DNA of 60,998 nt, counting the filler, from Asterionella formosa (taxonomy: Eukaryota): assembly GCA_002256025.1 (NCBI GenBank). It is 19 parts of 19 records of this genome, joined end to end, with 100 filler letters (N's around TTAATTAATTAA, not from the genome) between each part and the next. Parts side by side here need not be neighbours in the genome. Positions count along the whole stretch, not along the records: positions 41,845 to 44,954 come from NKIB01014468.1; positions 45,055 to 48,164 come from NKIB01014469.1; 17 more parts are not named here. The stretch is one strand, 5' to 3'. The notes beneath the pieces are model-generated. The model saw only the letters and a list, made by a program, of their open reading frames with translations. It ran no database searches and was not told the DNA's origin. The position numbers and the translations under genes are program-made. Below are positions 1 to 60,998 of this stretch, piece by piece (positions within the stretch are counted from its first letter, which is position 1; every line of letters starts with the position of its first letter).

Positions 1-480
1 TACCACAGAATTGACATTTGTCCTCGTCGTTATTGTCACACAGATCCATGATATTTACTGTCGTTGCAGTGCTGTGTTGGCGAGAGAAAAATAAGAATAA
101 CAGGTAGCTAAAATAATGGACCTTGTTCAGCACATATTTGGCAAACAATACTACCTGGTACCATCCTCATCAGTAGACATAATTCCACCAGTGTTGATTT
201 TGAGTAATAATAATCACGTAAAAAAATTGGGTTGCCTACCACTGGCTAGTAGTGCAGTTACCTAGTACCGGTAATAACCTACATAACATGAAAACTGGGA
301 AGAGGGAGCTTTTTTACCGGTAAGTGTGAGTTCTTCATGTGATGTGTACAACCGTAAAACTTTGATCTCAGATGGATGACATTAGACACCGCAAATATCC
401 TTACTATTTCATTAAGTAAAATGCGTGTTGTGAATGTATTAGCCTCAAGAGCAGGATCTTAGTTGAACTTTCAAATGAAT

Positions 481-892
481 TATTTGAAACATCAACTAAT
501 TCAGTCTCGCGTTCAAAATTCATTGTGAAAACTTCACATGAACAAACAGTTAAAACTTCACATGAAACCGTTAAAACTTCACATGATACCGTTAAAACTT
601 AACATGAAACCGTTAAAAGTAACCTTTTTTATGTGATGAGTGGCATTAATGCATGTGAAGTACCACATAATTAACACTCGTACGTATACGAAATTTCGAA
701 AAGTCAAAAGAAATATTTGAAACATCAACTAATTCAGTCTCGCGTTCAAAATTCATTGTGAAAACTTCACATGAAACAGTTAAAACTTCACATGAAACCG
801 TTAAAAGTAATCTTTTTTACGTGAAGAGTGGCATTAATGCATGTGAAGTACCACATAATTAACACTCATACGTAGACGAAATTTCGAAAAGT
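481..892 (+). repeat. Two-copy tandem duplication with nested 21-bp subrepeats
   Basis: TATTTGAAACATCAACTAATTCAGTCTCGCG...GAAATTTCGAAAAGT at 481-704 and 714-892. The internal unit GTTAAAACTTCACATGAAACC occurs about 4 times in copy 1 and about 2 times in copy 2. Confidence 0.9.
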
Positions 893-1173
893 GGCGTATT
901 TCGCGGCTTAGATGTGTAAACAAAAAAGCTACATGACATTGCCGTAGTAGGCAACATAAGGGATCAAAAATCCTATGTATCCATAAAACGAAAAATGGTC
1001 CATGTGAATCTATCATTGTTTTCATCCTGCTCCAACGTAAACATATTGGAGAGCAGGCAAGGGGTTTTCCGTACATGAATTTCGAAGAACTGAAAAAGGA
1101 AGAAGCAAGTCTCACTCTCGCAACTTTGTCTGTACTGTACAGTAATAGCCTTGTACTAGTCTAGTACCTGGTA

Positions 1174-2826
1174 CAATTTAAAAATGGCTTTGAGCCACTT
1201 CGAATGGCTTTGAGTCACTTAACGATATAATATTCAAAATGTATACATAGATTCTTTCCAATTTTCCAGTTATGATTATATTTATTACGACAAAGTTGTT
1301 CCTGATGTTACGTCGGATATAACATATCTAGTTGTTAATTAGGTCTTGTGTTTTAGATAATCAGATAAATGTGTCGGAAAGCAGCAATCAGCCCAAAAGT
1401 GGCAAAAAAAATATTATACCATTTAGCCGGCATCTCCGGGAAATACATGTATACATTTGTCTTGAAAATTTAATATTTAATATATATTTAGTTGCATTTA
1501 ACCGCCATTGACCATGCACTATAGCATTAAATGAGTAAATTCCTCACTCTTAGTAGATGAATGCAATATTTCTTGAATGCCAAAAAATGGAGTCATATTT
1601 TCATGTCAGAGACCGTAATTCACAGCAAAAATTGCTTCCGACATACCAAAAATTGAGACAAATCGCAGTCATCTCATTACCAACGATGAAACCTACAACA
1701 GCAAGAAAACAGCCATTTGTAGAAGCTAAATCAGGCGGGAAAGACAACAAAGTTGTTGGCAGGATATAGCTCATCAATTTCTACCTTGACAAGTGTAAAG
1801 ATCCAACTCATGCACAAAATGCATGAAAGATGTACTCACCCAAAAGGATAGGTGCTATGCTGCATTTGCTGTTGAAAAGGAAGATATTGTTGACCTGGTG
1901 TCGAAAGCATGGGATGAATCCTTTGCCCATATCGCTACGAACCAAAAAGCTGTTGCTGAAAGAGGTTGGGGTCTATTGAACTACAACTTGTTGCTGCTCC
2001 ATCCGGAAATTCAACTGACAAGTACCTCAAATCTGCAGACAGAAGCAAACAATAATCAACCCGCCTCTTCCATTCCCTCATCCAGACTGAACTTGAGTGA
2101 GCCAAGGCATCACCGCAACCCTTGTTGATCAGAAAATACAGTAGTACCGCAATCGTGAGGATGCTAGAAACGGAATAAATCTGGACAAACTTGCCCGCCA
2201 ACAAAAAGAAACAGTATTAATGGCGATTGCAAGAAATAAACAATACTCATCTGGTCTTCATGTCGCTGCAGGCAGGTACTTGTTGGGTCCTGAAGTGGTC
2301 GATGACCAGCTAAAAAGGAAGAAGCATGCGGAAGAAGTGCAGAAGAGTGAGCGAGAGAATCTGAAAATAGATGCGCACATGGCGCTTGCAAACAAAGGTT
2401 ATGCAATCAGATCGCTTAACAAACAGTCAGCTGTGTGGACAGTAGAACAAACGAAAACAATGGCAACGAGGTACAAGCAAGCAGGCAATCGTCCATTACC
2501 AACAACGAAACAACTGCTACTTACTAGATTCAATGACACCATGAGATGCGTGGCGATGCTGCAGCACCAGCGGAGCCACTTCCTCAGCACCCTTTGGTTG
2601 CTCCCATTACATAAAAAGAAGATATGATGGGAGGACCACAAGTCTAAGAATGATGCAACAACTACTGCAAAAAATACGAGGAGAGAGAACCAACAAGCAC
2701 ACCATCAGTCTAAAAACGATGCAACAACTACAAATGAAAGAACATGCAAACGATATAATATTTTCTAACCGTCGCCTATAAAAATAACCACTTGTATGAT
2801 AAAAAATTTATCTATGGCTTTGAGCC
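1174..2826 (+). mobile_element. Non-autonomous pogo-like (Tc1/mariner) deletion derivative, right end truncated
   Basis: Colinear homolog of 52335-54460. Starts TA|CAATTTAAAAATGGCTTTGAGCCAC. ORF remnants (EDIVDLVSKAWDESF...AVAERGWG.LNYNLL.HPEIQLT; AAGRYLLGPEV) match the C-terminus of the transposase at 58900-60998. Confidence 0.85.
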
Positions 2827-3131
2827 AGGCACCAGGGTGACACCAGGGTAACCTGGTGCTCCTAGCAGGTAAAAGCGCCTTCACCAGGTACCAGGTACCG
2901 AGACCTGTGCAATTGTTAAATATACTGTCCCTGCAGAAACAAGCCTTGAAAGAAGGATTTCAAGATTTCTGCCTCTGGGATAAAGCGAAACATAGCCTTC
3001 TTATACCCATGGTAATAACCTTACGGTAAAAAAGCTCAAACCGACAATCTTCATTTCCCGAACCTCCCTTGAGCAATATTGCTTCCGATATTTTGCTGGT
3101 TTGATTAATGCTTTATATTATATTCTTCACA

Positions 3132-3231
3132 NNNNNNNNNNNNNNNNNNNNNNNNNNNNNNNNNNNNNNNNNNNNTTAATTAATTAANNNNNNNNNNNNN
3201 NNNNNNNNNNNNNNNNNNNNNNNNNNNNNNN
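3132..3231. other. Artificial contig spacer (N44-TTAATTAATTAA-N44), first of 18
   Basis: Identical 100-bp spacers start at 3132, 6353, 9573, 12793, 16012, 19230, 22448, 25666, 28884, 32101, 35317, 38531, 41745, 44955, 48165, 51375, 54584 and 57792. The intervening contigs decrease in length from 3131 to 3107 bp. The 12-mer puts stops in all six frames. Confidence 0.99.
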
Positions 3232-4974
3232 AAGAGCTTGAAAAGAAATCCAATGAAAACGAAATGGCTCATCACACAAGACGAAAATTTCCGGCCGGTC
3301 TGTCACCAGAGCATCAATTAGTGTTACAACCTCAATCATAGCTAAACAACATCCATTATAGAACAGCACAATCTACTTCTCCATAACATCGTCTCTCTAA
3401 CAAGAACGTAATACATCTAGAATTGAAACGCAGCATAGCATGGTGCGATATGCACAAAGAAGCATTAGATTGTGCCGTCTATTTATAGTAACAGAGTGAT
3501 TCTGGTTTCGTAATTTTCATGTCTCATTAGATTTTCTTTGTCATCGTTCTAGTTCCTTACCTTTAAAGACAGGAGCGTATTCTTTGATGTATCTGGAATA
3601 TTTCAATGGATGGCAGCAGTTGGATTTAGACACAGACCTCAACAAAAGCACTAGTACCTTGTAGATGTTCATGAAAAGCGAGACACTTTGCTTGGCCTAT
3701 CGAACACCAGCCAGTCTATACTGCAAAAATGCAAGAAGCAAGCACAAGTTGAATGCCCATTTATGGATTCAAGTTTCAGTAGTAGTGCAACAAAGTAAAA
3801 TATTAGAAACCGGAAGTCACATTTCATCTAATTACGGTTTTCATTAGCTATACTAGTATTGATTGAGAGGAAGCAATGGTAGAATGGCTGCCAAACAGGC
3901 GGGGGCAAACACAGAGAATCCTACTAATTTTTCTTCCCAATGATCCCAGTCCCTTCTTGAATGTCACTTGCTTGCTACAGAAAATGTAGAACAGCCGCCA
4001 TGATCTGTTGATTGTTGCTTGCTGTATGGTGCCCCTGACCAAAACCTCCAGAAATCTCAATGAGTTGCTTGTTTCTTGACTTGAATGCAAAAGGGATCGA
4101 AACCAGTGGAAAAATCAAAAGGAAACTAAAAATGCTCTGCAAACATTAGGACAATTGTGAAAGAGAAATGAAGGTTCTTGGGAGGAGAAGTAAAGGGATA
4201 ATTGCTTCTGGTCTCCTTGCGGGAACAAGAATAGATTGACCCAAACATTGTTGACAAATAGGTACCTACGGGAAAAGGAAGCAATGATTTCGGCATCATC
4301 AATCTAGCTATACACAAGCCTGCGACACCTGACATCAATATAGCTACCTCGACTTCATCAATGAAGAAGTCAATGGGTGGAGCATGTGAGGAAAATCGAG
4401 GTTGAGGTTTTCTTGACGCCAACGTGGACCTGCTTGGCTGAACTCCTTGCAGATGAAGGCATTGAGTAACCTGGGCCTGTGAAGCCAAAGGAAAAAGAAA
4501 AATCTATGACAAGGGTGCGTTGTGAGATAGTGTTTAGGAGGGGGGAGCAAAAGTTATCATAGCTGAACGCATTCGAAACTTGTATAGACAATAGATGATG
4601 GCATGCCATGGCTGCTCTTGGCTGACAGCTGCCAAGTCAAGTACAAACACAATGAGGGTGCACAAAAGACAGTCCAATTTTAATCGACTGGCTGTTACTT
4701 AGTTGTGAGACTCACCATTCTGCAATGGGGTGGACTTTGATCATTGCTTTGTTCAAAGCACATTCAATTCGAATGCTGTCCAGTGAAACAGCCAGCAATG
4801 AAAACAATTGTGGTGGCGAAAAAGGGCAGAACAGATAAGAGATTTCATAGGAATTAAAATAACAGGGCATATATGATGCACTGCTCCTTGTGTAGACTAG
4901 TAGCTATATTTGATCATGTCCATATTTCATACTGTACAGGTGCATGGATGACTCCTCCCGCCCTTTCGTTAGAT

Positions 4975-5160
4975 ATGCAGCCATGTTGCGATAATTCTAC
5001 AGGACCTATAGGATTGGTAGTCTGGTGGTCATCACTTCCACATTGTATATACCAGTAGGAGTCATGTATGCACCATGCATGCTGCGATAATTCTTACAAG
5101 ACATAAAAATTTGGTAGCTTGGGAGTTATCACTTCCAGACTGTATACAGAGGAGGAAGGG
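4975..5160 (+). repeat. Imperfect ~95-bp tandem duplication
   Basis: TGCGATAATTCT.ACA.GAC.TA...TTGGTAG...TCACTTCCA...TGTATA occurs twice in tandem. Confidence 0.6.
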
Positions 5161-6535
5161 GTTGCATGCATACCTGAGCAACGACTACTCCGGTATAAAC
5201 TATGATCTTTACTCGATGATTCTTGATTCGTTTATCCTATAACTTTGATCATAAAATATTGATCATATGATGAACGGTGTCGTTGTAGAGAAAATGAATG
5301 ATCAACATTTATTTTCAAGAATCAGGATTAATTGATCTTAAAAGTATGATCAAATGATCCTATACACATGAGCACATTCAGTTTTTCGCTGCACTATTGT
5401 GGTATTTCCATGATGGAAGTAATTACCAGCAATTATACAGTACTACCGGTAGGCCATATGAATTTTGGTCAATATGTCTATATACATAGATGTATGATTT
5501 CGACCATTTGAAAAATTTGTGATGACTCCCGTTTATTAAGGGGCTTATTTAAATCAGCCACTGACTTGTAGGTACAAGAATTGACACAACACTAATTGAA
5601 AAAACTCAACAGGTTGTGGAAAACTATGAACTCATCATGCATTGTACTATATATTTGAATTATGTATAATCAAAATTGATATTAGTATACACAGGATGTG
5701 CCGTGACCATATAATGAGCGTGTTTAAAACTATGCAAATGTTCAACTATATATACATTTAAACTTCTTACAAATCTTTATATGTATATATATTCATGGCT
5801 GAAACATTTGAAATCATGTTTTCATGCATACACTTTGCTCCTGAAAAGAAGGATAAACACAGATGATGACGCGGAAAACGAAAGTGATAATACAGCACAA
5901 TGATACTTGCGGCTTAGAAGAGAAGGGCGGAATCAATTGATGGTAAGGCAAGAGCAAATGCCTTTCATGTTCCTTGTCATGCTGCATACACTTCCTGAAA
6001 TGAAGGATCTCAAGCAACACATGATGAGAAAAACTGAAGTGACAATACAGCACGATAAGAATGAGTGAATATGATGGAGAAGGGCGGAATCAACAAGCTG
6101 TGCATAGCATCACGGTTTGTCAAGAGCAAATGCCAAGATGATCAATTGCTGATGGGATTACAAATACGGAATGACTCGTCCCCTTTCAGTGATTCAATAG
6201 CTCCTTTTCGATTTGGTGGCTGGCCAATCATCCATGTGGACAAAAGAAATCGGTAAGTGCTGCCTATCAGCCATCTTTGGATCAATCTACAACTGTTAGA
6301 AAAACTGACACATATGTGTTGCTTCTTTCAGGATAATGGTAGACAAACAGTANNNNNNNNNNNNNNNNNNNNNNNNNNNNNNNNNNNNNNNNNNNNTTAA
6401 TTAATTAANNNNNNNNNNNNNNNNNNNNNNNNNNNNNNNNNNNNNNNNNNNNACAAGCGGACAATTGAGAGTCCGGAGACAAGATCTGAGGGTACCAGAC
6501 CATCCAGAGTCTGAAGAAGTCGCACAAGGCGCATC

Positions 6536-9500
6536 ATGAGTGGCAAAGGAAAGTTTACCAAGAAGGCTCAAGCCAAGGGCAAGTTTCAAGCCAAGGGAGG
6601 GAGCAATATTGCTTCTCAATCAATCAAGAAGTCAGTCAATGACTATAACTACTACCTCGGATCATCGAAGCAGGCATCTGACTATGAGACTACTACTGAG
6701 TACCTCATCAATCATATCAAGAAAGTGTTTGATTATGGCAGCGACATTGGAAGCGCACTCAAGTCATTAGAACCAATCAACACATCGGCATGGAAGCCAA
6801 GAATGCAAGTGAGCATTGCAACAACAGAAGAAGATCGCGCTGCAGAGAATCGACAATATGAGATTGAGTTCAAGGCTGACTATGACACCTACAGTAAAAG
6901 GGTACAGGCCTACAAAAATAATAATACCAAGGCAAATGCATTGCTCTGGGAAAGATGCAACAAAGCCATGAAGAACAAGATTGAAGCGAGATCCGATTAC
7001 AATAGGATCGAAAATAACCCAATAACATTGCTTATGGCAATTAAAGAACACGCATTAAATTTTCAAGAGAATTGATATTCAATGTCGATCATTTTAGATG
7101 CAATGAGAACGCTTTTGTTCACGAAGCAAAAGGAAGGAGAAAGTCTACAAGACTACACCAAGAGATTTCGTGTGGCACGAGATGTGCTCAAGTCACACAT
7201 GGGAGGACCCATTATCCTCACCAAGTTCGTTGAAGCCATGGATGGATACAATGAGAACGACATCAAGCAACGAGATAAATTTCGCGAACAAGCTTTCAGT
7301 CAATTTATGGCATATTTATATCTCGATAATGCCGATAAAGGTAAATACGGTTCAATTATGACCGGGCTGAACACTCAACAGTCACTCGGCAATGATCAAT
7401 ACCCAAAGACCATCACCGAATCAAATAATGTTCTCAGCAACCATCGGTTTGACGTAACAAATAAATCTGTCTACAAGAAACCAGGAGATAATGATAAAGA
7501 GAGGAAACAAAAGGATGCAGGCAAGGAAGACGAAGATGTGAACTTATCGTTTGCACAGTTAGAAGGAAAATGTTACTGCTGCGGAAAAGCAGGTCACAAA
7601 TCTCCTTCGTGTCGAGACAAGAATAAACCCAAAGAGGAATGGTCAATTAACAAGGCCCAAAGCCATGCACAGGCACAGGCTAATACATCCGACACGAGTA
7701 CAGTTACCTCTGTTAATTCCAACAACCCGCCATCATCACAAGCTTCACAACAAGCAAATGCCAATCAATTTGGATGGACGGGAGCTCATATGAAACTACA
7801 ATTTTACCAAGCATCTGAGATGCGTGACTGGATACTATTGGATAATCAATCAAGTGTCACAGTCTTTTGCAATCCAAAAATGGTTAATAACATTCAAATG
7901 TCAACCAACGGAAGCATGCACCTGGCCACAAATGGTGGATCCATGGTAACTAATATGAAGGCTGATCTTCCAGAATGGGGAGAAGTATGGTTTAATGAAA
8001 AGGCAATCACAAACATCTTCAGTTATGCCGAAATGGCAGATAGGTACAGAATTACCTATGACTTTGAGAAAGAAGATGCATTCATTGTTCATTTGCCTGA
8101 CAAAACAGTTCGATTTGAAAGAATTGGGATGAACTTATATGTTTTCAAGCCAACTACAAGAATTAGAGTGGAGAATGCTCAAATGTTAAATACACTTGAA
8201 GAAAACAAAACATTTTACACTGAACGTCAATTTCAGAGAGCTAAGTAAGCTCGTGATCTATTTCATGCCTTGGGTACACCATCAATTAACGATTTCAAGG
8301 CAATAATTTGTATGAATACGATCAACAATAATCCAGTGACTACCGATGATATCAAAATTGCAGAGAAAATATTTGGACCTGACATCGGAACACTAAAAGG
8401 CAAGACAACTCGTCGCAAGCCGCTGCCATTCGTGAACGACTACATCGAGATTCCTAAGGAGCTTATCCAAGCTCAACTTGAAGTGACTCTTTGCATGGAC
8501 GGAATGAAAGTCAATGGACAATCATTTCTCACAACAATTTCTCAAAACATTATGTATAGGACAGCGCAATGGGTCAAGAATCAGACAGCTGAAGTCTATC
8601 GAGATGCTTTGATTCAAGTATTCCGTGTTTATAATACCGGAGGATTTAAAATTACAACAATCCACTGTGACAACGAGTTTCAACCTTTGATGGAACAAAT
8701 TTCCAATGAATTTCAAGTCACTATGAACTACGCAAACCCACAAGAACATGTTCCCGAAGCGGAGCGAAATAATCGAGTGATGATGATTAAGATTCTAGTG
8801 ACAGAATCTGCAAGGAAACTGAATTTCTTTCCGGCAAAGAACGGGATATCCCCGTATTACAGTCCTCGTATGATTTTACATCAACAAAACCTGGACTATG
8901 CTCGACATTGCCAGTATACATTTGGCACTTATGTCCAAGCACATGAAGAACCTGTGTTTTCAAACACAAATGCACCTCGCAGCCTAGATTGCATTTTTCT
9001 ACGCTACAATGACAATGTGCAAGGAGGTCATGAATTGTTACACCTACCTACAAATTCATTGATAAATAGACGAACAATTACTCCTCTACCACGTACCCCA
9101 GCAATCATGAATCAAGTACACGCCCTTGCTGTGCAGGAAAATATGCCAGATGGTCTCAAGATAGCAAATCGAACGGGACAACTATTTTATGATAGTGCTT
9201 GGATTGCAGGAGTGGATTATGATAATGAAGCATTTGAAGATGCACAAGATGAAGATTATGAAGATCAAGATGCTAATGACAACGAAAGCAATGATGAAAT
9301 TCTCGGAGAAGAAGACTATGATGAAATGACTCCGGATGAAATATATGAAGCAGAACAGCTCGAATTAAACGACAATACTCAAGAGGATGACCCTGAACCT
9401 GACGAGGGCAACAATGAGAATAATATCGAAATGAATGCAGATGATATCCAAGATGAGGATGAAGAGCCAGCAAATGAAACTGAAAATGAAGAGGCAATGT

Positions 9501-9572
9501 TAGAAGTCAATCCAAGCACTCAGGATGACTCAGACCCAAATGTTAGAACTACAAGGTCTGGAAGAGTCTCAA
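6536..9572 (+). mobile_element. Ty1/copia (CoDi-like) gag-protease-integrase, disrupted, 3' partial
   Basis: One frame broken by stops at 7073-7075 and 8246-8248. Contains CCHC knuckle CYCCGKAGHKSPSC, protease WILLDNQSS, integrase CMD...HCDNEF...HVPEAERNNR, then an acidic linker ending RTTRSGRVS. Confidence 0.92.
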
Positions 9573-9672
9573 NNNNNNNNNNNNNNNNNNNNNNNNNNNN
9601 NNNNNNNNNNNNNNNNTTAATTAATTAANNNNNNNNNNNNNNNNNNNNNNNNNNNNNNNNNNNNNNNNNNNN

Positions 9673-12600
9673 CCCGAGAACACACGTGCCAGAAACCCAA
9701 CCCCCAGTCAACCCGCTGGTAGCCCTGAGACCAGTGCCATGACCTTCACACAACGAGGAGCGACCGCCGGCATCAACGGAGTGACACATGACGACGTCAT
9801 ATGTTACAACTGCCAGAACATTGGGCACTATGCAAGCGACTGCCCTGAGACACAAGGAACGACGAACACTGGCACAACATTGGTGCAACATGCGTACATG
9901 CTTGCCCAACCAAATGAGACAAATATCGACCCTTACTGGATACTTCTGGACTCGCAATCCACAATCTCTGTGTTCAAGAACCCGCAAATGCTACAGAACA
10001 TTAGAAGCAGTCCACATGTACTCCGCGCACTGACAAATGGGGGACACCAGGATTCCAACATGATTGGTGACTTCCCAAACCTTGGACAGGTGTGGTACAA
10101 CCCCGATTCCATTGCCAACATTTTGTCACTTGCCGATGTGCGCAAAGTATGCAAGGTATCCATGGATACATCTAAGGAACCAACCATATTTGTACACCGA
10201 CTTGACGGATCGGTCATGAAGTTTATTGAACACCCTTCCGGACTCTATATTTTCAACCCTAACGCTACTAGTAACTGTGTCAACGCGTACACCATGGTCT
10301 ACACAGTAGCACAACAAAAAACAATGTTTTCGCATCGGGAAATCAAATTGGCCAATGAAGCTAGGGATCTTTACAGAAAAAATGGGCGGCCTGATGAGAT
10401 CGAGTTCCAATCGATCCTCAGAAAGAACCTCATTCGGAACTGTCCGGTGACACCAGACGATGCCAAATGAGCACTCCTTATCTATGGCCCCGACATTGCT
10501 GTCCTCAAAGGAAAAATGACCCGGTCCAAAGCTACACCACGCGCTCCAACCTTCATTGCCGTGCCCATACCAGCACCCATCCTGAAGCATCACCACAACA
10601 TTACACTGTGTGTAGATTTCTTTTTGTACAAGGGCTCATATTCCACCACACGATATCACGTGGAATTGGTTTCCGGACTGTAAGTCCGGTCCCAGACCGC
10701 CGGTCTTCCACCATCCTTCGTGAAACTCAAGCCGCCAAACACATGAATCAATCACGCGGTTTAACAGTATGCGATATACATGCAGATAATGAATTCGATT
10801 GCATTCGTGAAGACATCCGCCCTATCGAAATGAACATCGTGCCCACAGACAGTCATGTTGGCGAAATCGAACGCTCTATTTGCACCATTAAGGAGCGCCT
10901 CCGTGCTTGCGTTCACGGGCTACCTTTCAAGCGCCTGCCAAAACTAATGATAACCCACATGGTCGCCGATGTTGTGCGATGTTTGAACCAATTCCCACAC
11001 AAGAATGGGGTTTCAGATACGCTGAGCCCAGCTTGTATCATCACTGGTGCTGCCAACCCCGACTACAACAACATGCGACTAGAATTTGGCTCATACGTAC
11101 AAGTATTCGAAGACAACGACCCCTCAAACACCCCACGTTCCCAATCTTTAGGGGCCATATCTCTCAACCCCACCGGCAACGCGCAAGGCGACTACTATTT
11201 CATGTCACTTGCCACCGGAGCAAAGATTTCCAGACACCAATGGACCCTGCTATCCATCACTGACACCGCCATTGCCCGCATCGAGGCCATTGCTCTACAC
11301 GATGGGCAACAACCCATACAGGAGCGTGGTCTTGTTGCTGAATGGCGCCCCAACCAGGCCATTGACGATGATGAATATGACCGCGACTACACTGAGCCTG
11401 GCAATACACCGACTGAAGACGATCATTTTGAGGCCGACATTTTAGCACCCATCGACGAAGAAGAAATCGCCGATCTGCTTGCCAATGCCTCCGAGCCTGA
11501 GAAAGATGGAGTGGACCAAGAAGCGCACATCGTGATTGAGGGAAATGAGACGGAACCTCATGTTCTTGTTGGTGATGGTATCGAAACTGAAGAATGTGAT
11601 GACACAAACTTCGACCAAGGCAACCTAGGAGCCCTGGACTTCGAACACGAAGAAGAAGACGAACTCGACGAAGAAAGCGAATACGAAGAAGACATCACCA
11701 ACCACGAAAATGTAGGATACGAACAAGGAGAACAGGTGGTAGTTGTAGGAGCGCAACGTGAAGAAGGCGGCAACGACCACAACACCCGAACATACAACCT
11801 TCGGGATCGTGGAGGCAATAAGGCCGCCCAATCATTTGAGGAGGCCATGGACAACCCACATAACAGTAAGTCCTACTACCCGCCAATGCAGTTCATACAG
11901 CACGGAGCCATGGGCACGAGATCACCTTTGAGCGACGAGAGCATAAGGGCCCTCGTTTTTGGGCATATCATGACGCAGATGACGGCAAAAGCAGGGATAA
12001 AGAAACACGGAAGGGTAGCCGAGGAAGCACTGATGGCGGAGTTTGCACGGTTGGAGGATCTGAATGCGTACGGGTCCATAAATCCATTGTCCCTGACCAA
12101 AGAACAAAAAAAGGGCGCCCTTAGGGCGATCAACCTGATCAAAGAGAAACGAGATGGACGACTTAAAGGGCGAACTGTAGCAGATGGACGAACACAGCGC
12201 ACATTGTATGACAAGTCTGAGACTGCATCACCAACAGTGTCCACCGATGCACTCATGCTGTCTATAATTGTGGACGCGCATGAAGGAAGGGACGTGGCCA
12301 CCGCAGACGTGACGGGGGCATGCCTGAAGGCAGACATGGACGATTTCGTGGTGATGAAGTTCATGGACAATTCAGTTGACATACTGTGTGAGATGAACCC
12401 ACTGCACAAGAGGTTCGTAGCTGTGGAAAAAGGTATTAAGGTGCTCTATGTCCGGTTAGTGAAAGCGATTTACGGATGTGTAAAATCGGCTCTGCTCTGG
12501 TACGATCTGTTTAACAACACCCTAAACGAAATGGGTTTTGTAATTAATCCCTATGACCCATGCATCGCGAACTGTATAATTGATGGAAGTCAGTGTACAA

Positions 12601-12792
12601 TTGCATGGTACGTTGACGACAACAAGATTTCCCATGTGGAACCTGCAGTAGTAACCATGATCATAAAAAAAATCGAGAAACGTTTCGACAAAATGACAGT
12701 GACCAGAGGGAAGGAACATGTGTTTCTAGGAATGAACATACGATACACTAATGAACGCACCGCTGTAATCACGATGAACGTGTACCTTAAAG
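9673..12792 (+). mobile_element. Ty1/copia (CoDi-like) pol: knuckle, protease, integrase, RT; disrupted copy A
   Basis: CYNCQNIGHYASDC, WILLDSQST, HADNEF...HVGEIER, RT DVATADVTGA and WYVDD. TGA at 10468-10470 and a 1-nt frameshift near 10620 relative to the copy at 54684-57791. Confidence 0.95.
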
Positions 12793-12892
12793 NNNNNNNN
12801 NNNNNNNNNNNNNNNNNNNNNNNNNNNNNNNNNNNNTTAATTAATTAANNNNNNNNNNNNNNNNNNNNNNNNNNNNNNNNNNNNNNNNNNNN

Positions 12893-14108
12893 TTATCCAC
12901 TCAGCCAAGACGGTTCTGGCATCTATCCCGGTCGATCTCCAGGCGGTTCACATCAAAAGCCATCAAGATGACAGTAAACCCTATGAAGCCTTAACTCTGC
13001 CTGCAAAACTCAAAATCCAAGTTGATGGACTCACTCATTTAGCCTATCTCCGCTGCCCCCAGAGCTCCATTACTCCGCTTTCCCCTCAAGTCCCCGCAAC
13101 CCTCATTTTTCAGGGATCTCAAGTTACCTCTCAGATGATCCCTACAACTCTGCAAGCGTACTATAAGCCCAAACAATTCACGTACTTCCAAACACAACAC
13201 GGATGGACGCAGTCAATCTCTGACTCTACTGACTGGAAGTCTTCCACCAGCGCATACAAACACTTGTCAAACGGACGCAAACTAGCAATGTTTAAGTTAA
13301 TAAATGGACAATGGCCCACCAACAAAATCTTACATCGCCATGGCAAAGCCCCGGCTTCCTTATGCCCACGCTGCTCCAATGCTGTTGAGGACCACAATCA
13401 CGTCCTCACCTGCCCAGCTTCTTGCCACTTTTGGGATACAAAGTGGACCACTCTCTCTGACCATCTGAAATCCAAACTTTGCACTCCTCCCCATATTCTC
13501 CTTGCCCTAACCCATGGTATCCAATCGTGGGAAAATGGTGACGTTCCCCCACTTGGCCTCTTCCAGATCCCTCCCCAACCGAACCTCTTCTTTGGACGAC
13601 CTATCAGGCATATGTCCAACAAACAGCTATAGGATGGAACCACCTCCTAAGGGGAAATCTATCAGTCTCTTGGGCTCATGCCATGACAACCTATCACTCC
13701 ATCAGACATCCAGACCAACGCTATGAATCCTCCCTTTGGACACGTCAACTAATCAACTCCTTACGCGCCTATGCCATGGAACAGTGGAATAATCGCAATG
13801 ATTTTGTCTATGGCGCCATTCTCCTTGCCACTAATGCACGCCGACTCACATTGCTTCGAACACAGACAATTACAGCTTACTCAAACCAGATCTCTGTCCC
13901 AGCTGATGAACGAGGACATATGTTTGGCCTTCCTCTCTCTCAACGCTTACTTCATTCCCACTCGGCACTGACGGCCTGGCTGGCAATCTATCGTGTGGGT
14001 CAACTAAGCCTCACATCCCAAATACGTCAAGACAAACGCCGCCAGGGCACAATTCGAAAATTTCTTATCCGTCGCGCAAACCCTCGCCGTCCCTCTTCAC
14101 CCATCTAA
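12893..14108 (+). mobile_element. 3' end of a non-LTR retrotransposon ORF (RNase H C-terminus plus CCHC zinc finger; Ambal-like), disrupted
   Basis: HIKSHQDD...VDGL (end of RNase H), DWKS...FKLINGQWPTN...CPRCSNAVEDHNHVLTC, and W..RNDFVYG. Frameshifted; the ORF ends at 14108. Confidence 0.75.
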
Positions 14109-14929
14109 GTCCATCTAATTGAACCGGGCGCTCCGCGCCCCGGTGCGACCCAACGAACTCCAAACTTTAGTCGAGGCTCAATAACGCGTACTTAAAAATT
14201 TAGTTACCAAATATTCATGGTAAGTGAAAATAGAATGTAACTGCATGTTGTTGCATAAAAATAATATGACTAACTAGTATTGTTTGCTTCGCAGTTGTTA
14301 CAACATTAACATGAATACTAATAATGAAGGAAAGCTCAAATACGGAGTACAAGGGAATGGGGAGAGGCAGCCCCGCCCCTGCTAGCAGAAACATCAGTTT
14401 ATCCTTCAGAATCAGAGAAGGTCAAGAGAAAGGCCGAAGTGGGCAGTTACAGTTGTGTAAGATATGGGGTAGCAAGAACGCAGCAGACAAGAGAGTGAAC
14501 AGGAGTGAGACGGTGTGAGATAACTCTTTATTTGGATAGATTGAAACATTTCTAAATTTAGTAGTGAAATTACAATCCGTTTCCACATATTTTGGACAAA
14601 TAATTTCATAGAAATACGATGGTAATAATTGAAATTCAAAGAGAAGTAGCTAGTGATTTCGATTGAGTTGTTGTTACTCAATTACTATTCAAAGAGAAGT
14701 AGTGATTTCGACTTTAGTTGTTGTTACTCATTTACTGTATTTGTTTGATTACTTTGTGGTTACCGTTATGAGTCAATATGGATCAATACTAGAACACTAT
14801 GATCAAACAAATTAAATATAAACATGCTTATCAACTATTCATATATATATATATTATGTACCTGTAACACAAATAACAAAATGCGTATCATGCACAGAAA
14901 AATTATGTGCCAGTTATCGTATGGTACCC

Positions 14930-15317
14930 CTGATCTTATATGTACTATACTTTTTATTTGCAGACAGCATAGAAGTGCCTCCCGGCTTGTACTTAGATTC
15001 CGATGGGATATCAGTTGCGGAGAATACCGTTTTCACCGTGTCAAACATTATTGTATCACTTTCACCTTCTTGCATGTTTTTACCATTATAAGTCAACCTT
15101 TTTATATGGATGGCATCAGTTGAAGACCGATTTGGTTGAGAGACCCATTGTAATTGTGATATATTTTGATTATCTTACGCCCTATAGCTAAATTAAATCT
15201 TTTTCGAAAGAAAATCCGGAGAATCATATTCAAATCTGCTTCCATGAGTTGTATAACCCTTAGTTTGTCAAGCCTTGGTGTTTCTTTGACTTTTTCTAGC
15301 AATGACTTGTAATGCAT
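14930..15317 (-). mobile_element. Degraded non-LTR retrotransposon fragments (RT motif plus AP-endonuclease start)
   Basis: LEKVKETPRLDKLRVIQLMEADLN resembles an Ambal-type RT motif. IKIYHNYNG and DIPSESKYKPGGT resemble the N-terminal APE region. Confidence 0.6.
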
Positions 15318-15347
15318 TTGTCCATCTATCCAGGCAGAGTAAAACCA

Positions 15348-15874
15348 CTAGCAAAAGGAACTGACATCAAGGTGGGATATACAGCATAAAGAATCTGAAG
15401 TCAACGCTGCTTGGATCTTCATCTTTACAAAAACCTTTTCAGTTTCTGGGGCATTGTCGACACAAATTTCAACAAATCCAGCCGGAATGGCATCATTGTC
15501 ATAGTAATGAACTGCACCAATGCAATTGACAAGTTTGAGAAGCACTGAAAACATCACTTCACCTTCTGCTGCCTTCTTAAGCACATAATTGCATTCATCA
15601 TAGTAAAAGGTGTGTGTATCACCATTAGAAATTAACTAGAAGTGATTTTTAAGGGCATACCGCTCAGTTGTATCACCATCGTCTACAGTCCCAGGAGTGA
15701 CCATAATGGCAATCACCACTGTACTTCTGATGTTCTTGAGTTCCCTATGCAAAACTCTCATTCTTTCAAGTCAATAACATGGTGATTTTGGACCCATAGT
15801 GATAGGTGAATGAACTTGGAAAATCATGAAACAACAGCACCTTTGCCCATTTTCAATTTTCCTTTTTGCGCCAT
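15348..15874 (-). pseudogene. Decayed N-terminus resembling diatom piggyBac-like transposases
   Basis: MAQKGKLKMGKGAVVS*FSKFIH...RELKNIR...YALKNHF*LISNG...DNAPETE, with stops and frameshifts. Family recognised from memory only. Confidence 0.35.
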
Positions 15875-16111
15875 CTTGCACATATATTTTTAAATTATTT
15901 TGGCAGGCAGACTTCTTACATATCTGAAATTTTAAACCTATAAGCTTATTGCCATGATGCATATCTCCAGAAACCTACAGTTCTTTAGATAAAGATTAAA
16001 TTTTTTAGAATNNNNNNNNNNNNNNNNNNNNNNNNNNNNNNNNNNNNNNNNNNNNTTAATTAATTAANNNNNNNNNNNNNNNNNNNNNNNNNNNNNNNNN
16101 NNNNNNNNNNN

Positions 16112-16198
16112 GATCTCGTAAGCCTCCTTGGAGGCAAGATACAAAATCTGCCCGAGGAGGATCAGGTACAGAGTTGTTGCCACGCTTGCCTTGAGCAT
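16112..16198 (-). CDS. Possible 5' end of a host gene with a hydrophobic N-terminus (runs off contig)
   Basis: ACCATC-ATG, then MLKASVATTLYLILLGQILYLASKEAYEI, open to the contig edge. Confidence 0.3.
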
Positions 16199-16432
16199 GA
16201 TGGTGATAGGAGCTTGATGAAAATACAATGGCAAGTCCAATAGTCCAGGTTAACACGTTCGTCTTATCGGCAAAGCTTCAGCCAAAAGGTTCACTACAGC
16301 GATGAATGCGGAAGCAAACACAACGACAGTAATAAGTGAGTACGGGTACTATCGGTAGGCTGTAAAAATGGTGGATTTCACACCAATGATCACATGTCAT
16401 CCGTAGCGGTACGGGTACATGACATGCAATAT

Positions 16433-16690
16433 TGTACCAGGTACCAGGCTCGACCTAGTAGCGGTGACTATAGTATCACGCTGAGTGCCATGTACCAGGG
16501 TACCTGATACCTGGTACCAGTACCAGGTACCAGGTACCGGTTTGGCCATACAGAGTACGATGTCGTTACCAGGGAGTACCAGGTACTGTATACAGTTTGT
16601 GAATTGCACAGCGCCTTACTACAACAAGGTACGGAGTACTACGGAGACCATTACTTTGTCTGTGTACCTGGTACCAGGTACCAGTACTTG
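16433..16690. repeat. Dense TA-CC(A/T)GG-TA / TACCGGTA array
   Basis: For example TACCAGGGTACCTGATACCTGGTACCAGTACCAGGTACCAGGTACCGGT. Similar arrays near 17795, 18203, 34443, 40509, 43517, 43910, 50862, 51715 and 54458. Confidence 0.9.
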
Positions 16691-18229
16691 TGTCGCGGTA
16701 GCTCCTCCAGCATGGTTATGGAGCGGCACCAAAGAATCTTCCTGCTGAGGAACCCAGCATCGCGTCGTGGTTGGAATCATATGTTTGTGTAGCTTCAACA
16801 GACAACCTTGTACTGGTTTGACCCTTATACGTACCAACCGGAAGAATAACACGTTTTGTCACGAATTTCAGTTTAACATGGCTGGAGCACTTGTCATAGT
16901 AATTTAATGGATAGGTTTTGGATCCCAGGGCAATAATAGCATTGTAAAAGTTGCTGTACCTAAGTAGATATGGCTAAATAAATAGTTTCTTTTCCCTCCA
17001 TCATAATAATGGAAAATTAATTGGCATTGTAGAGATGTAATTTGTCAAGGGACCAGTGACCTTAGGGCAGCAGCTGTTGCAGCAGCTGTTGCAGCAGCTG
17101 CGAAAAATTCATTACATTCAGGAGCAGAGCTTGCAGTGATGCATGGAGGACCTGGAAATACTGGTGGAGATGGCAATACTATGATTGCACCACCAAAGCG
17201 GTTTACACTACATAGTACTATGAATGGTGGCCAATTCCATGTTTTACCACAGACATGGAGGAGGTTACCATATGAGCCTTGGTTCCTTGGACTTGTGGAT
17301 GCAAAGGCGGTTGGGAAATGTGAAGAATGATGTTCCTCCCCTCAAGATTTTGCAAGGAAGAGGTGTTTACCATTTACATTTCATAGTGGCAGAGGAGGGT
17401 TGTTGGGTTACTAGGAAGGGTTGGTGCAAAATTCTGTGTGACAGCATCAGATTCTTGATGGTATACTTGGAGAACAAAGTCAGGGCTAGTACTGTAAAGT
17501 GGGTCAAGACTCATACAGTTTCCTCAGTTCTGGCAATGTATTATGAAGTAGACAAACTGGTGGTAAGCAAATGATAGTAACATTGCATCAGCATCACATA
17601 AGCTGCCATCCCCAGTTAAGATGACAGACATTGGTGGCATTGGTGTTGATCCTTCGCAAGCAAGAAAAGCATTTATCCATGGAAACACTAGATGAATAGT
17701 GCATAATCTTTACAGTTACAAGTCCAAATGCAGGTATTGCTGTTCCATTTTTAATCCCACAAGCCACAGTACAACATGATACATAATATACCAACTACCT
17801 GGTACCTGGTACCAGAATGCTGGTGAGACGTGCATCACAATACCTGCCGCTATATACGGTATGTTGATATTTGCTACGTAATGATGTGATGCTCAATTTC
17901 GACATCAAGCACTACATCATATCTGATTCTGGATTCCGTTTCTTCGTATACTCCTGTGCTCATGTGTATACTTTGTCGTATGTAGCTAGTTAGTATCTGG
18001 AACATGCGGCTCAGACCGCGCTCAGTGGTGTCCGGTACAATAATGGTTTTGTAACTCGCTTCTTATCAGCCCCTTTCGTCAGACTACCAGGTACTAACAA
18101 TATAGGGACACGACTAAAATTGGAGATGAGCGATGATGGCTGATTTTATCCTTCATACGACATGCAAACAAGCAAGCGACAGGCACAGCTACAAACCCCC
18201 TGATACCTGGTACCAGGTACCAAGGTACA

Positions 18230-19229
18230 TGGTGAAGTATCTAACTAGAAGTAGTAGTATTCATTGAATATATGAGCTAATTAATTTTATGTACAACTTG
18301 TTTTCCCAAGTTGACATCAAAATATACAACAGGTGTTAGTCGAGTTCTGATATATTTGAGATAACCCTAACCCGATATATATCTGTATCAATGTGCAGGA
18401 TCGCTCACTCTCCCACACTTGAGGGAAAACCTTTTACCTATGAAAAGGTTTGATACAACAAATATTAATTCGTTCTGTAATATGCATAGTGCGTTGAAAA
18501 GTAACTGTACCATTGGCATGTACTTGAATAATAGTATAAGGACCTCGTCCACGATCATCCAAAGTAATAAGATTATCCAAAAGTATTAAAATCTCATCAC
18601 CCACTTTGTAATCATAAGATCGGCGACGAAAATTAACGCGACGTAAGCGTTCGTCGATTATAACCTGTCGACGTTGATGTATCAATTGTAAATCTGTAAT
18701 CAAAGGAATATTTAAAATCATATCACGTTGAAAAACCCATGCACCTGGTGAAATACGTAATATACTATGAATAGTAGTTCGAGCTGCATATGATGCAGTT
18801 GCAAAACACGTATCCACAATATTTTGGGCTTGAAATTCATTCATCGGAGGATGAGCCTTTAACATAACTCGTAGACTATTACTGATAGATTGATGTAAAC
18901 ATTCACAGATAGCATTTGCTTGTGTATTCTTGACTGTAGTAGTCACATCTTTAATTCCATTCAACACCAACATGTGTAAGAAAGGAGCACCAGTAAATTC
19001 ACCTCCATTGTCATGTATACAACGTTCTGGACGGGGATATCTGGCTAACCAATCATTTTCAAATTTCATTGCAATATATTCTGATGTTTTGTTATTGATA
19101 CATGAAATTTCTGCCAAATTGGTGACTGTATCAATACAAGTTAGAGCACGAAATTCAATTACTTGAGTTGCCACTGTTATCTTCCATGGACCAATTCAAT
19201 CTACTGCGACTTCTGACCATGGTAATAAC
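18230..19229 (-). mobile_element. Ty3/gypsy 3' end: integrase (18434-19229), polypurine tract and 3' LTR (~18230-18407)
   Basis: GPW...ALTCIDTVTNL...WLARYPRPERCIHDNGGEF...QANAICE...RINICCIKPF, then GTGTGGGAGAG|TGAGCG. The LTR ends ...GTTAGATACTTCA(CCA); boundaries are supported by the related copy at 31457-31710. Confidence 0.9.
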
Positions 19230-19329
19230 NNNNNNNNNNNNNNNNNNNNNNNNNNNNNNNNNNNNNNNNNNNNTTAATTAATTAANNNNNNNNNNNNNNN
19301 NNNNNNNNNNNNNNNNNNNNNNNNNNNNN

Positions 19330-19848
19330 CATCACCTCTGCAGTTCGAATTTGCCTTGAACCCCCTAATAGTCGCTTTGTGACGCTATTATTAAGAAAAG
19401 AAGCGACATTACTGTTCTTCGGAAACAAAGGAGCAGGAAAACCATGGTCAGAAAAGAAGAATAGGTTGTAGCGGACGCTCTTGACTTGACAATTGGCTCT
19501 ATAGAAGTCCACCACTGTGCCACTTGGAATGGTGATTCTATTGGGATCATAGGACATTGAAGGGTAGCACTTGTTCATGTATGTCATCAATGTTCACGTA
19601 GTCAATAGCATGTCGCTTCCAATGTTGAATTTTTGGTTCATGTAGTGAATGAGGAGGTCGGCCAGAATCCAGCGCCCACATAGTGATGACTCCGCCATCA
19701 CCAAAGAAAAATATCGTCCAAACAACTGAAAGTTTGATGTCATCTGTTTTGCGGTTTGGTTTCCGATCAGCGCTATGATCACGGTTCTAATACTATATCG
19801 CAAAACACAAGGCACTGAAGGGAAGCAAAGGGAACCAACCGAGCGCAA
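19330..19848 (-). pseudogene. Unidentified ORF with a single in-frame TGA, runs off contig
   Basis: ORFs 19594-19848 and 19282-19590 share a frame and are separated by one TGA (...LLTT*TLMTYMNK...). No recognisable domain. Confidence 0.35.
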
Positions 19849-20357
19849 TCAACATGGTGATGGTTGTAACAACAAGAGATTCATCGCACAAAATATTTAG
19901 CTATATTTTTAGAAATAGGCCTACTAGAGCTACTATATGTTCTTCGATCATGCACCCAGCCATATGATATGAGGGACGACATAATGGGTGCACTTCGAAA
20001 TACAAAAATTATCTGTCCCAAAGTTATTCCATAACAAATATTGTTTGCTAAAATAATATTTATATATATATACATATATATTACTATAATAACATAATTG
20101 CGCTCGAATTAATTTACATTACTTATCTCACAGTAAATATAAATTTAGGTATAAATTAGGAAAAAGATATTTCATTTCCCTATTTCGATATTTCGTCCCA
20201 TTCTTTTTATACATGGATGCTTTGGAGAATGAAAGTGAAGATGAAACAGAAAGCAACAGCGAAGATGAGAATGACAGTTATCAACCTGGTGATTATGACA
20301 ACAGTTTCGACTTGTCATAAGGGCCATTCTTATCATTCTGTTATTTGTCGTCATTGG

Positions 20358-20551
20358 TGTATCATCGCCGAAATATGATACAACAATGGCGGTTTGGTTT
20401 TTTTGTGTATCATCAATGGTTTTTTGGTCTGATCACCAGTGTATCACGAGTGTATCACTGATACAGTTTTTGGACCCCTGACCAATGCTGTATCAGTGAT
20501 ACAGCCGTTGATCACTGTGTATCACATCTGTTGGCACTGATAAAGTAACTG
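20358..20551. repeat. TGTATCA/TGATACA motif array, probable DNA transposon end
   Basis: Nine exact heptamers in both orientations between 20358 and 20524, including two TGTATCA-S-TGATACA palindromes. The block ends ACTG|TA at 20551. Confidence 0.7.
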
Positions 20552-20721
20552 TAAATACGCAAGCAGAACACTATTATTTATTGCGCCAACTATTTTTTGC
20601 TATTTAGATATGGTACTCTGTATACACTACCTTTCCACTTCGTCAGTCAAGCAAGAATCAGTAGTCCGCTCATCTCTATACCTGTCTTCCAACATCGACT
20701 ATATCTCGATTGATTGGCGCA

Positions 20722-22000
20722 ATGAGCAGCAAAGTAGTGGATAGAGCTGAAACTTCTGATGCTTCCGATATTCCCATTTCGGAATAGAATCAATGCCTTG
20801 TACTACCTGATGAGGATGTCAATGATATTGTTGAGTTGTCCACTGCTGGTCCAACCGACACAGTACACTTCTTGAAATTGATGAGATGCATCCATCTGGA
20901 AATAAAATACCTGCAACTGCTGGTACACTTCTTGACATTGACAAGCAAGATGGATCCATCTGAAAATAAAATACCTACAACTGCTGGTACACTTCTTGAC
21001 ATTGACAAGATGGATCCATCTGAAATTAAAATACCTGCAACTGCTGGTACACTTCTTGACATTGACGAGATGGGTAAATGGATAATTAAGGTAATAGTGA
21101 AGTCCTTCTTGCCATTCCTGTACCCTGACACTTTAAATCTCACGCAAACTTTTCGAAGTACCTTGACAATTCAATTTTTATGAATCAAACCCATCCCACT
21201 TTCATCCAAAATAAAATACCTGCAACTGCTGGTACACTTCTTGACATTGACAAGACAGGTCCCCTTGATAACAAGAGGAAACTCTTTCCCGGTTGTCTAG
21301 CCAATAATGATGAGTTTGTCAACTCGCTCATAGTACCAGATGACTTTGTTCTGAATGAAAGTGGGCTGGGATTGATTCATAAAAATGGAATTGACATAAA
21401 ACATATATCTGTCAAGGTACTTCGAAAAATTTGCGTGAGATTTTAAGTGTCAGGGTACAGGAATGGCAAGAAGGACTTTACTATTACCTTAATTATCTGT
21501 TTACTGAAAAGAGACTGGCTGGTTGGTCAACTATATCTCCATTCTACTATGACCATGTATAATTGAGTGATTGACATCCACAGCATTCCCAGCAATAATG
21601 ATGGCAATAATGGTGAATCTATTATTGAAGCAAGATAAAGAAAAGAGTCGTGGCAATGTTGATATGGACTCTGATTGGTTGCTCACTGAAAGGGAAGCCA
21701 GATGAAACAGACAAAGACCCTGACTATACTCTTAATTCGCAAGATAGCAGTGATGATGATGAAAAATCATTGTTTTTTCCTCTTCCTGTTGCAAAGAAGG
21801 CAACAACAAAGAAAAAGGCAACAGTAGCAAAATCAACTCCTCCAAGCAGTGTCACTTGTGCTAACACATATTTTCCTGTTATCAATGTGTACATGTGTGA
21901 GCAACCCAGAAGTGATGTGAAATTCAGTTCAAATCAAGTTACCGCTGCTAAGACATTAAAAAAAATTTCAAATGCCGTGATGCACGAAAAAAATGATTAG
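20722..22000 (+). pseudogene. Decayed ORF, probable DNA-transposon accessory protein
   Basis: Interrupted frames include VLRKICVRF*VSGYRNGKKDFTITLI and KSTPPSSVTCANTYFPVINVYM. Contains 60-bp coding repeats and an inverted duplication. Confidence 0.45.
20862..21255 (+). repeat. 60-bp tandem repeat (MDPSENKIPTTAGTLLDIDK), about 3.5 copies plus one displaced copy
   Basis: AATAAAATACCTGCAACTGCTGGTACACTTCTTGACATTGAC at about 20900, 20965, 21025 and 21210. Confidence 0.9.
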
Positions 22001-22547
22001 AACGGCACTGACCTATGGATCTGGTAGCTACTGGTAGTGGCACCAGTATCAGTACCTGGTGTTCCGTGTAATACTGCCCTGAATGGCTGAACTGATGATC
22101 TCAGCCTTTTGCTTCTTGGGAGTAAATTCGTTTCATGTAGATTCAATATTCAATACACCAGTCCATTAATTACCATATTCTTTCATTTCCCGTAACCCCG
22201 CGATGCATTGATGCCTTTCCCTCCTGAAAAGTGATGGTAAGGAGCACTGCGGTATTCTTACTCAATTCACATGCACATTCCTAGGGAATGGAATGCATTC
22301 AACTGGTACCCATGTCTGTGCTGACTTCTCAATCAAACGATGAAGCTTCTGGGATCAAAACGAAGATTGCTGATCGCAAACGAAGAAGAGAAAGCTCCGT
22401 GTCGAACACTTCGTTGAAACCAACAAACAACAAACCGAAATTGAGCANNNNNNNNNNNNNNNNNNNNNNNNNNNNNNNNNNNNNNNNNNNNTTAATTAAT
22501 TAANNNNNNNNNNNNNNNNNNNNNNNNNNNNNNNNNNNNNNNNNNNN

Positions 22548-23903
22548 ACGGATGACCCTACTATTCTGCTATCGAGCTCTGGTGCTTCACCTGATCTCCA
22601 GCCTGAACTGAAAAAAGCCAAGATAGAAATCAGCCCTTCAATCTCAAATCAATTTGACGCGCCACCAGCACCTAGTAACATCACGTCTTCTGCTCCCTTA
22701 AGTACTAGTAGCATTGGGATGTCAAGCTACGACCAGAAAATAGCTGCAGCAGGAGGTATCACTACGATTCTGTTTGCAATGAAGACTCATTCCTCCAATG
22801 CTACTGTGCAACAAAATGGTTGTGCAGCACTTCAGAACTTGGCTTATAATAATGACAACAACAGAGTGACAATTGCTGATGCAGGAGGTATCACTACGAT
22901 TCTGTCTGCAATGATGACTCATTTCTCAAATGCTACTGTGCAATACTATGGTTGTGGAGCACTTGCGAACTTGGCTTTTAAAAATAACAACAACAAGGTG
23001 ACAATTGCTGAAGCAGGAGGTATCACTAAGATTCTGTATGCAATGAAGACTCATTCCTCCAATGCTACTGTGCAAGAAAATGGTTGTGCAGCACTTAGGA
23101 ACTTGGCTTTTAATGAAAACAACAAGGTGACGATTGCTGAAGCAGGAGGTATCACTACGATTCTGTCTGCAATGAAGACTCATTCCTCCAATGCTACTGT
23201 GCAAGAAAATGGTTGTGCAGCACTTCTGTGCTTGGCTTATCCTAATAAAAAGAACCAGGAAACGATTGCTGAAGCAGGAGGTATCACTACGATTCTGTCT
23301 GCAATGAAGATTCATTCCTCCAATGCTACTGTGCAAGAAAATGGTTGTGGAGCACTTCAGAACTTGGCTTGGAATAATGACAAGAACCAGGTAACAATTG
23401 CTGACGCAGGAGGTATCATTACGATTCTGTCTGCAATGAAGACTCATTCCTCCAATGCTACTGTGCAAGAGTGTGGTTGTGGAGCACTTGATAACTTGGC
23501 TGAGAATAATGAAAACAACAAGGTGGCAATTGCTGATGAAGGAGGTATCCCTCTGATTTTGTCAGCTATGAATAATTATTCCTCCAATGCTAATGTACAA
23601 CTCCAAGGTTGTGCAGCATTTTGGAACTTGGCTGACAATAATGAAAACAACAAGGTGACGATTGCTGATGCAGGAGGTATTCCTTCAATTCTGTCTGCGA
23701 TGAGGACTCATTCCTCCAATGCTAGGGTTCAAGAGCATGGTTGTGGAGCACTTTGGAAATTGGCTTTGAATAATGGCAGCAACAAGGTGACGATATCTGA
23801 TGCTGGTGGAAAAGCCCTAATTGAGTCTGCTATGCGAAATTACTCGTCCAATGCTGGTGTTCAAGAAAAAGGTAATGGAGCACTTTGCAATTTGTGGAAA
23901 TGA
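22548..23903 (+). CDS. Armadillo-repeat protein, 9 repeats of 44 aa (one of 43), 5' partial
   Basis: The frame is open from the contig start at 22548 through the listed ORF 22719-23903. Consensus KVTIAEAGGITTILSAMKTHSSNATVQENGC.AL.NLA.NN.NN with a 132-bp DNA period. Confidence 0.9.
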   Translation, partial: TDDPTILLSSSGASPDLQPELKKAKIEISPSISNQFDAPPAPSNITSSAPLSTSSIGMSSYDQKIAAAGGITTILFAMKTHSSNATVQQNGCAALQNLAYNNDNNRVTIADAGGITTILSAMMTHFSNATVQYYGCGALANLAFKNNNNKVTIAEAGGITKILYAMKTHSSNATVQENGCAALRNLAFNENNKVTIAEAGGITTILSAMKTHSSNATVQENGCAALLCLAYPNKKNQETIAEAGGITTILSAMKIHSSNATVQENGCGALQNLAWNNDKNQVTIADAGGIITILSAMKTHSSNATVQECGCGALDNLAENNENNKVAIADEGGIPLILSAMNNYSSNANVQLQGCAAFWNLADNNENNKVTIADAGGIPSILSAMRTHSSNARVQEHGCGALWKLALNNGSNKVTISDAGGKALIESAMRNYSSNAGVQEKGNGALCNLWK

Positions 23904-24935
23904 TCATCATGGTAATAATTAGGAGGATCATTTAGTTTATATTATTGTAATTACGGAACTGTTATGTCTTGATTATCAATAAGTAGGTTATGTTTTTGTT
24001 AAACTGTTAGTTGAAATTTACGTTTACACTCTTCTTAATGGATGTTTCCCTGATTATGATACATACATTCTGAGCAATGCTCGTTTTGTAAACTCGTTCA
24101 TATTGCATACAGAAGGATCCATCAACATGGAGATGGACATGGAGATGAATAGCACACCGTCACCATCTGGGGGTAGCCGGAATGAAACAAGTCCTTATAT
24201 AATGTATTCGCAACAGCAACAAATCAGACATGATTCCTCGGAGAAAGTGATGAGTGAGTACCAGGTACCTGTCGTATCCCAGTCGTCTTGGTCTACAGTA
24301 TTAGGGGTTTATTATATATAGAGGAGGATCAGAACAGCTGGATATGTTCCGATCCTGAGAATTTGAGAAAAAGAAATACGTATGTTTGCATACCAAGTCA
24401 ATTCAGTGATTACGTATGCACTATTTACGTATGGAATCAGAATCACCCTACAGGAAGAGAGGAATGGATTGACCATTGGAGATCATTTCCATTTTTCACA
24501 GTTTATATCATAATTTTAGTTTACGTTTTACATTTTAACCTTTATTATCCGGTACTGCCACTGAGAATATCGTCACTGTTTAAGACGGTTTCTGGTTAAG
24601 AAGGTTAGCCAGCCCCCATTTTCCCTCCACTACATAATATGTCATATTAGGAGAAAGTTATAGTGATCACGTTTTTACTATTTACATAGCAAAATACTAT
24701 GGCCCATATTTCGATTCATGACGTAAGTTTGCAATATATTAGCTTTTTTGATGAAAATGTAACTTCGTCAAAGCATAGAATTTCTGGCATCGGAAGCGAT
24801 TTCAGGGATGAAGTCTCTGGCTCATTATCGAAGAAAGTATACAATTGAGGAAATGGTAAGTTGTCCAAAATCATGATGTCATAACTTCGGCAAGACCATC
24901 ATCATCGTTGTAGCTGTTGATTGTTATTTGCACTA

Positions 24936-25044
24936 ATGTCCTGTCGTTGCTCTTGTAAGCACAGCGGATGATGCAATGTGGCTGGAGGAGGAACGGCAGG
25001 GGAGACATGTCCTGTCGTTGCTCTTGTAAGCACAGCGGATGATG
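24936..25044 (+). repeat. 38-bp direct repeat
   Basis: ATGTCCTGTCGTTGCTCTTGTAAGCACAGCGGATGATG at 24936-24973 and 25007-25044. Confidence 0.85.
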
Positions 25045-25113
25045 GGGAGGGGGGCATCGAACTGAATGCAGGAAGAAATAATCAGCAATCAGCCGCATGT
25101 GACAGGGTCGATT

Positions 25114-25560
25114 TCAAGGAATAATGAGACAGCAAGCAATCTCCGGTGTTAGGGATCCAAAAAGTTGAGATCCCAAAGGGGACAAAGCTGTGATGTCTGT
25201 CCTACCGTCGTTGCAATCAGTGTTATCCCAATCACAAAAATTATATTCAGAAGCAGTTCCATTATCATGCAACCATGATTCGCCTGAAAGGAGATCACCA
25301 GTCGCATAATTGAACACCGCCAGCACATAGAATTGCAAAACAACATAGTCTGTGGCACTATTATAAAGTGTCGACTTGCTTCTCCAACCTTGTAAGTGCC
25401 TTTTTTGTGAGGAGCCAGTAGTTGAAAGTGCTGTTCCGTTATCAAACGAATGTTCAGCCAAGAATCCAAACAAACTTTGAGATGGGCTTACTGATGGAGT
25501 TTCTGATGGAGCCAATGTTTTGAGTGATGTTTTTTTTTAGCTGAATTGGGATGGAAACGA
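25114..25560 (-). pseudogene. Decayed diatom-type LRR receptor-like gene (pre-LRR cap region)
   Basis: PSETPSVSPS stalk, then LQFYVLAVFNYATG...SWL...CDW...C...LFGSLTPEIAC. Truncated where the LRRs should begin. Confidence 0.65.
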
Positions 25561-25909
25561 AGATGTCAATTACCAAAAATATTAACAAAGCAGTCTTCAC
25601 TTGACGTTGACATTGGGCTGTTTCTTCTGCTTCAACGTCAACAAGAGAGGCACTGCTGGCAAGTTNNNNNNNNNNNNNNNNNNNNNNNNNNNNNNNNNNN
25701 NNNNNNNNNTTAATTAATTAANNNNNNNNNNNNNNNNNNNNNNNNNNNNNNNNNNNNNNNNNNNNTGGAAACAAGGAGCTGGCTGGTTGTGCATCGTGGT
25801 TACTGTGCCTGTATGTCTACCCTTCTCTAGCTTGTTCCTTGCTCACCGTTTGAACTGAATATTAATTGTTTGTTAAGAAATGGAAAAAGGTCTTATGTGA
25901 GTTTAAACA

Positions 25910-26945
25910 GCTATGATCTTACTCTGTGAGTCATGATCTTCGCTTCCAGAAAAGCAACGAGGACTCAGTTGCGGGCCGGTTCTGGAAGAAACAGACAGGC
26001 AATTGTTTTGTTATTCCTTGTCAGTAGTACAGAAAGGATGCATCTGAAAGTTCGAGAGAATATTTGGTAAGCAGTTAATATTTTGGAAAATGGGGACAGG
26101 TTGTGTGTTACATTGTTGTTGTTGTTGTTCCTCTTGTTGCTCTGCACCATTGTGTTCTTCGACTGTGTTTGGAACTATGTTTGATTGTTGTTGTAGTTCC
26201 TCTACCTCCATTTCGTTTTTCCTCTTGCTTGCTCCATTTGTATTTGGAACAGTGGTCAATCATGAACTTACTCTGTGAACCTTGTTCTTTTCCTACGGAC
26301 AATCAAACTGTTTTTGGCAGGGCAGGGTTGAACCTTGGGAAGAATGAAATGTGTCATGCTCTGTGTCAGGCAGGCTATCAATCATTTGTTTTTCGCATTG
26401 TCAAAACGATTCCTCTGGTGCAAAGGGGACATTGTATACATGGTAAGCAAGTGCAATGTTTTCTTGCCTTTTGTTGCTTGATACTGTTTGCTGTTGCTTG
26501 TAGTGGGCGGATCTCCTCTCCTATTCTCCTTCCTTTTTGTTCGGAATTGTTAGCGAATGAATTGCTATTTGTAATGAATTATAAAAAGGGCTTCGCTTGA
26601 TTGTGTGCTTGTTACTTGCTTGTTGATCACGAACTTACTCTGCAAACGCTGTTCTTTGTCTACAGACAATCAATCTGTTGAGCGAGAGATTTGTTGGGAA
26701 TCAGGCTGCGGCATGGTAGCTAAGCACAACGAAAATGATGCCTTTGTAACGATTTCTTGTTCATGAACTCACTCTGCGATTGTTGTTCACTGATCGCAGA
26801 CAATCATATGATCAGGTCTGGGTTGGCCATTGGGGAACATGGTAAGGAGCACAGCAGAACCGAAATCATGCATGGCTTCATAACTTTTTTCTCATCAACT
26901 CACTCTGCAAATGTTTCCCTCTTTCTACAAAAGACAATAAATCCG
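25910..26945 (-). repeat. Dispersed degenerate ~50-bp repeat (4-5 copies) in a decayed ORF
   Basis: + strand TCA(T/C)GAACT(T/C)ACTCTG...GACAATCA at about 26259, 26627, 26761 and 26892, weaker at 25911. The minus frame reads LS.DKEQ..QS(K/E)F(M/V). Confidence 0.6.
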
Positions 26946-27709
26946 AGCAATGAGAATGAGCAGCCGGCTCATTTGCTATGAATTGATCTACCGGTAGTAG
27001 TAACATGGATTCCTGCAAGTACTATGAGTACCCAAGCAATCTTGCGATTAGTTACAGCATCCAGCTGCAAGAATGAACATCCATTGCTTGTCATATTGGT
27101 TTAAGAATCACGTTCTATAGAAAGTATCAATATTAACTATATAGCGAAGCGATTAATTTGATTGATTTTGCGATTGTAGCTAGAATTCAATTTAAACGTT
27201 GATTGCTTAAAAATAATTATTTGTTTGACTAGCATATATATTTGTTTAACCTTGAGGTATTAATGTGATCAAAGTAAAAATAAAATGGGAGCAAACTAAC
27301 AGAATTAATGGTAGTCAGAGTGAAGAATATTTGTGAACGGAAATGTTGCGAATTGTAGAGAAAAGCACCGTATTGGGCGCGCTCTGATAATAAAAAATTA
27401 TTATTTCATGTGTATTATAACACAAATTGTTGTACCCATAACCCCAAAATTTGTGTTTGTGTTGACCAAATTTGGTAAACCTGGTAAGCACCTCGAAATT
27501 TTTTACAGTTATAAATAACAGTGCATTATATAAAAAGATGTTTAGGCATGAATGACTGTATAGAATTTCCCGGAATATTTCAAGACTTGCTTGCTCATAT
27601 TCAAAATGGCTTGCTCTTGCCAAAAAAGGTATGCATATACATATGCATATTGTTACATATCAATCAACGTCCTCAATAAATCGATCGTCATCGCTTTTAG
27701 ATTTAGGCC

Positions 27710-28420
27710 ATGTCTTCATCTTCTTCTGGTCAAAGGAGAGCAGCCAGGGAGGGCTTCCCTTCCTCTCCAAGGCTGCTTGAACGTCGCCGTCACCAGCAAC
27801 AAGAACAACAACACACTCAACCAGAAGAAGAGGAGGAGGACGACGACGACGACAAGAATGAAGATGACACTGGTGCTGATGAGTTTGCCAGTGATGATGA
27901 GGACAGTGGGATAGGTGTCCCAGGTGTTTCTCAGATTGGTGATCCTGGGGTTACTCAATCCCCATCAAGGAACAACAACGATTTTTCACTTGCTCCTACT
28001 AGTTCAGTTTCAAGAACGGCAACTGCCAGGCAAGCACCAACATTTCCAAGAGCTCGCCGAAGCATGCAGAGTTGGGGTCAACAGTTCAGGATCAATGAGA
28101 TTCTCTCATTGCTGGAAACCATTTCTACTCACCTGCCAATTGGGTCCCATGAATGGTAAGTTGTTGCATCACAGCACAACGAGAATTTCCCAAACAAAGA
28201 ACGGAAAGGGCCTTCACTTCGCCGAAAGTTTTCACAGCTGCACAAACTTAAGAAACTGCTGAGGTGAGATATGCCAAACAAATTTTTCGAAGAATCGAGC
28301 AACGAGCAGATGCAAGTGCTGAGATTGAATCCACTGATCTTGGAATAGAGAGAGAGCCCAATGAGGCCAATATTGATGAGCCAAATGTTGATGATGATTT
28401 TCTGGGGAGAGTGAAGACAA
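27710..28420 (+). pseudogene. Myb/SANT-like (DUF6818-type) protein remnant, typical PIF/Harbinger accessory ORF
   Basis: F...EILSLLETISTHLPIGSHEW*VVASQHNENFPNKERKGPSLRRKFSQL...VRYAKQIFRRIEQRAD. Stop at 28157-28159 and a frameshifting deletion near 28255. Confidence 0.65.
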
Positions 28421-28819
28421 TGGTGGAGCAACATCTGCCGCTTATGCTAATTTTTCTGGTTCAAGATTTCCTCAACCTATGGTGTCCCCTCGATTTAGAA
28501 AAAAGGCAGTGTCAAACAATACTGGGCCTGTTGAGAAAGTGCTTTCTCTTCTCTCGACACAGTTGCTTCACAAGGCTGGGTTGCACATTCCATAATTGAC
28601 GCAAGTTGCAGTTGTTCTACTGTTATATGGTACTTTGTACGTATCTTGAGAATACCGGGTAGATGGTTCGAAGAAAAATGGGTCCTCATGCATCTGCATT
28701 TTGCTCGAGATAGCTAAAAGTGAAAATCGAAATTATTTTTTGAATGTAGTTGCCAATTTTAATCTTTTTATATATATAATATATACATGATTCTGCAGCT
28801 TAGAACAAGCCGCACAATA

Positions 28820-28883
28820 GGGCAATCGAGCCGGAGAAAATCGTAGGACTCAAAATGGCCCCGGATAAATTTGAATTATCGAT
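28820..28883 (+). mobile_element. Terminus of a repeat family (TA|GGGCA...), shared with 39866-39930
   Basis: GGGCAATCGAGCCGGAGAAAATCGTAGGACTCAAAATGGCC versus GGGCAGTTGAACAGGAGAAAAGTCGTAGGACTCAAACTGCC. Homology begins abruptly at (TA)GGGC in both. Confidence 0.55.
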
Positions 28884-28983
28884 NNNNNNNNNNNNNNNNN
28901 NNNNNNNNNNNNNNNNNNNNNNNNNNNTTAATTAATTAANNNNNNNNNNNNNNNNNNNNNNNNNNNNNNNNNNNNNNNNNNNN

Positions 28984-29188
28984 GCACTAGGTCGAGATTG
29001 GCACCAATCACGCGTTGGTCCAGGGATAGGTCCTCCCGAGGCATACGGTCGATGGATGTTGTGGAGGCTTGTAGGCTGCGAGTCAAGGTCCCACGTGCTT
29101 TGGTGCACGATGAGCCTGCAAAGCCCCGGGTGCGCGAGACCAAGCAGGCGGCCCACAACATGATGGTTGCTGGTATCTTGAATTTCAT
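28984..29188 (-). CDS. 5' end of an organelle-targeted protein, possibly seryl-tRNA synthetase
   Basis: Signal peptide MKFKIPATIMLWAACLVSRTRG|FAG (Phe after cleavage), an S/T/R-rich transit-like stretch, then LDQRVIGANLDLV resembling the SerRS N-terminus (LD.R.I..N.DLV). Cut by the contig edge. Confidence 0.5.
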
Positions 29189-30138
29189 AAAAGAAAACTA
29201 TTTTTGCTTTGTCAGTGAGAGGAAGGATCGATGATTCAGTTATTGTTCCTGAATCTAAATCGTTGTTTGGTCTACTATTACCGGTTTATGTATAATAGTG
29301 ATGTAACGAAAAATATGAAGGTCATGGTAAACGGCAGATAAAGCCAGAGTTGAATACGGTAGTTTTCTTCTCGATGACGACTACATTATCCGCCACAAAA
29401 TATAGTAGTAACAAAGCAGGTATACAGCCCACGATGATGGAATGGGATGATGACATCAAGTGCGTGTCAGACCTTGCTACATACATATACCAATACTAAC
29501 TACGGCACTGAAGGTACGACACGACGGAGGGTGGAGACTGCCTGGTGCGAGTTTTCTTGTGACCAGCGCTGTGAGAAGGTCTGTCAAGAATATTAGCCCG
29601 AATCACAAGGATTGTGGACTCGATTGCAATCGAACAAGTTGAATGTTGCATTGCCACATCAATCAGCTGTCTACTTATGAGATCAAAGATTGAAGATTTC
29701 TATGGAAATGTTTAGTGGAAACTCAAACAGAGTCTTAGAACGACTTTTCGGGAAGCAAAGATGCATGGAAAGGAAACATTTAGTTTAGCTTTTAATTTAA
29801 TTTGAATTTAGATTATCAATCAAGGAAACAGTGGTGTGTTACTAATTGACAGGAAGGTCAATTAGTCAATCTAGTAGGAAGGCTAGAAGCAGAGACAAGT
29901 GGTACAAGGTAGTACTATGAGCACATAAGGTTCCATGTGAAGAGAGACCCAGCCTGCAGGAAGGAGCATGGACCATTTCAACAAAGGTCAACCTGCAAGG
30001 GCCTCCCAAGTCGAGTACACAAGATAACACGAGTAGGCAGACTCTACCCCAATAGGGTCTTTACTAAGCAGGCAATTCCTGCTCCGGCTATGGTCTTGCC
30101 ATTCGGGTACTTTCAAGTAGTTTTTAGGCTCTAAGCAA

Positions 30139-31370
30139 TTTCTGAAGTAATTTTTATTTTGTGGCAATATGGCGCACTTCGAATTTTCGGCATAAAAATT
30201 TGCGAATTTTAGCATGACAGCCAGAATAATGGTAAAATACATAGAAAGGGTACAACAAGCGTAAAACACACGAGAATGATTGTAACAACATGCAACATCT
30301 CGACGATGTATATCTTGCTCACAATCCAAAAATCCAAGGAGCCAGCATCACATTTGATCCTTCCAGCTTTAGCTGCAATGTTCCTAATGTCTCAAAATGA
30401 TTCTCAAGCAGTGGTATGTTCTGTTGATTGTTGCATATTCTTGCTTCCATTCATCTTCTCTGAAACTCAATACCTTTTGTGATTTACTCCTATTCACATT
30501 GTCGAACAAGATTCGCCAGTCGGATTTGTTATTTCCACCAGGCAAGAAATCAGCAAACTGAATGATTTCCAAAAAATATTTGAATCATTATGATCTACAT
30601 CATTTTCGCCAACGACATTACTTGCAATGTACCATGTTCCAACGCCACACTGCACCCGACGCAATTGAAAAATCAGGTTGATTGTCATCTTAATTTAATT
30701 TCTTCCCAAGTGAACCCTACTGCGATTGTATATGGTGAGTGCATCACTGTGTATAATCACATAAAATTTCGACCATTGTGATGATCGTGATCCCGTTCCT
30801 TGAAACTTCAGCCATCGGTCATCTTTCTCCTTCACCTACAACATACTAACTTTTACATCACCCTGATGCCACCAAAGATTAAAATTCAAGCCGGCGCTCC
30901 TTGCTTCTTCCACAACCACCATAAGCCACAGTTTTTCCAGTACTTCCCAAGCCGCTCTAACTATCGGTTGCTACTTCGTCTGGCCTAATTGAACATTTCA
31001 TTTTTTTCGCTTCGACAATGTGAAAGAAATGTAAGTCGACAGTTGTTGATGAACACGTGTTGGCCATTTGTCACACGAATTTTCCACTAACTCAATTTCT
31101 TTTTCACTATTTTCTACTCCCTGCTTGTCATTACTTTTGATTTCTGTTTCATACTTTAGTTGCTTAAAAAGATTCTCGAATTTTTCGATGCTTGTTACAA
31201 TCATTCTTGTGTGACTATATTTCTCATGCCTATTTGGGGCTCCATCCATTTTTGATGTGGCTTGCTTTCGCATGAAGATTCTACTCCTGATGCTGCTCAG
31301 CCTAAAATTGACTGCCGAAAAATCCACTGTGCACCTATATTGCCCCTAATTAAAAATTACTTATTAGAAA
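30139..31370. mobile_element. Decayed DNA transposon with long diverged terminal inverted repeats
   Basis: Reverse complement of 30139-30192 (TGCCGAAAATTCGAAGTGCGCCATATTGCCACAAAATAAAAATTACTTCAGAAA) matches 31313-31370. CACAC(G/A)AGAATGATTGTAACAA at about 30267 is inverted at about 31192-31214. Confidence 0.65.
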
Positions 31371-31456
31371 ACCAAAAGTTATTCAGACACCCACAGTTCT
31401 CATTGAAAAGAAAGACAATAGCTAGGGTGGGGATTGCCAGTGTAGCTGGTTCATGG

Positions 31457-31710
31457 TGGTGAAAAGTATCTAACCAGAACAGTAACTGTTATGTCATAGT
31501 AATTGATAAATGTACAGTATGAGCTCATCAGTAAATTAGTATATCTAGACAAACAGGTAAAGGTAAGTTCATGGAATGCTTCATCGTCCAATTTAGATAT
31601 AAATCGAGTTCTGATAAAAGGCCTATCCATATATAGCTCGATATAGCTACATGGGATTGCTCACTCTCCCACACTTAAGGAAAACCTTGACCAATGAAAA
31701 GGTTGATATG
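31457..31710 (-). mobile_element. Gypsy 3' LTR plus polypurine tract, related to 18230-19229
   Basis: AAGGTTTTCCTTAAGTGTGGGAGAG|TGAGCAATCC...TATCAGAACTCGA...GTTAGATACTTTTCACCA. LTR about 31457-31663; the integrase is deleted. Confidence 0.75.
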
Positions 31711-32200
31711 ATGGAATCATAAATCATCATCATGCATTGATAAATTATCCTGCAGAACAAATAGTATGTATGAACTTTTCGAACTGGCTCTTCAACACAA
31801 ACCTGAACAAATCTTTATTTTTATTTCAGTTGAATGCTGAGTGGATCAAAATCGATTTTCTCTTTCCAGTTGAATTAATCATCGTCATCATGACAATGTT
31901 CTTTTGAAAAAATCGAATCTGGTGACAGAAAGCCCCAAATCAATTTTCGTATTGCTTCCAGCCACCATATGAATTCTTCATCATTGTTATGATGATTTCA
32001 TCCAACAACTCGAAACACAATGCTGGTCCTTGATCATACAAGGTGATGCAAATTGTCATTTATTATTTTGAACTGTCAGCATGTCCAATTGGAATTTGTC
32101 NNNNNNNNNNNNNNNNNNNNNNNNNNNNNNNNNNNNNNNNNNNNTTAATTAATTAANNNNNNNNNNNNNNNNNNNNNNNNNNNNNNNNNNNNNNNNNNNN

Positions 32201-33462
32201 GAAGTTGAATGGTGATAGGGTTGGTGGTAGGTCGTTTGTTGATGACAGGTAAATCAACAGTGGCGTAATTGCCAGAACTACCAGAATCAGCAATGAGTGT
32301 GACGGGGGGACAAGTGATGGGAGATAAGTTTGTGTTAATAGTATTATCAACAGCAACTTGCTCCCCTCCACATCAAGCAAGTGGTGAAGGTGGCGGTGAA
32401 ACACGGGGTGGCCGGGTAGGATGGGGACCATCACTGAAAAGACGGATGCTGCCACCCAGACGTTGATCAAAGGTGGCATTGAGTTGATGGCCAGAAGCTG
32501 GATGATTGCAAGTTGCACTGGTATGGTCAGGGTTTTTGGTAAGACCATGAGTCCAACAATAGCCTAATTGGACATTGTTGTAAGTGTATCCAGAAGGGAC
32601 AGCACGAGCAGCGGCAGCAATAGCTGGCAATGGGGGAGGGCCACTGGTTTGAATGGCAGCATGGGCACCATGATAACCGGCAGTGGTGGCGGTGGCAAGG
32701 CGCAATCGTTCCTTATCAGCATGCATGAAATGCGGGCAAAAATTAACCCATGTACGGTCCAGCTCAGCGCGATCACGCCAAGTTTGAATGCTATGAGAAT
32801 ATACACCAGCCTGTTCCAAAGCAGAAAGAGTCAATCGCATGACAGTACTGTCCGAGAAAGTTCCCCACCAGAATTGGCAATGGCACGAAGATGTTTGATG
32901 CGGATCCATAAATGCTCAATAGGTTCCTCTGGTGTCCAAGCATCGGCCAACAAGCGCATGCGATTGAGTTCTAAATCATCCGCACTCAATGTTGCATATG
33001 TAGATTCTAAGTGAGCAACCAAGGTCAGAACAGTGATGTCTGCATATCCAAATGTATAATCTTCCAGAACGTTGTAGTAAGTTGGGTCAATGGCTGTTAG
33101 AATTTGTTGTCGGAGAATTTCACGGATTTGGGAGTAACGGCGGAATGTGTCAAGGGAGGTGTCAAAGAGACGGTTGGCAGCAGTGATTTGGGACTGTGTT
33201 GCAGTAGCACTGTGTGGCGGCTGGATGCCGGGATGTTCGGGCGGTACAAAGGGTTCACCGGCACGTAAAAGATAAGGAGCAGCAGCCATGACAATACCAA
33301 GGAAACCATTGGCATCACCACCACTGGTACAGTGGACAGAGCAAGCGTTGGCAAAGAGTTCCTTGCGAAGGCGGGTTACAGTGAAGGCTGTAGGTTTGCC
33401 CTCGATCGGCGTCAAGAGCGGATGAGGGAATGGAAAACAGCGGAAACGATTGGAGTCGTCAT
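32201..33462 (-). mobile_element. CoDi-type Copia gag and start of protease, frameshifted
   Basis: FPHPLLTPIEGKPT...KELFANA.SVH..SGG.ANGFLG; CWTHG...HTSATC...GH...AT...GGS; after the TGA at 32373-32375 the same frame gives IADSGSSGNY. Frameshifts near 33435 and 32860. Confidence 0.88.
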
Positions 33463-33600
33463 GGTGGAAGAAGGCCTGAGAGACAGGGACAGCAAACGGG
33501 CAAGCAGTGCTGGACGGTTGATTGTTGAGACCAGTTTTGTCGAGTTTTGGGACGACGATAGCTAAACGTTGGCTGGGTCTGACGGCGATTTAGATACATA

Positions 33601-33791
33601 GGTAACTTTCAAATAGCATCAGTATATAACTTCTGGCGAGAAACTGCAGAAAGGAACTTCGGGTTTTATACTATGCCAAATAAACAGATTTTCCCCGAAA
33701 TTTCGAGTCTTTTTAGCGTAGTTAAAAAACCGAAGTTCCTTTCTGCAGTTTCTGACCAGATCCTATATACTGACGATATATAGCGTGAACC
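33601..33791. mobile_element. 191-bp fold-back MITE flanked by TA
   Basis: About 85-bp imperfect arms with a perfect 24-bp core AGAAACTGCAGAAAGGAACTTCGG (33639-33662 / 33730-33753); ends TA|GGT...ACC|TA. Confidence 0.8.
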
Positions 33792-33967
33792 TACACCCCT
33801 ACTTTGTCCGAAGACTGTATTTAAGCATATGGAAAGGGTGTGTATTGGTGAAAGCTCCGTTGAGCGTTATACATTTTTAATTTGAATGTGAAAAGTATGT
33901 GTTTGATTAGTCTGACTGAATATTTTTTTTAAACCCTACCTCGAGCTAGGGGTTCAAATGCAGCAAC

Positions 33968-34444
33968 CTTAATGCCGTGTCTTTCAGTAACCCAGCCTAC
34001 GCGCCCAAATTGCTTGTATAACTTGTAGGGCCTTCTTGGATTCATTTCGCCATAGAACATGTCGTCGGGACTTCTTTTAGTTACTGAGTTAACTGTACTA
34101 TTTGTTAAACATGTACCTGTATGTACCGCCTCTGCCCATAATAGCCCTTGGTACTCATCTGTTAGTTTTGCACTTAGCATCATTGATAGTGCCCTCTGTT
34201 GCACAATGACAAAACCGCGTTCCACTACACCATTGTGTTGTGGAGTGTGCGGGGCAGTAAATTCCATTTTTATACCGCGATTTTCACATACCTTTCTCAA
34301 TTGTTTAGTATTCTCGCCTGCGTCATCGCAACGGACATACTTTGTCTTGTGACCGGCTCTGGCTAAACTTAATAGTAAAGCTTCAATGACTGTTCTGATA
34401 TCGTTCTTCTTTTTAATGAAATAGCTCCAGGGCTTTCTTGTGTA
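33968..34444 (-). mobile_element. Copia integrase core fragment
   Basis: YTRKPWSYF...RCDDAGEN...EFTAPHTPQHNGVVERGF...LWAEAV. Confidence 0.88.
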
Positions 34445-34569
34445 CCGGTACTATACTATCATGTATACCGGTACTGGTAGTAGTATCATGTATCGTATCT
34501 CGTATCAAGTAACAAAAAACAAAAAAAATTATACATGAGTGCACTAGTAACAGTGCCTCTAAAAATAAA

Positions 34570-35316
34570 AAAACGAAGAGAACAACACGACACTACCAGG
34601 TTCATATACCCAGCAAGGAATATTCGTCGCCACATGCATCGAAATTAGTTACAACGAGGAAGCAAACCTCGCTGGTGACGTCAGAAATCGCTGGTTGTTA
34701 GACAGTGGTGCTACCGTTCACATCTGCATGGACGTGCGCATGATGGAAGACAAGAAACAAGTGAGTGAAACGGTCGTGGTAGGGAATGGAACGATACGAT
34801 GACTATACGAAACAAGAGCGGCTTTCTGACCTGCAAAAGAGATAAAACTCGAAAACTCGAAGCAATGTATCATGTCGAAGGTAATCCGATCATCAAGCAA
34901 ACGATGATGGAAATCGAGCAACTACAAGAGAACACTACACAACAATCAATCGACGACTACAACGAAAACGATTGGACGAAAGTTGAAGCAAAGAAAACGA
35001 ACAAAGGAAAGAACAAATGGAATAATCAAAATGGTGAGTTTGAAAATAATTATGTGATTGTTGATATTAATGAAGCGCATGCGATGTTTGGTCATGTGGG
35101 CGAGAAATGCTTGCACGATACGGCGAAATTATTTGAATGGCTGGAAGTTGAGCGGCATCATGACAGTGTGCACAGGCTGTGCGGCAGCGAAAGCGAAAGC
35201 ACGAGCCGTCCCAAAAACAACGCAAGAAAAATCGACAGTACCTGGAGAGAGACTGTTTATGGACATCAGCGGACCCTACGCGAAATCCGTTGTAGGTAAT
35301 CACTTCTGGGTCATGG
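34570..35316 (+). mobile_element. Copia protease, HHCC and integrase N-terminal fragment, internally deleted
   Basis: WLLDSGATVHI; EAHAMFGHVGE...CTGCAAAKAK...PGERLFMDISGP...NHFWVM at the contig end. Confidence 0.88.
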
Positions 35317-35416
35317 NNNNNNNNNNNNNNNNNNNNNNNNNNNNNNNNNNNNNNNNNNNNTTAATTAATTAANNNNNNNNNNNNNNNNNNNNNNNNNNNN
35401 NNNNNNNNNNNNNNNN

Positions 35417-36120
35417 GTGACCCACTGAGTTCTCCTACCGGTTTTCGTTTGAATAGTTCGACGCCTGATGAGTGGCAACAAGAGTTTGAATTGAATCATG
35501 CCAAGACTTCAGACCAATCAATTCGCTTGGTTCTTGCTTACTCTTTTAAGGATCGAAAAAACAAGCACCTTCCTCCCAAGAACATTTTTCAAACAATCAT
35601 GCAAAATTGTGTTGCTGAAGGCAATCATGTGATGGCTGCGTCAAGAAAATGAGCGTGTCAGTTGTCAATTTCACTACCTGTACAATAATTTTACCCCAAG
35701 TGGTTGTGGAAGAGCGCGTGCTATTGTCAATGCAGCCGGTCATGCATGGAATTGTCAAGCGACTCATCCTGAAGGTACTACACATACTTGGGGGAATTGT
35801 TTTCAGAATCCTCATACTCAAGGTGGTCAAGCAAGTGGCATGGCTGGTCGTCATAATGGACGTGGCCATTCCAGTTTTGGTGAACATGGACATTTTGGTG
35901 GTCGTGGAGGTGGCTCACCCATCAATCCTATGGAAAGCTACCATACTGACACTACTAACCCTGTGCCTGTTCCACTTACTCGTATGTATACTACTATATA
36001 AATTGCATGGGGTCATAATACTCATCCATCTGGTTGAGTTACCATGCCATGTGCCGATCCTACCAAGAATACATCTGCCCAGGAAATATCACCAGTGGTC
36101 ACATACCCTCTTGCCAGTCA
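35417..36120 (+). mobile_element. Degraded Gypsy-type gag fragment
   Basis: STPDEWQQEF and, in an unlisted frame, CQATHPEGTTHTWGNCFQNP followed by a Gly/Arg/His-rich stretch (CHHC-type knuckle). Confidence 0.55.
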
Positions 36121-36204
36121 GCTAGTGACTTTTTTCCCTACTAGTACACAAAAGCAGATTGCTAATGCATCACCATCACAGAGGTATGTGCAATAATAGC
36201 GATG

Positions 36205-36439
36205 CTATTCATAATGACTTATTGAGTATACCTCACGTTATTAGTCATCACCTTGATAATATTGTGCGCAAGGAACCTGACGTGTCGAGTACCAGGACAA
36301 TGTTCTTTGGACTGGAGGCTGTGGCCGCAACATACCAACATCGTAATCGTACGTCATACTGGGCAGCCCATGACGGGTCTATTCATAATGACTTATTGAG
36401 TATACCTCATGTTAGTAGTCATCACCTTGATAATATTGT
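36205..36439 (+). repeat. 61-bp direct repeat
   Basis: CTATTCATAATGACTTATTGAGTATACCTCA(C/T)GTTA(T/G)TAGTCATCACCTTGATAATATTGT at 36205-36265 and 36379-36439. Confidence 0.9.
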
Positions 36440-38630
36440 TTATTTACAGGTTGAATACCGCTGTTGTTGTAATGCAAGACTTATACAAATGCATCGATGG
36501 ACATGACATCCCACATACTACATACCAGGGCCTGATTCCGGTTTCCTGTTTTACTTCTAAGAATATCGTCTGTGAATACTAGATTTTTCATTAAATCTAA
36601 CGTTTCACTCAGCATATGTTAAAAAACTGATTGATTATTCAAATATTTTGACATGTTGATGATAATTTTGATATATCAATGGGAGTGTCTGTATGATCAA
36701 TCAAATTTGTACATCAGGTTACTAGCATACACATGCAGCCATCTTTGGTTATGTGTATATAAGAACTCGTATGTATTAGCTAGTTACCAAATGTAATCGG
36801 TGAACCAAAATTGTTGATATATTGATTAAATGTTTTGTAATGTTGATGATAATTTTGATTTATTAATGACCGTTTCGGTGTGGTCAATCAAATTTGTTTG
36901 TCAGATTATTTGCTTACACACGTTAGGTTGTTACACATAGATAGAAGTCATATATATTAGTTATCAAAACTAATATGCTAACCAAATGCTTTGACATATT
37001 GATACGTTGTTTGATTGATCAATAGCTGTTGTTCTTTGATCAATTATTGTTCTAGCAAAGGTTATGACGACTTTACACAGATCACCTTACATGTGTGTAA
37101 ACCTTGTACCCGACGATGCTATCAGAATGAATTCTGGCTGTGAAACAATGGTGCGTTCCTTGTTGCCATTCCGATTTGAATGCTCTACTGGTAAATGCTT
37201 TGATCCAATTCTTGTACCGGTAGTATTCGTCATTATCTCTCCATTTGCATATCAGTAATCGAATTTCTTACAAGCCATGTGCGTTCGTTGAATCCCTTAA
37301 AAGCTACCTTCTTGCGGGGACAACGATGATCTCAGTCTTATAACGAATGATATGGTCTCGATATTGATGGGGAAATATGCTGGCGAAGTTTGATTGTTTC
37401 TTTGTTACTCGAAATCAAAAGCTTTGGTCAATTTATACGACAGAATTGGAGAACGATGCATTGAAGGCCATACCCAATTCTAATTCCAATTCCAACCGAA
37501 ATCAAGAAGATAGTACCTTTTGATTATAATTCGCCCATTGCGATCATCGATCCGTATTTCGAATCTGTTCTTCAAGATGAGATGTGGATCAAAGTGAAGA
37601 TGGGCCAGATGGCGGCGCAGTTTGTTGCTCATGGCCTTACTAATCATTGGTCTTCCATTCTCATTGACTAGCTATTGGCGAGCAAGTTTGTATGCTGCAG
37701 AATTAGAGCCACAACATCACTAATCAGGAAGTAGCTTCATTTCATTCAGGAAATAGTAGCATCACATGAACCTTGAATAGCAGGGGGTTCGAAATAACAA
37801 TTGTAACTTTGCTTAATAGCATTGTACTATCCCATTGTTTTAAGAAATCTCTTTATCAGCAACATCAGAGGCACTATATAGGACAGCCTAACCCCATTGC
37901 CACACATAGCTATACTTTCAACAAAGTGACCGCTATATTTATATAGCAAATATATACGTAGTGTAGCTTGTCCCACGCATATGTTCTTGCCATTCCGAAG
38001 AAGTGTAAATATTTATGAGGGTACCAGAACCATTATTCAATCAATAGCTGATTCTAATGTTGTACAGCAACAATGGTTGTCGAAATGAGTCCAATGATGT
38101 TGATAAACTTCTCCATTATTGGGGCGTTTCAAATGATCCCTGTATTTATACTAATATTGTTGGTGCTGGTATTGATACAGAAGAAAAGAGGAACATGCTT
38201 CTCTGCACCATTACGGCCCCATTTGAGAAGCATCGCCAAAATTGGGAAACTTTTTTTCCTGACAAGCCGATGGAATTCGTCATACCTGGTGTCATTCCAA
38301 ATAAAGATCAGCGTAGTAATAGGTACAGTTTCACAGTACCGAGTATTCGAATTCCTGTTAAGTCTTGTATATTTTATCTAATCATACAAACTGGTAGGGT
38401 TTTAAATGTTCCTTCAAAATCTACTAGACATACAGAGATGTATGTTATACACACTTTTTGAAGAAGAAGAAATGTTGAGGTATTGTTAAGAAATTCATGC
38501 CGGTAGTGCATTCTATTCCACATAACAAACNNNNNNNNNNNNNNNNNNNNNNNNNNNNNNNNNNNNNNNNNNNNTTAATTAATTAANNNNNNNNNNNNNN
38601 NNNNNNNNNNNNNNNNNNNNNNNNNNNNNN

Positions 38631-38815
38631 ACAATCGGATTTTTAAACTTGCCCTGCATAGGAATGGACAATTCTTTTGGTGGCATGGGAGCGTTGGGAT
38701 CGCCTGCTTCATCGGGATTGTTGGACGACGATGAAGTTCGGCATGAGAAGGGTACAACTCGACGTCGACAAGTCCAACGAGTAACTTGCTGCACTTTCAA
38801 TGAACCAGAGATCAT
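38631..38815 (-). CDS. 5' end of a host gene with a mitochondrial-type presequence (runs off contig)
   Basis: MISGSLKVQQVTRWTCRRRVVPFSCRTSSSS is Arg/Ser-rich with no acidic residues, then ...QGKFKNPI at the edge. Product not determinable. Confidence 0.45.
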
Positions 38816-39992
38816 CGTGATGGTGGCTGTTGCGATTAAATGGAAAGTGATGATGAGCGAGCACAGTCTTCCCTGCTGAGGTACCCCTGGTGCTGGTACC
38901 TGGTAACATCAACTCAGCAACCGAATTATATTCGCTTACACAGATAACGGTATGCAACTGGGAATAGAATCGTTTGTCTGAGTTTGCCTGCGCTTGCAAG
39001 TTGCGGTCATACATACTATGCATTGTTGAAATGGATAACGTGATGCAGGACAGACGCTCAAAACGACTACTGGTAAGCAAATAGAGAATGTCATCAACTC
39101 TCACTTTGGTTGAGTCGACAGTATCACAACTTGTTAGAGACCTAAATAATTATTTCATCTAAACACAGAAACATCAAAACAAGGCAAATGGCTGAAAAAA
39201 GAAAATGATAATGACTGGGGCAATAGAGGGGGGGGCTGAAGCAATAGTGAGCAAGTCTTGTTTACATTGCTTTATTCACTCCAAACTCAAAATCATTCTC
39301 CTTTTCCAGCTGAAGTGATGAAAACAACCAATATTGAATAGCTCTATGTTCTATATCAATCAGAATTTGAAATATTTGCACGCTAGTGTCATCATATGTA
39401 ACAACTAGTGGTACCCAATATAACTATTATACCATCATACCAGCACCATATGCATGCTGATGGTTGGACTTGCTCATGCTGTTCAGGGTACCCAAGGTAG
39501 CACTCATAAGGGCTTGTATATACTTATTTAGCTTAGATTATTTGATTCTTTTCAATATATATAATATATTTACAAGTATAGTACTATGGAGTAACTGTGA
39601 AGTTGTCATGAGCAGCTGGAGTATGCATGGTACATCATGTCATTGCAGCCTTGACCATGATGAAATTAACAAATATCTCCATGAACAAAGAGAATGACGC
39701 TTTGCTATTGGGTACTCCCTCTGTTCATGTATAGTTGCAACACACTCAGCAACTAACCCGGCTTGATCCACGTCATTCAAAGAAGCCCAGGCAGTTCTTG
39801 CCAATTTAAAATTTACTACATTTATATTAAACATAGATCTGTTACTTGTGTGATTGCGCAAATTAGGGCAGTTGAACAGGAGAAAAGTCGTAGGACTCAA
39901 ACTGCCAATGGAGAAATTTTTAGAATCCCCGCAACTACCACTGGTATTTTTAACCGGAGGGAGTGTGTTACCTGGTGCACTGGGTGCTGGTA

Positions 39993-40088
39993 CCAGCAAG
40001 TTGCGGTAATTTTGCTGAAACTAAAGATTTAGCTATCTTTTTGCGAGATTTAAATGTTAGTTTAAGCAAAATGACCGCAACTTGCAGA
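39993..40088. mobile_element. 96-bp fold-back element or element end, TA|CCAGCAAGTTGCG; inverted homolog at 51993-52089
   Basis: GCAAGTTGCGGTAATTTTGCTGAAACTAA pairs with TTAGTTTAAGCAAAATGACCGCAACTTGC (2 mismatches). A second copy lies on another contig. Confidence 0.75.
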
Positions 40089-41412
40089 TACAGGTACCAT
40101 CTTTTATAATTGACAAGGGGAACAGGTTGCACCCAGAAATTACCGCCTTAGTACCTCGGTATTAAGAAATACCGGTACTCGGAGTACCGGTACTGCTTGT
40201 TTGTAACTTCCCATGATACCGTATACCGGAATATGCACACATGAAACCATACATACGATACAGCGATACAGGAAACCTGGTATCTTGAATGCACGACCGT
40301 GATCTTTCTTTTTATTAGCTACCAGCAGCTCTACCGGTTTGCAGGTAAGAATAGTTGGGCGAGGATTGTCCAACAATACACATGTAAGATGTTTTGTGTC
40401 CGTATGGGTGTGCTGGTAGTAGAGTGAGGGAGTGCTACATACAGTTTATTAATTAATCGAGGAAGATAAGATAGAAGAGATGCTCCACCATTTATCGGTT
40501 CCGTGATAACCTGGTACCAGGTACCCGGTACCAGGTACAACAAACAAAGCCATCCAATTCGTTCTATTTGAATTTCAGTGGATGAATAAGGTACAGATAA
40601 ACATGAAATTTAACTGTCAGCCGGCCGGGAAGTGCCGGTGCGATTTCTCGCGTCCTGATTTCTATTGTCCATGCGCCAGCCTGTAAGTAGCGTGCCACCT
40701 CCTCGTAACGTTCGTCTGTAAGATCCTACTGCATTTTCAATCGTAAATGCCTCCCGAAGTCGTTGACTAAACTGGTGTTTCCGCGACGACTGGATTACCG
40801 GTATCTCGTTGCCGCAACGACATGCAACAAAACTTTGAAAACACTGCCATCACGAGAACTCCTTCATTTAGGTTCCAGTAAGCGTTGCAAAACTCCTTTG
40901 TAGGAAGCGAAACGGACGCAACGCTTGGCGATCAACGGAACAAAAGCAGTTGAGGCATTTGCTCTATTGTTGGTTTATCAAATTACACTTGATCAACGGA
41001 AGCGTTGTCAAAATCCATCTTTAATCGGTAGGTGCCAAACAATTGCATGATAGTGACAACGCATTTCGATCGATGATGAGGCCGCAAACAAATTCGAACG
41101 ATGTCCCTCCATACCATGGCGCTCCATAACAATACTGAAATGAATTGCACTGACTATCGGTACTACGGAGTACTGTAGCATTTGAATATTCGACTCGTTA
41201 TGGGAAAGTCGCATATCCCGGCACGTACATATTTTCTATGCGTTGGACTACCGTTGTCGCTGCCTGATTTTCAAATGAATATACTTTTATTCGTGTACAA
41301 ATAAAATTTTGTCAATTTTCTCGAAAACTCACTTTGCGCCCATCATCTCATTGCTTGCCAATGGCAGTCATAAGGTAGAGTGTTGGCGTTGCAGCTGTCT
41401 ACTGATAATACC

Positions 41413-41744
41413 ATGGCGGCAACTGAAAGCAAACCGAAGGGGCTGGGACCAGACAAAAAGGAAGCGCCGGCAACTATCGTAACACTTGAATCAAAAGGGA
41501 AACAAAAACGGGAAGACAACGACGATGCCGGTTCGAAGAAGAGTGACTCGTCGGAAAAGCGAGATGAAATCTCCTTCCGTCAGGCTCGAACGCCAAAGCA
41601 TAACAACAAGTCCACGCCGCTGACAGACAAAGAGAAACAAGATGGTGTGGCAAAGCCCAGGGAGTTGCAGTACCCCCCGCGACATCCCGGCGCATATCTG
41701 ACAAATTCGTTTACTGCTCGAGAGCAACCGCAGCACCAGCAGTA
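41413..41744 (+). CDS. 5' end of a host gene, low-complexity charged N-terminus (runs off contig)
   Basis: ACC-ATG-G context; MAATESKPKGLGPDKKEAP... open to the contig edge; CpG-rich rather than decayed. Confidence 0.5.
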
Positions 41745-42567
41745 NNNNNNNNNNNNNNNNNNNNNNNNNNNNNNNNNNNNNNNNNNNNTTAATTAATTAA
41801 NNNNNNNNNNNNNNNNNNNNNNNNNNNNNNNNNNNNNNNNNNNNACAAGTATGGGTACATAATAATTATCGTAATAACTACTATAATTTTTGCATGCACA
41901 TTCATTATCACATTTATTGCTCATTTGCACATTCTTGGTTGCATCCTCTTCCCTTCGTGCTCACCATCATGATGCCAGATGTCCCTCTTCATCCTCATGG
42001 CATTCCTTTACAGGAATTCAATGAGAAAATGATGATGGAAAGGGTACATGCTGGGCATACATTTCTGACAGTTTGGCCTCTTTTTGCTGGTGTCTTGAAC
42101 ACAAACCAGGATGACTTACAGCATATGCCCAGAACAAAGGGTGATTCTTCCCGAGACAGAGGCAGCAAGCATAGGTACAAGGGAAGAAAAAAATCGAGTT
42201 AGAAAGGGGTTTAGTTGAATTGATTCAGCATGCTGCAGAGGAAGCCATCATGGCATGATGCTCTCTGCAATCACTCACTCCAGCAGGGTATATGGTATAT
42301 CTCCAGAGCCTTCGCCATTCTTGGACACAAGATTGGCTGTCAAAGAGCTGGTATGGGAATAAGTGATCAGATCTATTCAACTTATTCAGGCTACATTACT
42401 ACACACCAGGCTTCACAGTTGATTTTGAGCAGGAACTTAGCAACCTTTTGCATGGTTTTTATCAGATTATTGCAGTAAAGAATCATTATGGCTTAGGAGA
42501 GATTTTTGAGGGTAAGGACCCCATGAACAATCAACATATCACCTCCTTTGTACTTGGTTCATTGAGT

Positions 42568-42799
42568 CAAAAGTTACTTAAATTTTTATAGTATGTTAAA
42601 GCTATCCAATAATCGCACTTGTGCCCGCTTAAATGGTAACAATTAGTACCAGTTTTATTCATCCGTATGGTACAACAGTACCTGTCTCTTTGTCAGCCTC
42701 ACCCCTGGAACCCTAGGGACTACATAAAAAAACAGGTGGAGAATGCAGGAATCAAACCCGCTACCTCATAAGGTGTGCTAAGCAATTAAGCCATTCCCC
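42568..42799 (-). mobile_element. tRNA-Ala-headed retroposon (SINE or pre-tRNA/LINE chimera) with 17-bp TSD
   Basis: Flanked by TACTTGGTTCATTGAGT at 42551-42567 and 42800-42816. The 5' end is exactly tRNA position 1. Removing the insert and one repeat restores the Crypton frame LLCTWFIELGTGDGIW. Confidence 0.85.
42737..42799 (-). pseudogene. tRNA-Ala(AGC)-derived sequence, D arm largely deleted
   Basis: GGGGAAT...GCTTAGCAC...GAGGTAGCGGGTTTGATTCCTGCATTCTCCA. Acceptor stem GGGGAAT/ATTCTCC with G3:U70, AGC anticodon, B-box-like GGTTTGATTCC; only 63 nt. Confidence 0.85.
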
Positions 42800-45700
42800 T
42801 ACTTGGTTCATTGAGTTAGGAACTGGTGATGGCATTTGGGGTAATCTAGCTATTCATGGCCTTTACTTGGAATTTGATTTGCAGGGTCAATAACACAAGC
42901 CAAATCTGCTTGTCACATATGGAGTGGACTGATGATGCTCTGCGTAAGTACTTTGCAAACACTAAGACAGATCAGAAAGGGACTCAATCAAAATATTCCT
43001 GACATATTTATGCAAATCCAATTGAGTGGGTAGTGTATCCTATATTTTATCTTGGTGTATACTAGGGAAGGTTTAAATAATGTTGCTAAAGGAAATAGTT
43101 GCTTATTCCCTGGTCACAATCAGTTTAAGAGATTTTCATCTATTTTAAAGCAGAAGCCAAGAAAGGACAGCTATTTGAATAAGGTATTGAATCAAACAAC
43201 ATCAGCATGCACAGTATAAGGAAGAAGGGGGCTGCTACTTATATTAGTGCCTGCCCAGGGGGAACTTCATCAGGTTCTATCAGTGTAAATGGTGGGTGGT
43301 TAATGGGCAGAGTCAAGGACATTGATGTCCAGTGGTATGAGCATTTGTGGGGAGTCCTTATGTGCTCTACCCATGTTACTTGCATGATTCTCTTCCTCTC
43401 CCCCTATGTTTTTAAAATCTGAAACTTATGGTAATAAAACCAAAGCTGCAGTGTTTCCAATGATGCTCCTATGTATGAACCAGTTGATGTACTACCCAGT
43501 ATATCAGCGTGCAGGAGGTACCTGGTACCTGGTACCAGGTACCTCCTGGTAAAGTATTTGCACAGGGCGGTATTTGTTGTAGTCACGTGATCATTTTCGT
43601 ATTCTATCGCCTATTACATGCTAGAGTGATAGTAACAGCCAAAGCAAAAGCATCATTTGCACAGCTATATGTCGTAGTAGTCACGTGATCATTTTCGTAT
43701 TCTATTGCTTAGTTCTTCGTGGTGAGTTGCCCCTGGTATACATACCTGGTACCAGGTTACAGGTAATGTACCATATCACCATGCTCCTTGAACATAATAT
43801 ATATACCGGGAACGTAGTCGTAAAAAATTAAACTCCCAGTTAAACCCGTAGTCGAAGCTAGCACTAGTAGTTTACTAGTACTAGAGTACAGTGCACAAAG
43901 CCAGCGACAATACCAGTTCTGGTACCAGGTGCCAGTACCAGGTACCTAGTACCGGCGCCCATTTGCTCCTATCGACTGGTTAGCAGGGTACCAGGTACCG
44001 TACCAGGGTACGTGTATGCGGGAATAGACCATTTTATGTATTTAGAGATTTAGAGTACCTGGTACTTAATATGGAGTCACCACGAGTACATATACTATAG
44101 CACTATATTACAGTAAATAGAGGACCAAGTCTATTATTGGTAGGTGTGTATATGTCTAATATACATATACCCGAAATGAAATGAAAACAATCAATATATA
44201 GCTAATGAAAAATAGTGAAAAAATAATGTAGCTACAGTAGTATGAAATCATGCATCTGTGTAATAATAGCCTAAATACATACTAGCTGTGTATGACCACC
44301 AGCGTGATGATCAGCAGATATCAATTGATTGGCAATCTAATCTGTGGCATTGTTCTATCTGGAATATATACCTCATACATTTTGTCAATTTGCAATGTGG
44401 CAGTGAAAAGAACACAGCTCAAAGTAGGGCAGTCATCATATCCCACACACAACGCTTTGCCAACCAACAATACTCCACCATTCTTACTATATCCTGCTCA
44501 ACCCTTGTAAAATTTTCAGCAACCTTACAAACCTAATTCCAACTTTTTGCATTCCTACCAAAGAGCAAATAGTTTTTGGTGTAACAGAAAGACTACAATA
44601 CTGACAGAATTGCTTCCTCCCTCCTACCTCTTTGACACACATCCTGCATCATTTCTGTTGGTTCATCAACTTGTTAATTGTTGAAAACTTCTTCAAACAC
44701 CACATTTGAGGCATTTCTGGACTCTCAATCATCATTCTGCATACTTGTCACTCCTGCTACCACCAATAACTAGTAGTCAGGAGTCAAAACTCCTTCAAGA
44801 CGAGAGTCGACTGGCTGATGTCATCTACCTTAGTTTCAAAACTAGGCGACATTGCATCTCGATCTTCTGGGAGTACATCCTAAGTATATAGTTCCAAAAA
44901 CAAACTGGCAGCTCATACTTCCCTCCTTCACCTGCTGTTGGTGTCCCAGCCATCNNNNNNNNNNNNNNNNNNNNNNNNNNNNNNNNNNNNNNNNNNNNTT
45001 AATTAATTAANNNNNNNNNNNNNNNNNNNNNNNNNNNNNNNNNNNNNNNNNNNNTAGAGTGATATTCTGTTTTAGTCGGAGAATTTCTATTTTCGTTTCC
45101 TATGTCTAGGTCCCAGGTACTTTGAATTCAAGAAGCAAGTACAGCGTGGTGTATGCTTTTGATCGATATTTTTGGAATTCATCGAACCTATGATATGGAT
45201 ACTTGAAACTGCTGCACAACCATGACACATCATAAAATTATTTTGAAATTACAAAGACAATCAATGGCAACCAGTGAAACTGAGAGGATTACACTGTAGA
45301 ATTTCTCAGTTTCAGTCTTAAACAGAAATGCATCATTTTGTGAGGTTGAGAAAAAAACTCAAATAACTTGAACATGCCATGAATCCATGTTAGGTCCAAT
45401 AGATTCGACTTCTTAGTGCTGATTTCAATCTACTTACAAGCGTGGATTTGCCCATCCAGTTTTTCTCTGTGTATGTAGTATCTTTTAGTGAAATTCTGAC
45501 TGATGCTGATAGTTTGCCCATCACCAGCATCAATCCCAGCATTTATGATTCTTGGGGAAAGAACAAAAATCGCAAGCTTCTTTTACCCCCTACCAGTTTT
45601 CTCTAAATGAGGATACTAGATCAATTAAGTTTACAATAAGCTGTCAATGCTTTTCCACCTCCCAAAGAAAGAAGATGTTCTAAGTATCTGTAAATTCAAC

Positions 45701-45800
45701 TCCATTAGCCACATCTATTAAATTTTCTCTCACACAAATTGTGCAACATACTTGGCAGGTTGATGCGCAAATGTTGGCAACCAACATTGTTAAAATTGCA

Positions 45801-47431
45801 TTATGCTAGTGTCATGCTTTGATGAAATAGTGCATTCTCAATCAATTGATTCGTCACATCATTCATCGCTATAACAGACTCGTTGCTCCCCTCAGGAACG
45901 TCAAGCAATTCGCAAGTTACGACGGGATTTCCAATAATCATATTGAAGGCCATCCTCGCCACGACCCATCGAAGGCCATGACTGAAACGCAATGCTTCAT
46001 GTGCATTGGGTGATTCAAAAACATGATCCATTCCTTCCTTGTTGTGAAATCGTAGAATCGAGGAATTCCCAGGTATGGCGAATGGGTATTGTTTTAGATG
46101 GAGGGGTGTTGCCTTCTCCAGGGATTGAATGTCGAACAAATCAATGGCTCCACAGAGGTCGCCTTCTTGTGCGCCATACCAGGCCAACCTTGGAGCCGCG
46201 TAGTGACCATCTTCCATTAGGAAACCAAATTCAATAAATACAAGAACGTTGACCGGATCGGAATCATATGTATTGTGCCAAATCATCGGAATGCCCTCGG
46301 TTGCTTCCTGTAGAGTTGAAAATCACAATAATGTTAGAAGCACTTGTCCTTTTTGACTGCCACAGAATCACCCACGTAATTTGTACTTACATGAATGTAA
46401 ACCTTGATGAAGTTCTTGTCCGATACACTGACGATGCTCGAGTTTTCACTCGCATCACGACTGCCTAGCTGGCTCAAAATTTGCTCGTCATCCTCAATAT
46501 CCGATTTCCTTACATTTTGGAGTCCTTTCCTTTTGGGGGAGGCCAATTTGGTCTGATGATTGATATCAACACAGAGCAGAGGTTGGAGACCCCCAGGTCG
46601 GTCCACCTCATCATCCGACGATTCACCAGAATACGACCGATTGTGCGACTCTCCCACCGAAAAGCTTTCTACGTAGGATATCGAATCCTCCAATTCCCCC
46701 ACACAGTTGGTCGATCGCAAAAGTTGCTCAAACAGTTTTCTTGTTGCATCTTGTGTCCTCGTCACTGCACCACATACTACCTGCCCCTCCAGTTCCTTGT
46801 TGTGTTGTGCTTCCTTCTGCTTCGCAAGTTGAATTTGACGCCTCCACTTGGCGTGTTTGTCTTGAATGGCTTGCTCGCCATTCTTACGGGGAGGTGATGC
46901 GGGGGCAGGTGGTAGGAACGAGGCGTCACGCACCTCCACATTCCTCATGCGTGCCATGGGTGACGAGCGAAGAACCACTCCGCCATCAGATGAAGCTCGA
47001 GACGGTGTACTGCTTGCTGAAATTGGAAGGGGTCGAACGAAAGCGGACGATTCATTGTCAATTCTGTAATTTCTAAACGCGGATGGTTGAGTAATCTCTT
47101 CATCCGAGCTTGGCGTCGGACAAATCATAATATCTCCTGGATGCAACATTTCACTATTGTCACTGCTTTCCACTGTCAGGGCGCTTACGTCCACGGCAGC
47201 GACGTCTCGACTGTCACCGAAGAAGTCGTTTGCCATGCTGGCAAGTTGATCCATAGCATCGATGAGGCGCGAAGACACCATGGTCATCGGATCGACAGGG
47301 TCGTCGATTTGCTTGACCTTGCGATTGGCATCATTTTTTCTTGTGCTGATTGTTCGATTCCCGTTGGGTTTCCTGTTTCGGTTGTTCCTTGCAGTTTCAC
47401 TGTGCCTCGGGAGTCGAGCAGAGGATGGCAT
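45801..47431 (-). CDS. Two-exon hypothetical protein (~515 aa), disordered N-terminus plus globular C-terminal (PH-like?) domain
   Basis: Exons 47431-46391 and 46307-45801. A phase-0 83-nt intron at 46390-46308 (GTAAGT...CTAAC...CAG) joins ...FIKVYIH|EATEGIPMIWH... in frame. ATG at 47431 assumed. Confidence 0.8.
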
Positions 47432-48264
47432 GATCTCTCCCACTTTTCTTCGCTTGATTTGAATGATGCAAATTGGGATACTATTCTTACCATGTGTGTA
47501 ACGACGACCAGTTTCTCGCCCACCACCCGAGTCTTTTTCTTCGTGAAAATTTAGTATTGTGTAGGCGTGTGAGTCCAAACGCGGGCATCACCAAGAAAAA
47601 GGATGACCTCACGCGCAATCGGCTCGGCAGGAGCACCAGTCACATGGTTGCGCAAGAATTATGAAATATGATTGGTACACAAGAAGGAATCAATCCTCTT
47701 TTCATCGGCAAAAATTTAATCATTGAAAACTTCCTCATGAATGAATATACGTGAATTAAGCATTCGTGAAAGGCATCCTGTGAGTAATATTCAGAACACA
47801 TTGGCTCTATTCGCCTGCTGCGATCGCTCTCGTCTATGATACCTGATATCGGTACCAGTACCACACAAAAAAACTGCTTTGAACCTCTATCAAAATTATT
47901 TTACCGCTTCGAATCTCTACTATGCGAAAAATGACACGTTTTGTCAAGAATTTTTGATAGTAGTTTTCAAAGAATCTGAAACAATCCATCTGAATGTAGC
48001 TGAGACTGTAACGATTCCCAACGTATGTGTGTGCGACCTACAATGAACATTCGTTTGTATGACCGACATATATACTGTATACAGTACGTCAAAGTGTCGA
48101 TCTGTTCGACCTGCCTTTTTTGGACAAAATAGCTGTTCTTTACCGTGTCCTCGGAGTATACAGGNNNNNNNNNNNNNNNNNNNNNNNNNNNNNNNNNNNN
48201 NNNNNNNNTTAATTAATTAANNNNNNNNNNNNNNNNNNNNNNNNNNNNNNNNNNNNNNNNNNNN

Positions 48265-50595
48265 ACGTCATTCGCCTTCAATTGGGTGATGAGTTGTTGT
48301 CCACGGCTATCGTAAAAGAGACCAGCACCCGTGAAAAAAGGAGATCCCATCTCTCGAGTATCATGCGTTCCAACTGACTCATCGCCATCCTTACCAGCGG
48401 TCCCTTCAATAAATTCAGAATTGTGCTGGCCCTTTCGCCGACAGCAAAGTAGTAGTATTAAACAGATAAGAAACGCGGTGGCTCCAATAGCGATACCAGC
48501 TATGTCTCCTCCGCTAAGTCCGGAGTCTGCGACGGCATTATTACCTCCGGTGGCACCAGCAATACCGCCACCACTATTGTTGTCACAGACCAACGTCGGG
48601 TCTTCAACAAATTCAGCACTCACCAGTCCGCCAATCTTAGAAGAAAGGTTACCCATCTCAGCACGAATACTATTAACGGCATCACATTTTAAGTTAGACA
48701 AGTCAGAAACATTAGCGGCAGCGTTTATGGTGATACCACCTGCCATCTCTGAACAGTTTTCTCCACAGGTGGAAACTTCAACATCCTCTGGAGACGAGGA
48801 AATAGCTAGTACAGTCGTAAAAAGACGACGAGCAAGGCGGTGGGTTGAATTGCAGTCCAAAATTTTGTCGACCACCACAGCGAGAAGGGCTGACTCTATC
48901 TCTGTCACAATTTTAGGGAGGTTCGCTTTGTTACCGACAATAATCTTGTATTTGTAATCAACGACTATTTTTACGGAGTTTTCAGGGACATCACTGCCGC
49001 ATGTAATGGGACTGTCACTGGCCACTGTTGTCTCATTTAAAATTCCTGATCCAAACCCTGGTCCTGGTTCGGTGGATCCAGAGTCGGAACCCGAGTCAGA
49101 GCCAGACTTGGAGCCTGGGCTTGAACCAGACTTGGAGCCTGGGTTGGAACCAGACTTGGAGCCTGGGTTAGAACCGGACTTAGAGCCTGGCTTGGAACCA
49201 GACTTGGATCCTGGGCTTGAACCAGACTTGGAGCCTGGTGAACGTAGTCATCTGACTCGGAACCCAAGTCAGAGCCTGCCTCAGACCCATAGTTCGAGCC
49301 TGATTTGGACCCAGACTTAGAGCCTGGCTTGGAATAAACATAATCGTCTTCTAGTGAGTGAATGTAGTCATCCGACTTCGAAATAGGTTTGGAAGGAACG
49401 TAGTCATCCTGTACTGGTGAGGGAGCAGTGCCAGGATTCGAAATACCATTGCAATCGTCGCTTATCGCGCTGGACAAGTCATTGGAATCTTTAATTGACA
49501 TGAAACCATCCTTGCTTCTTTCCGATCCCTTCTTACTTCCCTTTGACGCACCCTTTTTACCCTTTGCTGGCTTGCTGACCTTGGAATCACCCTTGCTCTT
49601 GTTCTTATAACTTGGAAAATCATTGCTTGGTGTGTTGGTAACGTCAGACTTTGATCCTCCCTTTCCGCCCTTGGGTCCAACTTTACCCATGTTATTGTCA
49701 CTTTTTGGAACTCCATAACTTGGTGTGTAGTCCATGTCGGACTTTGGATGTCGCATGATGGCCTTAGGTTCTCGTTTATTCACGCTTGCGATTTCATAAC
49801 TCGGTGTGTAGTCGTTGTCGGACTTCGATCCACGATTTATTTGATTGGGAACAATGTAGTCGTCACTAGGTGCAGCATTGTATCCAAAATAGAGATCGTC
49901 GCCATTCGAGATTGACGAATCTGTGGCAGCGTAATCGTCGTGGGTGTTTTGGGGTTCCAAATGGGAATAGACTTTCTTGTGACCTCCCTTTCCCTTTGGA
50001 CCTCCCTCACCCTTGGATTTACCTTTGCCCTTTGATTCCTTTCCTTTCTTCAACCTGCCAAACGAAGTGAGTGAATTGGTTAATTATATGTATTATGAAG
50101 GAAATGTTTATATACAGTTTTGTATATTAAAAATCACAGACAACCCGGAAAAAATGGTTTTGAACTATAATGCCTAACCGGCATCTCCTGCGAATCCGAT
50201 TAAAAATTTCGCGTCGAGTCCGTTCAAACCACAAAGAAGCGTTAAATAACCGCAAAATCCCATTCAAGATTTTCAATAGAATTTTGACCATGACATTACA
50301 AGTCGATTGTGCATGTCTATAATGCAAGCGATAAGATACCGTTCATGATTATCGATGCAAACGCATCAGGGAGCAGTCGTAGAGCCCATAAACGATTCTG
50401 TGGAAGTACAACCGAGTAGGAAAAAACATGAAAATTTACCTACCGTCGAACCGGAGTGGGCACCTCAAATAATTCAACATTCATAGCGTTGGAAAGGGTT
50501 CGATCTTCTTGCGACTGCAGAATTCTATTGCGAAGCGCAGATGGCTTGGAAGAAGCCATTGCGACCAGGGTAACGAGTAAGAGCAGCGAACTCAT
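48265..50595 (-). CDS. Type I membrane protein: signal peptide, Lys/Ser/Gly/DDY-rich silaffin/cingulin-like region, SAP-like Cys domain, TM helix; one frameshift, 3' partial
   Basis: Exon 1 (50595-50444, MSSLLLLVTLVAMASS...PVR) splices via GTAGGT...GCAG (50443-50055) to give RRLKKGKESKGKGKSK. Frameshift near 49240 inside PGSKSGS(N/S/K) repeats. Then YKY...IESAL...C...RRL...ISSSPED...C...C...G and the TM helix IAGIAIGATAFLICLILLLCC-RRK. Confidence 0.78.
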
Positions 50596-51992
50596 GCTAG
50601 TACTTTGAATGCTCGCCTCAACAACCCCAACGTATTCCTGATTTCCTCTTGTGTTCGTGTCTGAAATTACCGACTGTAATTGTAGCTTGTGTTTTCAATG
50701 AATTAGCTGAAGCAAATCCAAAGTAATAAATTGGAGCAGTAGCTCTTTGTTGACAACGAGTCTTCGCTTTTGCGAATATTACCGAGCAATACAAGCAAAG
50801 TGAAATCAACAAAAGAATGATCACAAATTAGTGCCATGATGGTGCACCTACTATGATGGACTACCGGTACCTGGTACCGGGTACCAGGTACCAGCCGAGA
50901 GTTGTACTGATTTCGGTGTAGGATTGAAAATGTGCTTGAGGTGGTCAGCCGCGGAACGCAAGTTCACATGAGAGGCTCGAGCGCCTACCCACCTCTTGTT
51001 TTTGTTCCTTTTTTGTCTTTTCGGCCAGATTACTATCGAAAACGTATCCGAAAACCCGGAGTCAAAAGCTTCTGAATTTAGCCAAATTTTTCAACCACGA
51101 AATATTTGGCTTGATTGAAAGCGTTCAAATAAATTTAGCTATCTATATGAGAGAGCAAGGAATGTGGCCAAAATTGGTCAACCTCCTCGCAAGACTCCAA
51201 GCCGACCAGATTAGCCTCCACCGAAAAGAATGACAATGGCTGAATGTTGTTATAATTTTTGAATTGCAACCAGGTGGTGTACCAGGGTACCTCGTACCTT
51301 AGCAGGAAAAACCACACTTTCGTCAACGTCGTGGTTGAACATGGTACCGGTATATGTACGCTGACTGGTACATANNNNNNNNNNNNNNNNNNNNNNNNNN
51401 NNNNNNNNNNNNNNNNNNTTAATTAATTAANNNNNNNNNNNNNNNNNNNNNNNNNNNNNNNNNNNNNNNNNNNNGTTAGTAATGACGGCTTGCGTGGGGA
51501 GGTGGACGTGAACAACGGATCGATGGTATCGTTGGTCGGCATTTTTTTGTTGTTGTACTGCGAATCAAAACAATGCCGAGCAACAAATCGTGATAACGGT
51601 AGTCTACATTGGTATGATACCGGTAAACAATACCGGTCGTAATTGCAATGATAACGACAACAAAGGAGCATTACGACCATTTTTTTAGGTTCACGTTTTG
51701 TAGCGATATCAAGCTACAGGTATACAGGTACCTGGTACCTGGGACTGGTACCAAAGTACCGTTTTAAGTACCGGTGTATCATTTCATACACCATGATTTT
51801 CAAAACTACGGTATCCATCATATCCCGGTACATCAAATTATTCAAACTTCTAACTCAGAATCTGCCGGTATACCGGTACTGCACCATGAAATACAGATTA
51901 AATAAAAGACTATTTACCGGTATTCCATATTTGTTCCTACCGGTAGCAGGAAAACTGAGCACCTTATCCTTCTCCATTATCGGACCAATGTA

Positions 51993-52089
51993 GCTGCAAG
52001 TTGCGCTGATTTTTGCTTAAAAAAACAATTTAATATCTGATAAAGATAACTAAACTATTAGTTTCAGCACAATAAACGCAACTTGCTGT
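51993..52089. mobile_element. Second copy of the fold-back element at 39993-40088 (opposite orientation)
   Basis: Reverse complement reads ACAGCAAGTTGCGTTTATTGTGCTGAAACTAATAGTTTAGTTATCTTT...TTTAAGCAAAAATCAGCGCAACTTGCAGC. Confidence 0.75.
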
Positions 52090-52452
52090 TAGACTGACTA
52101 CAACTACCGGTACCAGTTAAAAATGGCTTTGAGCCACTTCGAATGGCTTTGACCCGCTAAACGATGTAATATTAACAGTGTATACATAGATTTTTTTTAA
52201 TTTTCCAGTTAGGACTATTTTAGCACGACACATTTTTGCTTAAAAAACAATTTAATATCTGATAAAGATAGCTAAACTATTAGTTTCAGCACAATAAACG
52301 CAACTTGCTGTTAGACTGACTACAACTACTGGTACCAGTTAAAAATGGCTTTGAGCCACTTCGAATGGCTTTGACCCGCTAAACAATGTAATATTAACAG
52401 TGTATACATAGATTTTTTTAATTTTCCAGTTAGGACTATTTTTAGTACGACA
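52009..52452 (+). repeat. ~222-bp tandem duplication spanning a transposon left end
   Basis: 52009-52230 and 52232-52452 are nearly identical; each contains TA|CCAGTTAAAAATGGCTTTGAGCC (52113 and 52335). Confidence 0.92.
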
Positions 52453-54460
52453 AAGTTGTTCCTGATGTTGCCCCGGATACAACATGCCGGTACCTTGATT
52501 ACCAGTAGGCCTCCTTGTGCTTTAGATAATCAGATAAATGTGTCGGAAAGTAGCGATCAGCCCAAAAGTGGCAAAAACAATATTATACCATTGAGCCGGC
52601 ATCTCCCGGAAATACACAATTACATTTGTGTAGAAAAAATCAAATATACATTTAGCTGCGTTTAACTGCCATGGACCATGTACTATAGCAATAAATGAAT
52701 CAATTAGTCACTCTTAGTAAATTAATGCAATATTTCTTGATGGCCAAAAAATCGACCCATATTAAGATCAGAGACTGTAATTCACATCAGAAATTGCTTC
52801 CGACATACCACAAAATGAAGCAAATCGCAGTCATCTCATTATCAATGATGAAACCTACAGCAAGAAAACAGCCTCAACCATCCAAAAGGTAGAAGGTGAT
52901 ACCTAGCTCTTCCGATAAGACTGTAGTGTCACTTATTAAAAAAGCATAGTTATGGAATTAGAAACTTGAAAGGCAAATAACAATTGCAAACTACCATATG
53001 TTGCAATATCGAATATTTTTGCATCGATCAAGGCGGCTACACTGGCTTGGCCAGTATAATTCGCAAAAGCTAAATCAGGAGGGAAAAAGGAAACTAATTC
53101 ACTAGTATAACTGCTTACCTACTACCGGTACTATGAAACTAAATGATTCACGGTCATTGGCAGGGCATACCTCATCAATTTATACCCTGACTACAAATTC
53201 AAGTTTAAATATCCAACTCACGAAATGCAAGAAAGACTTACTCACCTCCCAAAAGGAAAGCCACCGTGCTGCATTCACTATTGAAAAGGATGACATTGTT
53301 GATCTGGCTGGTGTTGAAAGCTTGGGATGAACACTTTGCCCATATTGCTACAAACCAACAAGCTGTTGTTGCTGAACGAGGTTGGGGTCCATTGAACAAC
53401 AACTTGTTGCTCCATTCGGAAATTCAAGCAACTTACAAGTAGCTCAAATCTGCAAAACAGAAGCAAAAAATAATCAACCCGTCGTCTCTTACATTCCCCC
53501 GTGTTTACCAAACTTGAGCCAAGGCATCACTGAAACCCTTGTTGATCAGGTCATACCACAGTATCGCAATCATGAGGATGCTAGAAACGGAATAAATCTG
53601 GACGAACTTGCCTGCCAACGAAAAGAAACAGCACAAAGGGCGATTGCAAGCAATAAACGATACAAAGCCGGTCTTCATGTTGCTGCAGGTAGGTACTTAT
53701 TGGGTCCTGAAGTGATCAATGACCAGCTGAAAAGGAAGAGGCATGGGGAAGAAGTGCAGAATGAGTGAGAGAATAAGAAAATAGATTCACACACAGCCAT
53801 TGAAAACAAGGTTTATGCAGTCAGAACGCTAAAAAACAGCCAGCAGAGTGGACAGTGGCTGGTGCAAACGAAAACAATGGCAACATGGTACAAGGGAGCA
53901 GGCAATGCATCTTTCATTACCAACAATGAAGCAACTTCTACTTACCAGATACCATGACACCATGATGCGTGGCCATGCTTCGATACCAGTTGCAACTGTA
54001 ATGGTGCCACTTCCTGATCCTTCAGTCCCTCCTATAACATACAAGATATGATTTGAAGACCACCGCCAGTCTAAGAACAATGCAATAAGGACTACTGCGA
54101 AAAATTGCGAGGAGTCTTTGATGAAACCGACTAGATATAATGGGAACACCACCAGTATAAGAACGATGCAAACTACTGTGAAAAAACATGCAAACAATTT
54201 AATATTTTCTAACTGTTGCTTATAAAAGTAACTACATGCATGGGAAAATTTTAATCAATGGCTTTGAGCCACTTTTAAAATGAATAGATTTTAGTAAATA
54301 TATGTTCAAGTAAAAAATGATATAATTCTCATGTAGCTTACCGGTAATGACCTAACTAATGTTGTGCCAAAGGGCGAAAAAGTGGATCGATTTTAGCATA
54401 ATTCTAGAAATAGTCAGAAAATGATCATTTAATAACGTCGCTCAAAGCCTTTATTGCTGG
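52335..54460 (+). mobile_element. Complete non-autonomous pogo-like element with imperfect ~25-bp TIRs and TA TSD
   Basis: Left TA|CCAGTTAAAAATGGCTTTGAGCCAC; right, reverse complemented, TA|CCAGCAATAAAGGCTTTGAGCGAC. Extra ATGGCTTTGA motifs lie inside both ends. Keeps only the transposase N-terminal start and C-terminus. Confidence 0.88.
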
Positions 54461-54683
54461 TACCTGGTACTGGCAAGCAAAATGTACGATAGTGCAGACC
54501 CTGCATTTTATCAATGACCCTCAGGATCCAAAAGCCACGTACGAGAACTGTATGTAGGCTCTGGTACTGACTCAGTTGTCGACNNNNNNNNNNNNNNNNN
54601 NNNNNNNNNNNNNNNNNNNNNNNNNNNTTAATTAATTAANNNNNNNNNNNNNNNNNNNNNNNNNNNNNNNNNNNNNNNNNNNN

Positions 54684-57600
54684 CCCGAGAACACACGTGC
54701 CAGAAACCCAACCCCCAGTCAACCCGCTGGTAGCCCTGAGACCAGTGCCATGACCTTCACACAACGAGGAGCGACCGCCGGCATCAACGGAGTGACACAT
54801 GACGACGTCACATGTTACAACTGCCAGAACATTGGGCACTATGCAAGCGACTGCCCTGAGACACAAGGAACGACGAACACTGGCACAACATTGGTGCAAC
54901 ATGCGTACATGCTTGCCCAAGCAAATGAGACAAATATCGACCCTAACTGGATACTTCTGGACTCGCAATCCACAATATCTGTGTTCAAGAACCCGCAAAT
55001 GCTACAGAACATTAGAAGCAGTCCACATGTACTCCGCGCACTGACAAATGGGGGACATCAGGATTCCAACATGATTGGTGACTTCCCAAACCTTGGACAG
55101 GTGTGGTACAACCCCGATTCCATTGCCAACATTTTGTCACTTGCCGATGTGCGCAAAGTATGCAAGGTATCCATGGATACATCTAAGGAACCAACCATAT
55201 TTGTACACCGACTTGACGGATCGGTCATGAAGTTTATTGAACACCCTTCCGGACTCTATATTTTCAACCCTAACACTACTAGTAACTGTGTCAACGCGTA
55301 CACCATGGTCTACACAGTAGCACAACAAAAAAAAATGTTTTCGCATCGGGAAATCAAATTGGCTGATGACGCTAGGGATCTGTACAGAAAAATTGGGCGG
55401 CCTGATGAGATCGAGTTCCAATCGATCCTCAGAAAGAACCTCATTCGGAACTGTCCGGTGACACCAGACGATGCCAAACGAGCACTCCTTATCTATGGCC
55501 CCGACATTGCTGTCCTCAAAGGAAAAATGACCCGGTCCGAAGCTACACCACGCGCTCCAACCTTCATTGCCGTGCCAATACCAGCACCCATACTGAAGCA
55601 TCACCACAACATTACACTGTGTGTGGATTTCTTTTTTGTGCAAGGGCTCATATTCCACCACACGATATCACGTGGAATTGGTTTCCGGACCGTAAGCCCG
55701 GTCCCAGACCGCCGGTCTTCCACCATCCTTCGTGAAACTCAAGCCGCCATACACATGTATCAATCACGCGGTTTAACAGTATGCGATATACATGCAGATA
55801 ATGAATTCGATTGCATTCGTGAAGACATTCGCCCTATCCAAATGAACATCGTGCCCACAGACAGTCATGTTGGAGAAATCGAACGCTCTATTCGCACCAT
55901 TAAGGAGCGCCTCCGTGCTTGCGTTCACGGGCTACCTTTCAAGCGCCTGCCAAAACTAATGATAACCCACATGGTCGCCGATGTTGTGCGATGTTTGAAC
56001 CAATTCCCACACAAGAATGGGGTTTCAGATACGCTGAGCCCAGCTTGTATCATCACTGGTGCTGCCAACCCCGACTACAACAACATGCGACTAGAATTTG
56101 GCTCATACGTACAAGTATTCGAAGACAATGACCCCTCAAACACCCCACGTTCCCGATCTTTAGGGGCCATATCTCTCAACCCCACCGGCAACGCGCAAGG
56201 CGACTACTATTTCATGTCACTTGCCACCGGAGCCAAGATTTCCAGACACCAATGGACCCTGCTACCCATCACTGACACCGCCATCGCCCGCGTCGAGGCC
56301 ATTGCCCTACACGATGGACAGCAACCCATACAGGAGCGTGGTCTTGTTGTTGAATGGCGCCCCAACCAGGCCATTGACGATGATGAATATGACCGCGACT
56401 ACACTGAGCCTGGCAATACACCGACTGAAGACGATCCTTTTGAGGCCGACATTTTCGCACCCATCGACGAAGAAGAAATCGCCGATCTGCTTGCCAATGC
56501 CTCCGAGCCTGAGGAAGATGCAGTGGACCAAGAAGCGCACATCGTGATTGAGGGAAATGAGACCGAACCTCATGTTCTCGTTGGTGATGGTCTCGAAACT
56601 GAAGAATGTGACGACACAAACAACCTAGGAGCCCTGGACATCGAACACGAAGAAGAAGACGAACTCGACGAAGAAAGCGAATACGAAGAAGACATCACCA
56701 ACCACGAAAATGTAGGATACGAACAAGGAGAACAGGTGGTAGTTGTAGGAGCGCAACGCGAAGAAGGCGGCAACGACCACAACACCCAAACATACAACCT
56801 TCGGGATCGTGGAGGCAATAAGGCCGCCCAATCATTTGAGGAGGCCATGGACAACCCACATAACAGTAAGTCCTACTACCCGCCAATGCAGTTCATACAG
56901 CACGAAGCCATGGGCACGAGATCACCTTTGAGCGACGAGAGCATAAGGGCCCTCGTTTTTGGGCATATCATGATGCAGATGACGGCAAAAGCAGGGATAA
57001 AGAAACACGGAAGGGTAGCCGAGGAAGCACTGATGGCGGAGTTTGCACAGTTGGAGGATCTGAATGTGTACGAGTCCATAAATCCGTTGTCCCTGACCAA
57101 AGAACAAAAAAAGGGCGCCCTTAGGGCGATTAACCTGATCAAAGAGAAACGAGATGGACGACTTAAAGGGCGAACTGTAGCAGATGGACGAACACAGCGC
57201 ACGTTGTATGATAAGTCTGAGACTGCATCACCAACAGTGTCCACCGATGCACTCATGCTGTCTATAATTGTGGACGCGCATGAAGGAAGGGACGTGGCCA
57301 CCGCAGACGTGACGGGGGCATACCTGAAGGCAGACATGGACGATTTCGTGGTAATGAAGTTCATGGACGATTCAGTTGACATACTGTGTGAGATGAACCC
57401 ACTGCACAAGAGGTTCATAGCTGTGGAAAAAGGTATTAAGGTGCTCTATGTCCGGTTAGTGAAAGCGATTTACGGATGTGTAAAATCGGCTCTGCTCTGG
57501 TACGATCTGTTTAACAACACCCTAAACGAAATGGGTTTTGTACTTAATCCCTATGACCCATGCATCGCGAACTGTATAATTGATGGAAGTCAGTGTACAA

Positions 57601-57791
57601 TTGCATGGTACGTTGACGACAACAAGATTTCCCATGTTGAACCTGCAGTAGTAACCATGATCATAAAAAAATCGAGAAACGTTTTGACAAAATGACAGTG
57701 ACCAGAGGGAAGGAACATGTGTTTCTAGGAATGAACATACGATACACTAATGAACGCACCGCTGTAATCACGATGAAGGAGTACCTTAAAG
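54684..57791 (+). mobile_element. Ty1/copia (CoDi-like) pol, near-intact copy B
   Basis: 981-aa ORF with knuckle, protease LDSQS, integrase CVDFF/HADNEF/EIER and RT WYVDD. A7 instead of A8 near 57665-57671 frameshifts the RT end. Same contig start and end as 9673-12792. Confidence 0.96.
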
Positions 57792-57891
57792 NNNNNNNNN
57801 NNNNNNNNNNNNNNNNNNNNNNNNNNNNNNNNNNNTTAATTAATTAANNNNNNNNNNNNNNNNNNNNNNNNNNNNNNNNNNNNNNNNNNNN

Positions 57892-58390
57892 ATCTTGAAG
57901 CAAATTGGTGTCGAACCGAGTGAACATCAAGGACCCAAGGTTTCCAATATCTGATGGTAGGCTGCCTGTCAATTGATTTTCGCGAACATGAAAGCCTTTC
58001 AGGTTTGTCAACTTTTCACTCTTGGTCCTTTTGATCCAGTCAAATCGTTCTCAGCGAAATTCAGCTGTTGCACGAGAGTGGCATCCCACAATTTGTCTGG
58101 AATGGTTCCAGTCAAAAAGTTTCCACGAAGGTCTAAATTTATCAAATTTCTTCATCCTTGCATATTCGGCTGGTATGGTCCCTTCGAAATCATTGTAATA
58201 AATTGCAATGGATTGCAAAGTATCAAGACCAGCAAGTTCCGAGGGTTAAGTTCCTGTAATGTTTTGTCCCACGAGGGGGCGAATGTACCACATCTGTTGC
58301 ATCGCAAGTCACACATGCCCATTCACATTCATGATTCGGAGACACCAGCTGACGCTTGGAATGCTTTCTTGTTCAAAGGAATCATTGGCA
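57892..58390 (-). pseudogene. Decayed LRR receptor-like gene
   Basis: HECEWACVTC...NITGT*PSEL...NDFEGTIPAEY...LDLRGNFLTGTIPDKL...ENQLTGSLPSDIGNL, with a stop and frameshifts. Confidence 0.8.
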
Positions 58391-58899
58391 TCTGATCAAG
58401 TACGTAGCTAAATGTAGAGCAGGCTCTCCTCTTTCAATAGGTTTGTTTAATTAGTAATGAAGCTTCATAATTCAAGAGATGGGGAAGTTTTTAAAGTTGA
58501 CGATTATGGTCGACTGTTTGACTGTCAATACATAATTTTTACTTCGTACCTGAAGACAATTTTATATTCAAATTCTGCTTTCGATTACCCTATTTATTGT
58601 TCACTCTAAATCCTTTTTCCTGCCACAATATTATTTGTCCATTGCATCATCTACCCATTTATTATTAACTGTCTTTTCTTTAACCTTAAATAATAATGCG
58701 CTCGCCTTTTAACTCAATATTTTTTCAGTTTTTGTGTCAATAATCTCACTTTCCTTTGTTTTGATGATGGTTTGATATAGATTTATAATGGGATTATTTA
58801 CATTTGTCACTAATTAGTGTTCTGCTTACATTAGGCTACTGGCTGGTTTGGCATCACTACTATGACAGATGTCAGACAAGCGAGAATGTTTTGATTGCT

Positions 58900-60998
58900 T
58901 GCTTGTTTGCTTCTCCACCTCGCTCCACTTCCGCCTCCTTGTTTTTGTTGCTTCCTTCATATTCCTCCTCTCACCCTTCATATTCTTCCTTGCCCGCCAG
59001 CACAGCCAGTACTATCCGAAGCAAGCAAGGCAGTGCAGCTGGAATGTCAATTTCCCCCTTGTGTGTCAGCACCATTGTCAACCACAGGCCAAGGGGGGGG
59101 GGAATAGATGGGATGGAACTTGCAGCAGGAACCACAGCAGTTGTGATCTCTTCTGCTGGCACCTGCTGGTCTCCTCGGTGTGAGGTCTCTCCCGTTTTGA
59201 CACTTAGTAGTAACCAGTTCCTCCTCTGCCGTTCTCTTTCTCACCATTGCAGATTCAAGCACATTTGGTCCAAGAGCATGAATGCCAGCAGATGCCAATA
59301 GGCCAGCAGAGATTCTTTTCTTGTGGGAGTCGAGATGGGCATGGGCAGTTTAATTGTGTTGACAGGCTTGGGCATCAAGGTCGTCAATTCCATTTCGAGC
59401 ATCTTCACGATTCCTGTATTGAACAACACGGTCAATTAGAGTGCCAGCATATCCATCATACAGATTTAATTCTTGAGAGGGAGCAGAATTGACAGTGAGG
59501 CTGTTTTGGGTGCCATTTGCAACATTGTCTTTGTAAGTTGGATTTCAGATTGATTTAGAACACAATAGTTGAGTGGTGGGCCCCATCCTTGGTTGGCAAT
59601 TGCAGTCCTGTTAGAGGTAACTTGACCAAATGATTCATCCCATGTAGTGCTTACAATTCTGATAATGTCAACTTTATTGATTGAGAATTCCTGACAATGA
59701 TCCGCTTTCTTGGTTGAGTAGCTCCTGCTTCTCTTTTGTAATGGCCATCTTGTAGCAACCGTTTTATTCAGTGGAGTCACCGACTTGCCAGTAGGAGGTC
59801 CCATATGGAAGACCAATGCAGACATTCCAATTGTGCTCAGGATTATTGATGTATTCAAGAAAGAGCAAGTCAAAACGGCTTCCGTGACCATCAATAATTA
59901 AGAAAGGTGGTGGGCCAGTGTCCCGTGCAAAAATTCCGGTTTTGTCCATGTGTGCAAGCATTCTAACAAGTAGCTCTGCTGTGATACTTCCATTTTCAGA
60001 GCACAACAGTACGTAGGTAAGTTGACTCCATCAACTGTGCACACTGGTCCTTGTTGGTACCTTTTTTTCCACTGTTTGCTAACATTTTGTTTTCATCTCC
60101 CACCCACTCTGAAAATGGATCAAGACCAAGTAACCATTCATCTTCGAGAGTCTTACTAGCAGAAAAAATGATAGCACACATAATTGGATTCCCATTTGCA
60201 GCTGTAAACCCAAAAACGGTACAGTGTGCATCTTTATGTGCCGATCTTTGCTGTGGTCGCTCACCCTTTCCACTGAGAAATAACTCTCCTCACATATTGC
60301 CATCTTTAGTTTGAGATGTGTTTGATCCCACCTCGTCAACAAAAAGCAGCCGGTCAGGAGGACAAATCAAATTATACTTCGTCTGGAGTCCCAATGCATC
60401 CTTTTCCTCAAGTGACACTACGCACTCGCTCCTTCTTTATTCAACCATTCCTTATTTAGGAATTCAACAGCAATCCCTCCCCCCACAACCATCTCTTTGT
60501 ACACTTGCTCATAAATTGCTTCAAAATTATTGTAAGTGCACTAATCGGCTCGCTTGCTTTCAAATTTGACACCTTGTGTAGCGGTCACTAACTCTTTGTT
60601 CCTTTTCATGAACCCTCTCCAGTAACCCATTCCAAGTTTCGGAACTTTATTTTATCGGTATGCAGAAGAATGAGTTTGTCTCCATGAACTGACGCTGTCT
60701 CCTATTTTGGTTCCGGATATCAGGGAGTGGGCAAGTCAAAGACAATCACTGACAGATATAGGATTTCGCATTCGGGCAAGTTGATGAATCAATTCCACCA
60801 TGTACGCTTCTATTGCAAGCATTGGGCTTACCCTTCCATGTCGGTGCCACATTTTTTGTGAGACTCTGTTGACAATTGTGCTCTTATTCATGAACGTTTC
60901 TTCTAGCAGCCCATTCCTTGCCTTACTTCTGCTATGATCATCGCAAGTGTTCAAATTTTTACTCGCCTGGTGGCATCTTTGAAATTTTCTTGAGCAAC
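58900..60998 (-). mobile_element. pogo-like (DDE_1-type) transposase pseudogene
   Basis: SPMLAIEAYMVELIHQLARMRNPI (HTH-like), FVDEVGSNT, FLIIDGHGSRF...LPYGTSYWQVGDS (37 residues between the last two Asp), TWDESF...QGWGP.LNY. Many stops. Confidence 0.85.

Follow-up and report, generated by a model that had tools for sequence, protein, structure and literature searches.

We have found, on the minus strand at positions 42568-42799 of the stretch analysed here, what is very probably a copy, old and damaged in its promoter, of a tRNA-derived SINE that exists in many copies in a pennate diatom. The copy itself is inactive. The element belongs to a commonplace class of repeat. Its host group, the diatoms, is one whose SINEs have barely been described.

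Of two diatom genome papers (PMC5859163, PMC7466962), one notes that most unicellular species were formerly believed to lack SINEs. The portion of text available for the Phatr3 annotation of Phaeodactylum tricornutum counts 13 'putative SINE' copies that span 1,454 bp, presented there as the first diatom SINEs (PMC5859163). The corresponding excerpt on Cyclotella cryptica v2 describes the roles of SINEs as poorly understood (PMC7466962), and that on Pleurosigma pacificum names SINEs and LINE/Ambal elements among the repeats (PMC12803021). Our literature searches returned no paper on SINE retrotransposons in a freshwater diatom genome.

The whole stretch of DNA analysed, hereafter the window, comprises 60,998 nucleotides from Asterionella formosa and consists of 19 contigs with spacers between them. 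These contigs, of 3.1 kb, are unrelated to one another, and the spacers (N44, TTAATTAATTAA, N44) recur every 3,208-3,221 nt. The contig that carries the SINE insertion is 3,110 nt long (positions 41845-44954). Copia similarity in the window points to a pennate diatom and supports the diatom origin given beforehand; an ARM-repeat gene was uninformative on taxon.

The insert, 232 nt in length, is bounded by two exact copies of a 17-bp direct repeat, TACTTGGTTCATTGAGT, one at 42551-42567 adjoining the 3′ end of the element and one at 42800-42816 adjoining its 5′ end. This pair is the only direct repeat of at least 10 nt within positions 42300-43100, an interval in which no inverted repeats were found and in which, by our own arithmetic, the chance expectation for such a pair is about 1e-5. 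Read 5′ to 3′ on the minus strand, the insert starts with GGGGAATGG at G1 of a tRNA-like head and goes on through a B-box-like GGTTTGATTCC, CCACCTG, a run of T7, the body and an AT-rich end. A preliminary description of this DNA, made from the sequence alone, had claimed the insert between exact 17-bp copies, its start at G1, and a body followed by an AT-rich end after the T-run, and all of these were borne out by the repeat search and by the minus-strand sequence. The insert is non-coding: it is shorter than a 90-aa open reading frame (ORF) requires, and no ORF of at least 60 aa lies wholly inside it. The empty site was recovered in one contig (n = 1) of sequencing run X1, which passes from 42533 through 21 letters to 42800; these letters equal 42534-42550 save for one mismatch and a small indel. 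The contig is a paralog that has a single copy of the repeat and lacks the insert, and as an uninterrupted version of the host it supports the earlier reading of the insert as a product of retroposition.

The host repeat is split by the insertion into two plus-strand remnants of a decayed tyrosine recombinase, an N-terminal part at 42037-42550 and a C-terminal part at 42817-43549, the latter with HSIRKKGAATY ... GGW ... Y in translation. In tblastn searches, all in frame 1, residues 92-182 of the relative P0254 matched 42190-42477 and its residues 214-396 matched 42820-43335, and residues 95-236 of a second relative, P0276, matched 42037-42474. The 31-residue gap in P0254 across the insertion site equals 342 minus 249 nt, and so the recombinase relatives cross the site without the insert. 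It had been stated that removal of the insert restores a Crypton frame. Taking out the insert and one repeat copy does restore colinearity and frame, but an in-frame TAG stands directly after the repeat (42817-42819); because of this codon and further stops, the host copy is called decayed. The TAG could have been explained by an intron beginning at the insertion site; this explanation was abandoned, since relatives align straight through 42820-42852. The relatives that align to the window pieces are 350-870 aa long, and their consensus keeps KTDQxG, HSIRKG, GW and Y. The structure predicted for P0254 (mean pLDDT 69.6) resembles those of Cre, XerH, the Tn1549 integrase and Flp, the best match having E 1.3e-4 at probability 1.00. 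Cryptons encode an R-H-R-Y tyrosine recombinase and lack a reverse transcriptase. Pfam searches gave no significant recombinase match for the window pieces or the relatives, a PDB sequence profile gave no significant match, and Pfam detected a reverse transcriptase domain in 0 of 22 relatives; the recombinase family is identified by fold comparison only. With the tblastn alignments, the consensus and the Cre-like predicted fold taken together, the host fits a tyrosine-recombinase, Crypton-like element, in agreement with its earlier designation as a Crypton.

Further copies were sought in metagenome-type contigs of four runs (X1, X2, X14 and X15, the last an RNA library), in which species may be mixed. 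Contigs were aligned to an 801-nt stretch at a likeness of at least 85%, yielding 3,736, 558, 14 and 235 contigs, respectively, counts that are not copies per genome. Depth inside the element is 2-9 times the flank depth and peaks inside the element in all four runs. Loose contig ends gather at 42781 (25, 17, 1 and 8 contigs in the same order of runs), where the contigs continue to ...GCCATTCCCC and then diverge, and before 42584/42586 (72, 47, 2 and 17 contigs), where in every run an A7-A9 stretch on the plus strand gives way to unlike flanks. Loose ends followed by diverging sequence at both places indicate common 5′ and 3′ ends set in differing flanks. The element-bearing contigs of X15 show an element-to-flank depth ratio close to that of the DNA runs, and they carry no transcription, end or strand information.

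Eight metagenome loci were examined, and five of them carry the head (L003, L004, L005, L007 and L008). Aligned over 224-247 nt, the window copy shows an identity of 90.6% with L004, 82.2% with L005 and 79.9% with L007, and one head-linker-body junction is common to all five copies with the window-type body (window, L004, L005, L007 and L008). Both L005 and L007 contain the element at full length, set in unrelated flanks outside the recombinase repeat. Target-site duplications vary: 17 of 17 letters agree in the window copy, 11 of 13 in the 13-nt repeat at the ends of L007, and 10 of 11 in the 11-nt repeat of L003, a marine metagenome contig on which the same head precedes a different body; L005 has its own target-site repeat, in degraded form. 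A SINE family, one of the two readings offered at the outset, is supported by L005 and L007, in which the shared junction sits in other flanks and between other target-site repeats, and by the abundance of sharp-ended contig pieces. L004, the 5′ side of which runs off its contig, and L008 share the window's own insertion. Judged on these sequences, the composite of SINE and host repeat was amplified as a unit after the insertion. Insertion age and joint amplification with the host repeat had not been foreseen in the preliminary description. The remaining loci (L001, L002 and L006) were dropped as unrelated, having only the 22-nt search pattern in common. No other copies were detected in the approximately 59 kb of contigs in the window, whether with 28-33-mers at up to 3 mismatches, blastn at word size 7 or an nhmmer profile of four copies; a metagenome scan with a 22-nt pattern from the 3′ block and scans of genome contigs and viral contigs with a head pattern each gave 0 matches.

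The tRNA-derived head (42737-42799, minus strand) comprises an acceptor stem with G3:U70, a D arm, a truncated anticodon arm, a T arm and a discriminator A. In the window copy, L003, L004 and L005, the acceptor halves GGGGAAT and ATTCTCC form a stem in which G3 faces T70. Rfam RF00005, the gathering score of which is 29, aligns to the window head over model positions 1-71 at 23.4 bits (E 0.026) and to the heads of L004 and L005 at 30.0 and 28.3 bits. At the gathering threshold Rfam gave 0 matches over the whole window, and ARAGORN reported no tRNA in the window or in any of the eight metagenome loci. Minimum free energy folds are cloverleaf-like, with an anticodon arm of a 4-bp stem and a 4-nt loop, and in the Rfam alignment this arm is shortened from 13 to 5 positions. 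The truncation occurs in five of five heads, which consequently have no anticodon. The AGC earlier taken for an anticodon was misplaced: these letters form the 3′ half of the D stem in the Rfam alignment. Confirmation was obtained for G3:U70, the identity pair of tRNA-Ala, and for the B-box-like motif, so that of the proposed tRNA-Ala head the pair stands, the anticodon does not, and G3:U70 is the single feature that points to alanine. The presence of this pair supports descent from tRNA-Ala, not function, and the head probably derives from such a tRNA.

The boxes of the head are named after the A-box and B-box consensus. A degenerate A-box region (42782-42793, minus strand), placed by the head alignment and by the loose ends at 42781 in all four runs, reads TGGCTTAATTGC in the window copy and TGGCTTAGTGG or TGGCTTAATGG in other copies. 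For the B box (42748-42758, minus strand), the family majority has GGTTCGATTCC in combination with the A box TGGCTTAGTGG, and both boxes are mutated in the window copy. At 42754 the majority letter differs from that of the window copy in 495,929 of 658,202 depth units (X1, 102 contigs), and all four other heads have C there. No paper containing a 20-mer of the head was found in the literature.

Downstream of the head, the window copy has a T7 run at 42726-42732 (minus strand), whereas most copies have TC followed by T5. At 42731 most depth units (X1, 291,838 of 351,141; X2, 4,163 of 4,985) carry a letter other than that of the window copy, and by this comparison T7 is a copy-specific C-to-T change within the TC+T5 stretch. 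The order CCTG then T7, as first described, is therefore seen in the window copy but is not general. The 3′ tail (42568-42585, minus strand) finishes with T4 then G in the window copy; other copies end in T7-T9, with T8 in L005. This terminal run is consistent with a likeness to a Pol III terminator. The family's own terminal T-run had not been anticipated in the preliminary description. The 3′ block of the body (42586-42626, minus strand) is conserved in the window copy, L004, L005 and L007 and coincides with a depth peak, the bin 42597-42623 ranking first among all bins in X1 and X14 and second in X2 and X15; it is a candidate recognition region for the reverse transcriptase. Folding of the body gave 0 of 37 predicted pairs with compensatory changes across four copies.

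Other origins of the insert were weighed against this evidence. U6/L1 chimeras are described as unique events with individual junctions, and the alternative first offered was a one-off retrocopy of that type, with a pre-tRNA and its T-run trailer joined by template switching to a LINE 3′ end. The likeness is a real one, as both combine the 5′ end of a small Pol III RNA with unrelated sequence and have a long duplication, and the window copy shows T7 directly after the head and a body without tRNA relation. The window family differs in that one junction recurs in many dispersed copies, namely in L004, L005, L007, L008 and hundreds of contigs; moreover, L005 and L007 lie in other flanks with their own duplications and T7 is a copy-specific variant of TC+T5. 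A junction common to many copies and a T7 peculiar to one led us to reject the chimera, which we regard as very unlikely. It is scarcely credible that the insert is an internal part of the recombinase transposon and the 17-bp repeat a local duplication, even though most junction-covering contigs carry the insert (in X1, 38 with the L004-type letter at 42568 against one empty-site contig) and L004 and L008 share the junction: unrelated flanks are seen in L005, L007 and the loose ends, the 31-residue gap in the relatives matches the window gap less 249 nt, and an empty-site paralog exists.

DNA transposons generate target duplications of fixed length. A MITE-like or other cut-and-paste DNA element with a tRNA-like end would be short, non-coding, multi-copy and flanked by direct repeats, as the family is, but the duplications of 17, 13 and 11 nt are not of fixed length, inverted repeats are absent from 42300-43100, and the element begins exactly at tRNA position 1 and ends in a T-run, leaving this origin highly improbable. 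Very little probability also attaches to a functional gene for tRNA-Ala, or for a tRNA-like RNA, that ends at its terminator, the remainder being ordinary flank. The product of a functional tRNA-Ala gene folds into a full cloverleaf whose 7-nt anticodon loop holds an Ala anticodon. The acceptor stem with G3:U70, the B box, the T-run directly after the head and the score of the L004 head, above the gathering score, would all agree with a gene; against it, ARAGORN found none in the window or the eight loci, all five heads have a truncated anticodon arm, and the head is always accompanied by a body between duplications.

For the tRNA-derived SINE that we favor, a full-length element consists of a head of about 65 nt with A and B boxes and the truncated anticodon arm, a short T-rich linker, a body of about 150 nt (its middle varying by subfamily, its 3′ block conserved) and a terminal 7-9 T. 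RNA polymerase III, directed by the internal promoter, may initiate on G1 or an adjacent position, read through the weak internal T5 and stop at the terminal T-run. A T5 (T7 in the window copy) directly behind the head would be expected to impede Pol III, which speaks against a full-length RNA. The SINE RNA would then serve as template for target-primed reverse transcription at a staggered break in the chromosome, giving duplications of variable length (11-17 bp), with reverse transcriptase and endonuclease presumably supplied by some autonomous, LINE-type retroelement. SINEs are moved by a partner LINE, the 3′ end of which they often share. Neither an RVT_1 nor an AP-endonuclease domain was found in the 74 ORFs of the window. 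The window copy landed in the coding region of the tyrosine-recombinase (Crypton-like) transposon, and the two were later amplified as a single composite. More speculatively, and with the balance somewhat against it, one tRNA-Ala-derived head could define the first structurally defined high-copy diatom SINE superfamily. This would include at least two families with different bodies (in freshwater contigs and in the marine L003) and have its own T7-T9 tail of Pol III type, its oligo(U)-ended RNA being reverse transcribed and its copies spreading at second hand in a recombinase transposon.

Among known systems, the family resembles the tRNA-derived SINEs (SINE2/tRNA), especially plant SINEs with T-run tails, in being short and non-coding, with an A- and B-box head, a body and a simple tail, and in being multi-copy, with target-site duplications of 10-20 nt and no inverted repeats. 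It differs from that class in its diatom host, in the loss of most of the anticodon arm and in the T5 linker after the head. With the annotated SINEs of Phatr3, C. cryptica and Pleurosigma it shares the host group and the nominal class. Those are products of automatic repeat annotation, for which the available portions of the descriptions, by which the comparison is made, give no structure, ends or duplications; for the window family, in contrast, the analysis establishes the head, both ends, the duplications, an empty site and the abundance. Another stramenopile element, infSINE of the oomycete Phytophthora infestans, was reportedly described originally as a tRNA-related SINE. Compared by description, it is alike in tRNA relation and stramenopile host and differs in host class; tRNA-related SINEs of P. 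infestans, in this other stramenopile lineage, also appear in an excerpt of a further paper (PMC3429519). The text available on Cryptons records them in P. tricornutum and in oomycetes (PMC3212892). The host repeat has in common with CryptonS that it is multi-copy and has a tyrosine recombinase as its only recognisable protein; CryptonS has TATGG-type direct-repeat termini, and the host repeat, a decayed copy on a 3.1-kb contig, is likened to it by the recombinase only.

The general picture of SINE biology is unchanged by these results. The family indicates that pennate diatoms retropose, or at one time retroposed, Pol III-type RNAs, and it implies a partner that supplies the reverse transcriptase. 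Should Repbase, Dfam and SINEBase prove to contain no such family, diatom biology would, on the superfamily reading, gain a tractable SINE system with a partner retroelement. Abundant in lake metagenomes, the family could serve as a source of markers in studies of strains and populations. Because the SINE is amplified both alone and as a passenger, the SINE-in-recombinase composite is a warning for repeat annotation.

The insert occupies 42568-42799 on the minus strand and is bounded by an exact 17-nt direct repeat (42551-42567 and 42800-42816). A repeat search located this 17-mer, ACTCAATGAACCAAGTA, twice on the minus strand of 42400-42960 with 232 nt separating the copies; the pair was the sole direct repeat of at least 10 nt in 42300-43100, and no inverted repeats were found in the same interval. 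The insert opens with GGGGAATGG, and its first 7 letters pair with ATTCTCC downstream, placing T70 opposite G3. The start of the head is followed by the B-box-like GGTTTGATTCC, A, CC, TG, a T7 run (42726-42732) and an unrelated body, and the insert closes with an AT-rich stretch terminating in CTTTTG. The minus-strand reading and the exact repeat confirm the coordinates and anatomy of the preliminary description. There is no second copy of the element within the window, which is a series of 19 size-sorted small contigs (pieces of ~3.11 kb, shrinking steadily) chained by 18 spacers of the form N44-TTAATTAATTAA-N44 at steps of 3,221 down to 3,208 nt (3132-3231, 6353-6452 and so on to 57792-57891). 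The contig with the element spans 41845-44954 (3,110 nt). Genes elsewhere in the chain are thus unlinked to the element, and adjacency is uninformative on linkage.

Public sequencing data show that the element belongs to a multi-copy family. Parts of the 801-nt stretch 42300-43100 were found in 20 runs among the matches listed, mostly freshwater or lake metagenomes, and contigs of four runs (X1, X2, X14 and the RNA library X15) were compared with this stretch at a likeness of at least 85%. Matching contigs numbered 3,736, 558, 14 and 235, respectively. In all four runs, the highest summed depths fell within the element, at 42597-42623 and 42732-42758; these maxima, which represent summed depth and not copy number, were 865,440 and 751,768 in X1 versus 33,000-152,000 in the left flank, and 8,093 and 9,186 in X2 versus 260-863. 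Contigs leaving at 42781 (25, 17, 1 and 8 in X1, X2, X14 and X15) continue with CCACTAAGCCATTCCCC and then unlike sequence, which indicates a common 5' end at GGGG. Likewise, contigs leaving before 42584/42586 (72, 47, 2 and 17) continue with an A7-A9 run on the plus strand before diverging, so that copies share a 3' end, which is a T7-T9 run when read on the element strand. Numerous joints run from 42619/42626 directly to 42701-42726, so the mid-body differs between subfamilies.

Metagenome contigs were also scanned with a 22-nt head pattern, yielding 8 loci (L001-L008), 5 of which carry the head. L005 and L007 are full-length copies in unrelated flanks, aligning with the window copy over 247 nt at 82.2% identity and over 224 nt at 79.9%, respectively. 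A 13-nt repeat (11/13 letters) flanks the L007 copy, and the flanking repeat of the L005 copy is degraded. The preliminary description had weighed a SINE against a chimera of a pre-tRNA and a LINE; because L005 and L007 show the same head-body junction recurring with different duplications, a one-off chimera is rejected. L003 (1230-1479 of a marine metagenome contig) is a 250-nt SINE-like element with the same tRNA-derived head, bounded by an 11-nt repeat (10/11), although its body of ~185 nt differs from that of the window copy and there is no T-run after the head. The remaining loci (L001, L002 and L006) match the 22-nt pattern only, with no tRNA called by ARAGORN or Rfam, and were treated as unrelated. 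L001 is identical in sequence to L002, which sits in a 100-kb contig.

ARAGORN called no tRNA genes in the window. The Rfam tRNA model aligned end to end (1-71) with the head at 42737-42799 (-), scoring 23.4 bits (gathering score 29), with GCUUAAUUGCUUAGC in the D arm and an anticodon arm of 5 unshown positions instead of 13. The AGC letters previously read as an anticodon thus belong to the D stem, whose 3' half they form. This truncated-arm layout scored 30.0 bits in L004 and 28.3 bits in L005 with the same model, and minimum free energy folds of 5 heads were cloverleaf-like, with a 4-bp stem and 4-nt loop replacing the anticodon arm. The head is tRNA-derived, yet it is not a tRNA. G3:U70, the alanine identity pair of tRNA, is retained in the 4 heads whose 5' end is intact and is the one feature that would point to a tRNA-Ala origin.

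We propose that a Pol III-type RNA was retroposed by target-primed reverse transcription, which would fit duplications that vary from 11 to 17 nt, a start exactly at tRNA position 1, a terminator-like end and the lack of inverted repeats. No RVT_1 or AP-endonuclease domain was detected among the 74 window ORFs scanned, the conserved 3' block gave no match when used as a scan pattern, and no covariation-supported structure was found in the body. At 42731, the majority letter is unlike that of the window copy (291,838 of 351,141 depth units and 92 contigs in X1; 4,163 of 4,985 in X2), so the T7 described after the head is present in the window copy, but most copies have TC followed by T5. Aligned copies have T6, T5-C-T4 or an interrupted run at this internal position. 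The majority letter at 42754 restores GGTTCGATTCC, and the 5' end reads TGGCTTAGTGG or TGGCTTAATGG in other copies and TGGCTTAATTGC in the window copy. Both promoter boxes of the window copy are thus damaged, and it is very probably silent. The family tail is a T7-T9 run (T8 in L005), of which only T4 is left in the window copy and L004. The tail resembles a Pol III terminator, which suggests that Pol III transcripts naturally end where the element does. The polymerase may pass the internal T5 by leaky termination at short runs. Poly(T) is listed among normal SINE tails (PMC8825457).

The flanks of the element are also repeated, with deep coverage and numerous variant contigs. Their plus-strand translation contains ...WNLICRVNNT..., ...KTDQKG... 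and HSIRKKGAATY...GGW...Y, along with several stops. A whole-library HMMER search with a 79-residue piece returned 52 relatives, many of 350-1,100 aa, and their alignment retains the host-repeat motifs. Pfam and a PDB sequence profile gave no family name for the recombinase pieces or relatives. The AlphaFold model of one relative, P0254 (mean pLDDT 69.6), resembles Cre, XerH, Tn1549 integrase and Flp (best E 1.3e-4, probability 1.00), and 0 of 22 relatives contain a reverse-transcriptase domain. The Crypton host proposed earlier fits this combination, with the repeat being Crypton-like by its recombinase-only, multi-copy content. Both P. tricornutum and oomycetes are known to have Crypton elements (PMC3212892). 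By tblastn, P0254 residues 92-182 and 214-396 match 42190-42477 and 42820-43335, both in frame 1. P0254 has 31 residues (93 nt) between the two matches, against 342 nt in the window; the difference of 249 nt is the insert plus one repeat (232 + 17). Without these 249 nt, colinearity and frame are restored, as had been claimed for the Crypton frame, but stops remain. The TAG at 42817-42819 and the other stops mark this host copy as dead.

One empty-site contig, in X1, links 42533 to 42800 via 21 letters matching 42534-42550 except for one mismatch and a small indel; it is a diverged paralog with one copy of the 17-mer and without the insert. Other contigs carry the same insertion. Over 42044-42801, L004 is 91.8% identical to the window (90.6% in the element portion), and its letter at junction base 42568 occurs in 38 X1 contigs. 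L008 (125-348) shares this arrangement of element and flank but has lost 285 nt spanning the element's 3' end and adjoining flank; a GAT-rich microsatellite stands in place of the head's first ~30 nt. Diverged contigs bridge either junction in X2 and X14 (records 27, 31 and 16), and one X14 contig (record 9) is identical to the window. Because carriers diverged by ~8-9% share the same insertion, the insertion is old, with the composite multiplied later. The carriers may all be paralogs within one genome, or some of them may be orthologs from related species.

In the published work compared here, diatom SINEs figure as annotation classes only, and the supplementary tables may hold sequences. 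These include 13 'putative SINE' copies totalling 1,454 bp in P. tricornutum (PMC5859163), SINEs in the C. cryptica v2 annotation (PMC7466962), and SINEs and LINE/Ambal in that of Pleurosigma (PMC12803021). No paper was retrieved by a literature string search with a 20-mer from the head or by a search for a freshwater diatom genome with SINEs and retrotransposons. The family may already be catalogued in Repbase, Dfam or SINEBase.

Two further contigs of the window each carry a Copia-type polyprotein (zf-CCHC and RVT_2; 9673-13629 (+) and 54684-57692 (+)), both beginning with the same 20-mer right after the spacer. Their best named relatives come from Fragilaria crotonensis and Fistulifera solaris, at 51-69% and 48-51% identity, respectively, for one polyprotein. 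The source is therefore likely to be a pennate diatom, as judged from a transposon and not from a housekeeping gene. A weak zf-RVT match downstream of the Copia RVT_2 (12895-13629 (+); 25.7 bits, cut-off 27.5) may be spurious. Weak integrase-core (rve) matches on two further contigs (18437-19195 (-) and 33932-34450 (-)) are probably further retrotransposon debris. An armadillo-repeat ORF at 22548-23900 (+), uninformative as to the taxon, has no close named relative: its best named match is a cryptophyte protein (35% identity), and short parts of it are matched at 87-97% by some metagenome proteins.
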